From Takakia lepidozioides (taxonomy: Eukaryota; Plantae; Bryophyta), in contig CM060733.1 of assembly GCA_030704615.1 (NCBI GenBank), positions 30,690,001 through 30,754,000 on the forward strand: DNA of 64,000 nt, written 5' to 3'. The first letter of the stretch is position 1, and the number at the start of each line of letters is the position of its first letter. Both the position numbers and the translations under genes were made by a program. The notes under the pieces were generated by a model. The model was not told where the DNA came from. It ran no database searches and was given only the letters and a program-made list of their open reading frames with translations. Shown here piece after piece: positions 1 through 64,000 of the stretch.

Positions 1-194
1 TTGAATTCAACTATTTAGTTTGAATTGAAACAGATCGACTAAACAAATCTTGGTGACATAATTTTGTGTTTTGACAAGACAACTTTGATCTTCTAAATGT
101 TTCTATGGTGATAATCCATGTCTTTCTATCAAAAGACTTGAACCTCAGAAGGAGATGATCTGGCAGGGTTGCACGATTTCGAGTGTGGAATCTG

Positions 195-3053
195 ATGCAG
201 TTGCTCAATCGGCGTCACGGTGGCAAAAGTATTGGTCTTGGCTCATCCGCCATGACCACTGTGAATGGAGGTATAAGAGACCAATGGAGCCAGGAAGGAG
301 GCAACAAGGAATTTTGCGGCACTGCTGGGGATGTGATCACACTCTGTAAGGAGGGACGGTTGAAGGAGGCAGTTCAGACTTTGGATCTTTTGGACCAACA
401 AGGCATCCGAGCAAACTTGGAGGCCTATTCTTGTCTCTTGCAGGAGTGCGCCAAGGTAAAATCTCTGGCCGATGGCAAGCATGTCCATGCCCACATTGTG
501 AAAAGTAGCTTTGAACCAGACATCTACTTGTCGAACATCCTTGTCAACATGTATGCCAAGTGCGGGAGTTTTATTTCTGCACGGCATGTATTTGACAGAA
601 TGCATAAACGAGATGTGGTCTCATGGACTGCAATGATTGCAGGATATGCTAAACAAGGGCATAGTGAAGAGGCATTTGAGTTCTTTTGCCAAATGCAACG
701 AGAAGGTGTGAAGCCAAACGGGGTCACCTTTGTGAGCGTCCTCCATGCGTGTGCCAGCCCATTGGCTCTGGAACAGGGCAAGTGCATCCATGCACATATT
801 GTTCACAGCGGATTTGAACACCATGAACGTGTGGGGAGTGCCCTTGTCAGCATGTATGCCAGGTGCGGGGCTGTGTTGGATGCACGCCACGTATTTGACA
901 AGATACGTGAAAGAGATGTTGTTGCCTGGAATGCGATGATTGGAGGATATGTTCAGCAAGGGCATGGTGAAGACGCTTTTGAACTCTTTTGGCAAATGCA
1001 GCAAGAAGGCATGAAGTCTGACGTGGTCACTTTCCTTAACATCCTTAATGCATGTGCTAGCCCAGCAGCTCTGGAACAGGGGAAGCAAGTCCATGCCCAC
1101 ATTATGAAAGCTGGGTTTGAGTCAGAAGTCTCTATTGGAAATGCCCTCGTCAGCATGTATGCCAAGTGTGGGAGTGTTGTGGATGCGCTCAATGTGTTTG
1201 AACGAATGCCAAATCGGGATGTGATCTCATGGACGGCAATGATTGCAGGATTTGCTCAACAAGGGCATGGTGAAGAGGCATTTCAACTCTTTGAGAAAAT
1301 GCAAGCAGAAGGTATGAAGCCAAACAAGATCACCTTCATAAGCATTCTCAATGCGTGTGCAAGCCCAGTTACCCTGGAAAAGGGCAAGCAGGTCCATGCC
1401 CAAGTCATTAGAAGTGGGTTTGAGCGAGAAGTCGTTGTGGGGACGGCTCTTGTCAGCATGTATGCCAGGTGTGACAACATGTTGGGTGCGCGGCAAGTGT
1501 TTGACACAATGCCTAAACGAGATGTGGTTTCATGGAATGCAATGATTGCGGGATATGTTCAGAAAGGGTGCAGTGAAGAGGCACTTCATTTTTTCCAGCA
1601 GATGCAAGTAGATGGTCTAAAGCCTGACAAGGCAACTTTTGTTAGCATCCTGAGCGCAAGTACCAGTGTAGCAGCTCTGGAACAAGGCAAGCAGGTCCAT
1701 GCCCAAATCATCAAAGGTGGATTTGAAGCAGATATCTTGGTGGGAAATGCTCTTGTCAGCATGTATGCCAGGTGTGGAAGTGTGATGAATGCACGTCAAG
1801 TGTTTGACCATATGCCCAAAAGAGATGTGGTGTCATGGAATGCAATGATTGCAGGATTTGCTCAGCATGGGCATAGTAAGGAGGCTCTTGAAATCTTCTG
1901 GCAAATGCAGGGAGAAGGGTCTACGTCCGATAATGTCACTTTTACTAGCATTCTAAATGCATGTGCCAGCCTAGCAGTCATGGAAGATGGTATGCAGGTT
2001 CATGCCCACATTGTCAGTGCAGGATTTGAAGCAGATATCCGTGTAGGGAATGCCCTTATTGATATGTATGCCAAATGTGGGAGTGTGGTGAGTGCACGCC
2101 AGGTGTTTGAGAAAATGCCTGAACGAGATGTGGTCTCCTGGAATGCAATGATTACTGGATATTCTCAGCATGGCCTTGGGAACGATGCCCTGCTACTCTT
2201 TGAACAAATGCAACAGGAAGCAGTGAAGCCAAACAGGGTCACCCTCATTGGTGTTCTCTCTGCATGCAGCCATGTGGGCCTAGTGGATGAAGGCCAGCAC
2301 TACTTCCGCTCCATGAGTCGAGATCATGGAATTATACCCACAGGGGAGCACTATGGCTGTATAGTCGACCTGCTTGGCCGTGCAGGGCATTTAGATAAGG
2401 CAGAGGACTTCATCAACAACATGCCATTCAAACCAGATGGTGGAGTTTGGGGGGCCTTTCTTGGTGCCTGCAGAATTCACGGAAATGTGGAGCTAGCAGA
2501 GTGCGCCGCAAAAGATATTTTCAAATTAGAACCACAAGATCCTGGATTGTATGTTCTGCTGAGAAACATCTATGCTGCTGCTGGCAGGTGGGATGATTTT
2601 GTAAGGGTAAAAAGAGCAATGGAGGACAGAGGTATGAGGAAGGAGCAAGCACGCAGCTGGATTGAGGTAGAAAATAGGGTGCATGTGTTCGTGGTAGAGG
2701 ATACATCTCACGCACACACAGAGGAGATCCATGCTGAGTTGGAGAGATTGACTAAGCAGATGATGGAAGCAGGATATGTGCCAGACACTCGTTTTGTGCT
2801 GCATGATGTGGATCAGGGGCAGAAGGAACTCTCTCTTCGCCACCACAGTGAAAAGCTGGCCATTGCTTTTGGACTCATCAGCACAGCCCCTGGGACACAT
2901 ATTCGCATCATCAAAAACCTTCGGGTATGTCCTGACTGCCATACCGCCACCAAGTATATCTCCAAGATTGTCGGGCGAGAGATTATTGCCAGGGATGCCA
3001 ATCGCTTTCATCACTTCAAGAATGGGGTGTGTTCTTGTGGAGATTATTGGTAA
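195..3053 (+). CDS. PLS-class pentatricopeptide repeat protein with E1/E2 and DYW deaminase domain (organellar C-to-U RNA editing factor)
   Basis: Intronless ORF; first ATG at 195 (the ORF track starts at GTG 183). About 20 P/L/S motifs ([22 protein letters not shown]), then P2-L2-S2, E1, E2, HSEKLA, CPDCH and a terminal SCGDYW. Confidence 0.96.
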
Positions 3054-3925
3054 TGGTGTGCAAGTCTCTGTCACTGTCACGAATATTCTTTCCTTCAAGG
3101 CCACCTCTTCTCCCTTGGTTGGATAGCATCAAGCTGGAAGCATCTTCATGGGGTGTATATTGACATTAAATCTTGGTATGTAAAGGCAAGTGACACTACA
3201 CAGGCGACCTCCGGATCCCCCTTTAGCCCCCTCAAATCTTTCCTCACATTTTTGGTTAAGTCTGAGGGCTACAGTAGTACTGCCTGGTGTACTTTCTAGT
3301 TTGGTGGCAGTGGCAGCCAGTATTCCATTGGGACTCATAAAAGGGTGTAGCCCAGCTAAAGTTCATCCATGAGATTTGAATGGTGATTCCAAAAATTTCA
3401 GGTGCGTTTGATGTGATATATGTGGATGCGGTAGCATGTATCAGGACAAAGTCAATCTGCTCTTCTTCTTAGCAGTATATTCGAAGCTAGCAGTTCTCTC
3501 TGAGCTCACAGAATCTGCAAGACAGATTATGAGCATCTGCGACAGTCCACATGTGAGTGGAATTGATTAATTTCAACAAAGCATACAACAATCACCATGT
3601 TGGGCTCTCATTCAAGCTCCAGTGCACTCCAGACACTGGCAATGGAGGTTGCAGGTAGGAGAGTCCATTTGTGCAGTTTGTGCCTAACAGTTTATGGAGT
3701 ACCCACAGTTGGAATCACCCAAACTAGCTGGGCTCTACCGTTGTGTATTGAGGGCTGTAGGGCTTGTTCTTATGGTCAGAGATTGTTTTCTGATTTTTTG
3801 TGAACATAGAAGAAACAAAGAAGTTGCTATTGCACATTTTGGGGACATTTGCAACCTCAATTTCAAGCTTTGGAAACATGCACGTGCCTCGATGGTTTTT
3901 TCCCAATGAGACTCCAGATCCAAAT
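3030..3925 (+). repeat. Segmental duplication: DYW tail plus 3' flank, paralogous to about 12650-13415
   Basis: Collinear similarity, e.g. TGTTCTTGTGGAGATTATTGG, AAAGGCAAGTGACACTACACAGGC and GAGACTCCAGATCCAAATTCCA occur in both copies. Confidence 0.9.
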
Positions 3926-3929
3926 TCCA

Positions 3930-4410
3930 CATAGTGCAGCCGCAAAGGCCTAGGGTTTCTGGGTGGGACAAGCTAAGCCCGATTATAAGTTACCGGGAGG
4001 CTGAGGTGGGGGGAACTGCATGGCCAGATGTTTTCACGGCGCATTGGGAGTCAAGGCAAAACAACCTCGTGAAAATTTGAAGAGATACCCTGAGTCACTT
4101 GAAACTGAAAGGTGCCAATCTGCGAAAGGTGAGGAGGAATCAGAAAATGGAGGGCCACAAGTATCTGGAGTAGACTCGTCATTGTCAGTCTATTGCCATT
4201 GCGAGCTCATTGGGACCTGATTGGAATCAGGTGGTTGTCTTGCCACAGCAAGGATGATAATCTTTTTCGCAGGGGGAAGGTTTGCCTGCAATACACTGGA
4301 CGTGACGGTTCGCAATCTTGTGCTGTTGGCATCTTTTACTTCTCTTGTCAAAAGATCTGTGGGAATATCTAGCATTTTTTTCCTCCTGTCCTCCTTGTAA
4401 ATATTCCCTT
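3930..4410 (+). pseudogene. Fragment of the helicase gene 3' end (GW-repeat tail and downstream sequence), paralogous to about 25965-26540
   Basis: Shares GGGTGGGACAAGCTAAGCCCG and the peptide RYPESLETERCQSAKGEEESENGGPQVSGVD with ORF 25673-26365; contains indels. Confidence 0.9.
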
Positions 4411-4425
4411 TCTCTTTGCGACAGC

Positions 4426-4992
4426 AATGAAGTTAGGCAGAAAACTTCCCTGAACTTGTTTCCAGTCAGTGACATGGGGGAGGACATCTTGGCTGACCTC
4501 AAGGGTCTACCCACTCTCGGCACTAGACTGAAATTTAAACTCAGGGCAGGAAGCCTACCTTTGAACAGCAAACAGAAGCAGAGAGGAAAGGGAGAGTGCA
4601 ATTGCCCGTTGTGTGGGCAATCTGAAGACAGTGTTCATTTTCTGATACACTGTCCGGGGTTCTCTCACCAAAGAGACGCTCTCTTCAAATCTATCGAGGG
4701 AATTGTGCCTGTACCCTTGTTTACCAACTTTGAAAGTCTCGAGGCTGAGCCAAAAGCCCAGGCCCTCCTGAGGCCTAGTTTTTGGGCAAATCACACACAG
4801 CAGATTGATGCTTGTGTGAAGGGATTTCTAGAGGATATCTGGAAAACCCGGATTAATTCTATATATGATGGTAAGTCACACTACCAACGTCAGCCCCCGA
4901 CAGAGGTAGGTTCTGTTCCTTTGGTTCCCGCTCAAACTGGGCGCGGGGTCAATGGCCACAAGGCTACGGCAAACAACGTCTTATGAGTACAA
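4426..4992 (+). mobile_element. 5'-truncated non-LTR retrotransposon (family A): C-terminal CCHC zinc finger plus 3' UTR, no poly(A)
   Basis: Encodes KLRAGSLPL...CPLCGQSEDSVHFLIHCP. Nearly identical to 16012-16571. Flanked by the duplication TCTCTTTGCGACAG (4411-4424 and 4993-5006). Confidence 0.9.
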
Positions 4993-5006
4993 TCTCTTTG
5001 CGACAG

Positions 5007-5042
5007 CGGACGTTATAAAGCACCATTTCATTTCATTTCATT
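5007..5042 (+). mobile_element. Extreme 3' end of a second LINE family (family B) with a (CATTT)n tail
   Basis: GGACGTTATAAAGCACCATTTCATTTCATTTCAT; the same terminus recurs near 16995, 18590 and 20475. It is followed by a third target copy, TCTTTGCGACAG (5043-5054). Confidence 0.75.
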
Positions 5043-6149
5043 TCTTTGCGACAGTGTTGCTGTTTCATCCTATATCCTGGTAGAAACTCGTCTGCAGGAG
5101 TATGAAGGCCATTTTTACAGACTTTTGGATTCTGTGGGGCACCAGTACTTGTATACCTGGTGGAACAAGGGTTTCAGAGCATTAGACCCTTGGATGTCTC
5201 TCAGAGTTGACAGGGTGGAGTTAGGCTCAATTCCATCTACAAACGCCAAGGACAGGATGTGTTTTGAATCAGGTCCCTTTGTAAGTATTACCAAAAATAC
5301 ACATGAGAAACATAAGAGTGGGTCTGTAAAAGCTCCCAACAATCACCAAGAAGGCCTGAGGCCTGACGGTGTACAGGCAGGCAAGTTTCAGGTTGTACAT
5401 ATGCTGTTTTGGTTTGCCAGCCATCAGGGCCATTGTGCTAAGCTTGTCTGAGTTTATTTGGGAATGGATTTGCAAACGGATTCCATGGTATTGCTATACA
5501 CATCAAAACTTCTTCCCATATGCGATAAAATTACGTGGAGTATTATTTCTCAAAAACAATGGAATGCACAGGCCACCATATGTTCTCCACAATTATTTTA
5601 CGATTCTGTTTCGCAAAGTGACAATTATAAAGAAAATAGCTGACTAATCTGACCATCCCCCCTCAGGAAAAGCAGGACCCTTCATCCCATCCTATGCTTG
5701 TGGTGCATTCCCTACTTCTGTTCTTCTGATCTGTTCTTCTAAAGAATCCTTCTACTGTTGTGGCGACCTCCTTAGATCGCACTCTTCTTCTGTACACCAC
5801 ATGCATTGTTTTCGACTCTCTTCCCCTGTGCCACCCTCCAGCAAAGTATCTTGTACTACAATGACCTATGCTTTTAAAACCAAATACTCACAGCAGCTTG
5901 CTTAGTCTCTCTTCAGTTCCGCTATTTCCAAGCAGTCTCAGGACTACATCTCTTTCGCCGCTTGAGCTGTTTACATTTTCTGGAGCATCTTCATATCGAT
6001 GCTGTGCGAGCTGCTCCCATCTCCACTGTAGCTCTGCAAGCTAGGTACTTTCACTCTGCTCCGAGTTGTTCTAGTGCCATGCGCTGCTTGCTTTGTGCCT
6101 TCAGTCAGGCCACGGGTTAGCTGAGAATCTTCAGTGAAGTCCGTGTAAG

Positions 6150-6370
6150 AATTTGCCTAGCCGTCATATTAACAGTAACAAGAGAAGAACTTTGAGTGCT
6201 GGAGACTGAACAGCCTTCTTGGATTGGTTCCTCAGCGACTCCGGAATGCAAAGATGCTGCAGAGTTTTCCCGAGGGTACAACCGACCTAGACCAAAATGG
6301 ATCTGGAAAACTAGGGAGCCTGTTTTGGCACTGAGTATAAAGAACTGTGTGTGACATCTAATTATGAGTA
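6150..6370 (+). pseudogene. Fragment of helicase exon 3, paralogous to about 22768-22995
   Basis: ATTTGCCTAGCCGTCATATTAACAGTAACAAGAG and GGAATGCAAAGATGCT are shared with the helicase; the frame is disrupted. Confidence 0.85.
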
Positions 6371-7475
6371 TTACAGTACACATTCACATTTGGAGGAGAA
6401 CGCGTTGAGCGATGGGTGAAGCGAGCTCTTTGGGACTGAGTGTTGCGACACTCTGGTCTCTTTTTGATGATTAGATTCGTCTCTTTTGCTGGTTGACCCT
6501 GCCTTTTAATGTAACTGCATATACATGTTATGTTGTCATCAAGCTTCCGGCAGGCCTCGTATCTGGTTCTTCCAAGCTGGTAGCGCTTAGCTCTAGAAGG
6601 TGGAGGCCGTTTGCTTCCGTTTGCTGCTTCCTCTGCTTCACCTAGTTTTAGAGCTTGTTAGAACTTTTGTTACACAAGGCACAGCGCCTGCTACCGTAGT
6701 TGGGCTTTCTGAAGAGGGTACTTGTTGAATTCGTGTCCAGAAAGCTTTGAAGATTCCTTTCAATTCTCGACTGTTTCAGGCAATTTCGCCCAAACGTGTT
6801 TTGTTTCCTTAACTGGAAGCGAAAGGTGACGGAAAGAGAGGTCGTTGAACTAAAAATAGAAACTCGAGTAAGAGAAGGTACTAAAAGTAGATGTTCAGGT
6901 GTCACGGGGCTCCTCCGCGTATAACACACTGTGGGAGTTTTGCTCGCTGAGTGTGTGTAGTTCAATGTGTTGGTCTGCTCTGCACTGCACGTACACGAAC
7001 GTTCGCGCAGGTCTGCAACAAGTGAACTTGAAATGGTGGGCGGGAGTGAAGGCAAGGTGTTGAGCCGATTGGGTGTTGCAGACGGACGCAAACGCAGGTT
7101 GGAGCAGGTGGACAGGGATTGTGACAGGAACATACACAGACTTAAGCATATGGGGTTGTGGAATGATGAGCGTGAAGTGGATATACGCAGGGTTGCAATG
7201 CTCCGTGTCAGCGAGGACTATGATGGGCGTCTCAAATTGAGCGATGATGGACGACATGAGAAGAAGAGACGCATTCATGAGCAATTGATCGCCCCCAAGA
7301 ATCCTGTAAGCGAGGAGGTTGCTAAGCGGGAGAGGGACGTGAAGAAGAGGGACGACTACTCAAGGAGTTGCTCACCCTGGACTGTTACGGTTTACCGCGT
7401 CAGGCGTACATGGGAACGTCTCAAGGCATTCAGCCACCATTCACCATGAGTTGTATCCCCTGATGTGGATAAATA

Positions 7476-7632
7476 GCAATGTTTGACGACTCACCAATTC
7501 TGTGAAAAGTCGTAGCCTTTGCAAGTCCAAAGTTGGTGTCATAGCCCAAACCTCATTCACGGGGTGGTTGTGCAAAAAACATTGAGCAATGTTTGACGAC
7601 TCACAAATGTGAAAAGTCGTAGCCTTTGCAAT
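7476..7632. repeat. Two about 48-bp direct repeats
   Basis: AGCAATGTTTGACGACTCAC...GTGAAAAGTCGTAGCCTTTGCAA at about 7476 and about 7586. Confidence 0.75.
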
Positions 7633-9863
7633 TACAAGTACATATTTCCTTGAGGCTTAAGTACTTGATTGAATCGACCAACAGCTCTATGTGTACATGT
7701 GTGTTTGTTCCTCTAGTGCTGCTCTAGTGTTTGTTCCTCTAGCTGATCAATATTCTCAGGGTAGGACTTCTAGCCTGAGCTTCTAGCTCCATAAGATGCA
7801 TGACTAATTTGTTTGCTGGGGATCTGCTTCTTCCCTGGGCCTAACGAACATGACCATGTATGACTCAATAATTATTAGCGAGATCAGTTCTGTAGGCCCA
7901 GTTCTTGTTCTTGTCTCCTTCTTGGATGGGTAGGCACACTAGCCAAGGGGGTGCATGGTGTCACTGGAGTTGTTGAAACTCAGGAGCTGATCTTCACAAG
8001 GAACCATTCCATTCTGTAATGTTTTTCTGTGAGATACATGGAGGCAATAGAAGGCTTGGATCTCTTTGAAAATACAAAACAGGTCTGCTGAAGACCTGCT
8101 AGCCACGAAAGCACAGCGAAAGCAACTTCTGCAACGTTATAAAACATGTCAAATTCTTGTCCTCTTGAAGTTGGACATGAAGACTCTTAAATTGCGTGCA
8201 CACCTGTACACCACCTACATGTATGTCATTCAAGATTAGGAGTTCTCCTGAAGAAGGTTCCTTAGGACCTGCACAAACGGGTGCAACTTGTTCTGAAACC
8301 CTCGATCACAGATCTGATATCTCAGTGATTTGTTCGTTATAGCGGTGCAGATCCATGGTGCCTGTGTAGGAAGAAAGAAAGCTGGGAAACCCTAATTTCC
8401 TAGCAACATATATAGACTAGTATTAGATATGGCCGGATCAAGTCTTTCAAACTTTTTGAAATCACAACTGAATCAGCAAGCACACTAGAAGCATGAGACC
8501 AACTACGCATATCGAAGTGCACATGACAACCAGCTGGAGAACAGAGAAGGTTCTGAATGAGATATGAAGTATATGGCAGCTTCACCTTGCACATGGACAC
8601 CGACAATATAAATCTCTTGATCTGAGGCTTCTATCGATTTGCTGATCCAGTTGTCCAACGCTGCGTCATATATGGTCATGGTGGCTCAGGAAATGAACAC
8701 TAAAAATTACTTACAAGCAGTCCCCCAAAATGTCCTCGAATATCAAGAACTTTTGCTTACAGGTTTCTATTGAAAAACTTATTGCTTACATCAGGCATGC
8801 ATCTGTAATGGCTAAATCATGCCAGAACTCTCTCGTATCCTCAGTAAACTGTCCTGAGCTATATATCTGATCTAATCTTGAGCTATCTCTACGTATGTGA
8901 TCAAAACAATTATCCCACAAGCTCCTACGTACACAGACTATCTGTCTCTCACTCAAGAAGACGATCTACCTTGGTTCCTGCATGTACACTAACAACTAGG
9001 TGCACCAATAACTGGAGGATGAATCGTCTTCGAGAACCAAACGTCTATGAGATAAACGGCACTGTTAGAGAGAATGAACGGTAGTGAGAGAACCCTAAGA
9101 TCCTAAGTCGATCCTACCCCACGCGCTCAAGTGTTGTGTATTCATGTACGTACTTAATTTTTTCAGCAGTTTCTATCGCCAAAGATCATCTGCAGTCTGA
9201 GGTCCTTCAACACTGCCATTACCCCGCAACTTGATCACTGTGAGCCGCATGGCTACGTCCACCAATCTTCCAAATGCTGCCAATATCTGACGACCATTCC
9301 CAGCCCTACGAGGATACATCAGATACAAGCAATGAACATATCGTTGCAAGTGGATCTCTCGCCAATGCCTCACCATCATCTTCCCTCAACGGAAACAACA
9401 CAAAGTCACGTCCAGAGTAACGGGGACGGTGAGCACGCTACAACCAGCAAAGAGAAACACTACGGAATACCAACAGAACTATACTCAAACAGATTCCCAC
9501 CTACATTCTACATTCCAAAGACCACGTGAAAATATGCCAAAACGACAGAATATGCTCACAGGACAGTGAAAGATATTCCCTTTACCCCAAGTTTTAGCCC
9601 CGCATACAGTCAGAATACTGGGGCTCTCCCTCCAAAGTAGATGTAGCACTAGTCTGTTTCCATCGCCAGCTCTCCTATAGTTGCCGCTGAATCAAAATGA
9701 GTGAGGCCGGCAGGTCTCTTGACTTACAGACAAATAAAGTGGTGAGGAGAGTTCATTAGGGAAAGTGGAGAATACTGTTCTTGCAGATCACGCTGTATGA
9801 AGGCGGCTACATCATTAAAAAGGTGAAGAAATGTCAGGCATCATTCCTTCTCATATCATTTTC

Positions 9864-10440
9864 TCATAGATCTCCAAAGCCTCCAAGGTTAGCACACCCA
9901 TGCTGAGAATATCCTGCGATCATCGCATTCGGACATGAGACCACATTTCGTTGAGCCACATTGTTGAACACTATAAGAGCATCCCTTATGCTACCACTCG
10001 AAAAGAGAATTCTCCAGATTGATGTCTCATACAATTTCAGCTTTGATATTTCACCATGAACCAATATGCCCTTTTCCAGGGCTTAAGAATGCCATGGAAG
10101 GTAAGAATTCTGCCCTGATCCACATCATGCAGCACAATACGAACTCTTGTCTAGCCCATATCCTGCTTCCATCGTCTGCTGAGTCAATTTCTCCAACTCA
10201 GCATGGATCTTCTCTGTTTGTGCGCGAGAGTACATCCTCTACCACAAACACATGCACCCTATTTTCTCAATGCAGCTGCATGCTTGCTCCTTCCTCATAC
10301 CTCTATCCTCCATAGATCTCTTTACCCTTACAAAATCCTCCCACCTGCCAGCAGCAGCATAGATGTTTATCAGCAGCACATACAGTCCAGGATCTTGTGG
10401 TTCTAATTTTGAAAATACCTTTTGCAGCACATTACTAGCT
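9864..10440 (-). pseudogene. PPR/E-DYW pseudogene fragments
   Basis: [45 protein letters not shown] matches the E2/DYW start of gene 195-3053; also NAMIAGYSQHG. Frameshifts are present. Confidence 0.9.
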
Positions 10441-10454
10441 CCACAAGCAAGGCC

Positions 10455-11908
10455 CCGGTCCACTTTGTGGTCATATAGATGAGTGTGATCTCTAACCATC
10501 TCCTCCCTATCTCCGAAAATCCTGTCATGCAGAATCAACGCCTGGTTTGATTTGTTCCTTAGCCAATCGGCGAGGACAATCTTTGTGGTGAGTGAGAGCC
10601 ATCACAATTCAGTTCATTGCCAAAGTCATTCGCTCACGAAATTCCATCGACGTGTGTGAACTGTACAGTTCACTGTTGTGGATGTAGGCAGTAGCAAGTG
10701 TAGGTTGGTTGACTACAACCTTACACAGGAATAGAAAATGATACTGGATTGGCCAGCTATGGAACAATCCCAGGCTATTTTTTGAGTGTAGACATGCAAC
10801 TACTACCAGTATCTACTAGCTCACATTTTCATGCAGTAAAGGTCTTCGAATATGCTTTTTAAAGCCCGTGACATCTGATATTGTTTTGATCAAGACGGAG
10901 CAAGAGCATACTGTTGTTCTGTCGGCAGGAGGAGGTGCAGAAACCGTTGTGCTTTTGTGCAGACCTGATTGGATGTGACGCATCACAATTCTCCGTCAAC
11001 AGCCACAACATAAACTTGGACAAAGCTTCTGCTGGCCTTCACACAAGCCAGTCTGCAGTTATCTTCGTCACAGTCTCTGGGAGGTCACAAAGAGGTACCT
11101 GCATCCTCGTGGTGGACATTTTATGGTAGCATGTGATGCAGCAACAATCAAACTGGATCTGGGGACTGAATCTGGTGAGTTTACAGCATACTCTCCTACA
11201 CAAAAGTTCAAAGAGGCAGAGATTACCCTCTCGTCCGAAGATGGGTATTTATGGCCCCAACCTAGCTTGCAGAAATCCATTTATGTAAAAAGCAGAAGCT
11301 CAATGACAATGACATACGCTTGCGAGATGCCTACCTCTTCCAAGTTCCTTTTGTTTTGGGAGTGTTTATCTCCTCGAACTCCTAATACAGATCATCATCA
11401 ATTTTCCAGCACATTTGTATAGTTGTCCCTTCCTGTTCGAAATAAAAAGCACCAAGGCTCGTTTCATGATTCTTGATGAACATCTTCACATCTTCTTTGG
11501 ATTTCTCACCGCAAGTTAGTTGTGAAGTATCGTTTGATTTGATATCGCCTATCCCTTGGGCTTACACCGAACTCGCAGAAGCCAAGCTCTCATCAGTCCC
11601 GTGGCCCATCCTTAGCACGACACCTAAACAGGTGATGAGATCCCATGGCCCGCATGGGCTCTCATGGATACACGAGACCTCAAGAGGTCATGAGGTCGCT
11701 ACACGACAGCTCAACAGATCACGACGTCCCATGGCCCAGCAAGCATGGGCTCTCTCACGGACTTCTACATGAGTCCTCAAAGTACTTACCATGATCCGGT
11801 GGTGCTTTGGAGCACACACTTGATGGAGGGGTCACCAGGATCAACCCTAACGACAGGGAGGACACGGTTATAGATCACACTCATCTGTATGACCGCAAAG
11901 AGGACTGG
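10455..11908. repeat. About 57-bp imperfect inverted repeat pair (10455-10511 and 11852-11908), probably TE termini
   Basis: CCGGTCCACTTTGTGGTCATATAGATGAGTGTGATCTCTAACC versus the reverse complement of GGTTATAGATCACACTCATCTGTATGACCGCAAAGAGGACTGG. Confidence 0.65.
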
Positions 11909-12457
11909 ATTGACCTAGTTTCGTGGAGGGTGGGGAGGCATCTGTCGCATCCGGCATTGCCCACTTCAGCTCCACGTCTGCACCTTCCTGCATGATGCGG
12001 GTCCTCTCGCCCCTTCACCACAAAGACAAGACAGGGCCTCGGATTTGGGTTCTCCCAGTAATCTAATTCACTTGTGTGAGTTTCTGTCATCCAATGCCTT
12101 CCTGTTTCTTTCCGCGCTCTCCTCCATTTCATTCCACACTCTCTGGGTTTGCTGTTGAGAAAGGAGACGGAGAGCCGAAGGGGGTATCATCAGTTGTGTC
12201 TGTTGAAACGAAGGAAACCGACCAACAGCTAGCGGGTTGCCAACGGAATTTTGCTTGAGATGGGAATGGGTGTCTTTGTCCCTATGGTATGTATGTTTCC
12301 TTGTTTCCCTATCGCATACTCTTAAGCTAATTGCTTCTTTATCAACCTGTCATTGATCTAAGCTTTCTTTGTTTCAAAGACATTTCAGACAGGACCTCCC
12401 AACGCCATGTGCCGATGTCCAGTGGCAAGAGATGATTCATGGACTTCAGTTTTAAGA

Positions 12458-12672
12458 AGATGGTCTGAAGCCTGACAAGGCAACTTTTGTTAGCATCCTG
12501 AGCAAAAGTACCAGTTCAGCCGCTCTGGAACAAGGCAAGCAGGTCCATGCCCAAATCATCAAAAGTGGAGTTGAGGCAGATATCTTGGTGGGACATGCTC
12601 TTGTCAGCATGTATGCCAGGTGTGGAAGTGTGATGAATGCATGCCAACTGTTCTTGTGGAGATTATTGGTGA
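12458..12672 (+). pseudogene. Internally deleted copy of the PPR-DYW gene
   Basis: Matches about 1610-1800, then jumps directly to the final CSCGDYW codons (about 3030-3053) and continues into the same 3' flank. Confidence 0.9.
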
Positions 12673-15270
12673 TGGTGTGCAAGTGTATGTCACGGTCACA
12701 CTTATTCTTTCCTTCAAGGTGACCTCTTCTCCATTGGAGAGGATCAAGCTAGAAGCATCTTTGGGGGTGTATATTCACCCTTAACTGTAAAGGCAAGTGA
12801 CACTACACAGGCAACCTCCTAATCCCCCTTTCACCCCTCCAAACGTTTTCCTCTCACTTCTCATATTTGTGGTTAAGTAACCTTCAGAAGACTTGAATGG
12901 TGATTCCAAAAATGTAGGTGCGTTTGATGTAATATACATGGAGGTGGTGGGACAGTCAAGGTATGCTCTTCTTCTTAACAGGATAATTCTAAGCTAGCAG
13001 GTTCTCTCTGCAGCTACAGAATCTACAACACAAATTATGAACATCTGCAACAGTGCACATATGAGGGGAATTGATTAATTGCAACAAAGCATATAACAAT
13101 CACCATGTTGGGCTGCCATTCAAGCTCCAGGGTACTCTGGACACTGGCAACGGAAGTTGCAGGTTGGAGAGTCCGTTGGTGCCTAACAGTTTATGGACCA
13201 CAGTTGGAATTACCGAAACTGGCTGGGCTCTACCGGTGTGTATTGAGGGCTGTATGGCTTGTCAGAGGTTGGTCTATGGTTGAGTGTGAATATGACAAGA
13301 AACGAAGTTGATAATGCACATTTTGGGGACATTTGCTACCTGCATAAATTTCAAGCTTTGGAAACATGCGCGGGCCTTGATGTTTTTTTCCAATGAGACT
13401 CCAGATCCAAATTCCATGGTATGCGCAACTCTGTCCTGCTACCAAGGCTTTAGGGTTTGCAATCAGAGTTTGTCAATGAAGAAGGGTTTCTGCGCACTAG
13501 CTGCACCTCTCTACAGTGTCAGCAGCTCACTCTCTGGAAGAGTGAAAGTCTTGGTGAAGCACATCTCGCGTTCCAAATCTCTTTGGTGACAGCAACTGTG
13601 CAGCATGGCCTGCCAATAATTAACAAACTAGTCACACACTCTTGGGCCCCCACAACAATTGTTGACACCAGTTAGAAGTATGGGCATCATCTTCCCTTCC
13701 AATGTTGTCTTGCCAGGTAAATACCCTTCTCATGATTTGTCTAATGCCCTTCTCAATCCCTTTGCCTCTAAGTCAGTAACTACATCTAACTAGAGTGAGC
13801 TCCCTGCAAGTTTTGATACTGAAAAGCAAAGATCCCAGTCAAAGGAAGAGTGAGAAGGAAGCTGATTGTGAAGCCTGGCCTGAATCTCACCTAATAAGGG
13901 ATCAAGAGGACTTTGCAATCATACTACAATCCCTTCATCAACATTCCTCCAGGTACAAGTCCTGTTGAACACTTTGGTCAGTATCATTCCATCCTGCTCC
14001 AACAGTGTCACTTCCAACGCATTGCACGAAACAAGACCCATAAGCAAGTTCGCCCTGAAAGCTAAAGAGTCTACGCTCGCTGACTTCAGGTGTTGACGTG
14101 CGTGATTACCGTCTCGAGAAGCTGAAAAGCTCGAGTACGAAAGTGCAGTGAATTGTACAACAAGAGTGTTATGCAGCAATGTCTGCAAAAGCACCTGCGC
14201 ATGAGATCTGCAGCCTACTATTCGAGGGATGTGGATGATATACCCTGCGATTTGCAGTCAGAGACGGCAGAATCCAGAAGGTGGATGAACGTCATAATGG
14301 CAGCCGCCAGCATCTGTTGTCATTGCAGAGACTCACGCACACGCGTTCAAGCGAGTGCTCCACGTCGGAATCACGCTCGACCATGAGCAGAGCAGAGGTG
14401 CATGCGGGAGCTTAGCGTAGCGAGGACGTGCATTGTAAGCTCGGGTAAGTGGTGTGAGCGCTTTCATCAGCTTGTTGCTGCCGCTAGACACATGGGTCAC
14501 AGTATTGATGGAGGTTAGCTACACAAGGAGCATCCTCCAGGCAAGAATTTGGATAGAGATTAGGGGGAGGTGTCGTATTTGTTGGAGGAAAAGTGGAAAT
14601 TGTGTGTGACGCTCTGCTTCCAGAGCAGGACAGCAGCAACTATGTTCAGTCTTTTTTTTTTTCTTTCCTCGTGTCGGCATCTGCATGTGATCGTTGGTAT
14701 GCGCCTCTCTCCGTGTTTGTTACTAAATGCGTCTTGCACGAAGGGAGAAAAATTCCGTGACCTCCTTACAACCATACAGTGAAAGGAATTGGCAGTGATG
14801 CATTATCAATTCATGTACACTGAACAAATGAATCTTCTACTTCTCACAGACATATTTGATTTTCGCAGGACTTAGACGCCGTAAGTGAAGCTACATAAAG
14901 ACCTTAAGGTGGCATTGAAGAGGCTCATTTCACCTAGTGCCCAACAGGTAATAAGGGAAACTGTGACTATTTTCAGTGTGTCGTACATGGTTGCTTTAAG
15001 AAACGAAAGAATCTCAGTTGCAACTCACAATTTCTGTTCAAACGGAACCTTTGATATTGGTTTGTCAACTTCCTTTTGTGACTCAGATGGATATTTGATG
15101 TTGGGTTTACAGTTGTAAACCTCCTGAAGAGGATTTGACGTCCATACTGTCCTAGCTTCTCCTTCTCCCCCTGCCCTTGCTTATCAGCTGGGTGTCTTCT
15201 GAAAAACTTGTGCATCTGGCATACAAGTTTTACAACTGCGATAGTGGGCTTTTTCCTGCTGGATGTGCAG

Positions 15271-15396
15271 GCATTTATGAGACAGGTGGTGGACACCAAC
15301 AAGATCAACCATATCACTTTCAAGCAGTTTGTGGAATATGCCATCACCCAAGAGAACAAGCTTATCAACACTTTCAGAGAGGTAGACAAGAGGAAG
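15271..15396 (+). pseudogene. Orphan EF-hand exon, resembling the N-terminus of a Ca2+-regulated mitochondrial carrier; second copy at 17953-18078 with a mutated acceptor
   Basis: AG/GT-bounded 126-nt segment encoding AFMRQVVDTNKINHITFKQFVEYAITQENKLINTFREVDKRK; no complete gene is visible. Confidence 0.55.
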
Positions 15397-15669
15397 GTAC
15401 CTTCCTCAATTCTGGGCATGAAGATTGGTACTGGGAAGGAGGAGGTGGGGAGTAGAAGTAGGAAGGAAGCTGTGTTAGTACATTGTGTGCACAGCAAGAG
15501 AGAAGCAGTAGAAATTTTTACATCAAAAAGAGAAAGCTAGAGAAGGATGTGCAGTTATCTTAAATGCACTATCTTCCTCAGATCGTTGCCAAAAGTGAAG
15601 ACAAGGTTAAGCACTTCTACAATGGCAATGCCAGTTTTGCTTGTTACATTGTGTCTCTCTTCACCATTC

Positions 15670-16571
15670 ATCAAGTGGGGGTGCTTAAGGAGTGTATGTC
15701 AGCATGCTCCAAAACAGCCAATGTGGCTGTTCGGGGTGAGTTTGGCATTCCGTCCTTAAGCTCCCGACGAGATGAATTCAAGGTCAGATGGTGCAACATA
15801 TGTCCAACACCAGATATCCTAAGTTAATCGACTCTATATCTTGGAAACAGGACCGCCCTGTCAAACAGGCTAAGTCCTGGCAGAAGAGAGTAGAAGAGAT
15901 TCTCAAGGACCTGGACCTGGATCCGCAAGTCTTGACCCTGCTGGATAAATCTGACTTAGAGGCTGTAGTGTCCAAAGCCATGTCTGTTGCCATGAGATTG
16001 TCTGATGAAAATGAAGTTAGGCAGAAAACTTCCCTGAACTTGTTTCCAGTCAGTGACATGGGGGAGGACATCTTGGCTGACCTCAAGGGTCTACCCACTC
16101 TCGGCACTAGACTGAAATTTAAACTCAGGGCAGGAAGCCTACCTTTGAACAGCAAACAGAAGCAGAGAGGAAAGGGAGAGTGCAATTGCCCGTTGTGTGG
16201 GCAATCTGAAGACAGTGTTCATTTTCTGATACACTGTCCGGGGTTCTCTCACCAAAGAGACGCTCTCTTCAAATCTATCGAGGGAATTGTGCCTGTACCC
16301 CTGTTTACCAACTTTGAAAGTCTCGAGGCTGAGCCAAAAGCCCAGGCCCTCCTGAGGCCTAGTTTTTGGGCAAATCACACACAGCAGATTGATGCTTGTG
16401 TGAAGGGATTTCTAGAGGATATCTGGAAAACCTAATTCTATATATGAAGGTAAGTCTTACTACCAACGTCAGCCCCTGACAGAGGTAGGTTCTGTCCCTT
16501 TTGTTCCCGCTCAAACTGGGCGCAGGGTCAATGGCCACAAGGCTACGGCAAACAACGTCTTATGAGTACAA
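15670..16571 (+). mobile_element. 5'-truncated family A LINE (post-RT region, CCHC finger, 3' UTR)
   Basis: Encodes NVAVRGEFGIPSLSSRR, RYPK...SW and CPLC...HFLIHC. TSD TCTCTTCACCATTC at 15656-15669 and 16572-16585. Empty site in the paralog at about 18330. Confidence 0.92.
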
Positions 16572-16602
16572 TCTCTTCACCATTCTATTTATTCTATTTA
16601 TA

Positions 16603-16727
16603 AAGGTAAGTCCTACTACCAATGTCATCCCCTGACAGAGGTAGGTTCTGTCCCTTTGGTTTCCGCTCAAACTGGGCGCGGGGTCAATGGCCACAAGGCT
16701 ACGGCAAACAACGTCTTATGAGTACAT
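16603..16727 (+). mobile_element. Second family A 3'-UTR copy inserted in tandem
   Basis: Repeats GGTAAGTC...AACAACGTCTTATGAGTACA and is followed by a third target copy, TCTCTTCACCATTC (16728-16741). Confidence 0.85.
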
Positions 16728-19232
16728 TCTCTTCACCATTCTAAGTGCTGACTTCTAATGTGGGGGGAAAGTTGTCAAGAGTGCTCTATGGCAGGCAGAA
16801 ATAAACTCGGTGCTGAAGGAATTTTACTGATGGATGCTTGGATGCAGGATTATCTGAAGCATTTTAAAGGCTTTATACTGACATGCAGTGGGCTAGGAAT
16901 AAACAAGCATGCTAATTGGTAATCATATCTGTTGTTAGTGCCTCTTCACCAGTTCATAGTGTATTCTCTCTCGCTTTCTAAAGTCCTTTCCGTAGACGTT
17001 ATAAAGTACCATTTCATTTCATAGTGTATTTAGTGTTTCATTTCATAGTGTATATTCTCTCGCTCTCTCTCGCTTTCATGCAGAGGTGCATGCAGGAGCT
17101 TAGCGTAGCGAGGAGGTGCATTGTAAGCTCGGGCAAGTGGTGTGAGCACTTTCATCAGCTCGTTTGTGCCGCTCGACACATGTGTCACAGTATTGATGGA
17201 GGTTAGCTACACAAGGAGTATCCTCCAGGCAAGAATTTGGATAGAGCTTAGGGGGAGTTGTCTTATTTGTTGGAGGAAAATTGGAAATTGTGTGTGACGC
17301 TCTGCTTCCAGAGCAGGACAACAGCAACTATGTTCAGCCTTTTATTCTTCTTTCCCCGTGTCGGCATCTGCGTGTGGTCGTTTGTATGCGCCTCTCTCCG
17401 TGTTTGTAATTAAATGCGTCTTGCACGAAGGGAGCAAAATTCCGTGACCTCTTTACAACCATACAGTGGAAGGAATTGGCAGTGATGCATTATCAATTCA
17501 TGTACACTGAACAAATGAATCTTCTACTTCTCACAGACATATTTGATTTTCGCAGGACTTAGATGCCGTAAGTGAAGCTACATAAGTGAAGGAGACATTG
17601 AAGAGGCTCATTTTACCTAGTGCTTAGCAGGTAACAGGGAAAACTGTGACTATTTTCAGTGTGTCGTACATGGTTGCTTTAAGAAACGAAAGATATCAGT
17701 TGCAACTCACAATTTCTGTTCAAACGGAACCTTTAATATTGGTTTGTCAACTTCCTTTTGTGACGCAGATGGATATTTGATGTTGGGTTTACAGTTGTAA
17801 ATCTCCTGAAGAGGATTTGACGTCCATAGTATCCTAGCTTCTCCTCCTCCCCCTGCCCTTGCTTATCAGCTGGGTGTCGTCTGAAAAACTTGTGCATTTG
17901 GCATACAAGTTTTACAACTAGGATAGTGGGCTTTTTTCTGTTGGATGTGCAAGCATTTATGAGACAGGTGGTGGACACCAACAAGATCAACCATATCACT
18001 TTCAAGCAGTTTGTGGAATATGCCATCACCCAAGAGAACAAGCTTATCAACACTTTCAGAGAGGTAGACAAGAGGAAGGTACCTTCCTCAATTCTGGGCA
18101 TGAAGATTGGTACTGGGAAGGGAGGAGGAGGGGAGTAGGAGTAGGAAGGGTGCTGTGTTAGTACATTGCAGCCAGAGAGAAGAAGCAGTAGAAGTTTCTA
18201 TTTCAAAAAGGGAAAGCTAGAGAAGGATGCGCAGTTATTTAAAATGCACTATCTTCCTTAGATCGTTGCCAAAAGTGACAATGTTAAGCAGACCTACGAT
18301 GGCAATGTCAGTTTTGCTTGTTATGTTGTGTCTCTGTTCACCATTCTAAGTGCTAATGTGGGGGGAAAGTTGTCAAGAGTGCTCTATGGCAGGCAGAAAT
18401 TTACTAGGTCCTGAAGGGATTTTACTGATGGATGCTTGGATGCAGGATTATCTGAAGCGTTTTAAAGGCTTTATACTGACATGCAATGGGCTAGGAATAA
18501 ACAAGCATGCTAATTGGTAATCATATCTGCTGTTAGTGCCTCTTCACTAGTTCATAGTGTATTCTCTCTCGCTTTCTAAAGTCCTTTCCGCGGACGTTAT
18601 AAAGTACCATTTCATTTCATTTCTGTCTCTCCGCCATCATTCAACGCATGAGCTTTTTTGCTCACCCTCGCGGTGATTCCGTTGCATTCAAGGAAACGAA
18701 CAGGATCATGACACTGCCATAGGCCAGCAGAGTGCTTTCTAGAGGTAGGGCTCGGCCAAAGTTGAACTGGAAGAGTATATGTGAGGGGATAGAAGTCTAG
18801 AATGAAAAAGCGACCTCATAATGCTGGACCTTTCAACATCAAAACCCTGTCTACATCTGTCTGCTAGTTTTATTAAATGAGTTGGTAAAGAGTCACAACA
18901 AGCATGAGTATTCCCAGGTAAAATGAATATGTGAAGCCTAGGATTGTGAATGCCTTACATCTGACACTGGCTACGCCAAAGATTACGCAAGCTTTGCTCC
19001 TCTGGCTCTGAAGTGTTCTCTTACTCACTTAACTGGGCACGATCCTGGTCAATGGTTGCTGGACCCTTTTTCCCTCAGACACTTTCTTCAATCCATCCGG
19101 TAGTCCATGTGGAGGGCTCCCTCGCAGTTTGAAGCTGGTTGCAGACGAACAATACTGGTTGTTGCTGATTCTTTCCTTTCGTGTTCTTCTTCCTGTCCTC
19201 TGAAAGTCCCTCTGAATTTGAGCCTCCACCAG

Positions 19233-19447
19233 GCAACAAGTGACTGTTTCTACTAGTACAGGTCCAGCACACGTCAAGTTTTGGAGTAGAAAAGAGGATG
19301 CAAACAACGATATCACAGTGGAACGATTGTGTGGACAAGATGGTTCTAAAGTCACATTCACAGACCATATCTGGCTGATTGATAATAGCATTGCAGTTGC
19401 AGCTGTGGATGACATTATCATTGTGAGCAAAAGCATGGTCAAACAGG
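19233..19447 (+). pseudogene. Possible orphan WD40-like exon fragment
   Basis: Peptide TGPAHVKFWS...FTDHIWL...; ends at a CAG/GTATGT donor. No flanking exons were recognised. Confidence 0.3.
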
Positions 19448-19959
19448 TATGTTTTGTCTTGCCACTCACAGTATGTAACTGCTGTCCATCAAATGATGAG
19501 CCCCATGGAGTGTCTTTTGAATGTTGTCAATCACACTAGGAATCAGAAGTTTTACTTACAAATCTTCCCACTTTTCAACTTTTGAACTGCACATGGATGT
19601 TAATCATCTTATGAGTGTGGTAGCAACAGCCATCCCAGAACGATGATTTCTCCAATACCCGTACGTGACCTCTGTATAGTTGAGAATCTGATAAGAGTGA
19701 AGCATGTTTGCTGTGGGCTGGATTTTCATGGATAGAGATTGATTGACACTGGGAATACGTTGTGTCTGGCTGCCACATCATGAGGTTTTTATACCAGCAG
19801 ACAAGATGGAGTGACCACCGAATTCACTGGCTTCAATCTTAGTCAGTTTGTGACTCTCTGGAAATCAACCTGATAATTTGTCTCCTTAGTTCGAAACAGG
19901 AGGAGGTTCTTAACATCACTTTCCTCACTGGGGACACCCATGTTTGTAGGACCAAGGAT

Positions 19960-20505
19960 GTAGCACAAAATGAAACTGTGATATATATAAAGTTGAATGA
20001 GGAGCATACTTTCGGCAAAGTGAGGAAGACACATAGGTGGCCCAAGTAAAAGGAGGAGAATTTCCTGCTTGATGGTCACAATTGTGGAAGCGGCTTTAAT
20101 CAGATGCTGCTTGGGGTGGTTGACTTTTTCAGGGCAAAGCCAAGGTTCCATACTCCGATGTTGTGAGCACCTCTGTGGCAAGGTCTGTCCCTTTTCCTTT
20201 CTATGCCCAGCTTGCACCGGGCACAACCTGGAAATTGAAACTGAAGAACATGTCTTCTTTTATTGCCCTCTGTGCTATGAGATCCGTGGGAGATTCCACT
20301 GTTTATTCCGTGGGACTCAATCTGTCTTCCATTATGAGGATCAGAATTGCTTGGCAGCGTACCTGCACGAGGTCTTGACCCTTAGGCAATCCCTTGCTTT
20401 TTGGCTCTGATTTTGTCTCCTATATCTCGTGTTTTTTTCCCATTTGGTCCCATAAGCTCTTTGAGTTTTCCACAGACATTATAAGGTAACATTTCATTTC
20501 ATTTC
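19960..20505 (+). mobile_element. Degenerate family B LINE 3' end with CCHC zinc finger and (CATTT)n tail
   Basis: Encodes CPACTGHNLEIETEEHVFFYCPLCYEIR, then ends GACATTATAAGGTAACATTTCATTTCATTTC. The 5' boundary is approximate. Confidence 0.75.
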
Positions 20506-20708
20506 CTACCATCTTATTCATAAACTTGTTTTTGTTTATATTGTGTAGCATCTCTCCTTCTCTTATTAATTTTTTGAGAGGAATGAACCAAGGCCTTCTG
20601 AGAGATATCATTGTTGGCAGTTACTTGAGAAGAAATCAAGCATACAGGACTACAAGTGTTGATCACGTGATGAAGTAGACAGCCATCTGTCTTCGAATGT
20701 CGTAAAAA

Positions 20709-23700
20709 ATGGGAGACGACTTAGAATGCTGTGGCTGGATGCAACCAAAGGACATCAAGTACACACAGGATAGCATAAGCTACTACTTCAAGCGTGGCCC
20801 CCCAATTCCAGGGAGGCCATGGGGGGACGAGTCATTAAAGAGCTTACTGGAGAAGCTCAGTGCAGGAAAGATGGACGTGGACGAGATACCTCGGATTCGA
20901 GTCGTAAAATACAAAGGGCACTGGAACACACTCGACAACCAGCGCCTATGGGTGTTTAGACAGTTGGGCTGTGCCATCCCTGTAGAAATTCTTGACCATC
21001 CCACCTCTGAGTTTTTCTCCAAGCTATCAAGGGGAAACGGAGACGGTGAATCCATCCAAATTACAGAGCCAGAGAAGAAGGGTCAATCACATGAGTACAG
21101 GTGCAAGCTGGGTCTGATGAATCGAATGCTATGCTGGTCTATGGTAGATATATTGGCAGCCTTCGGCGATGGCCCTCATGTTGAAGAGGTTAGTTTTTTA
21201 CTGAGAGTATGAAAATTAAAGAGTGGGTTTGTGATATTGAGCCAAGTTAGTCTGTTGGCTGCAAAAGTAGTTACTCTTGTAGAGAAAAAGACCTTCATGA
21301 CTCATGAATGCTTGTATTCTAATGGAAACTCCGTGGTGATGAACAGATGGTTGATATCCCCCTCCAATTTGCTTCCCTAGAGGAATACCAGGAGGTTCTT
21401 AGCTGCTGGTTACTAGAAGAGTCACGCACAAAATTCCAACAAAGCTTATTCAAGATTTCAGATATGCCACAAGCACCCGTAACTATCGACAGCGATATAA
21501 AACCCCTGGGTAAGCGGAGTGTGTTGAAGAAATTAACAGTGACAATTGAATCCAAGTCTCTGAAGCGAGGCAGAAATAAGGTCAAAGCTTTATACAAACC
21601 CAAATCCTCCGATGTTGTCCTTCTCTCTACCATGCTACCCGAGCATGTGCGCGAGCTTTTCTGTGACGAAGAGTATTGCATCCTTGCCTTCATTCAGGGA
21701 GAGCAGTTTTCTTCTGAAGACCAACAGGTACTTGATGCCATTGTGTTTGCAAAGAACCATGGATCTGTGTACAAAGAACTCAAGACAGGAAACAAATCAT
21801 GGTATGCCGTGAAATTGGATAGCCTGACTACAGCGCTGCGAATCTGGGAAGGTCTCCACCAGCCCCAAGCTACACCATTGGTACAATACATTCTTCAATA
21901 CTCCAAAAAACAGGTGGGCCTCTCACCTCTCTTGCGAGAATCAGTGATCCAGATTCTGAAGCCACTTGACAGGAGGACAGAGTAGAGAAGGATGCATAGT
22001 ACCAACAGACACAGATTGCAATGGATGATTTCAAGAATGGTTGATTAGTAAAGTTATCTGAGCAACAGACTTTGCCTCGCTCTTACACCCTTGCTTTCTT
22101 TCTGGCAGGATATTGAGCAGAGCATTTGCAACTCCCCAGAAATGCAATGCCTGGAGGATCGAATTCAAAAGTACTGTTGTGGTGCACGGGGTCTGAACCT
22201 ATCGCAAACAGAAGCTGTGAGAAGTTCAATTCTAGGCCTGATGGGGAGAGACAGTGGCCCCCTTGTGAGGCTCATTCAAGGACCTCCTGGCACAGGGAAG
22301 ACCTTCACATTAAGCTCCCTTCTCTCAGCTATTTGCTGCTTGAGTACCCGTATTCTTGTCTGTGCACCAACAAACACAGCTATATATGAAGTCGCCAAAA
22401 GGTTTATTGTTCAGAAACAGTCTGACGAGAGAAAGGGTCAATCAGAATTTGAAATTTCTCATTTCTGTAGGGCTCATGTTGCAGAGGTTCATGTGGAAAG
22501 GTGCCCTTGTGAGCCCATTGGGATGGGTGACATAGTCATGATTGGGAATGAAGACAGACTTGTGGTAGAGGGAGCTCTAATGAAAAGAATATTCCTTCCA
22601 CTTAGACTGAAACGGTTGCTTTGTGCCTTCAGTGAGGCCACGGGCTGGGAAACATCAGTGAAGTCCTTCATCAAGAGGTTGTTACAAATGTCAACGTCCA
22701 ATCATGATGAAGGAGCTCTGAAACACTTGGGCAAGAAAGTGATTGAGCATGGTGAAACATTGTGTAATGATTTGCCTAGCCGTCATATTAACAGTAACAA
22801 GAGGAGAATTCTGAGTGCCGCTGTGGATACTGTGAAAGAGCTTCTTCAATTATTTCCTCAGCAGACTCTGGAATGCAAAGATGCTCCAGAGTTTTCCCCA
22901 GGATGCAACATAGGCGAAAATGGATTTGGAAAACTAGGAAGTTCTGGCACTGAGCTGTTTTCTGAATTGACAGAGACATTTCTCCAAATTATGAGCTCAG
23001 AGCCTGGATATGGCATGTTCCCTCCTTCTGCAGCTTCATCATTAGAATGGTTGGAGATGGAATGCATGGAGAATGCTTGCCTTGTTTTTTGCACTGTCTC
23101 CACAGCAGGCCAACGATCGTTGAAGCTTGGCTTGGTGTTCAATTGCGTGATAATTGATGAGGCTGCACAGCTGGTAGAAGCAGAGACTGCTATTATCACC
23201 CAGATGAAGGAACTGAAGCAGATCATTCTTGTTGGAGATCACAAACAGCTACCGGCCACAGTCATCAGCCAGGTATGAACACTTCTTGTTCATAGGTGGC
23301 ATGAAATCATTGCATTCGGTGTAGGAGTTGTCTTTTATAGCATCTCTATTACCTGGTCCTGCCTGTTTTAGGAGGTTTCCATAGTGCAGCCTGTGATTTC
23401 AAGGTATTCTGCAACCCAAGTTTGCACCGAGTCTGACTTGCTCTGTGTGTGGCCGGAATGTTCCCAGCTCGCGCAGAAACATGGCTATGGCCGTAGCCTC
23501 TTTGAGAGGCTCCAACTGCTTGAACATCCAATTGATTTGCTGAATGTGCAGTATCGCATGCATCCCGCAATCTGCCACTTCCCTAATATCCAATTCTACA
23601 ATGACGAGTTGAAGAATGGGCCAAATGTTCTAAGAGAATCTCATGCCGATGCCCCATTCCAGTACGACCTCTATGGGCCTTATGCCTTCATTGATGTCAA

Positions 23701-26365
23701 TGACGGTGTTGAGGAGAGAGCTGGTAGCAGCAAGAAGAATCTTGTAGAAGCGGAAATTGTTGTTCACTTGATTGGCAGAATACAGCTTTCAGGTAGCAAT
23801 CATCTCCTTCTTTTTAGACAATTGCGTCAGGTAAAGAAGAAATGGTCCTCAAGTTTTAGACAGCTTTCAGAATTGGGTGTTCATTCCATTTAATGCCCTG
23901 GTTAAAAAGTTGCAAAACACCACATATGAGTTTGGCAGATTCTATAGGGGTCTGTAATGCGCTCTCTTCCACTGCTGTTGCCTGCAATGAAAGCAGCTAT
24001 TTGGGTTGTCTGTTCCCTCTTGATTGCAGCTGTTGGAATTGTTAACTTAGTGGTTGCTGACTGGCAAGTTCACGTCAAATCCAGTGTGTGCAGCATTCGG
24101 CGATCTTCATGGGCTTGATAACAAACCCGTGAGCATTGGGGTAATATCTCCATATGAGGGTCAGGTAGAGATTGTTAAGCAGTGCCTGAAAAGCAGACGC
24201 ACTTCAGAAAGTCCTGGATTAGGATTGGACCTCATTGATGTGGAGGTCAAATCAATCGATGGCTTCCAAGGGAGAGAAAAAGATATCATCATATTTTCTG
24301 CTGTCCGAGCAAATAGAGCTGGCAACATAGGCTTCTTGGACAATGAACGCAGGCTAAATGTTGCACTGACTCGTGGCAGGTGCTTACCTTTCTACACCCT
24401 GATTCGTCCCCTTCCCAACTGCCCGCCCCCATTAGAGGTTTTATAAATCTTCCCTTTGTCTAGTGGTTTATTATCTTGCCGGTGAGCTGCCCAATTCTCT
24501 CTTGTCATGAAATTCCTTGCTCGTTCCTTGTGTCTTGATTCTGTTCATACCTTTTATGGCCACAAGGCTGGAAATAGGGTAAGATGACAGTACATGCTGA
24601 AGAGACTAGACTGAGCAAATGAAGGTGAACAGTCAGAAGTGGCAAGGCCAAGGGTTATGCCTTTGGATAGCAAGCAGCAAATACCAAGGGGTATTCTCAG
24701 AGCAAGGGAATCCTCAGGGAGGATCTGATGTGAGTGTCTGGGGAAGGAGAAACACTGACCTGTTCTTGAGAAACAAGACTGACAGCATAGCATGCTAGAT
24801 GAAGTATGGTACTCCTTGGCAAGTAGCAAGATGAGGATTCAAGATTGGGTGTTTAACTTGCTCATATGGTGACCATTAAGAGTCTGGTTTTACTATGATA
24901 AGACTGGACTGTGATAGGTGATCTTCCTTTCTCATAGTACACTGTGCAAAGCTGATATACTCTTCCAAGCACTGCCACCTCCTAGTGGGTGTATGTTTAT
25001 GGAAAGTAGATACACCCAATATCCAAGATTTTAGCCATGTACACATTCTCCTCCATCAAGAAGCAAGGGGTGTTTAGTCTCCGCATTGGCACATGGGCAT
25101 TGCAGCAGTGAAGTAAGACGTTACTCACCTGGAAGGGCCTTGATTCATTGACCAAATTATTTTCCTCAAAAGAAACGACTTAGTCTGAGCCATGTGGAAA
25201 GGCTGCAGCAACTGGGTTGTCACAGCTGCTTTCAGACTTTCATTTAAGCCACTGATTGCAATTGCAATCAGGGCATTGCCTCTTCTAGACTTCACAACTT
25301 TCAGAATGTGGTTGACAGGTACTCTCTGTGGATTCTTGGACGCGCCCTGACATTGACTGCCCAGAGCAAAGTCTGGAGAAATTTAATTCAGGCAGCAAAG
25401 AAAGCGAATTGCTATGTTGATGCTTCCTGTGATGAGAAGATCAGGGGAGTGATATGGAGTTCGAAGAGGGAGGTTGAATTAACGTGTGCACCTGAAAGAG
25501 TGGAAAAAACTACTCGTGGAATTGGCAGGGGCAGCAGCAGTGAGATGAGCCAGTTAGCAAATGGACAACAAACCAGAGAGGTTGGTATGACTAAACTGTC
25601 TTAGCAGTACTTGCATATTTTTATCTTCCGTTGTTGCTCTCATAGTACTTGGTTTAGTCAATTGAGAATCACTTGCAGGGTGTGCTGGGCAGATCCCGGG
25701 CCTTGTCCCTCCTGAAGCCAGTTGAAGTGATAGAGCAACTAGCAGCTGGTACAGTTTGGAGGCAAGGCCCAGATATATCTGGATGGGACCAGCCTTCAAC
25801 CTCCATTGGAAGCTCCACAGAGCCTAATTGGAGAGAGCAAGCAGCAGCTGGTCCGGTGTGGCGACAAGGACCGGATATATCTGGATGGGACCAGCCTTCA
25901 ACCTCCATGGGAGGCTCCACAGGACCTAATTGGAAAGAAGTGAGGGAGCAATCAGTCGCTGTTATGGTGCAGCCGCAAAGACTTAGAGTGTCTGGGTGGG
26001 ACAAGCTAAGCCCGATTGTAAGTTACCGGGAGGCTGAGTGGGGGAAACTGCATGGCCAGCAGTTTTCATGGCGCACTGGGAGTCAATGCAGAACACCTCA
26101 ACGTGAAAAGTTGAGGAGATACCCTGAGTCACTTGAAACTGAAAGGTGCCAATCTGCGAAAGGTGAGGAGGAATCAGAGAATGGAGGACCACAAGTATCA
26201 GGAGTAGACTGGTCTACAGCAGTCATTGCCAGTTCTATGGGACCTGATTGGAATCAGGTGGTTGTCTTGCCACAAGTATCTGGAGCAGACTGGTCTACAG
26301 CAGCCATTGCCAATTCTATGGGACCTGAAAATCAGAGGGTTGTCTGGCCACGGCACGGATGGTAA
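20709..26365 (+). CDS. SF1 SEN1/Upf1-like helicase (DUF6469-like N-terminus, AAA_11, AAA_12) with an N-terminal ParB/Srx-like domain and C-terminal Trp/GW repeats
   Basis: Phase-compatible GT-AG exons: 20709-21188, 21347-21913, 22109-23272, 23468-23792, 24094-24379, 25319-25580, 25679-26365. Motifs GPPGTGKT, CAPTN, DEAAQ, GDHKQL, SLFERL, QYRMHP, ISPY, IDGFQGRE and RRLNVALTR are intact. A further short 3' exon (26512-26585) is possible. Confidence 0.9.
25740..26330 (+). repeat. Coding tandem repeats in the helicase tail
   Basis: Two 102-bp units (AAGxVWRQGPDISGWDQPSTS...PNW) and two about 81-bp units (PQVSGxDWSTA...MGP). Confidence 0.85.
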
Positions 26366-27727
26366 TCAGGGGGAAGGGTTTGCCTGCACCTTGGAACCCT
26401 GCAACACAATGGACGTGACGGTTCGTAATTTTGTGATGTTGGCATCTTCTACTTGTCTTGTCACAAGATCTCTGGGAATATCTAGCATTTCATTCCATTC
26501 TTTTCCTCCAGGTCCTCCTTGTAAATACTCCTTTTCTCTTCCAGGCGAGCGAGTTTACCTCCCAAACAAGAACTCTGGTACTTAGGTGGGCACGACGCCT
26601 CCTTGTAAATTGCGCTTCCCTAAGTGTAGCACCCCCAACAACTGCGACAGCCTTGTTATTTCAACCTGTCCTGGTAGAAACTCATCTGCAGGAGTATGAA
26701 GGCCACCGAACAGACTTTTGGATTCAGTTGGCCACCAGTACTTGTGTATCATATGTTTTGGTTTGGTAGTCGTTAGGACCACCAGATGCATTATTTCTGC
26801 AATTGCCAGGCTCTCTTCCCCTGTGCCTGCCTCCAGTAAAGTGTCTTGTACTGCAATGACCTGTGCTTTTAAACAAAAGACTGACAACAGCTTCCTTAGT
26901 CTCTCGTCACTGCCTCTATTTCCAACTACAAAAGTAGTCTCCTACATCTCTCTCACTTGCTCCTAGTTGTTTTAGTGCCATGCGCTGGGCCTTCATCTTC
27001 AGGGTAACTAAGAATCTGAATGTAAACAACAGAACCATCTTGGAGCATTCTAAATAATCTATGCCCTCAAACTGTTGAAGGACCCAGTGTCGTGGTCCCA
27101 CTGCCGCTATGGACTATTTGTACCAGGCAGCGAATTTGTGGGGATAATGGAGTCTCTTTCCCCCTCTGACTTCGAATCCGTCTCCGACTATGACTACTGT
27201 CCAGAACCTTCATTGTCCCCAATCTCAATTATGCTCTTCATCTCGTGTCCTCACAGACCACAAAGATGTAAGATCTGTACTCATTAAGTACCTCAAACTT
27301 GAAAGCAGGTGTTTGGAAATGCATGTCAAACACGGGAGCCAAATTGCTCAGCCAGAAGAAGAGTGCTATCTAAGGAGATAGCCACAAAGTTACTGAGAAG
27401 AAGTAAGAGGGGCTGTAGATTAGAAGAAGAAAGGTAGGGGATTGTGTACATGCAACAATACTAGCATAGAATGGGATGAAGGGTCCTGCTGTTAGTGAGA
27501 GTGGATGGTCAGATTGGCAAGCCATGTTCTTGATAATTGTCAGTTTGAGACACTGAATTGTACAAACCACTAATTGTGGAAATCATATTGTAATTTGTAA
27601 GGGCTGCTGCATCCCTCCTGTTGTTTTTCAGAAATACTCAATGTAATTGAGTAACTGTATTCTCGGCAGATGGGAAGATTAAGTTTTGATTGGATACAGC
27701 ACCGCCATGGAATCCCCAAAATAACCG

Positions 27728-28200
27728 AGATCTTGCATCCAGATCTGTTATTGCCTACTGTGATCACATTCACAGAATATTATCAGTGCATCCTCCACAA
27801 AGGATATTGACTTGTCAGGAGTCTTGGAACCTCATAGAAGCAGCAGACTCTTAATCTTGGCAAGGGGGGCTCCCCCATCCAATAAAAGAATGGATAACCT
27901 TCCATATTCCAATTCCCTATGTTTCCAGCCCACCCTGGGGATTAGTTTTAGGTGTGTTAACGTACCAATCTGATGATGGAAAACACAGGCTTCTGTACTA
28001 TGTAAGTTTAGTACAGACCACAGTAGTATCAACCTTCTTGGTGTGTTCACCTCTTAACAAGAGCTTGTTGACCAGTTAAAAGGAGAGTGACAAGGTGGAT
28101 ACTTGAGCACCACTCCTAGAGTAAGTGTAACGCCAGATGCAAACACTGGAATCACAATCAACATTCATCTCCCAACTTAAATGTTCGACAACAGCAATGC
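27728..28200 (+). repeat. Dispersed duplication, paralogous to about 40938-41410
   Basis: Shares CTTGGAACCTCATAGAAGCAG, GGATAACCTTCCATATTCC and CTCCCAACTTAAATGTTC. Confidence 0.8.
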
Positions 28201-30426
28201 AGTGAGCATATGGCTAAACATACATCCCACATGTTTACTTCCATTACTTTCCGAACTCACGAGTCACTACACAAGATTGCAAAGTATGTTCAAACGTGTA
28301 GGAGTATAAATCACAAGAAGAACCCATGATCTCATACCCTTCACCAACTAAACTGTATATGCTTGTTTCTGAATGTAGAGAGAAGTTGCACAGGGTGGTC
28401 TGCCTATTTCTAGCAGGAGGATGGTGCTCCAGAGCGAGGATCTCACGTAGTATAGTGTGGTTGAAGATAGATTAATTGAAAGATATTGGGGATCAGCCGT
28501 TTAAATGTTGCCTAGTACGATATGGCAGATATGGACATTTATCAAAGGACAATCGCATATACTTACTACTAATTCAAACGGCTGGTGTTTCGCCACAGGT
28601 ATTATACTTAAATCGTATTTTTCAAAAACATTATGTGCTATGGCTGTCTCAAAAAGAAGTTCTCATTTCTTGGCTGGTTTAACATGACCCAGAAGCTAAC
28701 TTAATGGCTTCTTTATGAGAGACTCTAGAATCTAGATCTCGAACATACTGTTTACCAGGCTTGAATCTCGAAAGTCTCGCGGTCAGTCTCAGCTAACCAG
28801 TTCGGAAGGGTTAGCTGACATGTTAACAGACATCTCTTTTGTGTTTTTTCTCCAAAGGGAACCGTACAGGGCTCCGACAGGATATCCGGTGATGGCCTTC
28901 AGCACCTCGACTACATACCTCGTTCTTTAGTTTTGTTTCCCCTGCGAGGTAAGATGTAGTAATGGGGCAAACACCACAATAATCGTTTTCAGCAGTGGGT
29001 CGTCATGAGTCCAGTCTCCACCACAGTAATCAACACTTATACCCACACTTTCCGTTGTATTTTGATAGAGGGTAAGGCTTTCCTCACAAATAACGGAAGT
29101 TTATCATTGAACTGTGAAACAATTATGGACTGGCAGCTCCAGTCCGGACTGCCTCGTGCGCCAGTATACGTGCGAGTGGCAACTTCAGCTGTGCAAGCTA
29201 CCGCGAGTACCAAGGCCCAGCCCATTAAGGGTGTTCAGCTTTTGAGGCGCCAGTAGACTTTATCTACTTACTAGAATTTCGTTGGTTAGGAGAGTACTAC
29301 TGTACAGCAAACACATTTAAGTATGTAGTTTTCAACGTAGAAGAAATCGAGTTTTATTATAAGATGGTGACTAGTGGTGACTAGTGGTGACGAATAAGGG
29401 AGCAAGCTCTGCGGTGTGGAGAGTTGAGAAGCAACATGAAGAATATTTGCATGATTCTCTTCGCTTTTTCCTAATCTCGGTTACAAACTGTAGTATGTAG
29501 ATTCATGCAGTCCCTTGCTATTCCCTCTCCAACTGACTTTACCCTGCCCTGTCATTCTGTGTAGTCGGCTTTGTGGATCCGCTGGACGTCAACTTTATCA
29601 GCATGTAAGTATTCTCATGTAAGTTCAGAAGAAGAGATAACTTAGAGTCGAGCAGTTGGGTGAGTTCACGGTTTTCAACAGCTGAAGTGTCAGTTTGAGT
29701 GTTATCTTCCTGCGGCATGAGCACAGTTTGCTGTCGAATATCATTACTTGAGTATGGAGCTGGTCCCTGACTGAAGACCTGATGAACCGTGCATACAGCC
29801 TAGACGAGGTAAGTAGCTAGCTTGCATTCATAAGAAACTGTGTCTTACGCATCTCGGCCAGCAATTGAGCTTTAACGCATCAACCTACTAGAACTATGTG
29901 CAAAGCTTCAAATATACCGGTGTCGAGACCGATGACCTTGCGTTGCAGCTCATGCGCAGTCTCCTAGAATCTTCCCGGCTTTCGATCTTGCTCTCAAAGC
30001 TATAAGCTCCTCAATAAGATGCTGCATCGAGAGACAGATCGTTCGAGCAGACTTGTAGTAAAGGTTGTTGCATCTTGAGAATCTCGGGTCTGTAAGTATG
30101 ATGCTCATGAATTCTGGGTGTATGTGCTTGATTTTAACAAGCCAACGATTTTAGACCTGTTCTTCAAAAAGGTTTCTGATTTTTTTTGCGGGTGAGTCCT
30201 AGATACCTTCCGTGTAAATGCACGTCTTTTATGGAATACGGCTTTCGGTCGACTTGTTGCGTCGGGTGCAAGTGGATTAATGATTTAGAGAACTGTGAAG
30301 ACTTTTCTCATCAGTATGTACATGATTTCGTTCATCATTCCTAGCGTGATCTTGTGATACGTATATTCTCCATTCTGATACATCTCTGGATGGTATGCCT
30401 CAACCTCTGGACAAACATCGTGTGCA

Positions 30427-32436
30427 ATGGCTAATAAGGCGCAGGCTTTATTAGTGTGGGTTATATTCCACTGGTCAACACTGATCCAAGGAGCCTTCGC
30501 AAACGGAGCACAGTACTTCATACCGCCAAAACCTTTGGTGCCGGCCTTCTTTGTATTTGGGGACTCTCTTGCTGACCCAGGCAACAACAACTACTTATAT
30601 ACAGTGGCCAAGGCAAACTACTTACCCTATGGAAAGGACTTCGACACACACATGCCAACAGGAAGGTTTTGCAATGGACGCACTGGAATGGATGTCTTTG
30701 GTGAGTAAAATGATGCTGGTCACATGGCCTTGCAAATTTCTGCAGCCCCACTAAGAAAATTCGAATTTCAGTTGGGTACAAGTCTTGATACTACTTGTCT
30801 ATTCATGCCTCAAACTGATCTTCTTTAATACCATGAAGTGAATGTAAGGGGTACTGTCTGTGGATTCAGATTAGAAAGTGGAAGGATTTTGGTTAGACTC
30901 CCGAAAGTTATGGAAAACAGGTTTGCATAGAGATTTGAAAATCTTCAACTCTAAGATAAAGTTTCTCGCATGTAGTTTGTTGTGCATGGCCCGAACTAAT
31001 ACCTACCTAGTCTTTTGGTTAACTGGCAGCTGAGTTGTTGGGTTTGCCCTTGGTGCCACCATATCTCGATCCCGCAACGAAAGGTGATCGGCTACTGCAG
31101 GGCGTGAATTTTGCATCAGGGGCCACGGGCATCCTCAATCAAACTGGCTTCGAAGCTGTACGTTTGTCAGGTTTATGTCTTGCAAGAGACGTCGTAAATG
31201 GTTTAGTTGACGTTCAATGCATGGTCGCCCGAATTGGAAATTTCACTGTGTCAGGTTTCCAAGAAGATTAACGGATGATGTGAATAATGGCAGGGCGAAG
31301 TTATGTCATTGTCAGGGCAGATAGAGGCCTTCCAGAAAGTGAAGGAAGAAATTTATGGGATGATTGGGCCTGAGGCTAGCCGCAATTTCTTTGCCCAGTC
31401 ATTCTTCTACATCATCGCTGGGAGTGACGATATAATCAATGGATACTATGGCCTTGTGCCAAGCGAGCTGCCCAGCCTGTATACACCGTCTGAGTTTGAA
31501 GACCTACTTATATCAACGCTCTCTTCTCAGATTGGGGTCAAATCCTATTCTCGATACAGCTTCGAATAGCACTGCAAAAGTGCATTGCCATCAAGCTTGT
31601 GTGTAAACTTACTGATATATTGGAGGTAAAATGCAGCTCTGAAATGTAGATCTTCCTGGTAGGGCGTGCAGATTTCTAAAGTGGACCGAAGTCAACTGGT
31701 ATGTGTGAAATTGAAGTTGAGTCCTTTCAAATTTCCTCAGGACTTTCTTGTTGCAGTTTCTCTACAGTCTGGGGGCCAGAAAAATTGGAGTGGCTGGTCT
31801 TGGACCACTGGGGTGTGTGCCCTCACAGCTCAGCTCGTACCACAGCGTGGGGGCATGTGTGCCTTTTCTGCAGACCGCGGCTCTGAGTTTTAACAGTGCC
31901 ATAGTAAGCATGCTCGCTAACTTGAGAGCCAGGCTGCCAGGGTTAGGGGTGGTGTACACCGATTTTTTCTCCATGCTCCTCAATGCAGTCCAAAATCCTC
32001 CAGCTTATGGTGAGTGGAAAAACTACCATCTTGGTTTTGATTGTCATAAAATTCTTATACATTCCAAGTTGAGCATGGTCAGGGCATACTTCAGTTCAGA
32101 GAGTGGATGTTGCAAAGACAGCACTTGCAGATTTTGACTTGCTTAAAAGACACAGTCCTGAGAGGCTCTCAACGCCATCCGTCCTACTTACATAAAGAGA
32201 TGAAGCAAACATTCAATGACTTTGCAGGATTTTTAAATGGACATACCGGATGCTGTGGCTCTAACAGCCTTGGAGGATGCACCCAGCTCAGCCTCTGCGA
32301 GAACACCCAAGACCACATCTGCTGGGACTGGTTTCATCCGACTGATAAGATGTACAGAGAGCTCATAAAGGCCGTCTTCTTCAATGGCCCTCCCTTCAGT
32401 ATACCAGTGAGTGTGCAGCTGCTAGTGCTTTCGTAA
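30427..32436 (+). CDS. GDSL esterase/lipase (secreted)
   Basis: Exons 30427-30700, 31030-31157, 31294-31536, 31757-32009, 32228-32436. Hydrophobic N-terminus, then [34 protein letters not shown] and WDWFHPT; classic 5-exon GDSL layout. Confidence 0.95.
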
Positions 32437-33162
32437 TGTGTCTCTTCTCTTACAAAACATTGCGAAACTTAATCTATTATTACTCTATCTGTTCCTGCAC
32501 ATACATAACATAATACAAAACTGTATCGCCCATTCTTTTTCTTTTTTTGTTTTTTAAAATTAGAAACACCCATTCTTTGTCCTCTGTTCTTCATCCCACC
32601 TCCCAACTCACCCGGATGTTACGCCCATGTTGCCCTCCAACCTACTTCAGGCAGTAGGTTGGGATGACTGATCAGTTGAATAGCTTAGTTTAGCTTGCTT
32701 CTCTTTCCCCCCTTCTTTGTCCTTTCCCAGGTTTTGGGGTTTTTCTATCCTATGGACAATTCAACTAAGGATATTAATGGTTCTAAATTCCCTAGTCCCT
32801 AGTCAAATACTGTATACTCTTAATTGTCTAACGTAAACTGTATGAACATGATCTCAATCCATTAATGCTTCTCATGTTAGGTATTGGGTAGAGCACCAAG
32901 ACGAGTCTTCGTCCTTTTCATGTCAGGTCGCTCATCTTTCACTAAACTCTAACTCTATCCTTGTATTATTTAGAAAAACAATGTCCTCTTCTGCAATTGG
33001 AGGCTAGATACACTATACTGTTCAATGAGCTTCAACAATACCTCCCCCCTTTTCATTGCTGGAATTGAGACAGGACTTCTAAGTTCCCTTGATTTTTTTG
33101 GGGCCCACTTGTTCACACATTACGGTAATGAAGACTCCCTGAACGTTCTAGTTATTTTAGGG

Positions 33163-33215
33163 TGAACCCAGGTGTTTGTGGGAGAGCCGCCCATTTTGAC
33201 AAACACCTGGGTTCA
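33163..33215. repeat. Perfect 17-bp stem-loop
   Basis: TGAACCCAGGTGTTTGT, a 19-nt loop, then ACAAACACCTGGGTTCA. Confidence 0.8.
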
Positions 33216-33849
33216 ATCTAACATAGCAATGGTGTTATGAAAGACCTTGTTCTGATGGTTGACAAGGGGGTGCTGAGAAATTGGTGGTTTGACGGTTTGG
33301 TGTTGATATAAATAATACAATACATGCACACTGTACAATACAATATGTAAAAACCGGTAAAAACATGAACTTGTTTTAGACTGAGCTCATAACCCTTACA
33401 TTTACATACACTCGGAAACGTACTACTTGCCTATCAAGCATTGAAAATATAAATCCCAAATAAAATGAATCTCTTGGAGATTCACAAATGGATTCTCGAA
33501 AGAAACACATTCTATTTGGTTCAAGGGTTTTGGGCTTGGTAAAGTCCTACCAGGTGCAATCTCTTTGAGGATCAATTTGCCTATGATGGACGTGTTGTGC
33601 AGTTTCAAAAGACCTTTCCTGCACAGTTTCACAGGCCGTTTTCACCACTGATCCCCACAAGGAAAACCCCATTGAAGTGATGCAAGTGGTTGGCATCCCT
33701 TACAACTGCTCACCCAAATATCTTTGAGATGATCCTTGTGGCCAGGTGACAATCACCACACAAGAGGTTTGTGCTTATGTGTAGCATCCCCAGATCCTCA
33801 TGAACCCAAAGGCAACAGTCAGCTTCACACTATGGTAGTGGAGAGAGAT

Positions 33850-34340
33850 TTCTTTTTCACCTCATGCACATCATGTAATATGAAGGGTGTTTCAAGCACT
33901 TGCCTGGCCTACTGCATCAGCCGGGGATACACTTTGTGTCCAGCTGAAGCATGTGTTCAATAGGAGCACATCAGGCGTGGTGGTGTCATGGGTCCTTGTT
34001 GAGAATGGTGTTCGCCACACGTTCTGTTATCTCCACATCACCATGAATTCTACAGGCACCCAGTAAGGTCCTCCATACACCAGGTTCAATTGGCATTTTC
34101 TTGATGAAGTCCTCTGCCTCATCCAATAGCCTTGCACGGCCAAAAAGATCCACCATGCAGCCAAAATGCTCCATTGTAGGAGTGAGGGCATGATCTCGAC
34201 TTATGGAATCAAAGTAGTGGCATCCTTCATCCACTAGGCCCACGCGGCTACATGCAGAGATCAGACATACAAATGTGATAGCATTCGGCTTCAAGCCTTC
34301 TTGTTTCATTTTTTCAAAAAGTTTCAGGGCCTCCCAAGTA
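33850..34340 (-). pseudogene. PPR P2-L2-S2-E fragment
   Basis: Encodes SACSRVGLVDEGCHYF...HFGCMVDLFGRA...LLGACRIHG; truncated. Confidence 0.9.
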
Positions 34341-34737
34341 TACCCTTTCCTGAATCATTCGCTCATATATCGTCAAAGCTCTCTTGCATGGGAACTTTCG
34401 CCCCATGTTTTCTCATCAATTTTCTACTGGAATGTGCATATCCAGGTCTTCTAACCTTCCTCCACCAGCTCCCACCTCCTAATGCAAGAACAAGAAGAAA
34501 ACATGAGTCACAACTGCAACATTGTACACTATCTACCCTCACCAAAGCCACTACCCAAATAATTCAGGTAATACAATAATGGGGTGCAGCAGTCTTCACA
34601 ATGTTTTGGTTATTCTATGTCCTCCAGCTGCAATGCTCCTATACAGAAACATGTCCAGTAAGGAGGCTGCACAGTCCCACCCACACCATGCCCCTCAACA
34701 CACTGGGACCCCCAAACACCACTTACAGATGGGAATA

Positions 34738-35137
34738 TCAGTTGACATTGCTCATTTGAATCCAACTGCATCTGCCTCTCATATCTCCTGAGTTGATGTC
34801 ATATGCTAGATCATCTTTTTCATCAACCCTGGATGAACAATCGTACCCTGACACAGTCATATGAGTTGGACTGCCTGCACTACAATCCGCCAACGGAAGG
34901 TCAGGAAGTGAAGAGCTACAGAAAAGAGCCCACCTCAGGAAAAGGATGTCGAAAATGGAACACCAACGGTACGCCTGCCATGGCGAAGCGCTGCACATAC
35001 ATCTGGCGCTTCATACAGGAGACGCACTGGGGAAAGAGTCGTTGCATGCCTGTTTCATTTCTGACGAGCAGGCACCCCACGTGGCGCAGCAGCCCAGTCA
35101 CATTTCTTGTATTTGTCTGCCTGGCTATGTTGCAATA
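34738..35137 (-). pseudogene. Inverted pseudo-copy of the last exon of the HNH-like gene
   Basis: Reverse complement matches about 40185-40600 and encodes QRLFPQCVSCMKRQ. It lacks the DHIPPN codons and has a 5-nt insertion. Confidence 0.85.
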
Positions 35138-35249
35138 CTGGCATGCACATCAATCAATAAGGATAAGTTCTACACGATGAATCCCTCTAAGACTTTATTT
35201 ACAACATGTACAATGGGGTGAACGTGCATACAATGAGAAGTTCCCAAAA

Positions 35250-35935
35250 AGGGGGGGAGGAACAAGAAACAAGAGAAGAAAACAAAAAGCTATAGTAAGC
35301 TACTCAGCTAGAGAAGAAAACAAAAGCTATAATAAACTACTCAACCAGCGACGAAAACCGAAGCTATAGTAAACTACTCAAGCAGAGCAACCCTCCCAAC
35401 CAACAACCCGGAGGAGATCAGGCAAGGAGATAGGCAAAGTGTCAGAGGCGGAAGATGAGATGACGCGGAGCTAGCCACATCAGCCCGATGTAAAATAGAG
35501 ATGGTTTGTGCTCTCTGCGAAGCAACTGAAACACGTTGTCGATAGTAGGCGACAAGGACGGAGGCATGTGGGATGCCGGTGGACCCGCTCTTGGCTGCAT
35601 GATGTGCACATGTCCGTAGGAAATTGTCGAAGTGCCGGTGCAATGAGCCAAATATCTCGACCGCCAGTGGAAGAAATATGTCGGTAAGGTGACGATCGCT
35701 GTAGTTGCACTCCTTTGCCTGAGATGCTACAGTGGCTGCCGTGCCTGGTGTGGTAGCTGCGCGAGATAGCATATCCGCTCGAGTGGGGTCGACAAGAACG
35801 ACATCTGCTAGGGTACGCAAACCATCTCTAGATAGGACGATGTCAACGTAGAGTGGGACGTGAGCCGTAGATGTGGTTGCTCACGCAGTACATGATACCT
35901 GGCTCCCGAGCAATAGATGCCACCGCGACGCAGAT
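35250..35935 (-). mobile_element. 3' part of a CRE-like non-LTR retrotransposon (restriction-like endonuclease domain)
   Basis: Encodes LADVVLVDPTR...QAKECNYSD...FLPLAVEIFG...RQRVSVASQRAQ. The 3' UTR has three short tandem repeats at about 35280-35380. Confidence 0.8.
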
Positions 35936-38759
35936 GTCTACACCCTTCAATCACAGAAGAAAATAAGGCAGATTTCTAAGGGTGAAGGCGTAGGTAAGCT
36001 GCTGAGCATTTCTGATCCTCATAGTGGAAGACTTAAGTGAGAGATTGGGTTCCACGGAATAGACAGAAGTGAGGGATTGGGTTCCGCGGAGAGAAAGAGG
36101 AGGTTGTGTGACTTACGATAACATAAGCATCTTTTCAAGAATCTTCAGAGCATTCAAGAAATTTCCTATTGAGACAATAGATGGACGTTTGGGTACGACT
36201 GAGTCCATAGAAGTGAGAGGAAGTTTATCGGGAATGGAAATGAGCATTTGACTTTCCATGTACCATTATTAGTGGGTTCTTAGTATGCCGTGTTCGAAGA
36301 GTTGTGGTTGATCAACTGTGGAGTTGCACATCCTTTCCGACAACAGAAACATTACTGCTTCACATTTCCAAGTCTACAAACAATCTGAGAGAGTGCCTCG
36401 GGAGATGGCTTCAACACAACTAGGCACACAATGCACGGGAACTCCTGCACTATGGTCACCATTTGATTGTCGTACCACCTGATTGTCGCATTCATTTTCC
36501 GAGCGAAATCCTGAATTCTTACCTCTGCGAAACGAGCTTCAAGCATCGCTGTTAGAGACGAGGTCAAGACCAGCCCCGCAGTTGATGATTTCAAAATTGT
36601 TCCAAAACGTTGGTCACTGATGCCCATAGAAGCGTTGGAATTCAGCCTACAAGCGATCAACAAAGCAAGGAAGGGCAGCAAGTTCAAGGGCGCGAGACAT
36701 GGAATGTGCATTTCTTGGCGCGCTCTTCAACTGTTTCTCTCTTAGTAACTTGGCGTTTCCGTCCATTTTGAAAGGGACTGGGTATGCCTTGGATACGACT
36801 AAGGACTTGAGACTCTGTGAAGATACTGGCAATCCCCATGAAGTCTGTCTCTGTCATTGCGCTTGCAACCATTGCGTGGATATGATGATCGTAGCACAGC
36901 AATTGCTCGCATCCACTGAGGATTGCGGAGAGGACTAGATGGTGGGCTGGTGAGTCAATAACACTCTTTCAGTCAGCACTGCCATGACGAAGCTATCCAA
37001 CAGCAACAGCGACGAATGGCAGTCAGCGCTGCTGGCATCCGTTCTGCCACCGTCCGCAGCGTCCCTCACCTTCTTCACCACCCTCACCGGCGCCGAGGTA
37101 CTACCTTGCTCCTCTCAAGTAGAGTATGACACTTACTATATTGAACGTTATGAGACTTCCATGGGAATTGATTCTTTTACCACCTCCACCTCACCTGCCA
37201 GTCTGTCTCTGTGCAATCCGTTCTACTGCAAGACATTCTCAACCCTAGAGCTCTTTGAGGGATGGTTGTGACTGCCCTCATTCCTCCCTGTTTTCCCCCT
37301 TGTATGGAAGCTTTTGGGCGGGTGGTTGTTAATTTAGAATTCCCTGTCTTTGCCTAACTCACCTACATGCATATCCAAAAGCCTCTTGTGAACATTGTCT
37401 TGCGGTGTATCTGAAGGCCATCATGCTCTTGATTATCTTTCTGTTTCTGGGCATACTTCATGGATTCTCCTTCTTAGAACAGCCTTCTGTCTCTAGTGGG
37501 TTTGGAGGTCTTGAACACTTCTTCCTTCTGTTTGATTTTGGATAAGAGCATGCATGGGGAAGGCAGAGGCCAAGGAAAAACACAACTTTATTGAGTCTGC
37601 AATTTTGGGATCTGTGAAGGGAGCAGGGAGAGCAGTCGGAGTGTCCTGTGCCACTCCAGTGCTAGGGTCAATGTTGGGAGGTCTGGCGGTGGCTGCTGCC
37701 TCAGTGGCATCCGCCCAGGTTTGTCTCATCCTTTGTGCAGTCATTCTATCCAGAACAACCGATCAAACCACCTGGATAGCACTGTTGCGCAGTTGTAAGC
37801 TCCTAGGTAATTACCGACCAGAGCTTTGGTTTGCCATAAACGAGAGAGCTGGTCTAAATTGTGGACTAACAAATGCAGGTCGCGGTTGTTGGTGCTTACT
37901 CTACCCCACCCTAGGCTTTAGCCTCTCTCTGCGCATCTGCAGTACTCTTCTTCGATTTCAACATTAATTGTTCTCATCTGTTAAAAGTGCTCTAAGCATG
38001 TTGTCCAGCAGTCTTATTTTGCATGGATTAGCTTAATTAGAGGTTGGTCACCCAACCTGGACACAGCAGGAATCAGTCAGAATAATGTTACCCACAACAC
38101 CCATCCCTTAGTCGTGGTCAGAATCATGGTAATTATGTCAGTGTAAGGACTTTTTCACGCATAATGTATGCTCTCATGAAGAATTGGCTTTCATATGGTA
38201 TGCAGTGTGAGTTTTGTTGTAGTGTAGGTAATGATAGTGGTTGCTATGGTCATTGAGATATCCCTTACAGTTCAGAGACTGTGCATGGTTTCTAAAAAAG
38301 ATAACCATGAATTTCTTTCCAGAGACTCTGCAATATTATTCGGCGCTATATGTGGTCAAACCTATATTACCCATCCCGGGATGCGATGCATATTCCTAGT
38401 TATGGTGATTTCAGAATCATGTTAGATCATGTCAGTGAAGGACTTCTTGCACATAACTTATGCTTCCATATCCAAGATCTGTCAAAGAATTGGCTTTCTA
38501 ACATTATGGGGTGAGTTTGTGCTTGTCCTCTTTATTTGCCATGTCTAATTTTCACTTAATTGGGGAAGGCTGTCACACTTGAGCGAAAGGTAGAATGGTA
38601 GTGTATGTAGTGACAGTGGTTGATGTGGTCATTCAGATGTCCCTTTCTGTTCGGAGGTTGTGCATAAATGGTTCCAAGAAAGAGAAGCATGAATTTCTTT
38701 CCAGAGATTCTGCAATATTCCATGCCATATTTGGTGACTTACCTTGATAAAAACAACTA

Positions 38760-39160
38760 GTTCGAGTTTTCCAGATATCCTCTAGTTAGCCCTTCACACA
38801 AGCATCAACTTGCCGTGTGTGAGCTGCCCCGCAATTAGACGCCAAGAGGACCAGGGCTCTAGGCTCAGCCTCAAGATTCTGAAAGCTGGTTGAGGTGCAA
38901 TGTTCTTGATCGTCCTGAAGAGGGGTCACTCTCTGGTGAGAATGTATTAGAAAATGGGTATTGTCAGGCTGCCCGCACATCGGGCAATTACAATCCCCTC
39001 TTCCTCTCTGCATCTGTTTACTGTTCAAAGGTAGGCTGCCAGCCCTGAGTTTACATTTGAGTCTAGTGCCAAGGCTAGGCAGGCCCTTCAGATCATCTTA
39101 AGGCCCTCGCCTCATGTCACAGACTGGAAACAAGTTCAGGGAAATTTTACGCCTAACTTT
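38760..39160 (-). mobile_element. Older degenerate family A LINE fragment in an intron
   Basis: NSKQMQRGRGDCNCPMCGQ...QVDACVKG matches the family A peptide. Confidence 0.85.
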
Positions 39161-39689
39161 TCATAGTCCTTGGGCATCAGACATGGGAACACTAAGAGAG
39201 AGAATGAGAGGGGGGATGATTTAGGGTTCCGCCATTCAAGCCTTCCAAAAGCTGAAAGTATTTGGTTGGAGGCCAGGTACTGGGAGGCAATTGGCGGAAT
39301 GTGATGCCCAGCAATGTTGTGCGGCCAGGAGCACTGGCACGTGCATCCATTCCAGGTCGGTGAAGACTACCCTAGCCTCCCATGAAGTTTTCTGAATTGA
39401 TGCTCTGACAGATGGGTTCAGTGATGGTTCGACAGCTAGAGGGACCAAGTATGCAAATGAGAAGGAAGCAGAATTGATCAAGGACCTATACAAGCTATAT
39501 GGGTGTCACCATTGCGGCAATCACTGGGGAGAGAGGTGCGATCTGTCACACTTCGCCTTATTTTCTTCTGCGATTTCTTCTTGGGGGGCTTATTCAGCTC
39601 AGCTCTTCTATTAATTATTATAGCGATGGTTCATGTTTGCGTTTTATTTGGGGGCCCTGTGCAGAGCCCACTATAGTAGTTACTAACTT

Positions 39690-40078
39690 AGTAAGTAGTA
39701 AGTGGCAGTGGGAGGAGTGCTCTCCTCCTTTATATACCCTCTCAGGCCGGCGGTGCCCGACCCCGTCAAGCAGTCGTGGACCCTTTAGAAGGCTGCTCCA
39801 CACGTCAACCCCTACAACCCCCTACTCCCACCACTTGACACCTGTACATTAACTACTGACCCTCTGCTTCTATCCTTGCTATTGGCCGCTCCCACCTGCT
39901 CCATTTCATTGACCATCTTTGAATAAATCTCATCTCCATGTTTGGCAATTCCCCATTCTACCCCTCTTGAACACCTATTTTCTGGCAAAGTCCCCCCTCT
40001 GCTCGTTCACTCCCTCCTTTTTTAAATTCTTCGACCGTCCTTTAAAGGACAGGGCCACCCAAACTTGGGGGGCTTACT
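39690..40078 (-). mobile_element. Solo-LTR-like or MITE-like insertion in an intron
   Basis: Termini AGTAAG...CTTACT and a TATATAAAGGAGGAG box on the minus strand; no clean TSD. Confidence 0.35.
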
Positions 40079-42482
40079 GATTGAAGGGTGTCGATTTGGA
40101 GGTTGGGGTGGTAGGAGCAAGTTTATTTAAGTTTTCTTGTTGGGATACAGGACCACTTATCCTGGTGTTTGATTTGCATGCCAGTATTGCGGATCACATT
40201 CCCCCCAATATAATAGCCAGGCAGGCAAATACAAGAAATGTTACTGGGCTGCTGCGTCGCGTGGGATGCCTGCTCGTCAGAAATGAAATAGGCATGCAAC
40301 GACTCTTTTCCCCAGTGCGTCTCCTGTATGAAGCGCCAGAGTGCAGCGCTTCGCCATGGCAAGCGTGCTTTGGTGTTTCATTTTCGACATGGTTTTCCTG
40401 AGGTGGGGCCTTTCTGTAACTCTTCACTTCCTGTCCTTCCGTTGGCAGATTGTAATGCAGGCAGTCCAACTCATATGGCTGTGACAGTATGATTGTGCGT
40501 CCAGGGTTGATTAAAAAGATGATCTAGAATATGAAATCGACTCAGGAGATAGGAGAGGCAGATGCAGTTGGAGATGCATTGAAATGAGCAATGTTAATGG
40601 ATACCTCCATCTGTAGGTGGTGTTTGCAAGTGTGTGAGGGGCATGGTGTGGGTGGGACTGTGCAGCCTCCTTATCGGACAGGTTTCTGTATAGGAGCATT
40701 GCAGCTGGAGGAACATAGAGTAACCAAAATTCTGTAAAGACTGCTGCACCCCATTATTGTATCACCTGCATTATTCAGCTTAGGTGAGGGTAGGTAGAAG
40801 ACAATGGCGCGGTTGTAACTGCAATGAGATGGACTAATTCTTTATTCCTCTTCTTGCCCATCCTTCCCTCATTAGTTTTCTGCTGGAATGTGAATATTCA
40901 AGGTCTTCGAACCTTCCACCAGCTCCCACCTCCTAAGTAAGATTTTGCATCCAGATATGTTATTTGCCTATTTTGATCACTTTCTCAGAATATTATTTCC
41001 GGTGATGTAGGGTATTGTCTTGGCTTGGAACCTCATAGAAGCAGGAGACTCATCTGATTGGCAAAGGCTCTTATCCCCATTCAATGAAGGAATGGATAAC
41101 CTTCCATATTCCGATTTCCTAGGTCTCCCACTCTCCAGCCCACCCTGGGGATTAGCTTTAGAAGAAGTGTCGTTGTACCAATCTAATGATGGAAAGCACG
41201 CCTTTGGAAAACCATGTAGTATGTAAGTTTAGTACAGACCAGTCATATCGACCTTCTTTGTGTGTTCACCTCTGAACAAAAGCTTATTGACCAATTAAAA
41301 GGAGGGTGACAAGGTGGATACTTTAGGCACCATTAAGTGTAATGTTAGGCGCAAACACTGGCATCACAATCAACATCGCCTCCCAACTTAAATGTTCCAC
41401 AACAGCAAAGCATAGGGGAGCAAAGAAAATTACTAAGTAGCCCACATCTTCACTTTTTGCACACAGGCTTGCACTAGCCAAACTCTTCCAATGAGACACT
41501 TAACTGTTCCATGGGACCTGACATCTCTAGTTGCCACTAATGAGTATGAACATTTTCTTTTGGTGCCAGATTCCTTTATATTGCGATTGGTACCTACTAA
41601 GACACATGTGCAGAACATTCCTGTGCTAGTTGTCTCTTGTGTATTTCAGTCCAGAACCCAGTAATACATAGTCTCTGTTGAACTTCAAACACTTCAAACA
41701 CTTCGTTCGAGTCACACAACAGAGCTGGTTTCGCCTGCAAAGAGCAAATCACAGAAACAATACAGTGTGCCATTGTATAGTACGCCGGCCCTGCTTTGCA
41801 TACAAAAGAGGGATACAGAGGCTGGCTAGCTTGAGTCCAGCACATCAACACCCACGGACACTCAGTCAACACCAAAAACAAACAAGCCAAGCTTCAATTG
41901 CCTTGGTAAAAAATGGAATGCAAGAAACCCTGAGCCAAACCTTCCGAGGACCCCACAAAGCACACAAAGTCTTGGGCATGTCCGGAAGAGCTATAACTGA
42001 CCCTCGCCCTCGAGCGACATTGTGTCTAGCCCACCGCTGGGATGCCTTGAGTCTGCTGTGGCAAATGTTCCACTATTCATGATTCCTGAAGGGCCACCCA
42101 CCCCCTCCATCCGCTCACCCCCTCCATCCGCTCTTCCTCTGTTATCATCTCTTCCTTTTAACAATTAATGGGGGGTGGAGCAGAACCAGGTGTACCGCAC
42201 CATTCTATGCGAAGGACAACATCAGTGGCTCACTAACTTCTTGTCAAAGGTTCTGCAAGGAGATTCGACCGTAATTGAAGCTGTGACGCAAAAGATGCTT
42301 GCAACATTACCAAAAACGCAAGACATTCCTCTGCCGTAGGGTTAGGTCACCTTTTCCTCCTCTGAATCAGACGTGCAGTGCATGGTGTGCAATGCTACGT
42401 GACCCCATGCACCATACCCCACCAGGCCAACAGCGGAGCGGCAGCTGATGGTGCAACTCGTCTGTAGAGGCATACACATGCC

Positions 42483-43871
42483 TCATTGAGTGGCAACAGC
42501 AGTTTGTTGCGAGTCACTGGCCACCATATTGTTGCCACTGGAACCTCCTTCACCTGTCTCACTGCCACCAGGCAGCGGATGGAAAGCAGAGGAATGGAAT
42601 GGCGGGGCAGGATGGTGGTTGTTGTAGGCACTGTTGCCACTATGTGCCAATATAGTAGAGTGATAACCTGCTGCCTCGCCTGACCCCCCCATCATGCCTT
42701 GACCAGAGTGTGAGGCTTGTGAGTCTGAAGCATTCCCATCTTGTGAAGATTGCCCCTTGCAAGACCTGCGGTTTCCTGCATTCCCTTTCAACTCTCCCTC
42801 CTTGGGCTTTGTATTCAAAAACCGGCCTCCACACCCCCTTGCTCTTCTGAGAGCATGTTGATGCCGCGACTCATGCAAATACGGCTGCCATCACACACCA
42901 TGTCAGTGGAAATCTGTTTACCCATGTGTGCCACGCACAGGAATCGGAAAGACACTGGGTTGACAATCTGGTTCATAATCCATACAGGCCCCTACAGCTC
43001 AAACACTAAGCACAGTAGTATGAGACACAGTATATCATAGAAAAGGAGTTGGTGCCTAACCAACCTGCTGAGACAGAAACACAAGGAAGGCAACGTACTT
43101 TCCGGGACTTGATGAGCTTGTTTTCAGATTCAGCCTTGGCACGAGACTGTCGTCGGCGCAGGATCCCATGATACTGTTTCGCATTGACATATACAGGCTC
43201 CTCCTCCATCATCTCTGATGGCAATGGCATACGTGCTTGTTGCATCCCTAGCATGTGGGGGTGGATCTGCACCCTCATCAGCCCTGTCATCCCCTAATCT
43301 GACCAACCTATCCCCCTTGCAAACCCTCCCATCGTATACCTGCAAACACATTGGGGGGGGGGGGGGATGCCCTTTCAAATGCAACAGCTGCTGCCCAAAC
43401 TTCTAACCTCTGCCAGAACACAAAACGTTTCTACATAGTCAATGGATACAACCTCCTATTACTCTGACAAGCTTCTCAAGAGAGCATTGCAATCACAGAC
43501 AGTCCATAGAGGCAACCAACAGCAGAATTGGATGTAAAGACTCACCATAGCTTGTGCACCATACGCAGCCACCATTCCTCCAAAATATGGATCTGCATAT
43601 GGGTAGGCTGCTCGAGCCTGAACAGAGAAGCAAGAGTGAGAATAACATCTGTAACAGCCTGCAGTGTATTCAGGCAAACCAAAAGAGCACCTGGATCTTC
43701 AGCAGTCTCTGTATAACTTAAGAGGATTACCAACATGGGACACATGTCAGCAGACATACTGAGCTCATAGACTATCATGCATGTTGCACACATACCATGG
43801 AGTGGCCAAGCTCCAGCTGGGTGTGGGGCAGCATATATTCTCCAGGAGCAGGCATGCCAGTAGATGGCGCA

Positions 43872-43908
<37 letters not shown>

Positions 43909-44696
43909 CCTCTACACCGTTACCTTCAAATCCTGCCAAAAATCCATTTTCAACCTGATGTCAGCACCTCATCCGCAGAGACACGCCCTGGGTCGAAGGA
44001 AGGTAAGCTGCACCTGGGTAATTGCATGCACTGTCCAGCTCGTACTGCGAAAGTCCCTAGCTTCATATAATTCTGCGTAGCTTCGACCTTCCTCAATGCT
44101 TTAACTCTTTGATTCTCCCCTCTACACTGGAAACTACTTTCTAAAACCAGGTCAAACCACTCAATGCAAATACACACACCCTGAGTGGAGGCCTCTAACC
44201 CGGGACGGTTTTGAGGCCACCACAGCACACAGAAGGCATGCATGACATAACAAATGCACACCACAGCAAACCAACCCAAACCCACATCCTGACTTAGTTG
44301 CCATGCGGTGCCCTTCTTGGTCTATGTAACACAACTCCCTCCTGCATTTTTCCTCGGAATCTCGCTCCAATCCTGAATACTGCGGACACAATGTACCATG
44401 GAGCGCTTGCCTACTTGAAATTCCCAAAAACCTATGAACCGTCTCTGCGGATAGCTACTAAGGAGATCCCCCATAAGATATCGGATTCATGTCAAGCAGA
44501 CGTACGTACCAGGTTGGGAAGGCAAGGCCTGCATTCTCGGAGGTGCAGACTGGGCATCAGGAGGGGCAGGAGGGGGTGCCTGCATGGGAGCAGTGAAGCT
44601 GGGTTCATACACAGCCTTGTCGCTGGGCCCACCCCACCAAACCACTGCTGCGGGCGCACTACCTGCCGTGTGCTCCTCGCTGCTACCAGCTTGCAT
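42483..44696 (-). CDS. NF-YA: Nuclear transcription factor Y subunit A (CBF-B/HAP2)
   Basis: Exons 44696-44510, 43932-43796 (poly-Q), 43617-43546, 43266-43099, 42884-42483. Core [23 protein letters not shown]...[24 protein letters not shown]. Confidence 0.95.
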
Positions 44697-45303
44697 ATTC
44701 CGTCTTACTCCCCTTAAGCTTTTGTCCCTCACCCTTCTTGCTTGACGATCTCGTCACAGATGCAACAAGGGCACAGCACAGCCTGTCATACGACATCAAA
44801 GCAGTTGAGCTTCAGCAGTCCCTCCTCCTTCCTGACCTGCTGCCTGCTTTCCTACACTTGTGAGGCGACTTCCCTGCTCTTCCCCACCACATGTTGCCCG
44901 TCCTCTCACTATCCATCTTCACCCTATGGTCATACAGCCCACACCACCAGTCTCTCTACCTCTCCCTCCCTCTGTCTATGTGCAAAGACAAGCCGGTCAC
45001 ACAGACAAACGAAAACTCCCTTCTACCACATCAAATGCCTAATAAATGCCAAGACTACTCAGACACTAGACATGCAGGCAACGAGATGCTTTCTACGTCC
45101 TTCGACAAGTGTGACCAACCATAAACAACGATTGAACCTCACAGCCCAGAAGCAACACTCATCAGTCCTGTCCCAGCCCCTCCAATCTACTTTGGATTTT
45201 GCTTCAGCCAATGGGCGACACAGAAGCTCGGAATTCAGGCAGGGCCGAGCAAGGGTCCTAGACTGATGCACTTATAAGCCATAACCACCTTGTGGGCAGG
45301 AGC

Positions 45304-45354
45304 CTATGAGGACCCAGGCGGCAGCCTAGTAAGCAGCATGGCGGCCATTCCCAT
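45304..45354 (-). promoter_or_regulatory. Candidate uORF in the NF-YA 5' leader (MGMAAMLLTRLPPGSS)
   Basis: Three in-frame ATGs and a TAG stop, followed by an AAG/GTGGTT donor-like site at 45289. Confidence 0.35.
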
Positions 45355-46399
45355 CGCTAAATGTGGCCTCCCTCTCCAACACCAGCGCTCTCTCGCCCTG
45401 CCCCCTTGTCTGCCCCCTCTCCATAACCACCCTCCTGCCGCACCCTAACCAACCATCCATCCCTCCCTCCCTCTTCCACCCTCTCATAAACCAACAGACC
45501 CCTTCGTCCCCACCTTCCTGCCCCTTCTTACCACCTTCTCTGCACCTGTGCAAAGGAAGGTAGAGGTGGGTTCCTGGATTCGAACTCCACACCTCTTGAG
45601 AGCATGTTGGTGTTATGGTCAACAACATGCATCACAACGGTCTCTAAATTAGTTTAACACAATTCGATGCGCAATTACGATATCATCTTGTTTTTCGATC
45701 GTCACAATCGACACTTATGGAATCCGATATGCGCCGGAAGCTCGATTTCAATTTCACGGGTATTTTACACTTCGTTGCCAGCTCCGAACTCGCTTGCTAA
45801 TCATGTGATTAAGTTAGTGTTACAAGATTAGGGTTTCCCGTAGGGTGGATGTGATTTTAGGGTGTGAGGATTAGGGCCCAGACTGACCCACTTATTGATA
45901 ATGGATGGATGAAATATGGTGACGTGGAAGGACGGAAGGAAGGAATGAACGTTAAGTAGTGAGTCAGAGATACCTTCCTACTAGTGAGGACAACATTAAC
46001 TTACTACTATTTGTAAAACTCAGTGACTAGTAAAAGAGGGAGAGAGTACGAGCTTATCCGCTGCCGTCTGTGGCCCTATCAGAGGCCGGCATGCCGATCG
46101 CAGCCACGTGGTGGCCTGGATCCGGGACCCGCCCACGTCGCCCCACGTGCTAAGTCCACGCGGCGAGATCTTCGCGCCTTGTATCGACGGCAGAACTTTG
46201 CGATGGTAGACTTCACACGTGCTACGCACTCTGCGGTAGCATGCCCGTGCTCGGGCGCCCGAGCTCGGGTGTGTTGGTGGGTTTGTGGATGACATTCAGC
46301 TCTGCACAATGATGGCACCGATTGTTGCACTCTTTTTTTTTATTTTTTTACTTATAAATTATGGAGATGTAATATGATGAGGGGAAAATTGGGGAGTGT

Positions 46400-49300
46400 A
46401 GGGGGAGGGAGGAGGAGGCGCGATGGCGGAGCTGCGAGACAACCTCCAATGGTCATCTGAAAACTTCTTCCATCTCTATCAGATCCTATCGACTTCCTGC
46501 TTGCTTTACTTACACCAAATAGCAAATACTCCCAAGCTTAGCTATCAAGTGATATGCACATTACAAGTTTTTGTTTGGTTCTTTTTCAATACTTTCTTCT
46601 ACAGTGTTCATCTTAACATCCTGCTCCCTTTCATCTCCATCTTCGCTACCTGTATCATCCCTAATCCTCCCACCACAGCCGTCTTTAGCTTCTAAGCCGT
46701 TCGCTTTCTACAGTGACGTTTCCCGCCTATACCCCCCTCCTCTACTTTTTCCGCCAACCCCTCTCTTAAGATCCATATCTCTCACAACCAGCAGAGTCCT
46801 TAAACGCTTTCGGAAGCAACCACCTACGTAACAATGAGAAGTTGGCGACTCGGGGGAACACCAGAGGGCAGCAGAGTCAGTACAGAAGACCCACCCCGTC
46901 GTCTGGTACAGGCTTCTTTATGGCACACCAAGCTCGATCCAGGATAGCTTTTGCCAATGGTTCAGTAAGACATCCCTCCCCTCCCATTCCCACCAACCCT
47001 CTCTCCCCTCCCCAACCACTTCTCAAAATGCCCAGGTTAAACTCCTGCATTCCAAAACTTTCCGAACCCTCCAATTTTGGAGGAACCACCAGTAGACTGG
47101 GAGGAAGAGAGCGCTCTTAATCAAGATGATCTGGACAAGGACTACCCCATGATCAACATGAACATCTCGGAACTGCAAAGGAGAGTCACAACAATGGAAG
47201 AGACAGGTATCCTCATTCACTTTCCGGGGAAAAAAGTGGATAGGGCAACAGTCAGGGATTGGGCCATCAGACACCTTGGCGGTAATGGAAAACTGAGGCA
47301 GCTGTTCTGCCATGCCAAAGGAAGGGGGTTTTTCTCTATCATCTTTGAAACAAAAGAGGCTGCTAATGAGGCTTTGATGTTTAACCCTCATACCAGGGGG
47401 TTTAATGTCAACATATTTCCATGGTCTCCTAGGATGGGGAACAGGAACGGAAAGTTGTGGGGCCCCCGCATCGTCTCAGTCCCAAAGATCCCAGATCAGT
47501 ACTTGGTGAACTTGGCAGACATTGCAAACCATTTCGGGTCTTATCTTGGATGCTTGGCTGTCTTTGACCCCCAAATGTGCACACACAACCTAAGACAGGA
47601 CCCAACATGGAAATCAGTAACTATTGCTTCCCGACTTCATGAAACTGGAAATGCCAAATTTGTCTTGATGATGCCGGATAAGGATATTCTCCCGCAATTT
47701 GTCAAACTGCCAATAGATGAGGAGGGCAATTACTTTACAATCCAACTCATAGAGGATACCACCTATGCGGCTTGCTTCAACTGTGGCCAGTTGGGACATC
47801 TCATAATCGACTGCCTGGCAGCCAAGCGCAAGTGAACCCAGCCCATGACCCCATTCAAACCACAGAGACAGGAACAAGGAGGGGGGCCAGAATCAACAGC
47901 GGAGCACTGGCAGGAATTACAGTCTCCCACACCACAACCCGGGCCTGCAACAATTCCAGGAGGGCAACAAACCCGGCACAAAACACCAAATGACCCTCTA
48001 CAGCTCAGATCATGGCAAAGCCCCGGAAAAGAGGAGACACCCAAGGATCCGATGCAAGAAGAGCTGATGGCCCACCAGCAACAGATGAATGCCATCACAA
48101 AAGGGAAAGAGAAACTTACGGAAACACAGCAGCAGGGGGCATCTATCGGCCAAGGAAAAGGAAAGCATCAGAGTAGCTCACCCCCAAGAGTAGTCAAATT
48201 GACCCTCCCTACCAGTAACTCCTTCCCCAAAATCACCACTGGAATCGCTTGTAATTCCAGGTTTGCTAACAACTGTCTCCAAATCGGCTCATTCCCACAC
48301 CTAAACTTGGTGGGATGCTCAGCACTGGATATTGTCGACTCCCCGAAGGCAACATGTGTGACACCCTTGATCATCGAAAAAGCAAACCCCCGGCGGACGA
48401 CTGGGAAACGGTCGAATCATTATGGATAACATCAGCAGATCTCAAGCATTTCCTGCAAACCAACCCACCCAATACCAATTCGTAAATTTTGTTCAAGGGG
48501 AAAATTCAGCAATTCTTCCTCAAGCAACAAAAACATTATTCACTTTCACCCCTCACCAAAATCTCATGGGGGGCGTACATGGAAGACTATCCTGGACTTA
48601 GTGTCAAACCTTCAACCCACATTCTAGCTCTCATGGAGGATGCAGAAATTTATGCCTCGCCTCCACCGATAGAGGCTATCTAGACTTATGAGGACCTGCT
48701 CTCAACCCCCACAGGGAGTCACAGTTTGCAAATTCGAAACTAGGATACCCTGATAAATGGGTTTCAGTTGCTGGGAGCCCACTTGGACTCTGAAGTGGAT
48801 GGGGAAAATTACAGAATGGAGGTTCAAAGGACAAAAGATCATATTAATGGCACCAGACGGACAGATCACTCTCACTCTTCCTCAGACTCCCAGGTGGAAT
48901 CGTCTACGCAAGAGGAGAATCACAACATGATGGACTCGGTGAAAGGAGCCAAACAAGTATCCTCCCCAACAATCATTGACACAACCCAGGCTAACTCGCT
49001 GCCAAACTCTCAAGTGACTTCTCCACCCAAGGTCCTAACTCCCTCATCTCCACCTTCCCCAAACAAGGTACCATCCTCTCTCTCACCCTGTTTCATTTAT
49101 CAGGTCTTATCTGGGAACCCTGCTAGATGCTGGATGTTATGCGAGAAAGAGAAATACGTGGGGGGGAAGCAGGTCAGACATAGGCTACCAGTGTTTGATT
49201 TGCCAGAGAACATACCCTCTGGAACTCTTCCCTCTGATGGCTCAATCAGTGAGAGATACCCTGGTTTTAACGATCTTTTCAATGCGATGTTCTTCCCGAC

Positions 49301-50420
49301 TGAAGCCTCGGTTTTATTTGTAACCATCTCCAAAGTGTCTACAGAACAATTCCTTTCATCCCATGACCTACCCAAAAACACAAAACCGAGAGGGGTTTTC
49401 ATACTCATCCAGAATAAAACTCGCAAGCCCCCGGACAATTATGTCTGGAAAAATTCCCTACGACCAAGAGACAATAGGGTTAAATTCTTCTATCATACTT
49501 CTAGGCTATCAAATGAGACTGTCAACCTCAGCCTACCTCGACCTGCCAATGATCTTTAACCTCCATTCATGGAATATAAGAGGGTTGGAAGCAGACCCAG
49601 CTTCTCTATAAAGGCTGAAAATCAGAACCTGGCTGACTCCCTTCCTTGCAAATCATTCCATCATATTCCTGCAGGAGCATAAACTAGATCAAGGGAAAAT
49701 AGATAGCCTCACTGATTTTCTATGGCCATTAGCTAACTCCTTATGGAAACCCACTTCCACGGGTACGAAAGGAGGTACTGCAATACTTCTTTCACCTACC
49801 ATTCAACTGCTCCTCACTACGCAGGACACCTGGCTCCCTAGAAGATTGCAATTTTGTGCCTTATCCCTACCCAACTCAACAGGTCCGATTGGGCTGGTGA
49901 ATATCTATGCACCCAACGATTCTACTGACAGAGCAGAATTTTGGAACACTCTCAAAAATGAGGGAACAACCTTCAATAGATAGTTGGATATTGTCCGGAG
50001 ATTTTAATATGGTGGAGATGCAAGAGGATAGAAGAGGCGCGGGGTTATTTACCTCAAACCCAAAAGAAATGGACCAGTGGTTCAACTGCATGCAAACACA
50101 CAACCTCACAGAAGCAGTACCAATCTTTGGACAGTCATCAAACATCACCTTTACCTGGTCCAATAACCGCTCTCAAGCATATCTAAGTATGGCTCATCTT
50201 GATAGAGCTTACCTTTCCCTTGACTTAGTCCAATATGCTAAGAGAGCCCCTCAAGAACCAATACCCTTATGCTTTGACCATGCACCAATTACCCTCTCCA
50301 TAACCCTACCAGATTCTTACAGAAGGGGTAGAGGCCTTTACAAAATAAATAACCTCCTCCTTAAGCTGTCAAGCTTCAAGCAAGGCCTGCTAAGGTTTGG
50401 ATTCAGGCGGGAAGTGACCT
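46400..50420 (+). mobile_element. L1-clade LINE, 5' part (ORF1 and the APE endonuclease of ORF2), disrupted
   Basis: ORF1 has GRGFFSIIF...FPWSP and CFNCGQLGHLIIDC. ORF2 starts at about 49549 with SWNIRGL, LQEHKL, KGGTAILL, NIYAPND, GDFN, LDRAY and DHAPI. Stops and frameshifts are present. Confidence 0.9.
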
Positions 50421-50689
50421 CCTGAACCCTACGCATCTCTTCCTGGCCAAGCTGAAGGTTGTCAATATTGAAAATGTCATAAACGGTGATATGTGTGTAA
50501 GGGTGACACACGCAGGTAATCGAATGACTATTATCTTGTGGGTGAGAAGAGCTGATAGGTGGTTTCGAGCAGGAACTATATCACGTAGGCTTACACTAAG
50601 TGGTAGAGAAGAGGTTCACGATGGAGAGAGATGGACAGTCGGTGAGAACCGCCACGAATAGTTTCCAAAGCACGTAACGTTCATAGGTT

Positions 50690-51690
50690 GGAAATGACGA
50701 GTCCATCAAGAATAGATGCACCCTTTTATGGTAAAGAGGTAGAAGATGTTCCTGACTGGTTAGAAAAGTTGCAACTAGTAGGAGATGTGAGAGATCTAAC
50801 AGAGGACAAGCTATTCAAAGTAGCTAGGCTTAATTTGTAGGGAAGGGCAGATGAGTGGTACAAATGCCAAAATCCCAAGCCTACTAACTGGGAAGAATTT
50901 CAAAAGTTGGTATTGGCGAAGTATGGACAGGTGGATCCCACAAAGCTCAAGATTAAGCTTTTCTCCATAAAGCAAGAAAGCAGGCAGCGCATACAGACCT
51001 ACTACGATCGGCTGTCAAAGTTATTCACAAAGGGTCAGATAACAGATCTGGAGAAAAGGAGAAGATTTCTCAATGGGCTACGCCCAGAAATCATACGGTT
51101 AATGTTGGGGACAAGATTTGTTAACATAGATGATGTTGTGGAAACGGCCTTGTAAGTGGAACGAGGATTGGGGGGCATAGGTGAGACAACTTTGGAGCCA
51201 TTACATGAAGATGACTCTTATGAAGATCTCAAGTTGGGAGAAACACCGTTGGACAGACGACTAGATGCACTGAATGTCACTTTGAAGAAATATTTCGAGA
51301 AATGAGTTGGAATCCCTGAGAGTTCAGGAAGCAGAACCTCGCCACATGGGCAAAGAGTCTGCAACACATGTCATCAGGAATGACACACTTCAAACTTTTG
51401 TCCAACAAATAGAACACCTATTACATGTGGAAAATGCCACAGAATGGGTCAGAGGACAAAAGTATGTGGGGTAAGATGTTCGAACTGTAAGACATTGGGG
51501 CACTTTGAACATGAATGTCGGGCAAAGCAGGAACTAGGAAAAGGAGGACTACCTACCACGAATCTACTCCAAATGATGTACAGTGACGAAGAAGTTGTCT
51601 TGGCAGAACTCAATAAGATACTCGATCATCATGAAATTAATGAAGTAAGGATATCAAAAACAGGGTGCCAATACCAACACCAATGAGTGC
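50690..51690 (+). mobile_element. Ty3/gypsy gag remnant with zinc knuckles
   Basis: Encodes EDVPDWLE...GRADEWY...IKQESRQRIQTYYDR...FLNGLRPEI, CSNCKTLGHFEHEC and two degenerate knuckles. Confidence 0.8.
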
Positions 51691-51899
51691 ACCAAGCCTA
51701 GTTATCATTCATGACGTGACGAGGCCCGGACACGTCGGATGTGCGTCACGTCACGTCGAATCCGGATTGGCCACGTCCGTTTTTACACCGTGGCTGCCAT
51801 GTCATTACAAAGGGTAGAAGTAAATCGTAAAAGTCAAATATTAAAAAAAATAAAATTTATTAATTTATTTTAAAAAATACGTCCGCCCAAAAATACGGA

Positions 51900-53042
51900 C
51901 GCTAAGAAGTTATTATTTTTTAAATCAAGTGACCACCCATATTGGCGGTCGTTTATAATTTAATATTTTATTAAATTAAACGACCGCCTATATTGGCGGT
52001 TGCCGGTAATTTATGAAGTTTTAAATGGAGCGACCGCCCATATTAGCGGTCGCTTGCAATTTATTATATTTTAAATTAAGCGACGACCTATATTGGCAGT
52101 CGCTTGAAAATTATTAGTTTTAGAAATTAAGCGACCGCCCAAATAGACATTCGCTCGCAGTTTAAAAAATATTAAAAAAATACGGCGACCGCCATTCGCC
52201 GGCCGTCGCATATTTTTATTTTGATTCTAAAATGAAGCGACTGCCAAACCGTCGCTTCTTTAAAAACAAAATTAAAAATGCAGCGACCGCCAAATGGCGG
52301 TCGCTCGTTTTGTTTTTTTAAATTTAGCGGCCGCCATTTAGTGGCAGTGGCTCTTTTTTTTAAGAAATTTAAATGAAGCGACTGCAACTACGGCAGTCGC
52401 TCTTTTTTTAAATATATATATATGAAGCGACCGCCAATACGGCGGTCGCTCTTTTCTTTTTTCTTAAAAATGAAGCGACTACACTACGGTGGTCGCTCAT
52501 TTTCGTTTATTTATTTTAAAAATGAAGCGACCTCCATATGGAGGTTGCTCTTTTTTGCTTTTTAAAAAACTGAAGCAACCGCCAATACGGCGGTCGCTCC
52601 TTTAGGGGTTTTTTTTTTTTTTTTTTAATAGTTAAATTTTTAAATAAGTTTTTTTAATTTAAAAAATGAAGTAACCGCCATACGGCGGTCGCTCTTCTTC
52701 GCTTTTTAAGAAAGTGAAGCGACTGCCAATAATGCGGTCGCTCCTTTATTTATTTTTAAATTAAAAGTTTTAAAAAAAAAATTCTATTTCTTAGAAAAAT
52801 GAAGCGACCGCCCGATGGCGATCGCTCTTTTTCGCTTTTAACAAAACTAATATGGCGGTCACTCCTATAAGTTTTTTTTAAAATAAATTTTTAATATTTA
52901 AAAAAAATAAAAATAAAATGAAGCGATCGCCCTATGGCAGTCGCTCTATTTCGATTTTTAAAAAACTGAAGCGACCTCCATTACGGCGGACGCTCCTTTA
53001 AAAATAAATGAAAAATAATAATTTTTTAAAATTATTTTTTAG

Positions 53043-53073
<31 letters not shown>

Positions 53074-53390
53074 GAAGCGGTGTATGGCGGTCGCTCTTCG
53101 TCACTTTTTAAGAAACTGAAGCGACCGCCAATTCGGCGGTCGCTCGTTTACATTTTTTTTTTTCAATTTCTTTAAAAGAAATATTTAAAAAAATGAAGCG
53201 ACCGCCACTACGGCGGTCGCTCTGTTAAGTTTTTCTAAAAAGTGAAGCGACCATTCTATGGTGGTCGTTTTTCTAGGTATTTGTTTTAAATAAAACGACC
53301 GCCATATGGTGGTCGCTCTTTTTGATATTTATAAAAGATGATGCGATCGCTCTTTTTTATTTTATTTTTAAATGAAGCGACCGCCTATAC
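51900..53390. repeat. Array of about 25 palindromic GCGACCGCC-Nx-GGCGGTCGC units in AT-rich spacers (likely DNA-transposon subterminal region)
   Basis: Example unit GAAGCGACCGCCAATACGGCGGTCGCTC; units are separated by poly-A/T tracts. Confidence 0.85.
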
Positions 53391-53477
53391 GATAATGACA
53401 CGATAGTTCCGAAAATTTTGCTACGTATGAACATGAAGCGGCTTCCGCTACGTGATGCTCCAGCCTCCTGGAACAGC

Positions 53478-53780
53478 TCACACGTATAGTCGTCTACTTT
53501 GCAAAGTCTTGGCGACCACTGCCTCCACCAAGCAGTTGATGGAGTCTTCGGAAAGTTCCGTGGTCGCCGTTGTCATGTTCAACTGTCGGGGTTTCGGGCA
53601 CTTTTTGGCCATGTGCCTAGTTTCCCCGCAATTAAAGTACACCCCATCAAAGGTCGCCTTCTGCCCGCCATGTGCCGTCGCACCTATTTTTCTTTTCGGA
53701 GCACCGGGTGCCGCCCTAGCGTGTGAAGACCCTCCCTTCGATCTCCAATTGTCATTGTCACCGTGTGGCTTATCCCAACA
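53478..53780 (-). mobile_element. Gag-like zinc-knuckle fragment
   Basis: YFNCGETRHMAKKCP, a degenerate CCHC knuckle. Confidence 0.5.
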
Positions 53781-54620
53781 AGTCCAGGAGTCATACGAGA
53801 TGAAACGAGATTCATTTGATTGGACAACGGATGGTTGGCAATCTGAATGATTTTTGTTTCTTTTCAAACTTTGCCAATATGTTCGGTACGCCGTCTCACA
53901 GGTCCCGTACGAGTATGACATCAATCGAAATTCGTTCAATGGCCCAACGGACGGTTGGCCATCCAGATGAGTTTGGTTTGCTTTTAAACTTTGCCAGTAT
54001 GTTCAACATACCATAAGACGTAAAAGACGGGCCCTAGTGTAATATGAGATGAAATGAAATTTGTTTGATGGGCCAACGGATGGATGCCCATCCAAATGAT
54101 TTTGGTTTGCTTCGAAACTTCCGCAACGTCTTCAATATACCGTCTCACAGGTCCCTGAGTAATATAAGATGAAACGAAATTCGTTCAATGGGCCAATGGC
54201 GCGTTCACGTATCATGAAGTTTTGCTCATTGCAAAAAAGAATGGTGGTCGAATGGTTGACCATCCAAATGATTTTTGTTTGCTTTCAAACTTTGCCACTA
54301 TGTTCAACATATCATGTATCAGGTCCCGGACTAATATGAGATGAAACAAAATTCATTCGATGGTTGAACAGATGAAATGATTTTGGTTCGCTTTCTGACT
54401 TTGCCAGTGTATTCAATGTACCATCTAAGAGGTCCCAGAGTAATATGAGATGAAACGAAATTCGTCCAATGGGCCAACGGAGGGTTGCCCATCCAAATGA
54501 TTTTCGTTCATTTCGAAACATGGCCAGTATGTCCAATGTACCATCTGACAGGTCCCAGAGTAATATGAGATCAATCAAAATTCGTTCAATGGGCCAAAGA
54601 GGCGTTCACGTGTCATTCAA
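53780..54620 (+). repeat. Tandem repeat with an about 120-bp unit, about 6 copies
   Basis: Recurrent AATATGAGATGAAACGAAATTCGTTCAATGGGCCAA...CATCCAAATGATTTT...AACTTTGCCAGTATGTTCAA...ACAGGTCCC. Confidence 0.85.
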
Positions 54621-55067
54621 TTTTATTCATTGCGATAAAGAAATCATGTCGAGGGTGAACGAATAATGCACCCATTGAACGGATGAGGTTGAGACCCATC
54701 TTTTGCCCACATATGCTTGAATATGTGTGCAACACATGTGTGGAGAAACAAGAGAAGCAACAAACATTTGTCTCCCCAACCACGCCCTCGCCCTTCCACC
54801 AATTTTCAATTAAATTGAGTTTAAATAAATTTCAAGCAAATAAATAGGTTTACACTGTGTTTGATTGGGGTTCCCTGCTACGTAACAATTTTATTTTTCG
54901 CTCAATCTTGTTATTTGGCTTCAAACCTCCCACCGCTACATCCCTACAAAAGTTTGGACCAAACAAAAATGAAAATTATAAAAAGTATTCACTTCGCTCA
55001 CTATTGCTGAACTCTCTATAAAGAGTGCATAAAGTAGAAGTCAAATCAAGTTTGGAATACAAATTAG

Positions 55068-55158
55068 GGACCGAATTCAACTGGTATGTGTGAAATTGAA
55101 GTTGGGTCCTTTCAAATTTCCTCAGGACTTTGTTGTTGCAGTTTCTCTACAGCCTGGA
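55068..55158 (+). pseudogene. Captured fragment of the GDSL intron 3/exon 4 junction, paralogous to about 31683-31770
   Basis: CAACTGGTATGTGTGAAATTGAAGTTG...CCTCAGGACTTT.TTGTTGCAGTTTCTCTACAG is shared. Confidence 0.85.
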
Positions 55159-55989
55159 TTCGCAGCATGCCTCATTTCTGAAAGTCCAATCTTGCCTTTG
55201 GTGACATCCAGTGGGTTAACTGAGGCTACTCACTAAGTCAGATTTATGCAGCATGGTCATGGCTTCCAAACACTTGCTGCTATACATGTCTACATATTCC
55301 CGACTCATGTATGTATATTAATCCTTCCATTTCGAAATTGGTCCTTAATGATCCTTGTGTGTGGTTTCTTTCATATGTGTTACCTGCCTGGAATGAGTGA
55401 TGGATTGTATAGTGGGCTGAAATGTTTGGCCCTCTCTTGTATTGACCATGTCTGCCCATGTCATGTTTGGGTGTTTGCTAATTTGGCCTCTCAAATAGTT
55501 TTGTATGTTTAGGAGTTCAGTTTCTTTTTTAGGATGTGTAACGGTTATCGAGTGAATGTATCTGTGCAGGTCTGGGCCATGCCTGGCAGGGCTGCGTACT
55601 GTGCGGAGCAGTCACATATATGAATTCATTCCCTCATGTAACTGTTTTGGTCTGCCGAATCCAGTGTTGAAGTGTCTTCCATCTGATTAGCGGTGTCATG
55701 GTTGTATGACTCCCCAATTCAGAATAGTTTTTGTGAGTGTCAGGCCTGAATTAATCACAGAAACAAGCACTGTTCTCTGTACTATGTAGGATAAGAGAGA
55801 AGGGGTGGGTACAAACCCTGCCTATCCCATCCTGGGGTTTCAGACCAACAAACAGCTATTGAGATGTCCTCGTTGACCACTCCTTGTTAACCTTCCTTAC
55901 GCATAGCTGGGAGCTTTGGAAAAGAGGAAAGAGGTCCATAGTGACATTGTCAAAGCTGGAATCGTACTAGATGTCATCCTGGAAACAGA

Positions 55990-57430
55990 ATTGGCAGCAG
56001 CACAATTGATAGAATAATTCGCTGCTAATGAAGGTACCTTCTTCAGCACATTTCACCCTGTTTTGCCCTGTTATCAGAGTCGTCCCTAAAATTTCATGTA
56101 GAGTTTTGCAATTTAGCTCGTTCGTGATGTGAGCTGGCATGAGTTTTATAAAGATCCTTCACAATGGTGGGACAACCGCAATCACAAGGTGTGTTGTCCA
56201 TCCTGCAAAGGTGGGCTCTTGGCTCTTGTTACTACCATGATTTGGTATTCTTCCTGATTTCAGCCTGTTTTTCCCTCTCATCAGACTCGGCCCTGAGATG
56301 CATATTGAATGTTGTAATTTAGCTCATTGGGTGGATCTGTGGGTGGTTTGGGGTGACTTGACAAGTTTATGCCGATGTGGTAGCAGGAAAGTATCTAAAA
56401 ACAGATAACAGAATGAGGAGAAGCGGTGGAATGAACACTTGTCCAGTCTGACCAATCCGACATTACCTTACTACAGACACAAGCAGCACACACGAGGTCA
56501 TTTTGGGTTAATGGTCGGTTAAATCCTCCATGCGCCATGACACAAGGTCAAGGACGATGTGGTGAACACCTTCTTCTTCAAACTTTTGGCAGTCTGTTTT
56601 GCCTTCTCATCATTAGGGTTGGGGTTTGCTGGAAGAACTTCACACCGTCAGTCAGCTGCTAGCAGCAAGGCTGAGATGTATTCATGATTGTCTACATAGG
56701 CAGGGATAGCTGAAGGACTAGGGACATAGGTCTAGATTCATCCAAGAGGACCGGGTTTCAAACATAAGATTACTTCTGATTCCCTGTGGATCAATAGCTA
56801 CAAGAAATCTGCATGGGTAGATGGTCAACTGGAAACAAAAGCGGCAGTAGCACAATTGATAGAACAAGGCACTGCTAATGAAGGCACCTTCAACACATTT
56901 CAACCTATTTTTCCCTGTTATCAGAATCGTCCTTAAATTTTCATGTTGAATTCTGCAAGTTAGCTGGTTGAGTGAACCTTTTATAGTTTGGAGTGACTGA
57001 CATGATACGGCCAATGTGACAACATGAAAGTATCCAGAAACAAGTAACAGAGACGAGGAGAAGCTGTCATCAATGGTGGGACAATCGAGGCAAAAAGGTG
57101 AATGCCTGTGGGATTACAGAGAATGGCAGATGCAATTGAGCATAGGAACTAGTATGATAAGCTGAGTTGGGTATTTCCTAGAACAAATCTAGGCTGTCAT
57201 TGTTAGCTGCTAGCAGCAAGGCAAGGATGAATGCACTATTTGTGGAGAGGCAAGATAGCTGAAGGTGCAGGGATAGAGTGTGGGTCCAGATTCATCCAAG
57301 AGGGCCAGATTTCAAGCTCAAGAGTACCTATGATTCCCTGTGGATCAATAGCCACAAGAAACCTACATGGGTAGATGGTCAACTAAAGGCAGCAGCTGCA
57401 GCGACACAGTTGGTAAATCAGGCACCTCAA
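55990..57430. repeat. Degenerate locally repeated segments (2-3 copies)
   Basis: GATTCCCTGTGGATCAATAGC.ACAAGAAA near 56780 and 57335; GCACAATTGATAGAA near 56000 and 56850. Confidence 0.65.
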
Positions 57431-57614
57431 CCCTGACAACAGCTTCTGAAAGAGGATCAAGAGAGGGAATCCACAATGCCTCTTCTGGCACTTCTGGGCA
57501 TGTGAAGATGCTTTGTAAGGCAGACTGACTGACAAAGGCTCTACAGACTTTAAACCAAGGAGGCATTTCAGCAGATTCAGGTACATATGTCCATCTCTTG
57601 CTTAAGTGCATTAA

Positions 57615-58750
57615 GATGATTCAAGGTCTGGAAGCTGGAAAGTAGGTGCACACACATTATCTACAGTGGATTCACACCAAATGTTTTCCTACTCAACACC
57701 CTTGTCAACATGTATGTTAGGTGTGGGAGCATCATGGATGCTCACCAAGTGCTCAACAGAATGCCTCAACGATCTTTGATCACGTGGAATATAATGTTGG
57801 CAAGATTTACCAAGCATAGGTGTGGTAGGAATGCTTTTGGAGACCTATGAGCAAATGTTGCGCAAAGGGGTGAAGCCCAACCACATCACATTTGTTTGTG
57901 TTTGCAATGTGTGCAAGCAGGGGAGCTCTGGAAAAGGGGAAAGAGGTCCATGGTGACATCGTCAAAGCTGGAATTGTACCAGATGTCATTATGAACCCTA
58001 CCCTGGTAGACATGTATGCGAAATGTGGGTGCATTAAGATGCGAAGGGAGTTTTCAACAAGTCTATGGCTGAACGAGATGTGGTGTCATGGATCGCGATG
58101 CTTGCAAGAACTTGGTATGGAGGCTTTGGAGACCTATGATCAAATGATGGGGGAAGGGGTGAAGCCCAACCACATCACGTTTGTGTGCATTTGCAATGCA
58201 TGTGCAAACCTAGCAGCCCTGGAAAAGGGCAAAGAGGTCCATGGTGACATTGTCAGAGCTAGATTGTACCCGATGTCATTCTGAACAATACCCTAGAGGC
58301 TGGTGGACATGTATGCAAAATGTGGGTGCATCGAGGATGCAAAGGGAGTGTTCGACAGTATGGCTGAACAAGATATGGTGTCATGGAATGCCATGCTGGC
58401 AGGATATGCATAGCAGGGGCGCGAGATGGAGGCCTTGGAGACCTATGAGCAAATGATGGGGGAAGGGGTGAAGTGTAACCAGATCACGTTTGTGTGTTTG
58501 CAATGCTCGTGCAAGCTTGACAGCCCTGGAAAAGGGCAAAGAGATGCATGGTGGCATCATCAAATCTGGAATTGCACCTGTCATTCTGAACACTGCCCTG
58601 GTGGATATGTATGCCAATGTGGGTGCATTGAGGATGCAAAGGGAGTATTCGACAGTATAGCTAAACGACATGTGGTGTTGTGGAGTGTGATGATTGCAGG
58701 ATATGCACAACAAGGGCGCGGGATGGAGGCTTTGGAGACCTAGGGGCAAA
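57615..58750 (+). pseudogene. PLS-PPR pseudogene
   Basis: Repeated [21 protein letters not shown] and SWNAML motifs with stops and frameshifts. Confidence 0.9.
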
Positions 58751-59189
58751 TGACGAGAAGTTGTGGAATGATTACTTTTCTGATCCTAGTTGAAAATATG
58801 CCACAATGGTGATTTGTAAATAGAGCTCTTCAATTGTAGGAGTACTAGTGGACTGCTGCCCCGGTGTGGGCTTGGGTTTTGGGACTTGTAGCCTTTGAGG
58901 CTTGGTTATTTATCCATGTGGCTTTTCAGGCTTCTTGAATGCTCATTGTAGAGCCTTTGCGGCATCCATTGGAACATTTTTCCCATTGGTTTTTTGTTGT
59001 ATGATCGACATTCAACAATCTGTGTATTTGTGTGAAATTCTTTCATTCAATTAATTATATTGCTCTTTATATTGAAACATATCTAAATATCCAAACGATA
59101 AATAAAATTTACATGAAATTAATTAATAAAATAGCATTAATGGTTTTATAAACTAATCGAATAAGGACACGTGTTAGACGACCTACCAG

Positions 59190-59635
59190 AACTAGTACAA
59201 ACCTATAGTGATGGAGTCATATTTGTAGTCATGAAATATACCACATGCTACCCTCAATGATGTAGTGAGTAGTGATATAGTCATAAGTGTAGTCATAAGG
59301 TACAGTCGTGTAGTCATATACATCCGGGGGGTTATGCGTGTCATGGAGAGACCTCTCCATGTTGGCGCTCATCTGTAGTGACATAGTCGTAAGTGTAGTC
59401 ATGACACGTAGCCTTGTAGTCGTATAGTTATGACTACAACATTACACCCCACGTCACTCTGAATTGATGGCAGGTGCCACGTCTGCAGTAACGACCATCA
59501 CTTCACACTTATCACTCCGCAGTGATGGTAGAACTGACTCCGTGTTGTCACTGCAGAGTGATGTAGTTATAATCGCACTTATCACTGCAAATGTAGTGAT
59601 ATTTGCAATCATAAAAATGATAATCTGTACTAGTG
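59190..59635. mobile_element. Non-autonomous CACTA-like element
   Basis: Termini (A)ACTAGTACA and TGTACTAGTG, with internal short repeats TAGTCAT and AGTGAT. The 3-bp flanks are CAG and GAG, an imperfect match. Confidence 0.45.
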
Positions 59636-59689
59636 GAGTTTACAGGATGACATAATGGCTGGATGGACAATCACAGCTAAGGAGTAGGT

Positions 59690-62433
59690 GAGAGAAGTGA
59701 ATGTGGAAAATGAGGAGGAACTAAGAATGGTGAAAGTAGGGCTGACTTGGAGCCAAAATTCTTTGAGGAAACTAAGAGTCTGTTTATCAAATACAAAGAC
59801 GTATTTGCTTGGAGCTATGAGGATCTGAAAGGGATACCACCTGAGATCTGCTAGCATAAGATTGAACTGGAACCAGGGTCAATACCAATTAAACAGACAA
59901 GGTACATGATGAATCCCAACTATGCACAGAAGGTTGGGGAAGAGATCAAGAAGTTGGCTGAGGCTAAGTTCATATACTCGATAGAGTATACAACTTGGCT
60001 ATCACCCATTGTGATAGTTCCCAAGAAGAATGGCAAAATAAGAGTTTGTGTGAACTATAAGAAGTTGAATGATTGTACAAAGAAAGATCCATTTCCATTG
60101 CCGTTCACAGAAGCTGTACTGGACACTGTGGCAGGCCATGAAATGTATTCATTCATGGATGGCTTCAGTGGGTATAACCAAGTGCAAGTAGCGGAAGAAG
60201 ACCAATGAAAGACAACTTTCATCACAGACTGGTGCTTATGCATACAAAGTCATGCATTTTGGACTTTGTAATGCCCCAGCAACTTTCCAGAGAGTGATAA
60301 GTGAATCTTTCCATGAGTATCTGGATGATTTTATGCAAGTGTTCTTGGATGACTTTAGTGTGTACAACTCTAAGAATGAGCACTTGCAGAAGTTGGAGTT
60401 ATGTTTGGCCAGATATAGGATGAGAGGTCTTGGCCTGAATCCAGAAAAGTGTGCTCAGGGGTACTTCTGGGACACATTGTGTGTAAGAAAGGACTGCTTG
60501 TGCTAGAAAGACAGAGGCTATTAAAGCCTCACCACCACCAAGTAACGTTAAGGGTCTAAGGAGGTTCCTTGGACAAACTACTTATTATAGAAGGTTTGTC
60601 AGACGGTATGCACAGATGGCAGCTCCATTGAGCAAGCTTTTGAAGAAGGATGCAATGTTTGCATGGACAGCTGAATATTAGCAGGCTTTTGAGGAACTTA
60701 CATTGTCAGTGACAACTACATATGTACTGATTAACCCTCACTGGCATGTGGTATTTCATGTACACTGTGATGCCTCAGGAGAAGCTTTGGGGGCTGTGTT
60801 AGCCCAAAATGTCACAGGAAACATAGATTCACCTGTGTACTATGCTAGCAGATTGTTGAACAGTGCTGAGAGGAACTATAACACTACTGAAAGAGAAGCT
60901 TTGGCAATGATTTATGCAGTCAAGAAATTCAAGCATTACCTATTGGGAAGGAAGTTTATGTTTTATGTGGATCATCAGACTTTGATTTATCGGGTGAACA
61001 AGCCTTTGATAAGTGGCAGGATAACAAGATGGTTGATAATCTTGCACGAGTTTGAATTCGAAGTTGTTTACAAGCCTGGCCGTTTGCATCTTGTGGCAGA
61101 TCACTTGTCACGTTTATCAACAGGAGAGCCCGCCACGGGAGTAGACGACCAACTACCTGATGCAAGTTTATTTGCAGTGGAGGTGCAGGGAAGTGCGGAT
61201 GATTGGTTAGATTGGTAGTGGCCAATCAGATACTACCTTACTCATGGTCAGTGCCCACCCAGTTATGGGAAGGAGTAGAGGAAAAGACTAGCTATCAAGG
61301 TTTTACCATACACTATGATAGGTAACAAATTGTATAAGCTAGGACCTGATGGAGTTCTTAAACGATGTTTGTACCACCATGAAGTAAATAAAGTTTTGGA
61401 AGAAGTTCATAAAAGAGTGGCTGGAGGTCATTTTAGAGAAGAGACTACCAGTAGGAAAATATTACTTGTAGGTTACCGGTGGTCTACTTTGTTCAAGGAT
61501 GTACACAAATATTGCAAGAGTTGTGATGAGTGTCAGAGGCTAGGACCTTTGCAAAGATCTGGGAAGATGGCTTTGCATCCTACGATGCCTACTGAACCAT
61601 TCCAGAAATGGGGATTAGACTTTGTTGGACCAATTAATCCACCAGCCAGTAATACACAGAACAAGTATATAATCACAGCCACTGATTATACTACAAAATG
61701 GGTGGAAGCTAAGGCTCTGAGGGACAACGCAGCTAAGTCCACAACAAGGTTCATATATGAGAACATACTCATAAGATTTGGCTGTCCCCTGGAATTTATC
61801 AGTGACCAAGGAAGTCATTTCATTAATGAGACCATAGAACTATTGACTAAAGAGTTCATAATTGTGTACATGAAGAGTACAACCTATTACCCACAGGGCA
61901 ATGGGCAGGCAAAGACCACCAACAAAATACTATGCACTATCTTGGCTAAGATAATCAATGCAAACAGAACAGACTGGGATACAAAGCTGTTGATAGCTTT
62001 GTGGTCATACATGACTTCATATAAAGTCACCACCAAATATACACCATTCCAATTAGTTTATGGTATGGAAGCTTTACTTCCAGTGGAATTCCTATTGCCT
62101 ACCATGAGAACGGAATGGGGAAGGAAAATGGAATTGGAGGATTCAACTAAAGTAAGGAAACATGAATTATATCATGTGGACGAAGTACGTGCTGATGCAG
62201 CAGATAACATGACCATAATTCAGATGAAGAGGAAGGATCAGTTTCATGAAGGTAAATTGAAGACTTTTAAGACAGGTGATTTGGTACTATGGTTGCAGAA
62301 GAAGAGAAAGATTAAAGCTTCTAAGCTTATGTCACCCTCGAAAGGATCATACAGAAGATGTATGATAACAACACAACCATGTTACAAACCATTAACAAAG
62401 AGATGTTTGGTAGAGTCAATGCCAATAAATTGA
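59690..62433 (+). mobile_element. Ty3/gypsy pol remnant (RT-RNaseH-integrase)
   Basis: Encodes WLSPIVIVPKKNGK, DGFSGYNQ, FGLCNAPATFQR, VFLDDF, CDAS, EREALA, GGHF, CDECQR, WGLDFVGP, SDQGSHF and PQGNGQA; stops and frameshifts are present. Confidence 0.95.
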
Positions 62434-62439
62434 AGGGAT

Positions 62440-62526
62440 ACAGTGGTATGCCTTTCGGTCTTACAAATGCTCCAGCAATTTTTCAACACATGATGAATGA
62501 TATCTTTCGAGAATTTTTAGATGACT
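62440..62526 (+). mobile_element. Short RT fragment of a different Ty3/gypsy lineage
   Basis: [26 protein letters not shown]. Confidence 0.7.
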
Positions 62527-63249
62527 AGCGATAACAAAAGAAAATCCCCACTTGAGGTTTTTAGTTTTTACTTGCCCCAAGTAAGAACAACAACCACCCA
62601 AGGCCTTTGTCCTTTGAAGAAAGTTGGGAAATAAGTGAGTTAGCTTGGATGGTACATCTAACACATTGCATGCTGAATTGCTTCATTGTGGTCTATAATT
62701 GAGCAGCCCTCAAATGGAAATAGATCCTGAAAAATCGAGGTAGCATCTCTATATTGAAGCATGTAACCCTACTATTGATATCATGTCTCTCACAACACTA
62801 GTCTTTCAACAATCCAAATGTCTGAGAGATAAGTCATTGTTGGTGGTCAGGATTTATATGATAGAACCTACCCACAAAGGGGGCAGTATCCTAGAGGGGA
62901 AGAGGTTCATCTTTGCACTGACGTTGGTCGAGGCACTCACTCTCTCTAAGCCTTTGGGTTAGACTGTTCTAGTAGTGCACTTTTTTAGCTAGTTACAACA
63001 TAGCTTGTTGTCATAAGAAAGCATGTTTTTTGCTCCTCAGTAATTAGATCCCTATAAATGCAAATAGAATGGATCTGATGTTGGGGGTTTTCTCCTCATG
63101 AATCCAAAAGCATCTAGCTTTCCATATGTTCCACAAGGGAGTGGGCTCACAAACATGCCCAAACGTGACATTTGATCATAGGTAGGCCAGGGAGACAATT
63201 CAACAGAGGCAATGTTGAATTTGGGTTGATTGATAGAGCCCCCCAATTC

Positions 63250-63720
63250 GAATAAAATTGAAAGACATGATGCCAGACCCTACCCATTCTAGGACAAAGA
63301 TAAAGCGAGTCTTCTAATGATTCCCTATTTCCAACACATAAGGAGCACGAAGCATCATTATCTAGATAGAGGGATTCTATTGAGAGTAGTTGCGATGAAG
63401 CAGAGGAACATAAAAGGAGGGAGCTGAGACTTGATTGTGAGCCAAGACTGATAACATCTCGGTCCCATCAAAGAAGAGATCATGAGGGGAGCAGGCAGAA
63501 AATCCCATTGATCCCAAATGGAGCCCACGTGAGTGAATCCAGCTGCTTCCCAAACAGCCCATTTGGGTTTGAGAAATAACAAGGATTCAGAATCCAAATT
63601 ATAATTTCCAAATAGGGGTTGGCGACTGCATTCCTCAAAGGAAGTAGGCATGGTAATTTGGGTGCACCAAGCTTTCCATATAGAATTCCAAGGTCTAGAA
63701 CGATTGTCAGCCTGCTGGCA
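63250..63720 (-). mobile_element. L1-like LINE C-terminal fragment
   Basis: WNSIWKAW...QPLFGN...WEAAGFTHVGSIWD, typical of the post-RT region of L1/Tx1 elements. Confidence 0.55.
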
Positions 63721-64000
63721 TGAATCTTAGAAATCCATCTAAGAGAGGGAGCCCATAACGGAGAGGACGTGGGGCTGGCACCTATTAGGGCCGCTTTACA
63801 CTAGGGCCCAAGCCCAAGACCAAGTGATAATGGAGCATTCCCATTGGCGGAGGCCTGAAAATTGGGCCCAACGGCTTTACACTACGGCCCAAGCCCAAGA
63901 AAATGGAAGTGGGTTATTTGCCTACATGGCACCTACATGGCACAAGTTTTGGTGGCACCACCTTCTTGGGTCGGACCAAGAAAAAGGAACCTTCCTAGAA

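Follow-up and report, generated by a model that had tools for sequence, protein, structure and literature searches.

Plant DUF6469 helicases (PF20073 with AAA_11 and AAA_12) form a sizeable family. Its members often carry the name 'probable helicase MAGATAMA 3', which we take to be an automatic label, and we know of none for which a function has been described. Upf1, Sen1 and IGHMBP2 are ATP-driven and translocate 5' to 3' along RNA or single-stranded DNA. To our knowledge, no ParBL1 domain has been characterised biochemically. The Tox-ParBL1 family was described by Zhang, de Souza, Anantharaman, Iyer and Aravind (2012), with the Neisseria MafB protein NGK_2271 as its type; the description gives it a conserved Ser together with an N-R-R motif, and reports it in Viridiplantae (PMC3482391). 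The gene described here encodes a protein in which a domain of this kind, otherwise a component of contact-dependent bacterial toxins, precedes a helicase of the DUF6469 type.

The window, a 64,000-nucleotide stretch of Takakia lepidozioides DNA, contains this gene at 20151-26365 on the forward strand, as are all features given below. There is one 5'UTR exon and there are seven coding exons. All exon borders are GT..AG, the frame is open throughout, and the stop codon is at 26363-26365. Spliced contigs from a public run, which is only guessed to be RNA, show each of the six coding introns as an exact GT..AG joint. Coding exon 1 (20709-21188; 160 aa) runs from the ATG to a GT donor and is part of a longer exon, 20621-21188, which also carries the remaining 5'UTR (20621-20708), including an in-frame TAA at 20703 upstream of the ATG. 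The exon 1-2 junction predicted in the initial annotation, 21188/21347, is present as a GT..AG joint, in a contig that covers 20619-21186 and is then joined to 21345-21507. Upstream, this sequence has a loose end of 133 letters, the last 30 of which map uniquely to 20151-20180. This gives the 3' end of a non-coding first exon (20151-20182), with a GT donor at 20183 and spliced to 20621; from the 133 letters upstream of the joint, it probably reaches back to about 20048. The initial annotation had named transcripts that start downstream of about 21100 as grounds for rejecting its proposal; a single contig runs from the 5'UTR exon through exon 1 into exon 2. In the transcript, exon 5 begins at the acceptor 24085 and not at the alternative 24094, which lies nine bases further downstream; the protein is therefore 1259 aa long. 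The locus is a real, intact and transcribed plant gene of the moss type, and the fusion is, as had been claimed, not an artefact of two joined genes, since there is one mRNA with contig joints across the exon borders.

On the basis of the observations set out below, we hypothesise, with a little better than even confidence, that this intact, expressed four-part protein is an Upf1-like helicase controlled in cis by ParBL1, which would serve as a switch or sensor that depends on nucleotide. The first part is the N-terminal Tox-ParBL1, a putative nucleotide-binding module of the ParB/sulfiredoxin fold whose relatives are the warheads of bacterial polymorphic toxins; the second is the N-terminal module, WS / IPxxF / LLEE and DUF6469-like, that characterises a helicase clade specific to plants; the third a complete Upf1-like SF1B helicase core, predicted to use ATP to travel along RNA or single-stranded DNA in the 5' to 3' direction; and the fourth a young Trp-rich tail, probably disordered.

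The Tox-ParBL1 domain comprises residues of about 8-122 (20730-21074). The N-terminal sequence of about 120 aa has no Pfam match, ParB_N included. A phmmer search with this domain identified a large family, with 417 matches at E <= 1e-3 and E values down to 1e-40. A match at 3.8e-6 is a haemagglutinin-repeat toxin, with Fil_haemagg_2 repeats and the ParBL1 domain at its C-terminus (780-886 of 887). The AF2 model of the domain has a pLDDT of 86.6, and its best 50 Foldseek matches in the PDB are all ParB/Noc/SbnI/Srx/SerK chains. An exhaustive VIA-align search found 11 chains at Z >= 2; every row at Z >= 3.3 is of the ParB/Srx type, the best two having Z of 8.3 and 8.1. The structural neighbours in the ESM Atlas are MafB, RHS, PT-VENN and PT-HINT toxins (rmsd 2.0-2.8 Å over 103-116 residues). 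The ParB/Srx fold proposed in the initial annotation is thus borne out by Foldseek and VIA-align matches to the predicted structure, as is its suggestion of a family found at the C-termini of bacterial polymorphic toxins, by the phmmer toxin match, the ESM Atlas neighbours and the published description (PMC3482391). On homology and modelled fold, the domain belongs to Tox-ParBL1 as described by Zhang et al. (2012).

With the Tox-ParBL1 toxins, the window domain shares sequence homology, the predicted ParB fold, the N-terminal Ser, and the N-x-R part of N-R-R. It differs in position, being N-terminal in an intracellular helicase of a eukaryote, whereas the toxin domains are C-terminal in secreted proteins; in addition, Gln replaces the middle Arg of the motif, and no immunity gene is evident. 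The wider ParB/sulfiredoxin superfamily (ParB/Noc CTPases, sulfiredoxin, SerK/SbnI kinases and the CdiA-ToxB ATPase toxin) has the same fold, with Z up to 8.3, and resembles the window domain in its strand-strand-motif-helix order, with Arg as the last residue of GxxR and Gln in the place of Box I. Unlike members of that superfamily, the window domain is without HTH or dimerisation domains, and the Gly of GxxR is Asp across the Tox-ParBL1 family.

The motif residues bear on what the domain does. The sequence D-N-Q-R-L at 20934-20948 aligns with the D-N-R-R-L of the family, the counterpart of the ParB GxxR phosphate motif. Among 56 aligned members the first Arg column is R in 51, K in 3, H in 1 and Q in 1, the single Q being the window protein. 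In terms of the [NT][RT][RT] motif, whose last two residues are mostly Arg, the window protein has N-Q-R, in which N and the last R are retained and the middle residue is Gln, where moss relatives have K. Counting against the switch or sensor reading, the counterpart of R78 in sulfiredoxin is the His of its GGCHR motif. ToxB, a related toxin of the ParB fold, likewise has His there, and its terminal Arg of GxxR (R108) is needed for ATP binding and hydrolysis (bioRxiv 10.64898/2026.05.05.722872).

One alternative is that ParBL1 is an active nuclease or NTPase, as the toxin versions are presumed to be, which the helicase brings to a target RNA or DNA. Helicase and enzyme on one chain would then parallel bacterial defence proteins that combine helicase and nuclease, such as type II Mokosh. 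Bacterial fusions and toxins have Q20, S22 and D-N-R-R intact, the window protein itself retains Q20, S22, D76, N77, R79 and K105, with Q20 and S22 (in T-Q-D-S-I-S) agreeing with the majority Q-x-S-I-S block of the alignment, and one toxin with the ParB fold has ATPase activity and is toxic in plant cells too (bioRxiv 10.64898/2026.05.05.722872). With the conserved Gln and Ser kept, the window copy could be catalytic despite R78Q. Against this, R78Q is found in the window protein only, out of 56 aligned members, and Q20 and/or S22 are gone from the moss and liverwort copies. The helicase also provides little to set it beside Mokosh in particular: the PADLOC MkoA profile matches the window helicase core, but the match is generic to Upf1-like helicases, with UPF1 at 297 bits, MAA3 at 247 bits and the P. 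patens relative at 230 bits. Mokosh MkoA and MkoC resemble the window protein in coupling an Upf1-like helicase to a potentially destructive domain; in Mokosh, this is a PLD nuclease, and a Pfam scan found no PLD domain in the window protein. As UPF1 and MAA3 score as well or better and there is no PLD domain, membership of Mokosh was rejected. A helicase-guided enzyme is therefore a possibility that we hold only tentatively and think rather improbable.

The plant copies vary at predicted catalytic positions, a pattern more in keeping with a regulatory module that binds nucleotides than with an active toxin. The active NTPase or nuclease effector suggested in the initial annotation accordingly finds little favour in the aligned sequences, the near-invariant first Arg being Gln here and other plant copies being without the conserved Gln and Ser. 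In the switch or sensor reading that we prefer, ParBL1 may have kept the ability to bind a nucleotide or another ligand with phosphate, given that it retains D76, N77, K105 and the last Arg of the GxxR-equivalent motif. It would act on the helicase in cis rather than as an autonomous toxin-like enzyme, because each plant short-form copy is altered at a predicted catalytic position, R78Q in the case of the window protein.

The ParBL1 domain is followed closely by the helicase. In the model, residues 127-153 (21087-21167) form a long helix with the L.WS block that opens the N-terminal module of the helicase. Coding exon 2 (21347-21913) carries the IPxxF...LLEE block and the DUF6469-like region; on this exon alone, DUF6469 (PF20073) scores E 1.2e-4 and 22.5 bits, below the 27-bit gathering cut-off, while a relative reaches 41.3 bits. 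Coding exon 3 (22109-23272) encodes RecA1 of the SF1B helicase, with motif I at 22280-22303, motif Ia, motif II (DEAAQ) at 23156-23170 and motif III. RecA2 begins in coding exon 4 (23468-23792; joints 23272/23468 and 23792/24085) with motif IV (YRMHP), and continues in coding exon 5 (24085-24379) with motifs V and VI. The Pfam matches, AAA_11 at 2.4e-37 on exon 3 and AAA_12 at 2.2e-21 and 5.3e-30 on exons 4 and 5, are all above cut-offs. Coding exon 6 (25319-25580; joints 24379/25319 and 25580/25679) contains the end of the core (YSLWILG...) and the start of the tail. The initial annotation was right that the seven exons join in frame with SF1 motifs I, Ia, II, III, IV, V and VI all present, and that the N-terminal peptide runs into the WS / IPxxF / LLEE block of DUF6469-type helicases. 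The nearest solved chains to the core are Upf1/Nam7, IGHMBP2 and Sen1.

A tree was built from exon 3 only and has long branches. In it the plant clade, which includes the window helicase together with plant DUF6469 helicases, has support of 99/98, is sister to bacterial fusions at 99/96, and is separate from SEN1 and UPF1. By this tree and the shared N-terminal block, the window helicase is a member of the DUF6469 clade. Both the DUF6469 family and the fusion family have short forms and long forms, the latter with an additional UvrD-like helicase.

An HMM made from the domain alignment matches P. patens isoform X1 and proteins of Calypogeia, Riccia, Selaginella and bacteria. The same HMM matches none of nine seed-plant DUF6469 helicases; these begin at the WS block, which in the fusions follows ParBL1. 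The earlier statement that angiosperm DUF6469 helicases are without ParBL1 thus holds for the seed-plant ones sampled, and from these sequences it is seed plants that have lost ParBL1 yet kept the helicase. Outside plants, the fusion is found in Chlamydiia, Coxiellaceae and proteobacterial MAGs, with three further bacterial loci; the neighbours of the bacterial genes looked at are housekeeping or transposase genes and not a recognised defence operon. In one relative, which is 54% identical, the exons follow one another as they do in the window gene. The closest full-length relative found is the Physcomitrium patens LOC112275050 cluster (XP_024360768.1, 1167 aa), which has the same order of ParBL1, DUF6469-like region and helicase, is 43% identical in exon 3 and 45% in exon 2, and groups with the window protein at 100/100. 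It differs in having E and R at the Q and S positions of the family, D-N-K-R in the motif, and a shorter tail without GW. The window gene is thus one member of an old ParBL1-helicase fusion family that mosses and liverworts share with a lycophyte and with a small number of intracellular-type bacteria. The initial annotation considered the architecture undescribed: our literature search found no paper on it, but it is already in public proteomes as uncharacterised proteins (XP_024360768.1 and Selaginella EFJ34295.1).

The same distribution could be read as that of a relic, in which ParBL1 is a catalytically dead structural or protein-binding cap, dispensed with in seed plants, on a housekeeping helicase that would serve, much as SEN1/MAA3 do, in transcription or the control of R-loops. 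The retention of the helicase in seed plants that lost ParBL1, the P. patens isoforms without ParBL1 predicted by RefSeq, and the relaxed catalytic positions in plants would all be explained. We consider this unlikely. The fold core and D76, N77, R79, L80 and K105 are conserved from bacteria to mosses, which argues for a retained ligand-binding function, and ParBL1 is kept in the short and the long (double-helicase) forms alike.

The tail lies mainly in coding exon 7 (25679-26365 including the stop; 228 aa, of low complexity), which is covered by contigs of two runs. It has 14 Trp in 228 aa (6.1% W), and 72% of it is G, S, P, Q, E, N, K, R, D, A or T. It has no Pfam match, no relative in the ESM Atlas, and no detectable similarity to the tails of the P. 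patens or Calypogeia relatives. It contains a tandem duplication of 102 nt x 2 (25732-25938; TRF, 86% matches), or 34 aa x 2 with 28/34 aa identical, which is recent. The tail is lineage-specific and young, and probably disordered.

The initial annotation proposed that GW repeats in this tail recruit Argonaute, which would make the protein a silencing helicase like SDE3/MOV10, with the tail as Argonaute hook and ParBL1 as effector or switch. SDE3 is likewise Upf1-like, and its Ago hook is functional (Garcia et al. 2012, as cited in 10.1101/2025.10.18.683247), and SDE3 and MOV10 share with the window protein an SF1 helicase followed by a Trp-containing C-terminal region. The tail itself is Trp-rich with few hydrophobic residues, and has three SGWD and a C-terminal HGW. 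However, its four GW and one WG compare with a mean of 3.0 in shuffles of the same composition (P = 0.16), so that there is no enrichment, and two of the four GW come from the one duplication. The tails of the P. patens and Calypogeia relatives are without GW, SDE3 and MOV10 are without a ParB-like domain, and the window helicase falls in the DUF6469 clade, in a tree without SDE3/MOV10. With GW not above composition and the tail not conserved, Argonaute recruitment is unsupported, and we regard a silencing helicase of this type as very doubtful.

For the cis switch or sensor, the most likely biological role would be in RNA surveillance or genome conflict, as suggested by the toxin ancestry. 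More broadly, it is conceivable, though we think it improbable, that ParBL1-helicase, as a module of conflict systems, passed between the land-plant ancestor and bacteria of intracellular habit (Chlamydiia, Coxiellaceae and similar), survives in bryophytes and lycophytes as clustered, diversifying RNA/DNA-sensing immune or TE-control helicases, with the toxin-derived ParB as a nucleotide-gated effector or switch, and was discarded in seed plants. DUF6469 helicases and ParBL1 gain a testable context: they occur as one protein in the sampled land plants other than seed plants, bacteria of the intracellular type have identical fusions that are the closest kin of the whole plant clade, and ParBL1 was dropped in seed plants. 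Because Physcomitrium patens is genetically tractable and has a close homologue of the same architecture, knock-outs and domain swaps are feasible. The family adds a case for the recruitment by eukaryotes of polymorphic-toxin domains from endosymbiont-like bacteria, and for the repeated repurposing of the ParB NTPase fold.

The gene lies on the forward strand at 20709–26365 and has seven coding exons. The exons were defined by direct reading, the ORF listing and contig joints from X1, one of two small public sequencing runs that contain the locus; exon 1 spans 20709–21188. Exon 2 (21347–21913) opens with an ATG, exon 3 (22109–23272) encodes AAA_11, and exons 4 (23468–23792) and 5 (24085–24379) encode AAA_12. 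Exon 6 (25319–25580) is fixed by X1 joints, and exon 7 (25679–26365) carries a tail of 228 residues and ends with the TAA at 26363–26365. All introns are GT..AG, the reading frame is uninterrupted until this stop, and an in-frame TAA at 20703 stands 5' of the ATG.

Contigs from the two runs were compared with 20500–26450. After cut offsets were applied, X1 contigs gave six joints: 21188/21347, 21913/22109, 23272/23468, 23792/24085, 24379/25319 and 25580/25679. These match the predicted introns, and every predicted intron is therefore spliced out of real molecules. The coding model needs a single correction: the transcript places the acceptor of exon 5 at 24085 rather than 24094, adding three residues to give 1259. 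A script using the 24094 acceptor checked exon lengths, borders, the lone terminal stop and motif positions. That X1 is RNA is a guess, but GT..AG-spliced contigs are to be expected of cDNA. A single X1 contig links an upstream non-coding exon (terminal 30 letters at 20151–20180, GT donor at 20183) to exon 1 and exon 2. The seven exons joined in frame with intact SF1 motifs, as proposed in the initial annotation, are thus borne out by reading, script and joints, including the exon 1–2 junction; transcripts starting downstream of about 21100, named there as a refuting observation, are set aside by the contig spanning all three exons.

It is worth adding that two X1 contigs leave the locus at 21447 and 22644, off exon borders, with loose letters that map nowhere within the window, and that there is an opposite-strand joint at 21515/21750. 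Transcripts of paralogues or chimeras of the assembly may account for them. No ParBL1-helicase paralogue was found within the 64-kb window, where the remaining long ORFs belong to a PPR-DYW gene and to pieces of retroelements. The former (183–3053, forward strand) is an intronless PPR protein of 956 residues with an E motif and a DYW deaminase domain, of the organellar RNA-editing factor type, and fits the genome of a non-seed land plant. The latter (47077–50425 and 60703–62433, forward strand) comprise a gag-like ORF with a zinc knuckle, accompanied by other ORFs of which those scanned had no Pfam match, and a stretch encoding RNase H and integrase of an LTR retrotransposon.

Searches, fold prediction and tree all used single exons as input, and exons were concatenated for the counting script alone. 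In Pfam, AAA_11 matches exon 3 (2.4e-37) and AAA_12 matches exon 4 (2.2e-21) and exon 5 (5.3e-30), while DUF6469 falls below threshold on exon 2 by itself (22.5 bits against a 27-bit cut-off). The motifs are intact: I GPPGTGKT, Ia, II DEAAQ, III GDHKQLPATV, IV YRMHP, V DGFQGRE and VI ALTRGR. The closest solved chains are Upf1/Nam7, IGHMBP2 and Sen1. On these grounds the protein is a complete Upf1-like SF1B helicase. A PADLOC match to MkoA was rejected as a specific link to Mokosh, since it is generic to Upf1-like helicases.

As to the N-terminal domain, Pfam assigns exon 1 no family even at E = 10, nor any to 56 members of its family, apart from one weak ParB_N match (E 0.13). Sequence and profile matches in the PDB to STING (E 0.46) and a solute-binding protein (E 0.33) were rejected as chance. 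A word-indexed search with residues 1–160 of P0038, one of the fetched proteins, matched the query only, and phmmer, run exhaustively against 1.84 billion representatives, returned 417 proteins at E ≤ 1e-3. One of these, P0121, is a haemagglutinin-repeat protein in which the domain forms the final 107 residues. The alignment of 56 sequences, A1, has the consensus P..IRY.Q.SIS..F / IP.IRVV / G.W..LDNRRLWVF / K....NDG.S.

An AlphaFold2 model built from A1 has a mean pLDDT of 86.6. The best 50 Foldseek matches in the PDB are exclusively ParB, Noc, KorB, PadC, SbnI, SerK, sulfiredoxin or Atu1540 (best E 8.7e-4). In an exhaustive VIA-align comparison with 48,161 chains, only 11 reach Z ≥ 2, and those at Z ≥ 3.3 are without exception of ParB/Srx type, Osa among them; Atu1540 (Z 8.3) and Arabidopsis sulfiredoxin (Z 8.1) lead. 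Both comparisons support the ParB/Srx fold suggested from sequence. In the ESM Atlas the domain lies closest to models of the C-terminal portions of PT-HINT, RHS, MafB and PT-VENN proteins, and to small unnamed proteins (rmsd 2.0–2.8 Å across 103–116 residues). A homodimer prediction (two copies of residues 5–122) scored 0.00 and counts neither way. Zhang et al. (2012; PMC3482391) named Tox-ParBL1, for which they describe a [NT][RT][RT] motif and a conserved N-terminal Ser and predict a ParB fold; they give a Neisseria MafB protein as type member, and report the family from Viridiplantae and other eukaryotes. The N-terminal domain is Tox-ParBL1, and the proposed kinship with polymorphic-toxin C-termini agrees with P0121 and the Atlas models.

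The domain retains Q20, S22, F27, P61, I63, D76, N77, R79, L80, K105 and G113. The first Arg of the D-N-R-R motif is Gln here; it is Arg in 51 of the 56 A1 members. Box II of ParB reads GERRxRA, and we take D-N-R-R to be its counterpart, because it comes after two strands and opens a helix in the AlphaFold2 model. In the ParB-fold toxin ToxB, loss of an Arg abolishes ATP binding, and the preceding position is His (bioRxiv 10.64898/2026.05.05.722872). By analogy, R79 would correspond to this Arg. Bacterial toxins and bacterial fusions preserve the Q, the S and D-N-R-R. At the Q and S positions, the helicase-fused copy of Physcomitrium patens has E and R (with D-N-K-R), the Calypogeia short form T and K, the Riccia copy V and K (with G-N-R-R), and the Selaginella copy Q and P. 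We read these changes as relaxed catalytic constraint in the plant fused copies, with the phosphate-binding core retained. The effector role proposed for the domain is not supported, given the Gln in place of the family Arg and the altered Q/S positions in plant relatives.

Small, polar or charged residues make up 72% of the exon 7 tail, which contains 14 Trp; Pfam gave no match and the Atlas feature search no relative (recognition 811). GW occurs four times and WG once, against a mean of 3.0 in shuffles of the same composition (P = 0.16), and two of the GWs derive from a 102-nt tandem duplication (86% identity). No similarity to the Calypogeia and P. patens relatives was detectable; short GPDW-like motifs alone recur. 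A GW count near chance, the duplication origin and the unconserved tail mean that an Ago hook, though possible, is not indicated, and the proposed recruitment of Argonaute finds no support.

The fusion itself recurs in other plants. An HMM from A1, run over all fetched proteins, found N-terminal ParBL1 on full-length helicases of Calypogeia fissa (1155/1156 and 2620 residues), Riccia fluitans (1047 residues), P. patens (LOC112275050 isoform X1, 1167 residues) and Selaginella moellendorffii (about 2600–2870 residues, including a second, UvrD-like helicase). A relative on another assembly, 54% identical, has the same exon order. Among other RefSeq-predicted isoforms of LOC112275050 (P0294–P0296), some begin at the exon 2 equivalent without ParBL1, and further ones have truncated helicase ends. 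A ParBL1-less product is conceivable from the Takakia gene as well, exon 2 opening with ATG. The HMM found no ParBL1 in any of nine seed-plant DUF6469 helicases (Cryptomeria, Lupinus, Hibiscus, Ipomoea, Capsicum, Mikania, Lithospermum, Vigna and Lactuca), in line with what had been stated of angiosperms. Most of these start no more than about 30 residues from the FSWSL / IPxxF / LLEE block, which in the fusions comes after ParBL1. This shared block confirms that the junction is native and not two genes joined in error, as was originally argued.

Bacteria have the same fusion. In a Chlamydiia MAG (JAGROE010000009.1; L003:1121–3838 and 3936–6881) there are two tandem Upf1-like helicase genes, the second a ParBL1 fusion, with a transposase of the Tn3 family coming after them; in the tree the two copies group together. 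Further fusions occur in two metagenomic proteins and in Proteobacteria, Coxiellaceae and uncultured-proteobacterium MAGs. One of the last (L008:5998–8808), among housekeeping genes (GAPDH, transketolase, photolyase), has a C-terminal eukaryote-type CCCH zinc finger, which may point to RNA binding and to an exchange of genes with eukaryotes.

Maximum likelihood was applied to the exon 3 region alone (40 rows, 396 columns, LG+C20 PMSF); in the resulting tree, which has long branches, the Takakia gene is joined to the relative at L001 and to P. patens (100/100). Fusions of non-seed plants are recovered as a clade (96/94), as are the plant DUF6469 helicases taken together (99/98). Sister to the latter stand the bacterial ParBL1-helicases (99/96), separate from the SEN1-type and UPF1 rows. 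Taken at its simplest, the tree suggests that the fusion is older than the plant clade and was then lost on the seed-plant line; any transfer between bacteria and plants may have run in either direction. In the literature searched, no paper was found that mentions DUF6469 or links ParBL1 to a helicase. The view that the architecture is undescribed therefore stands to that extent, but it is not unique to this locus. The ParBL1-helicase architecture is evolutionarily informative.
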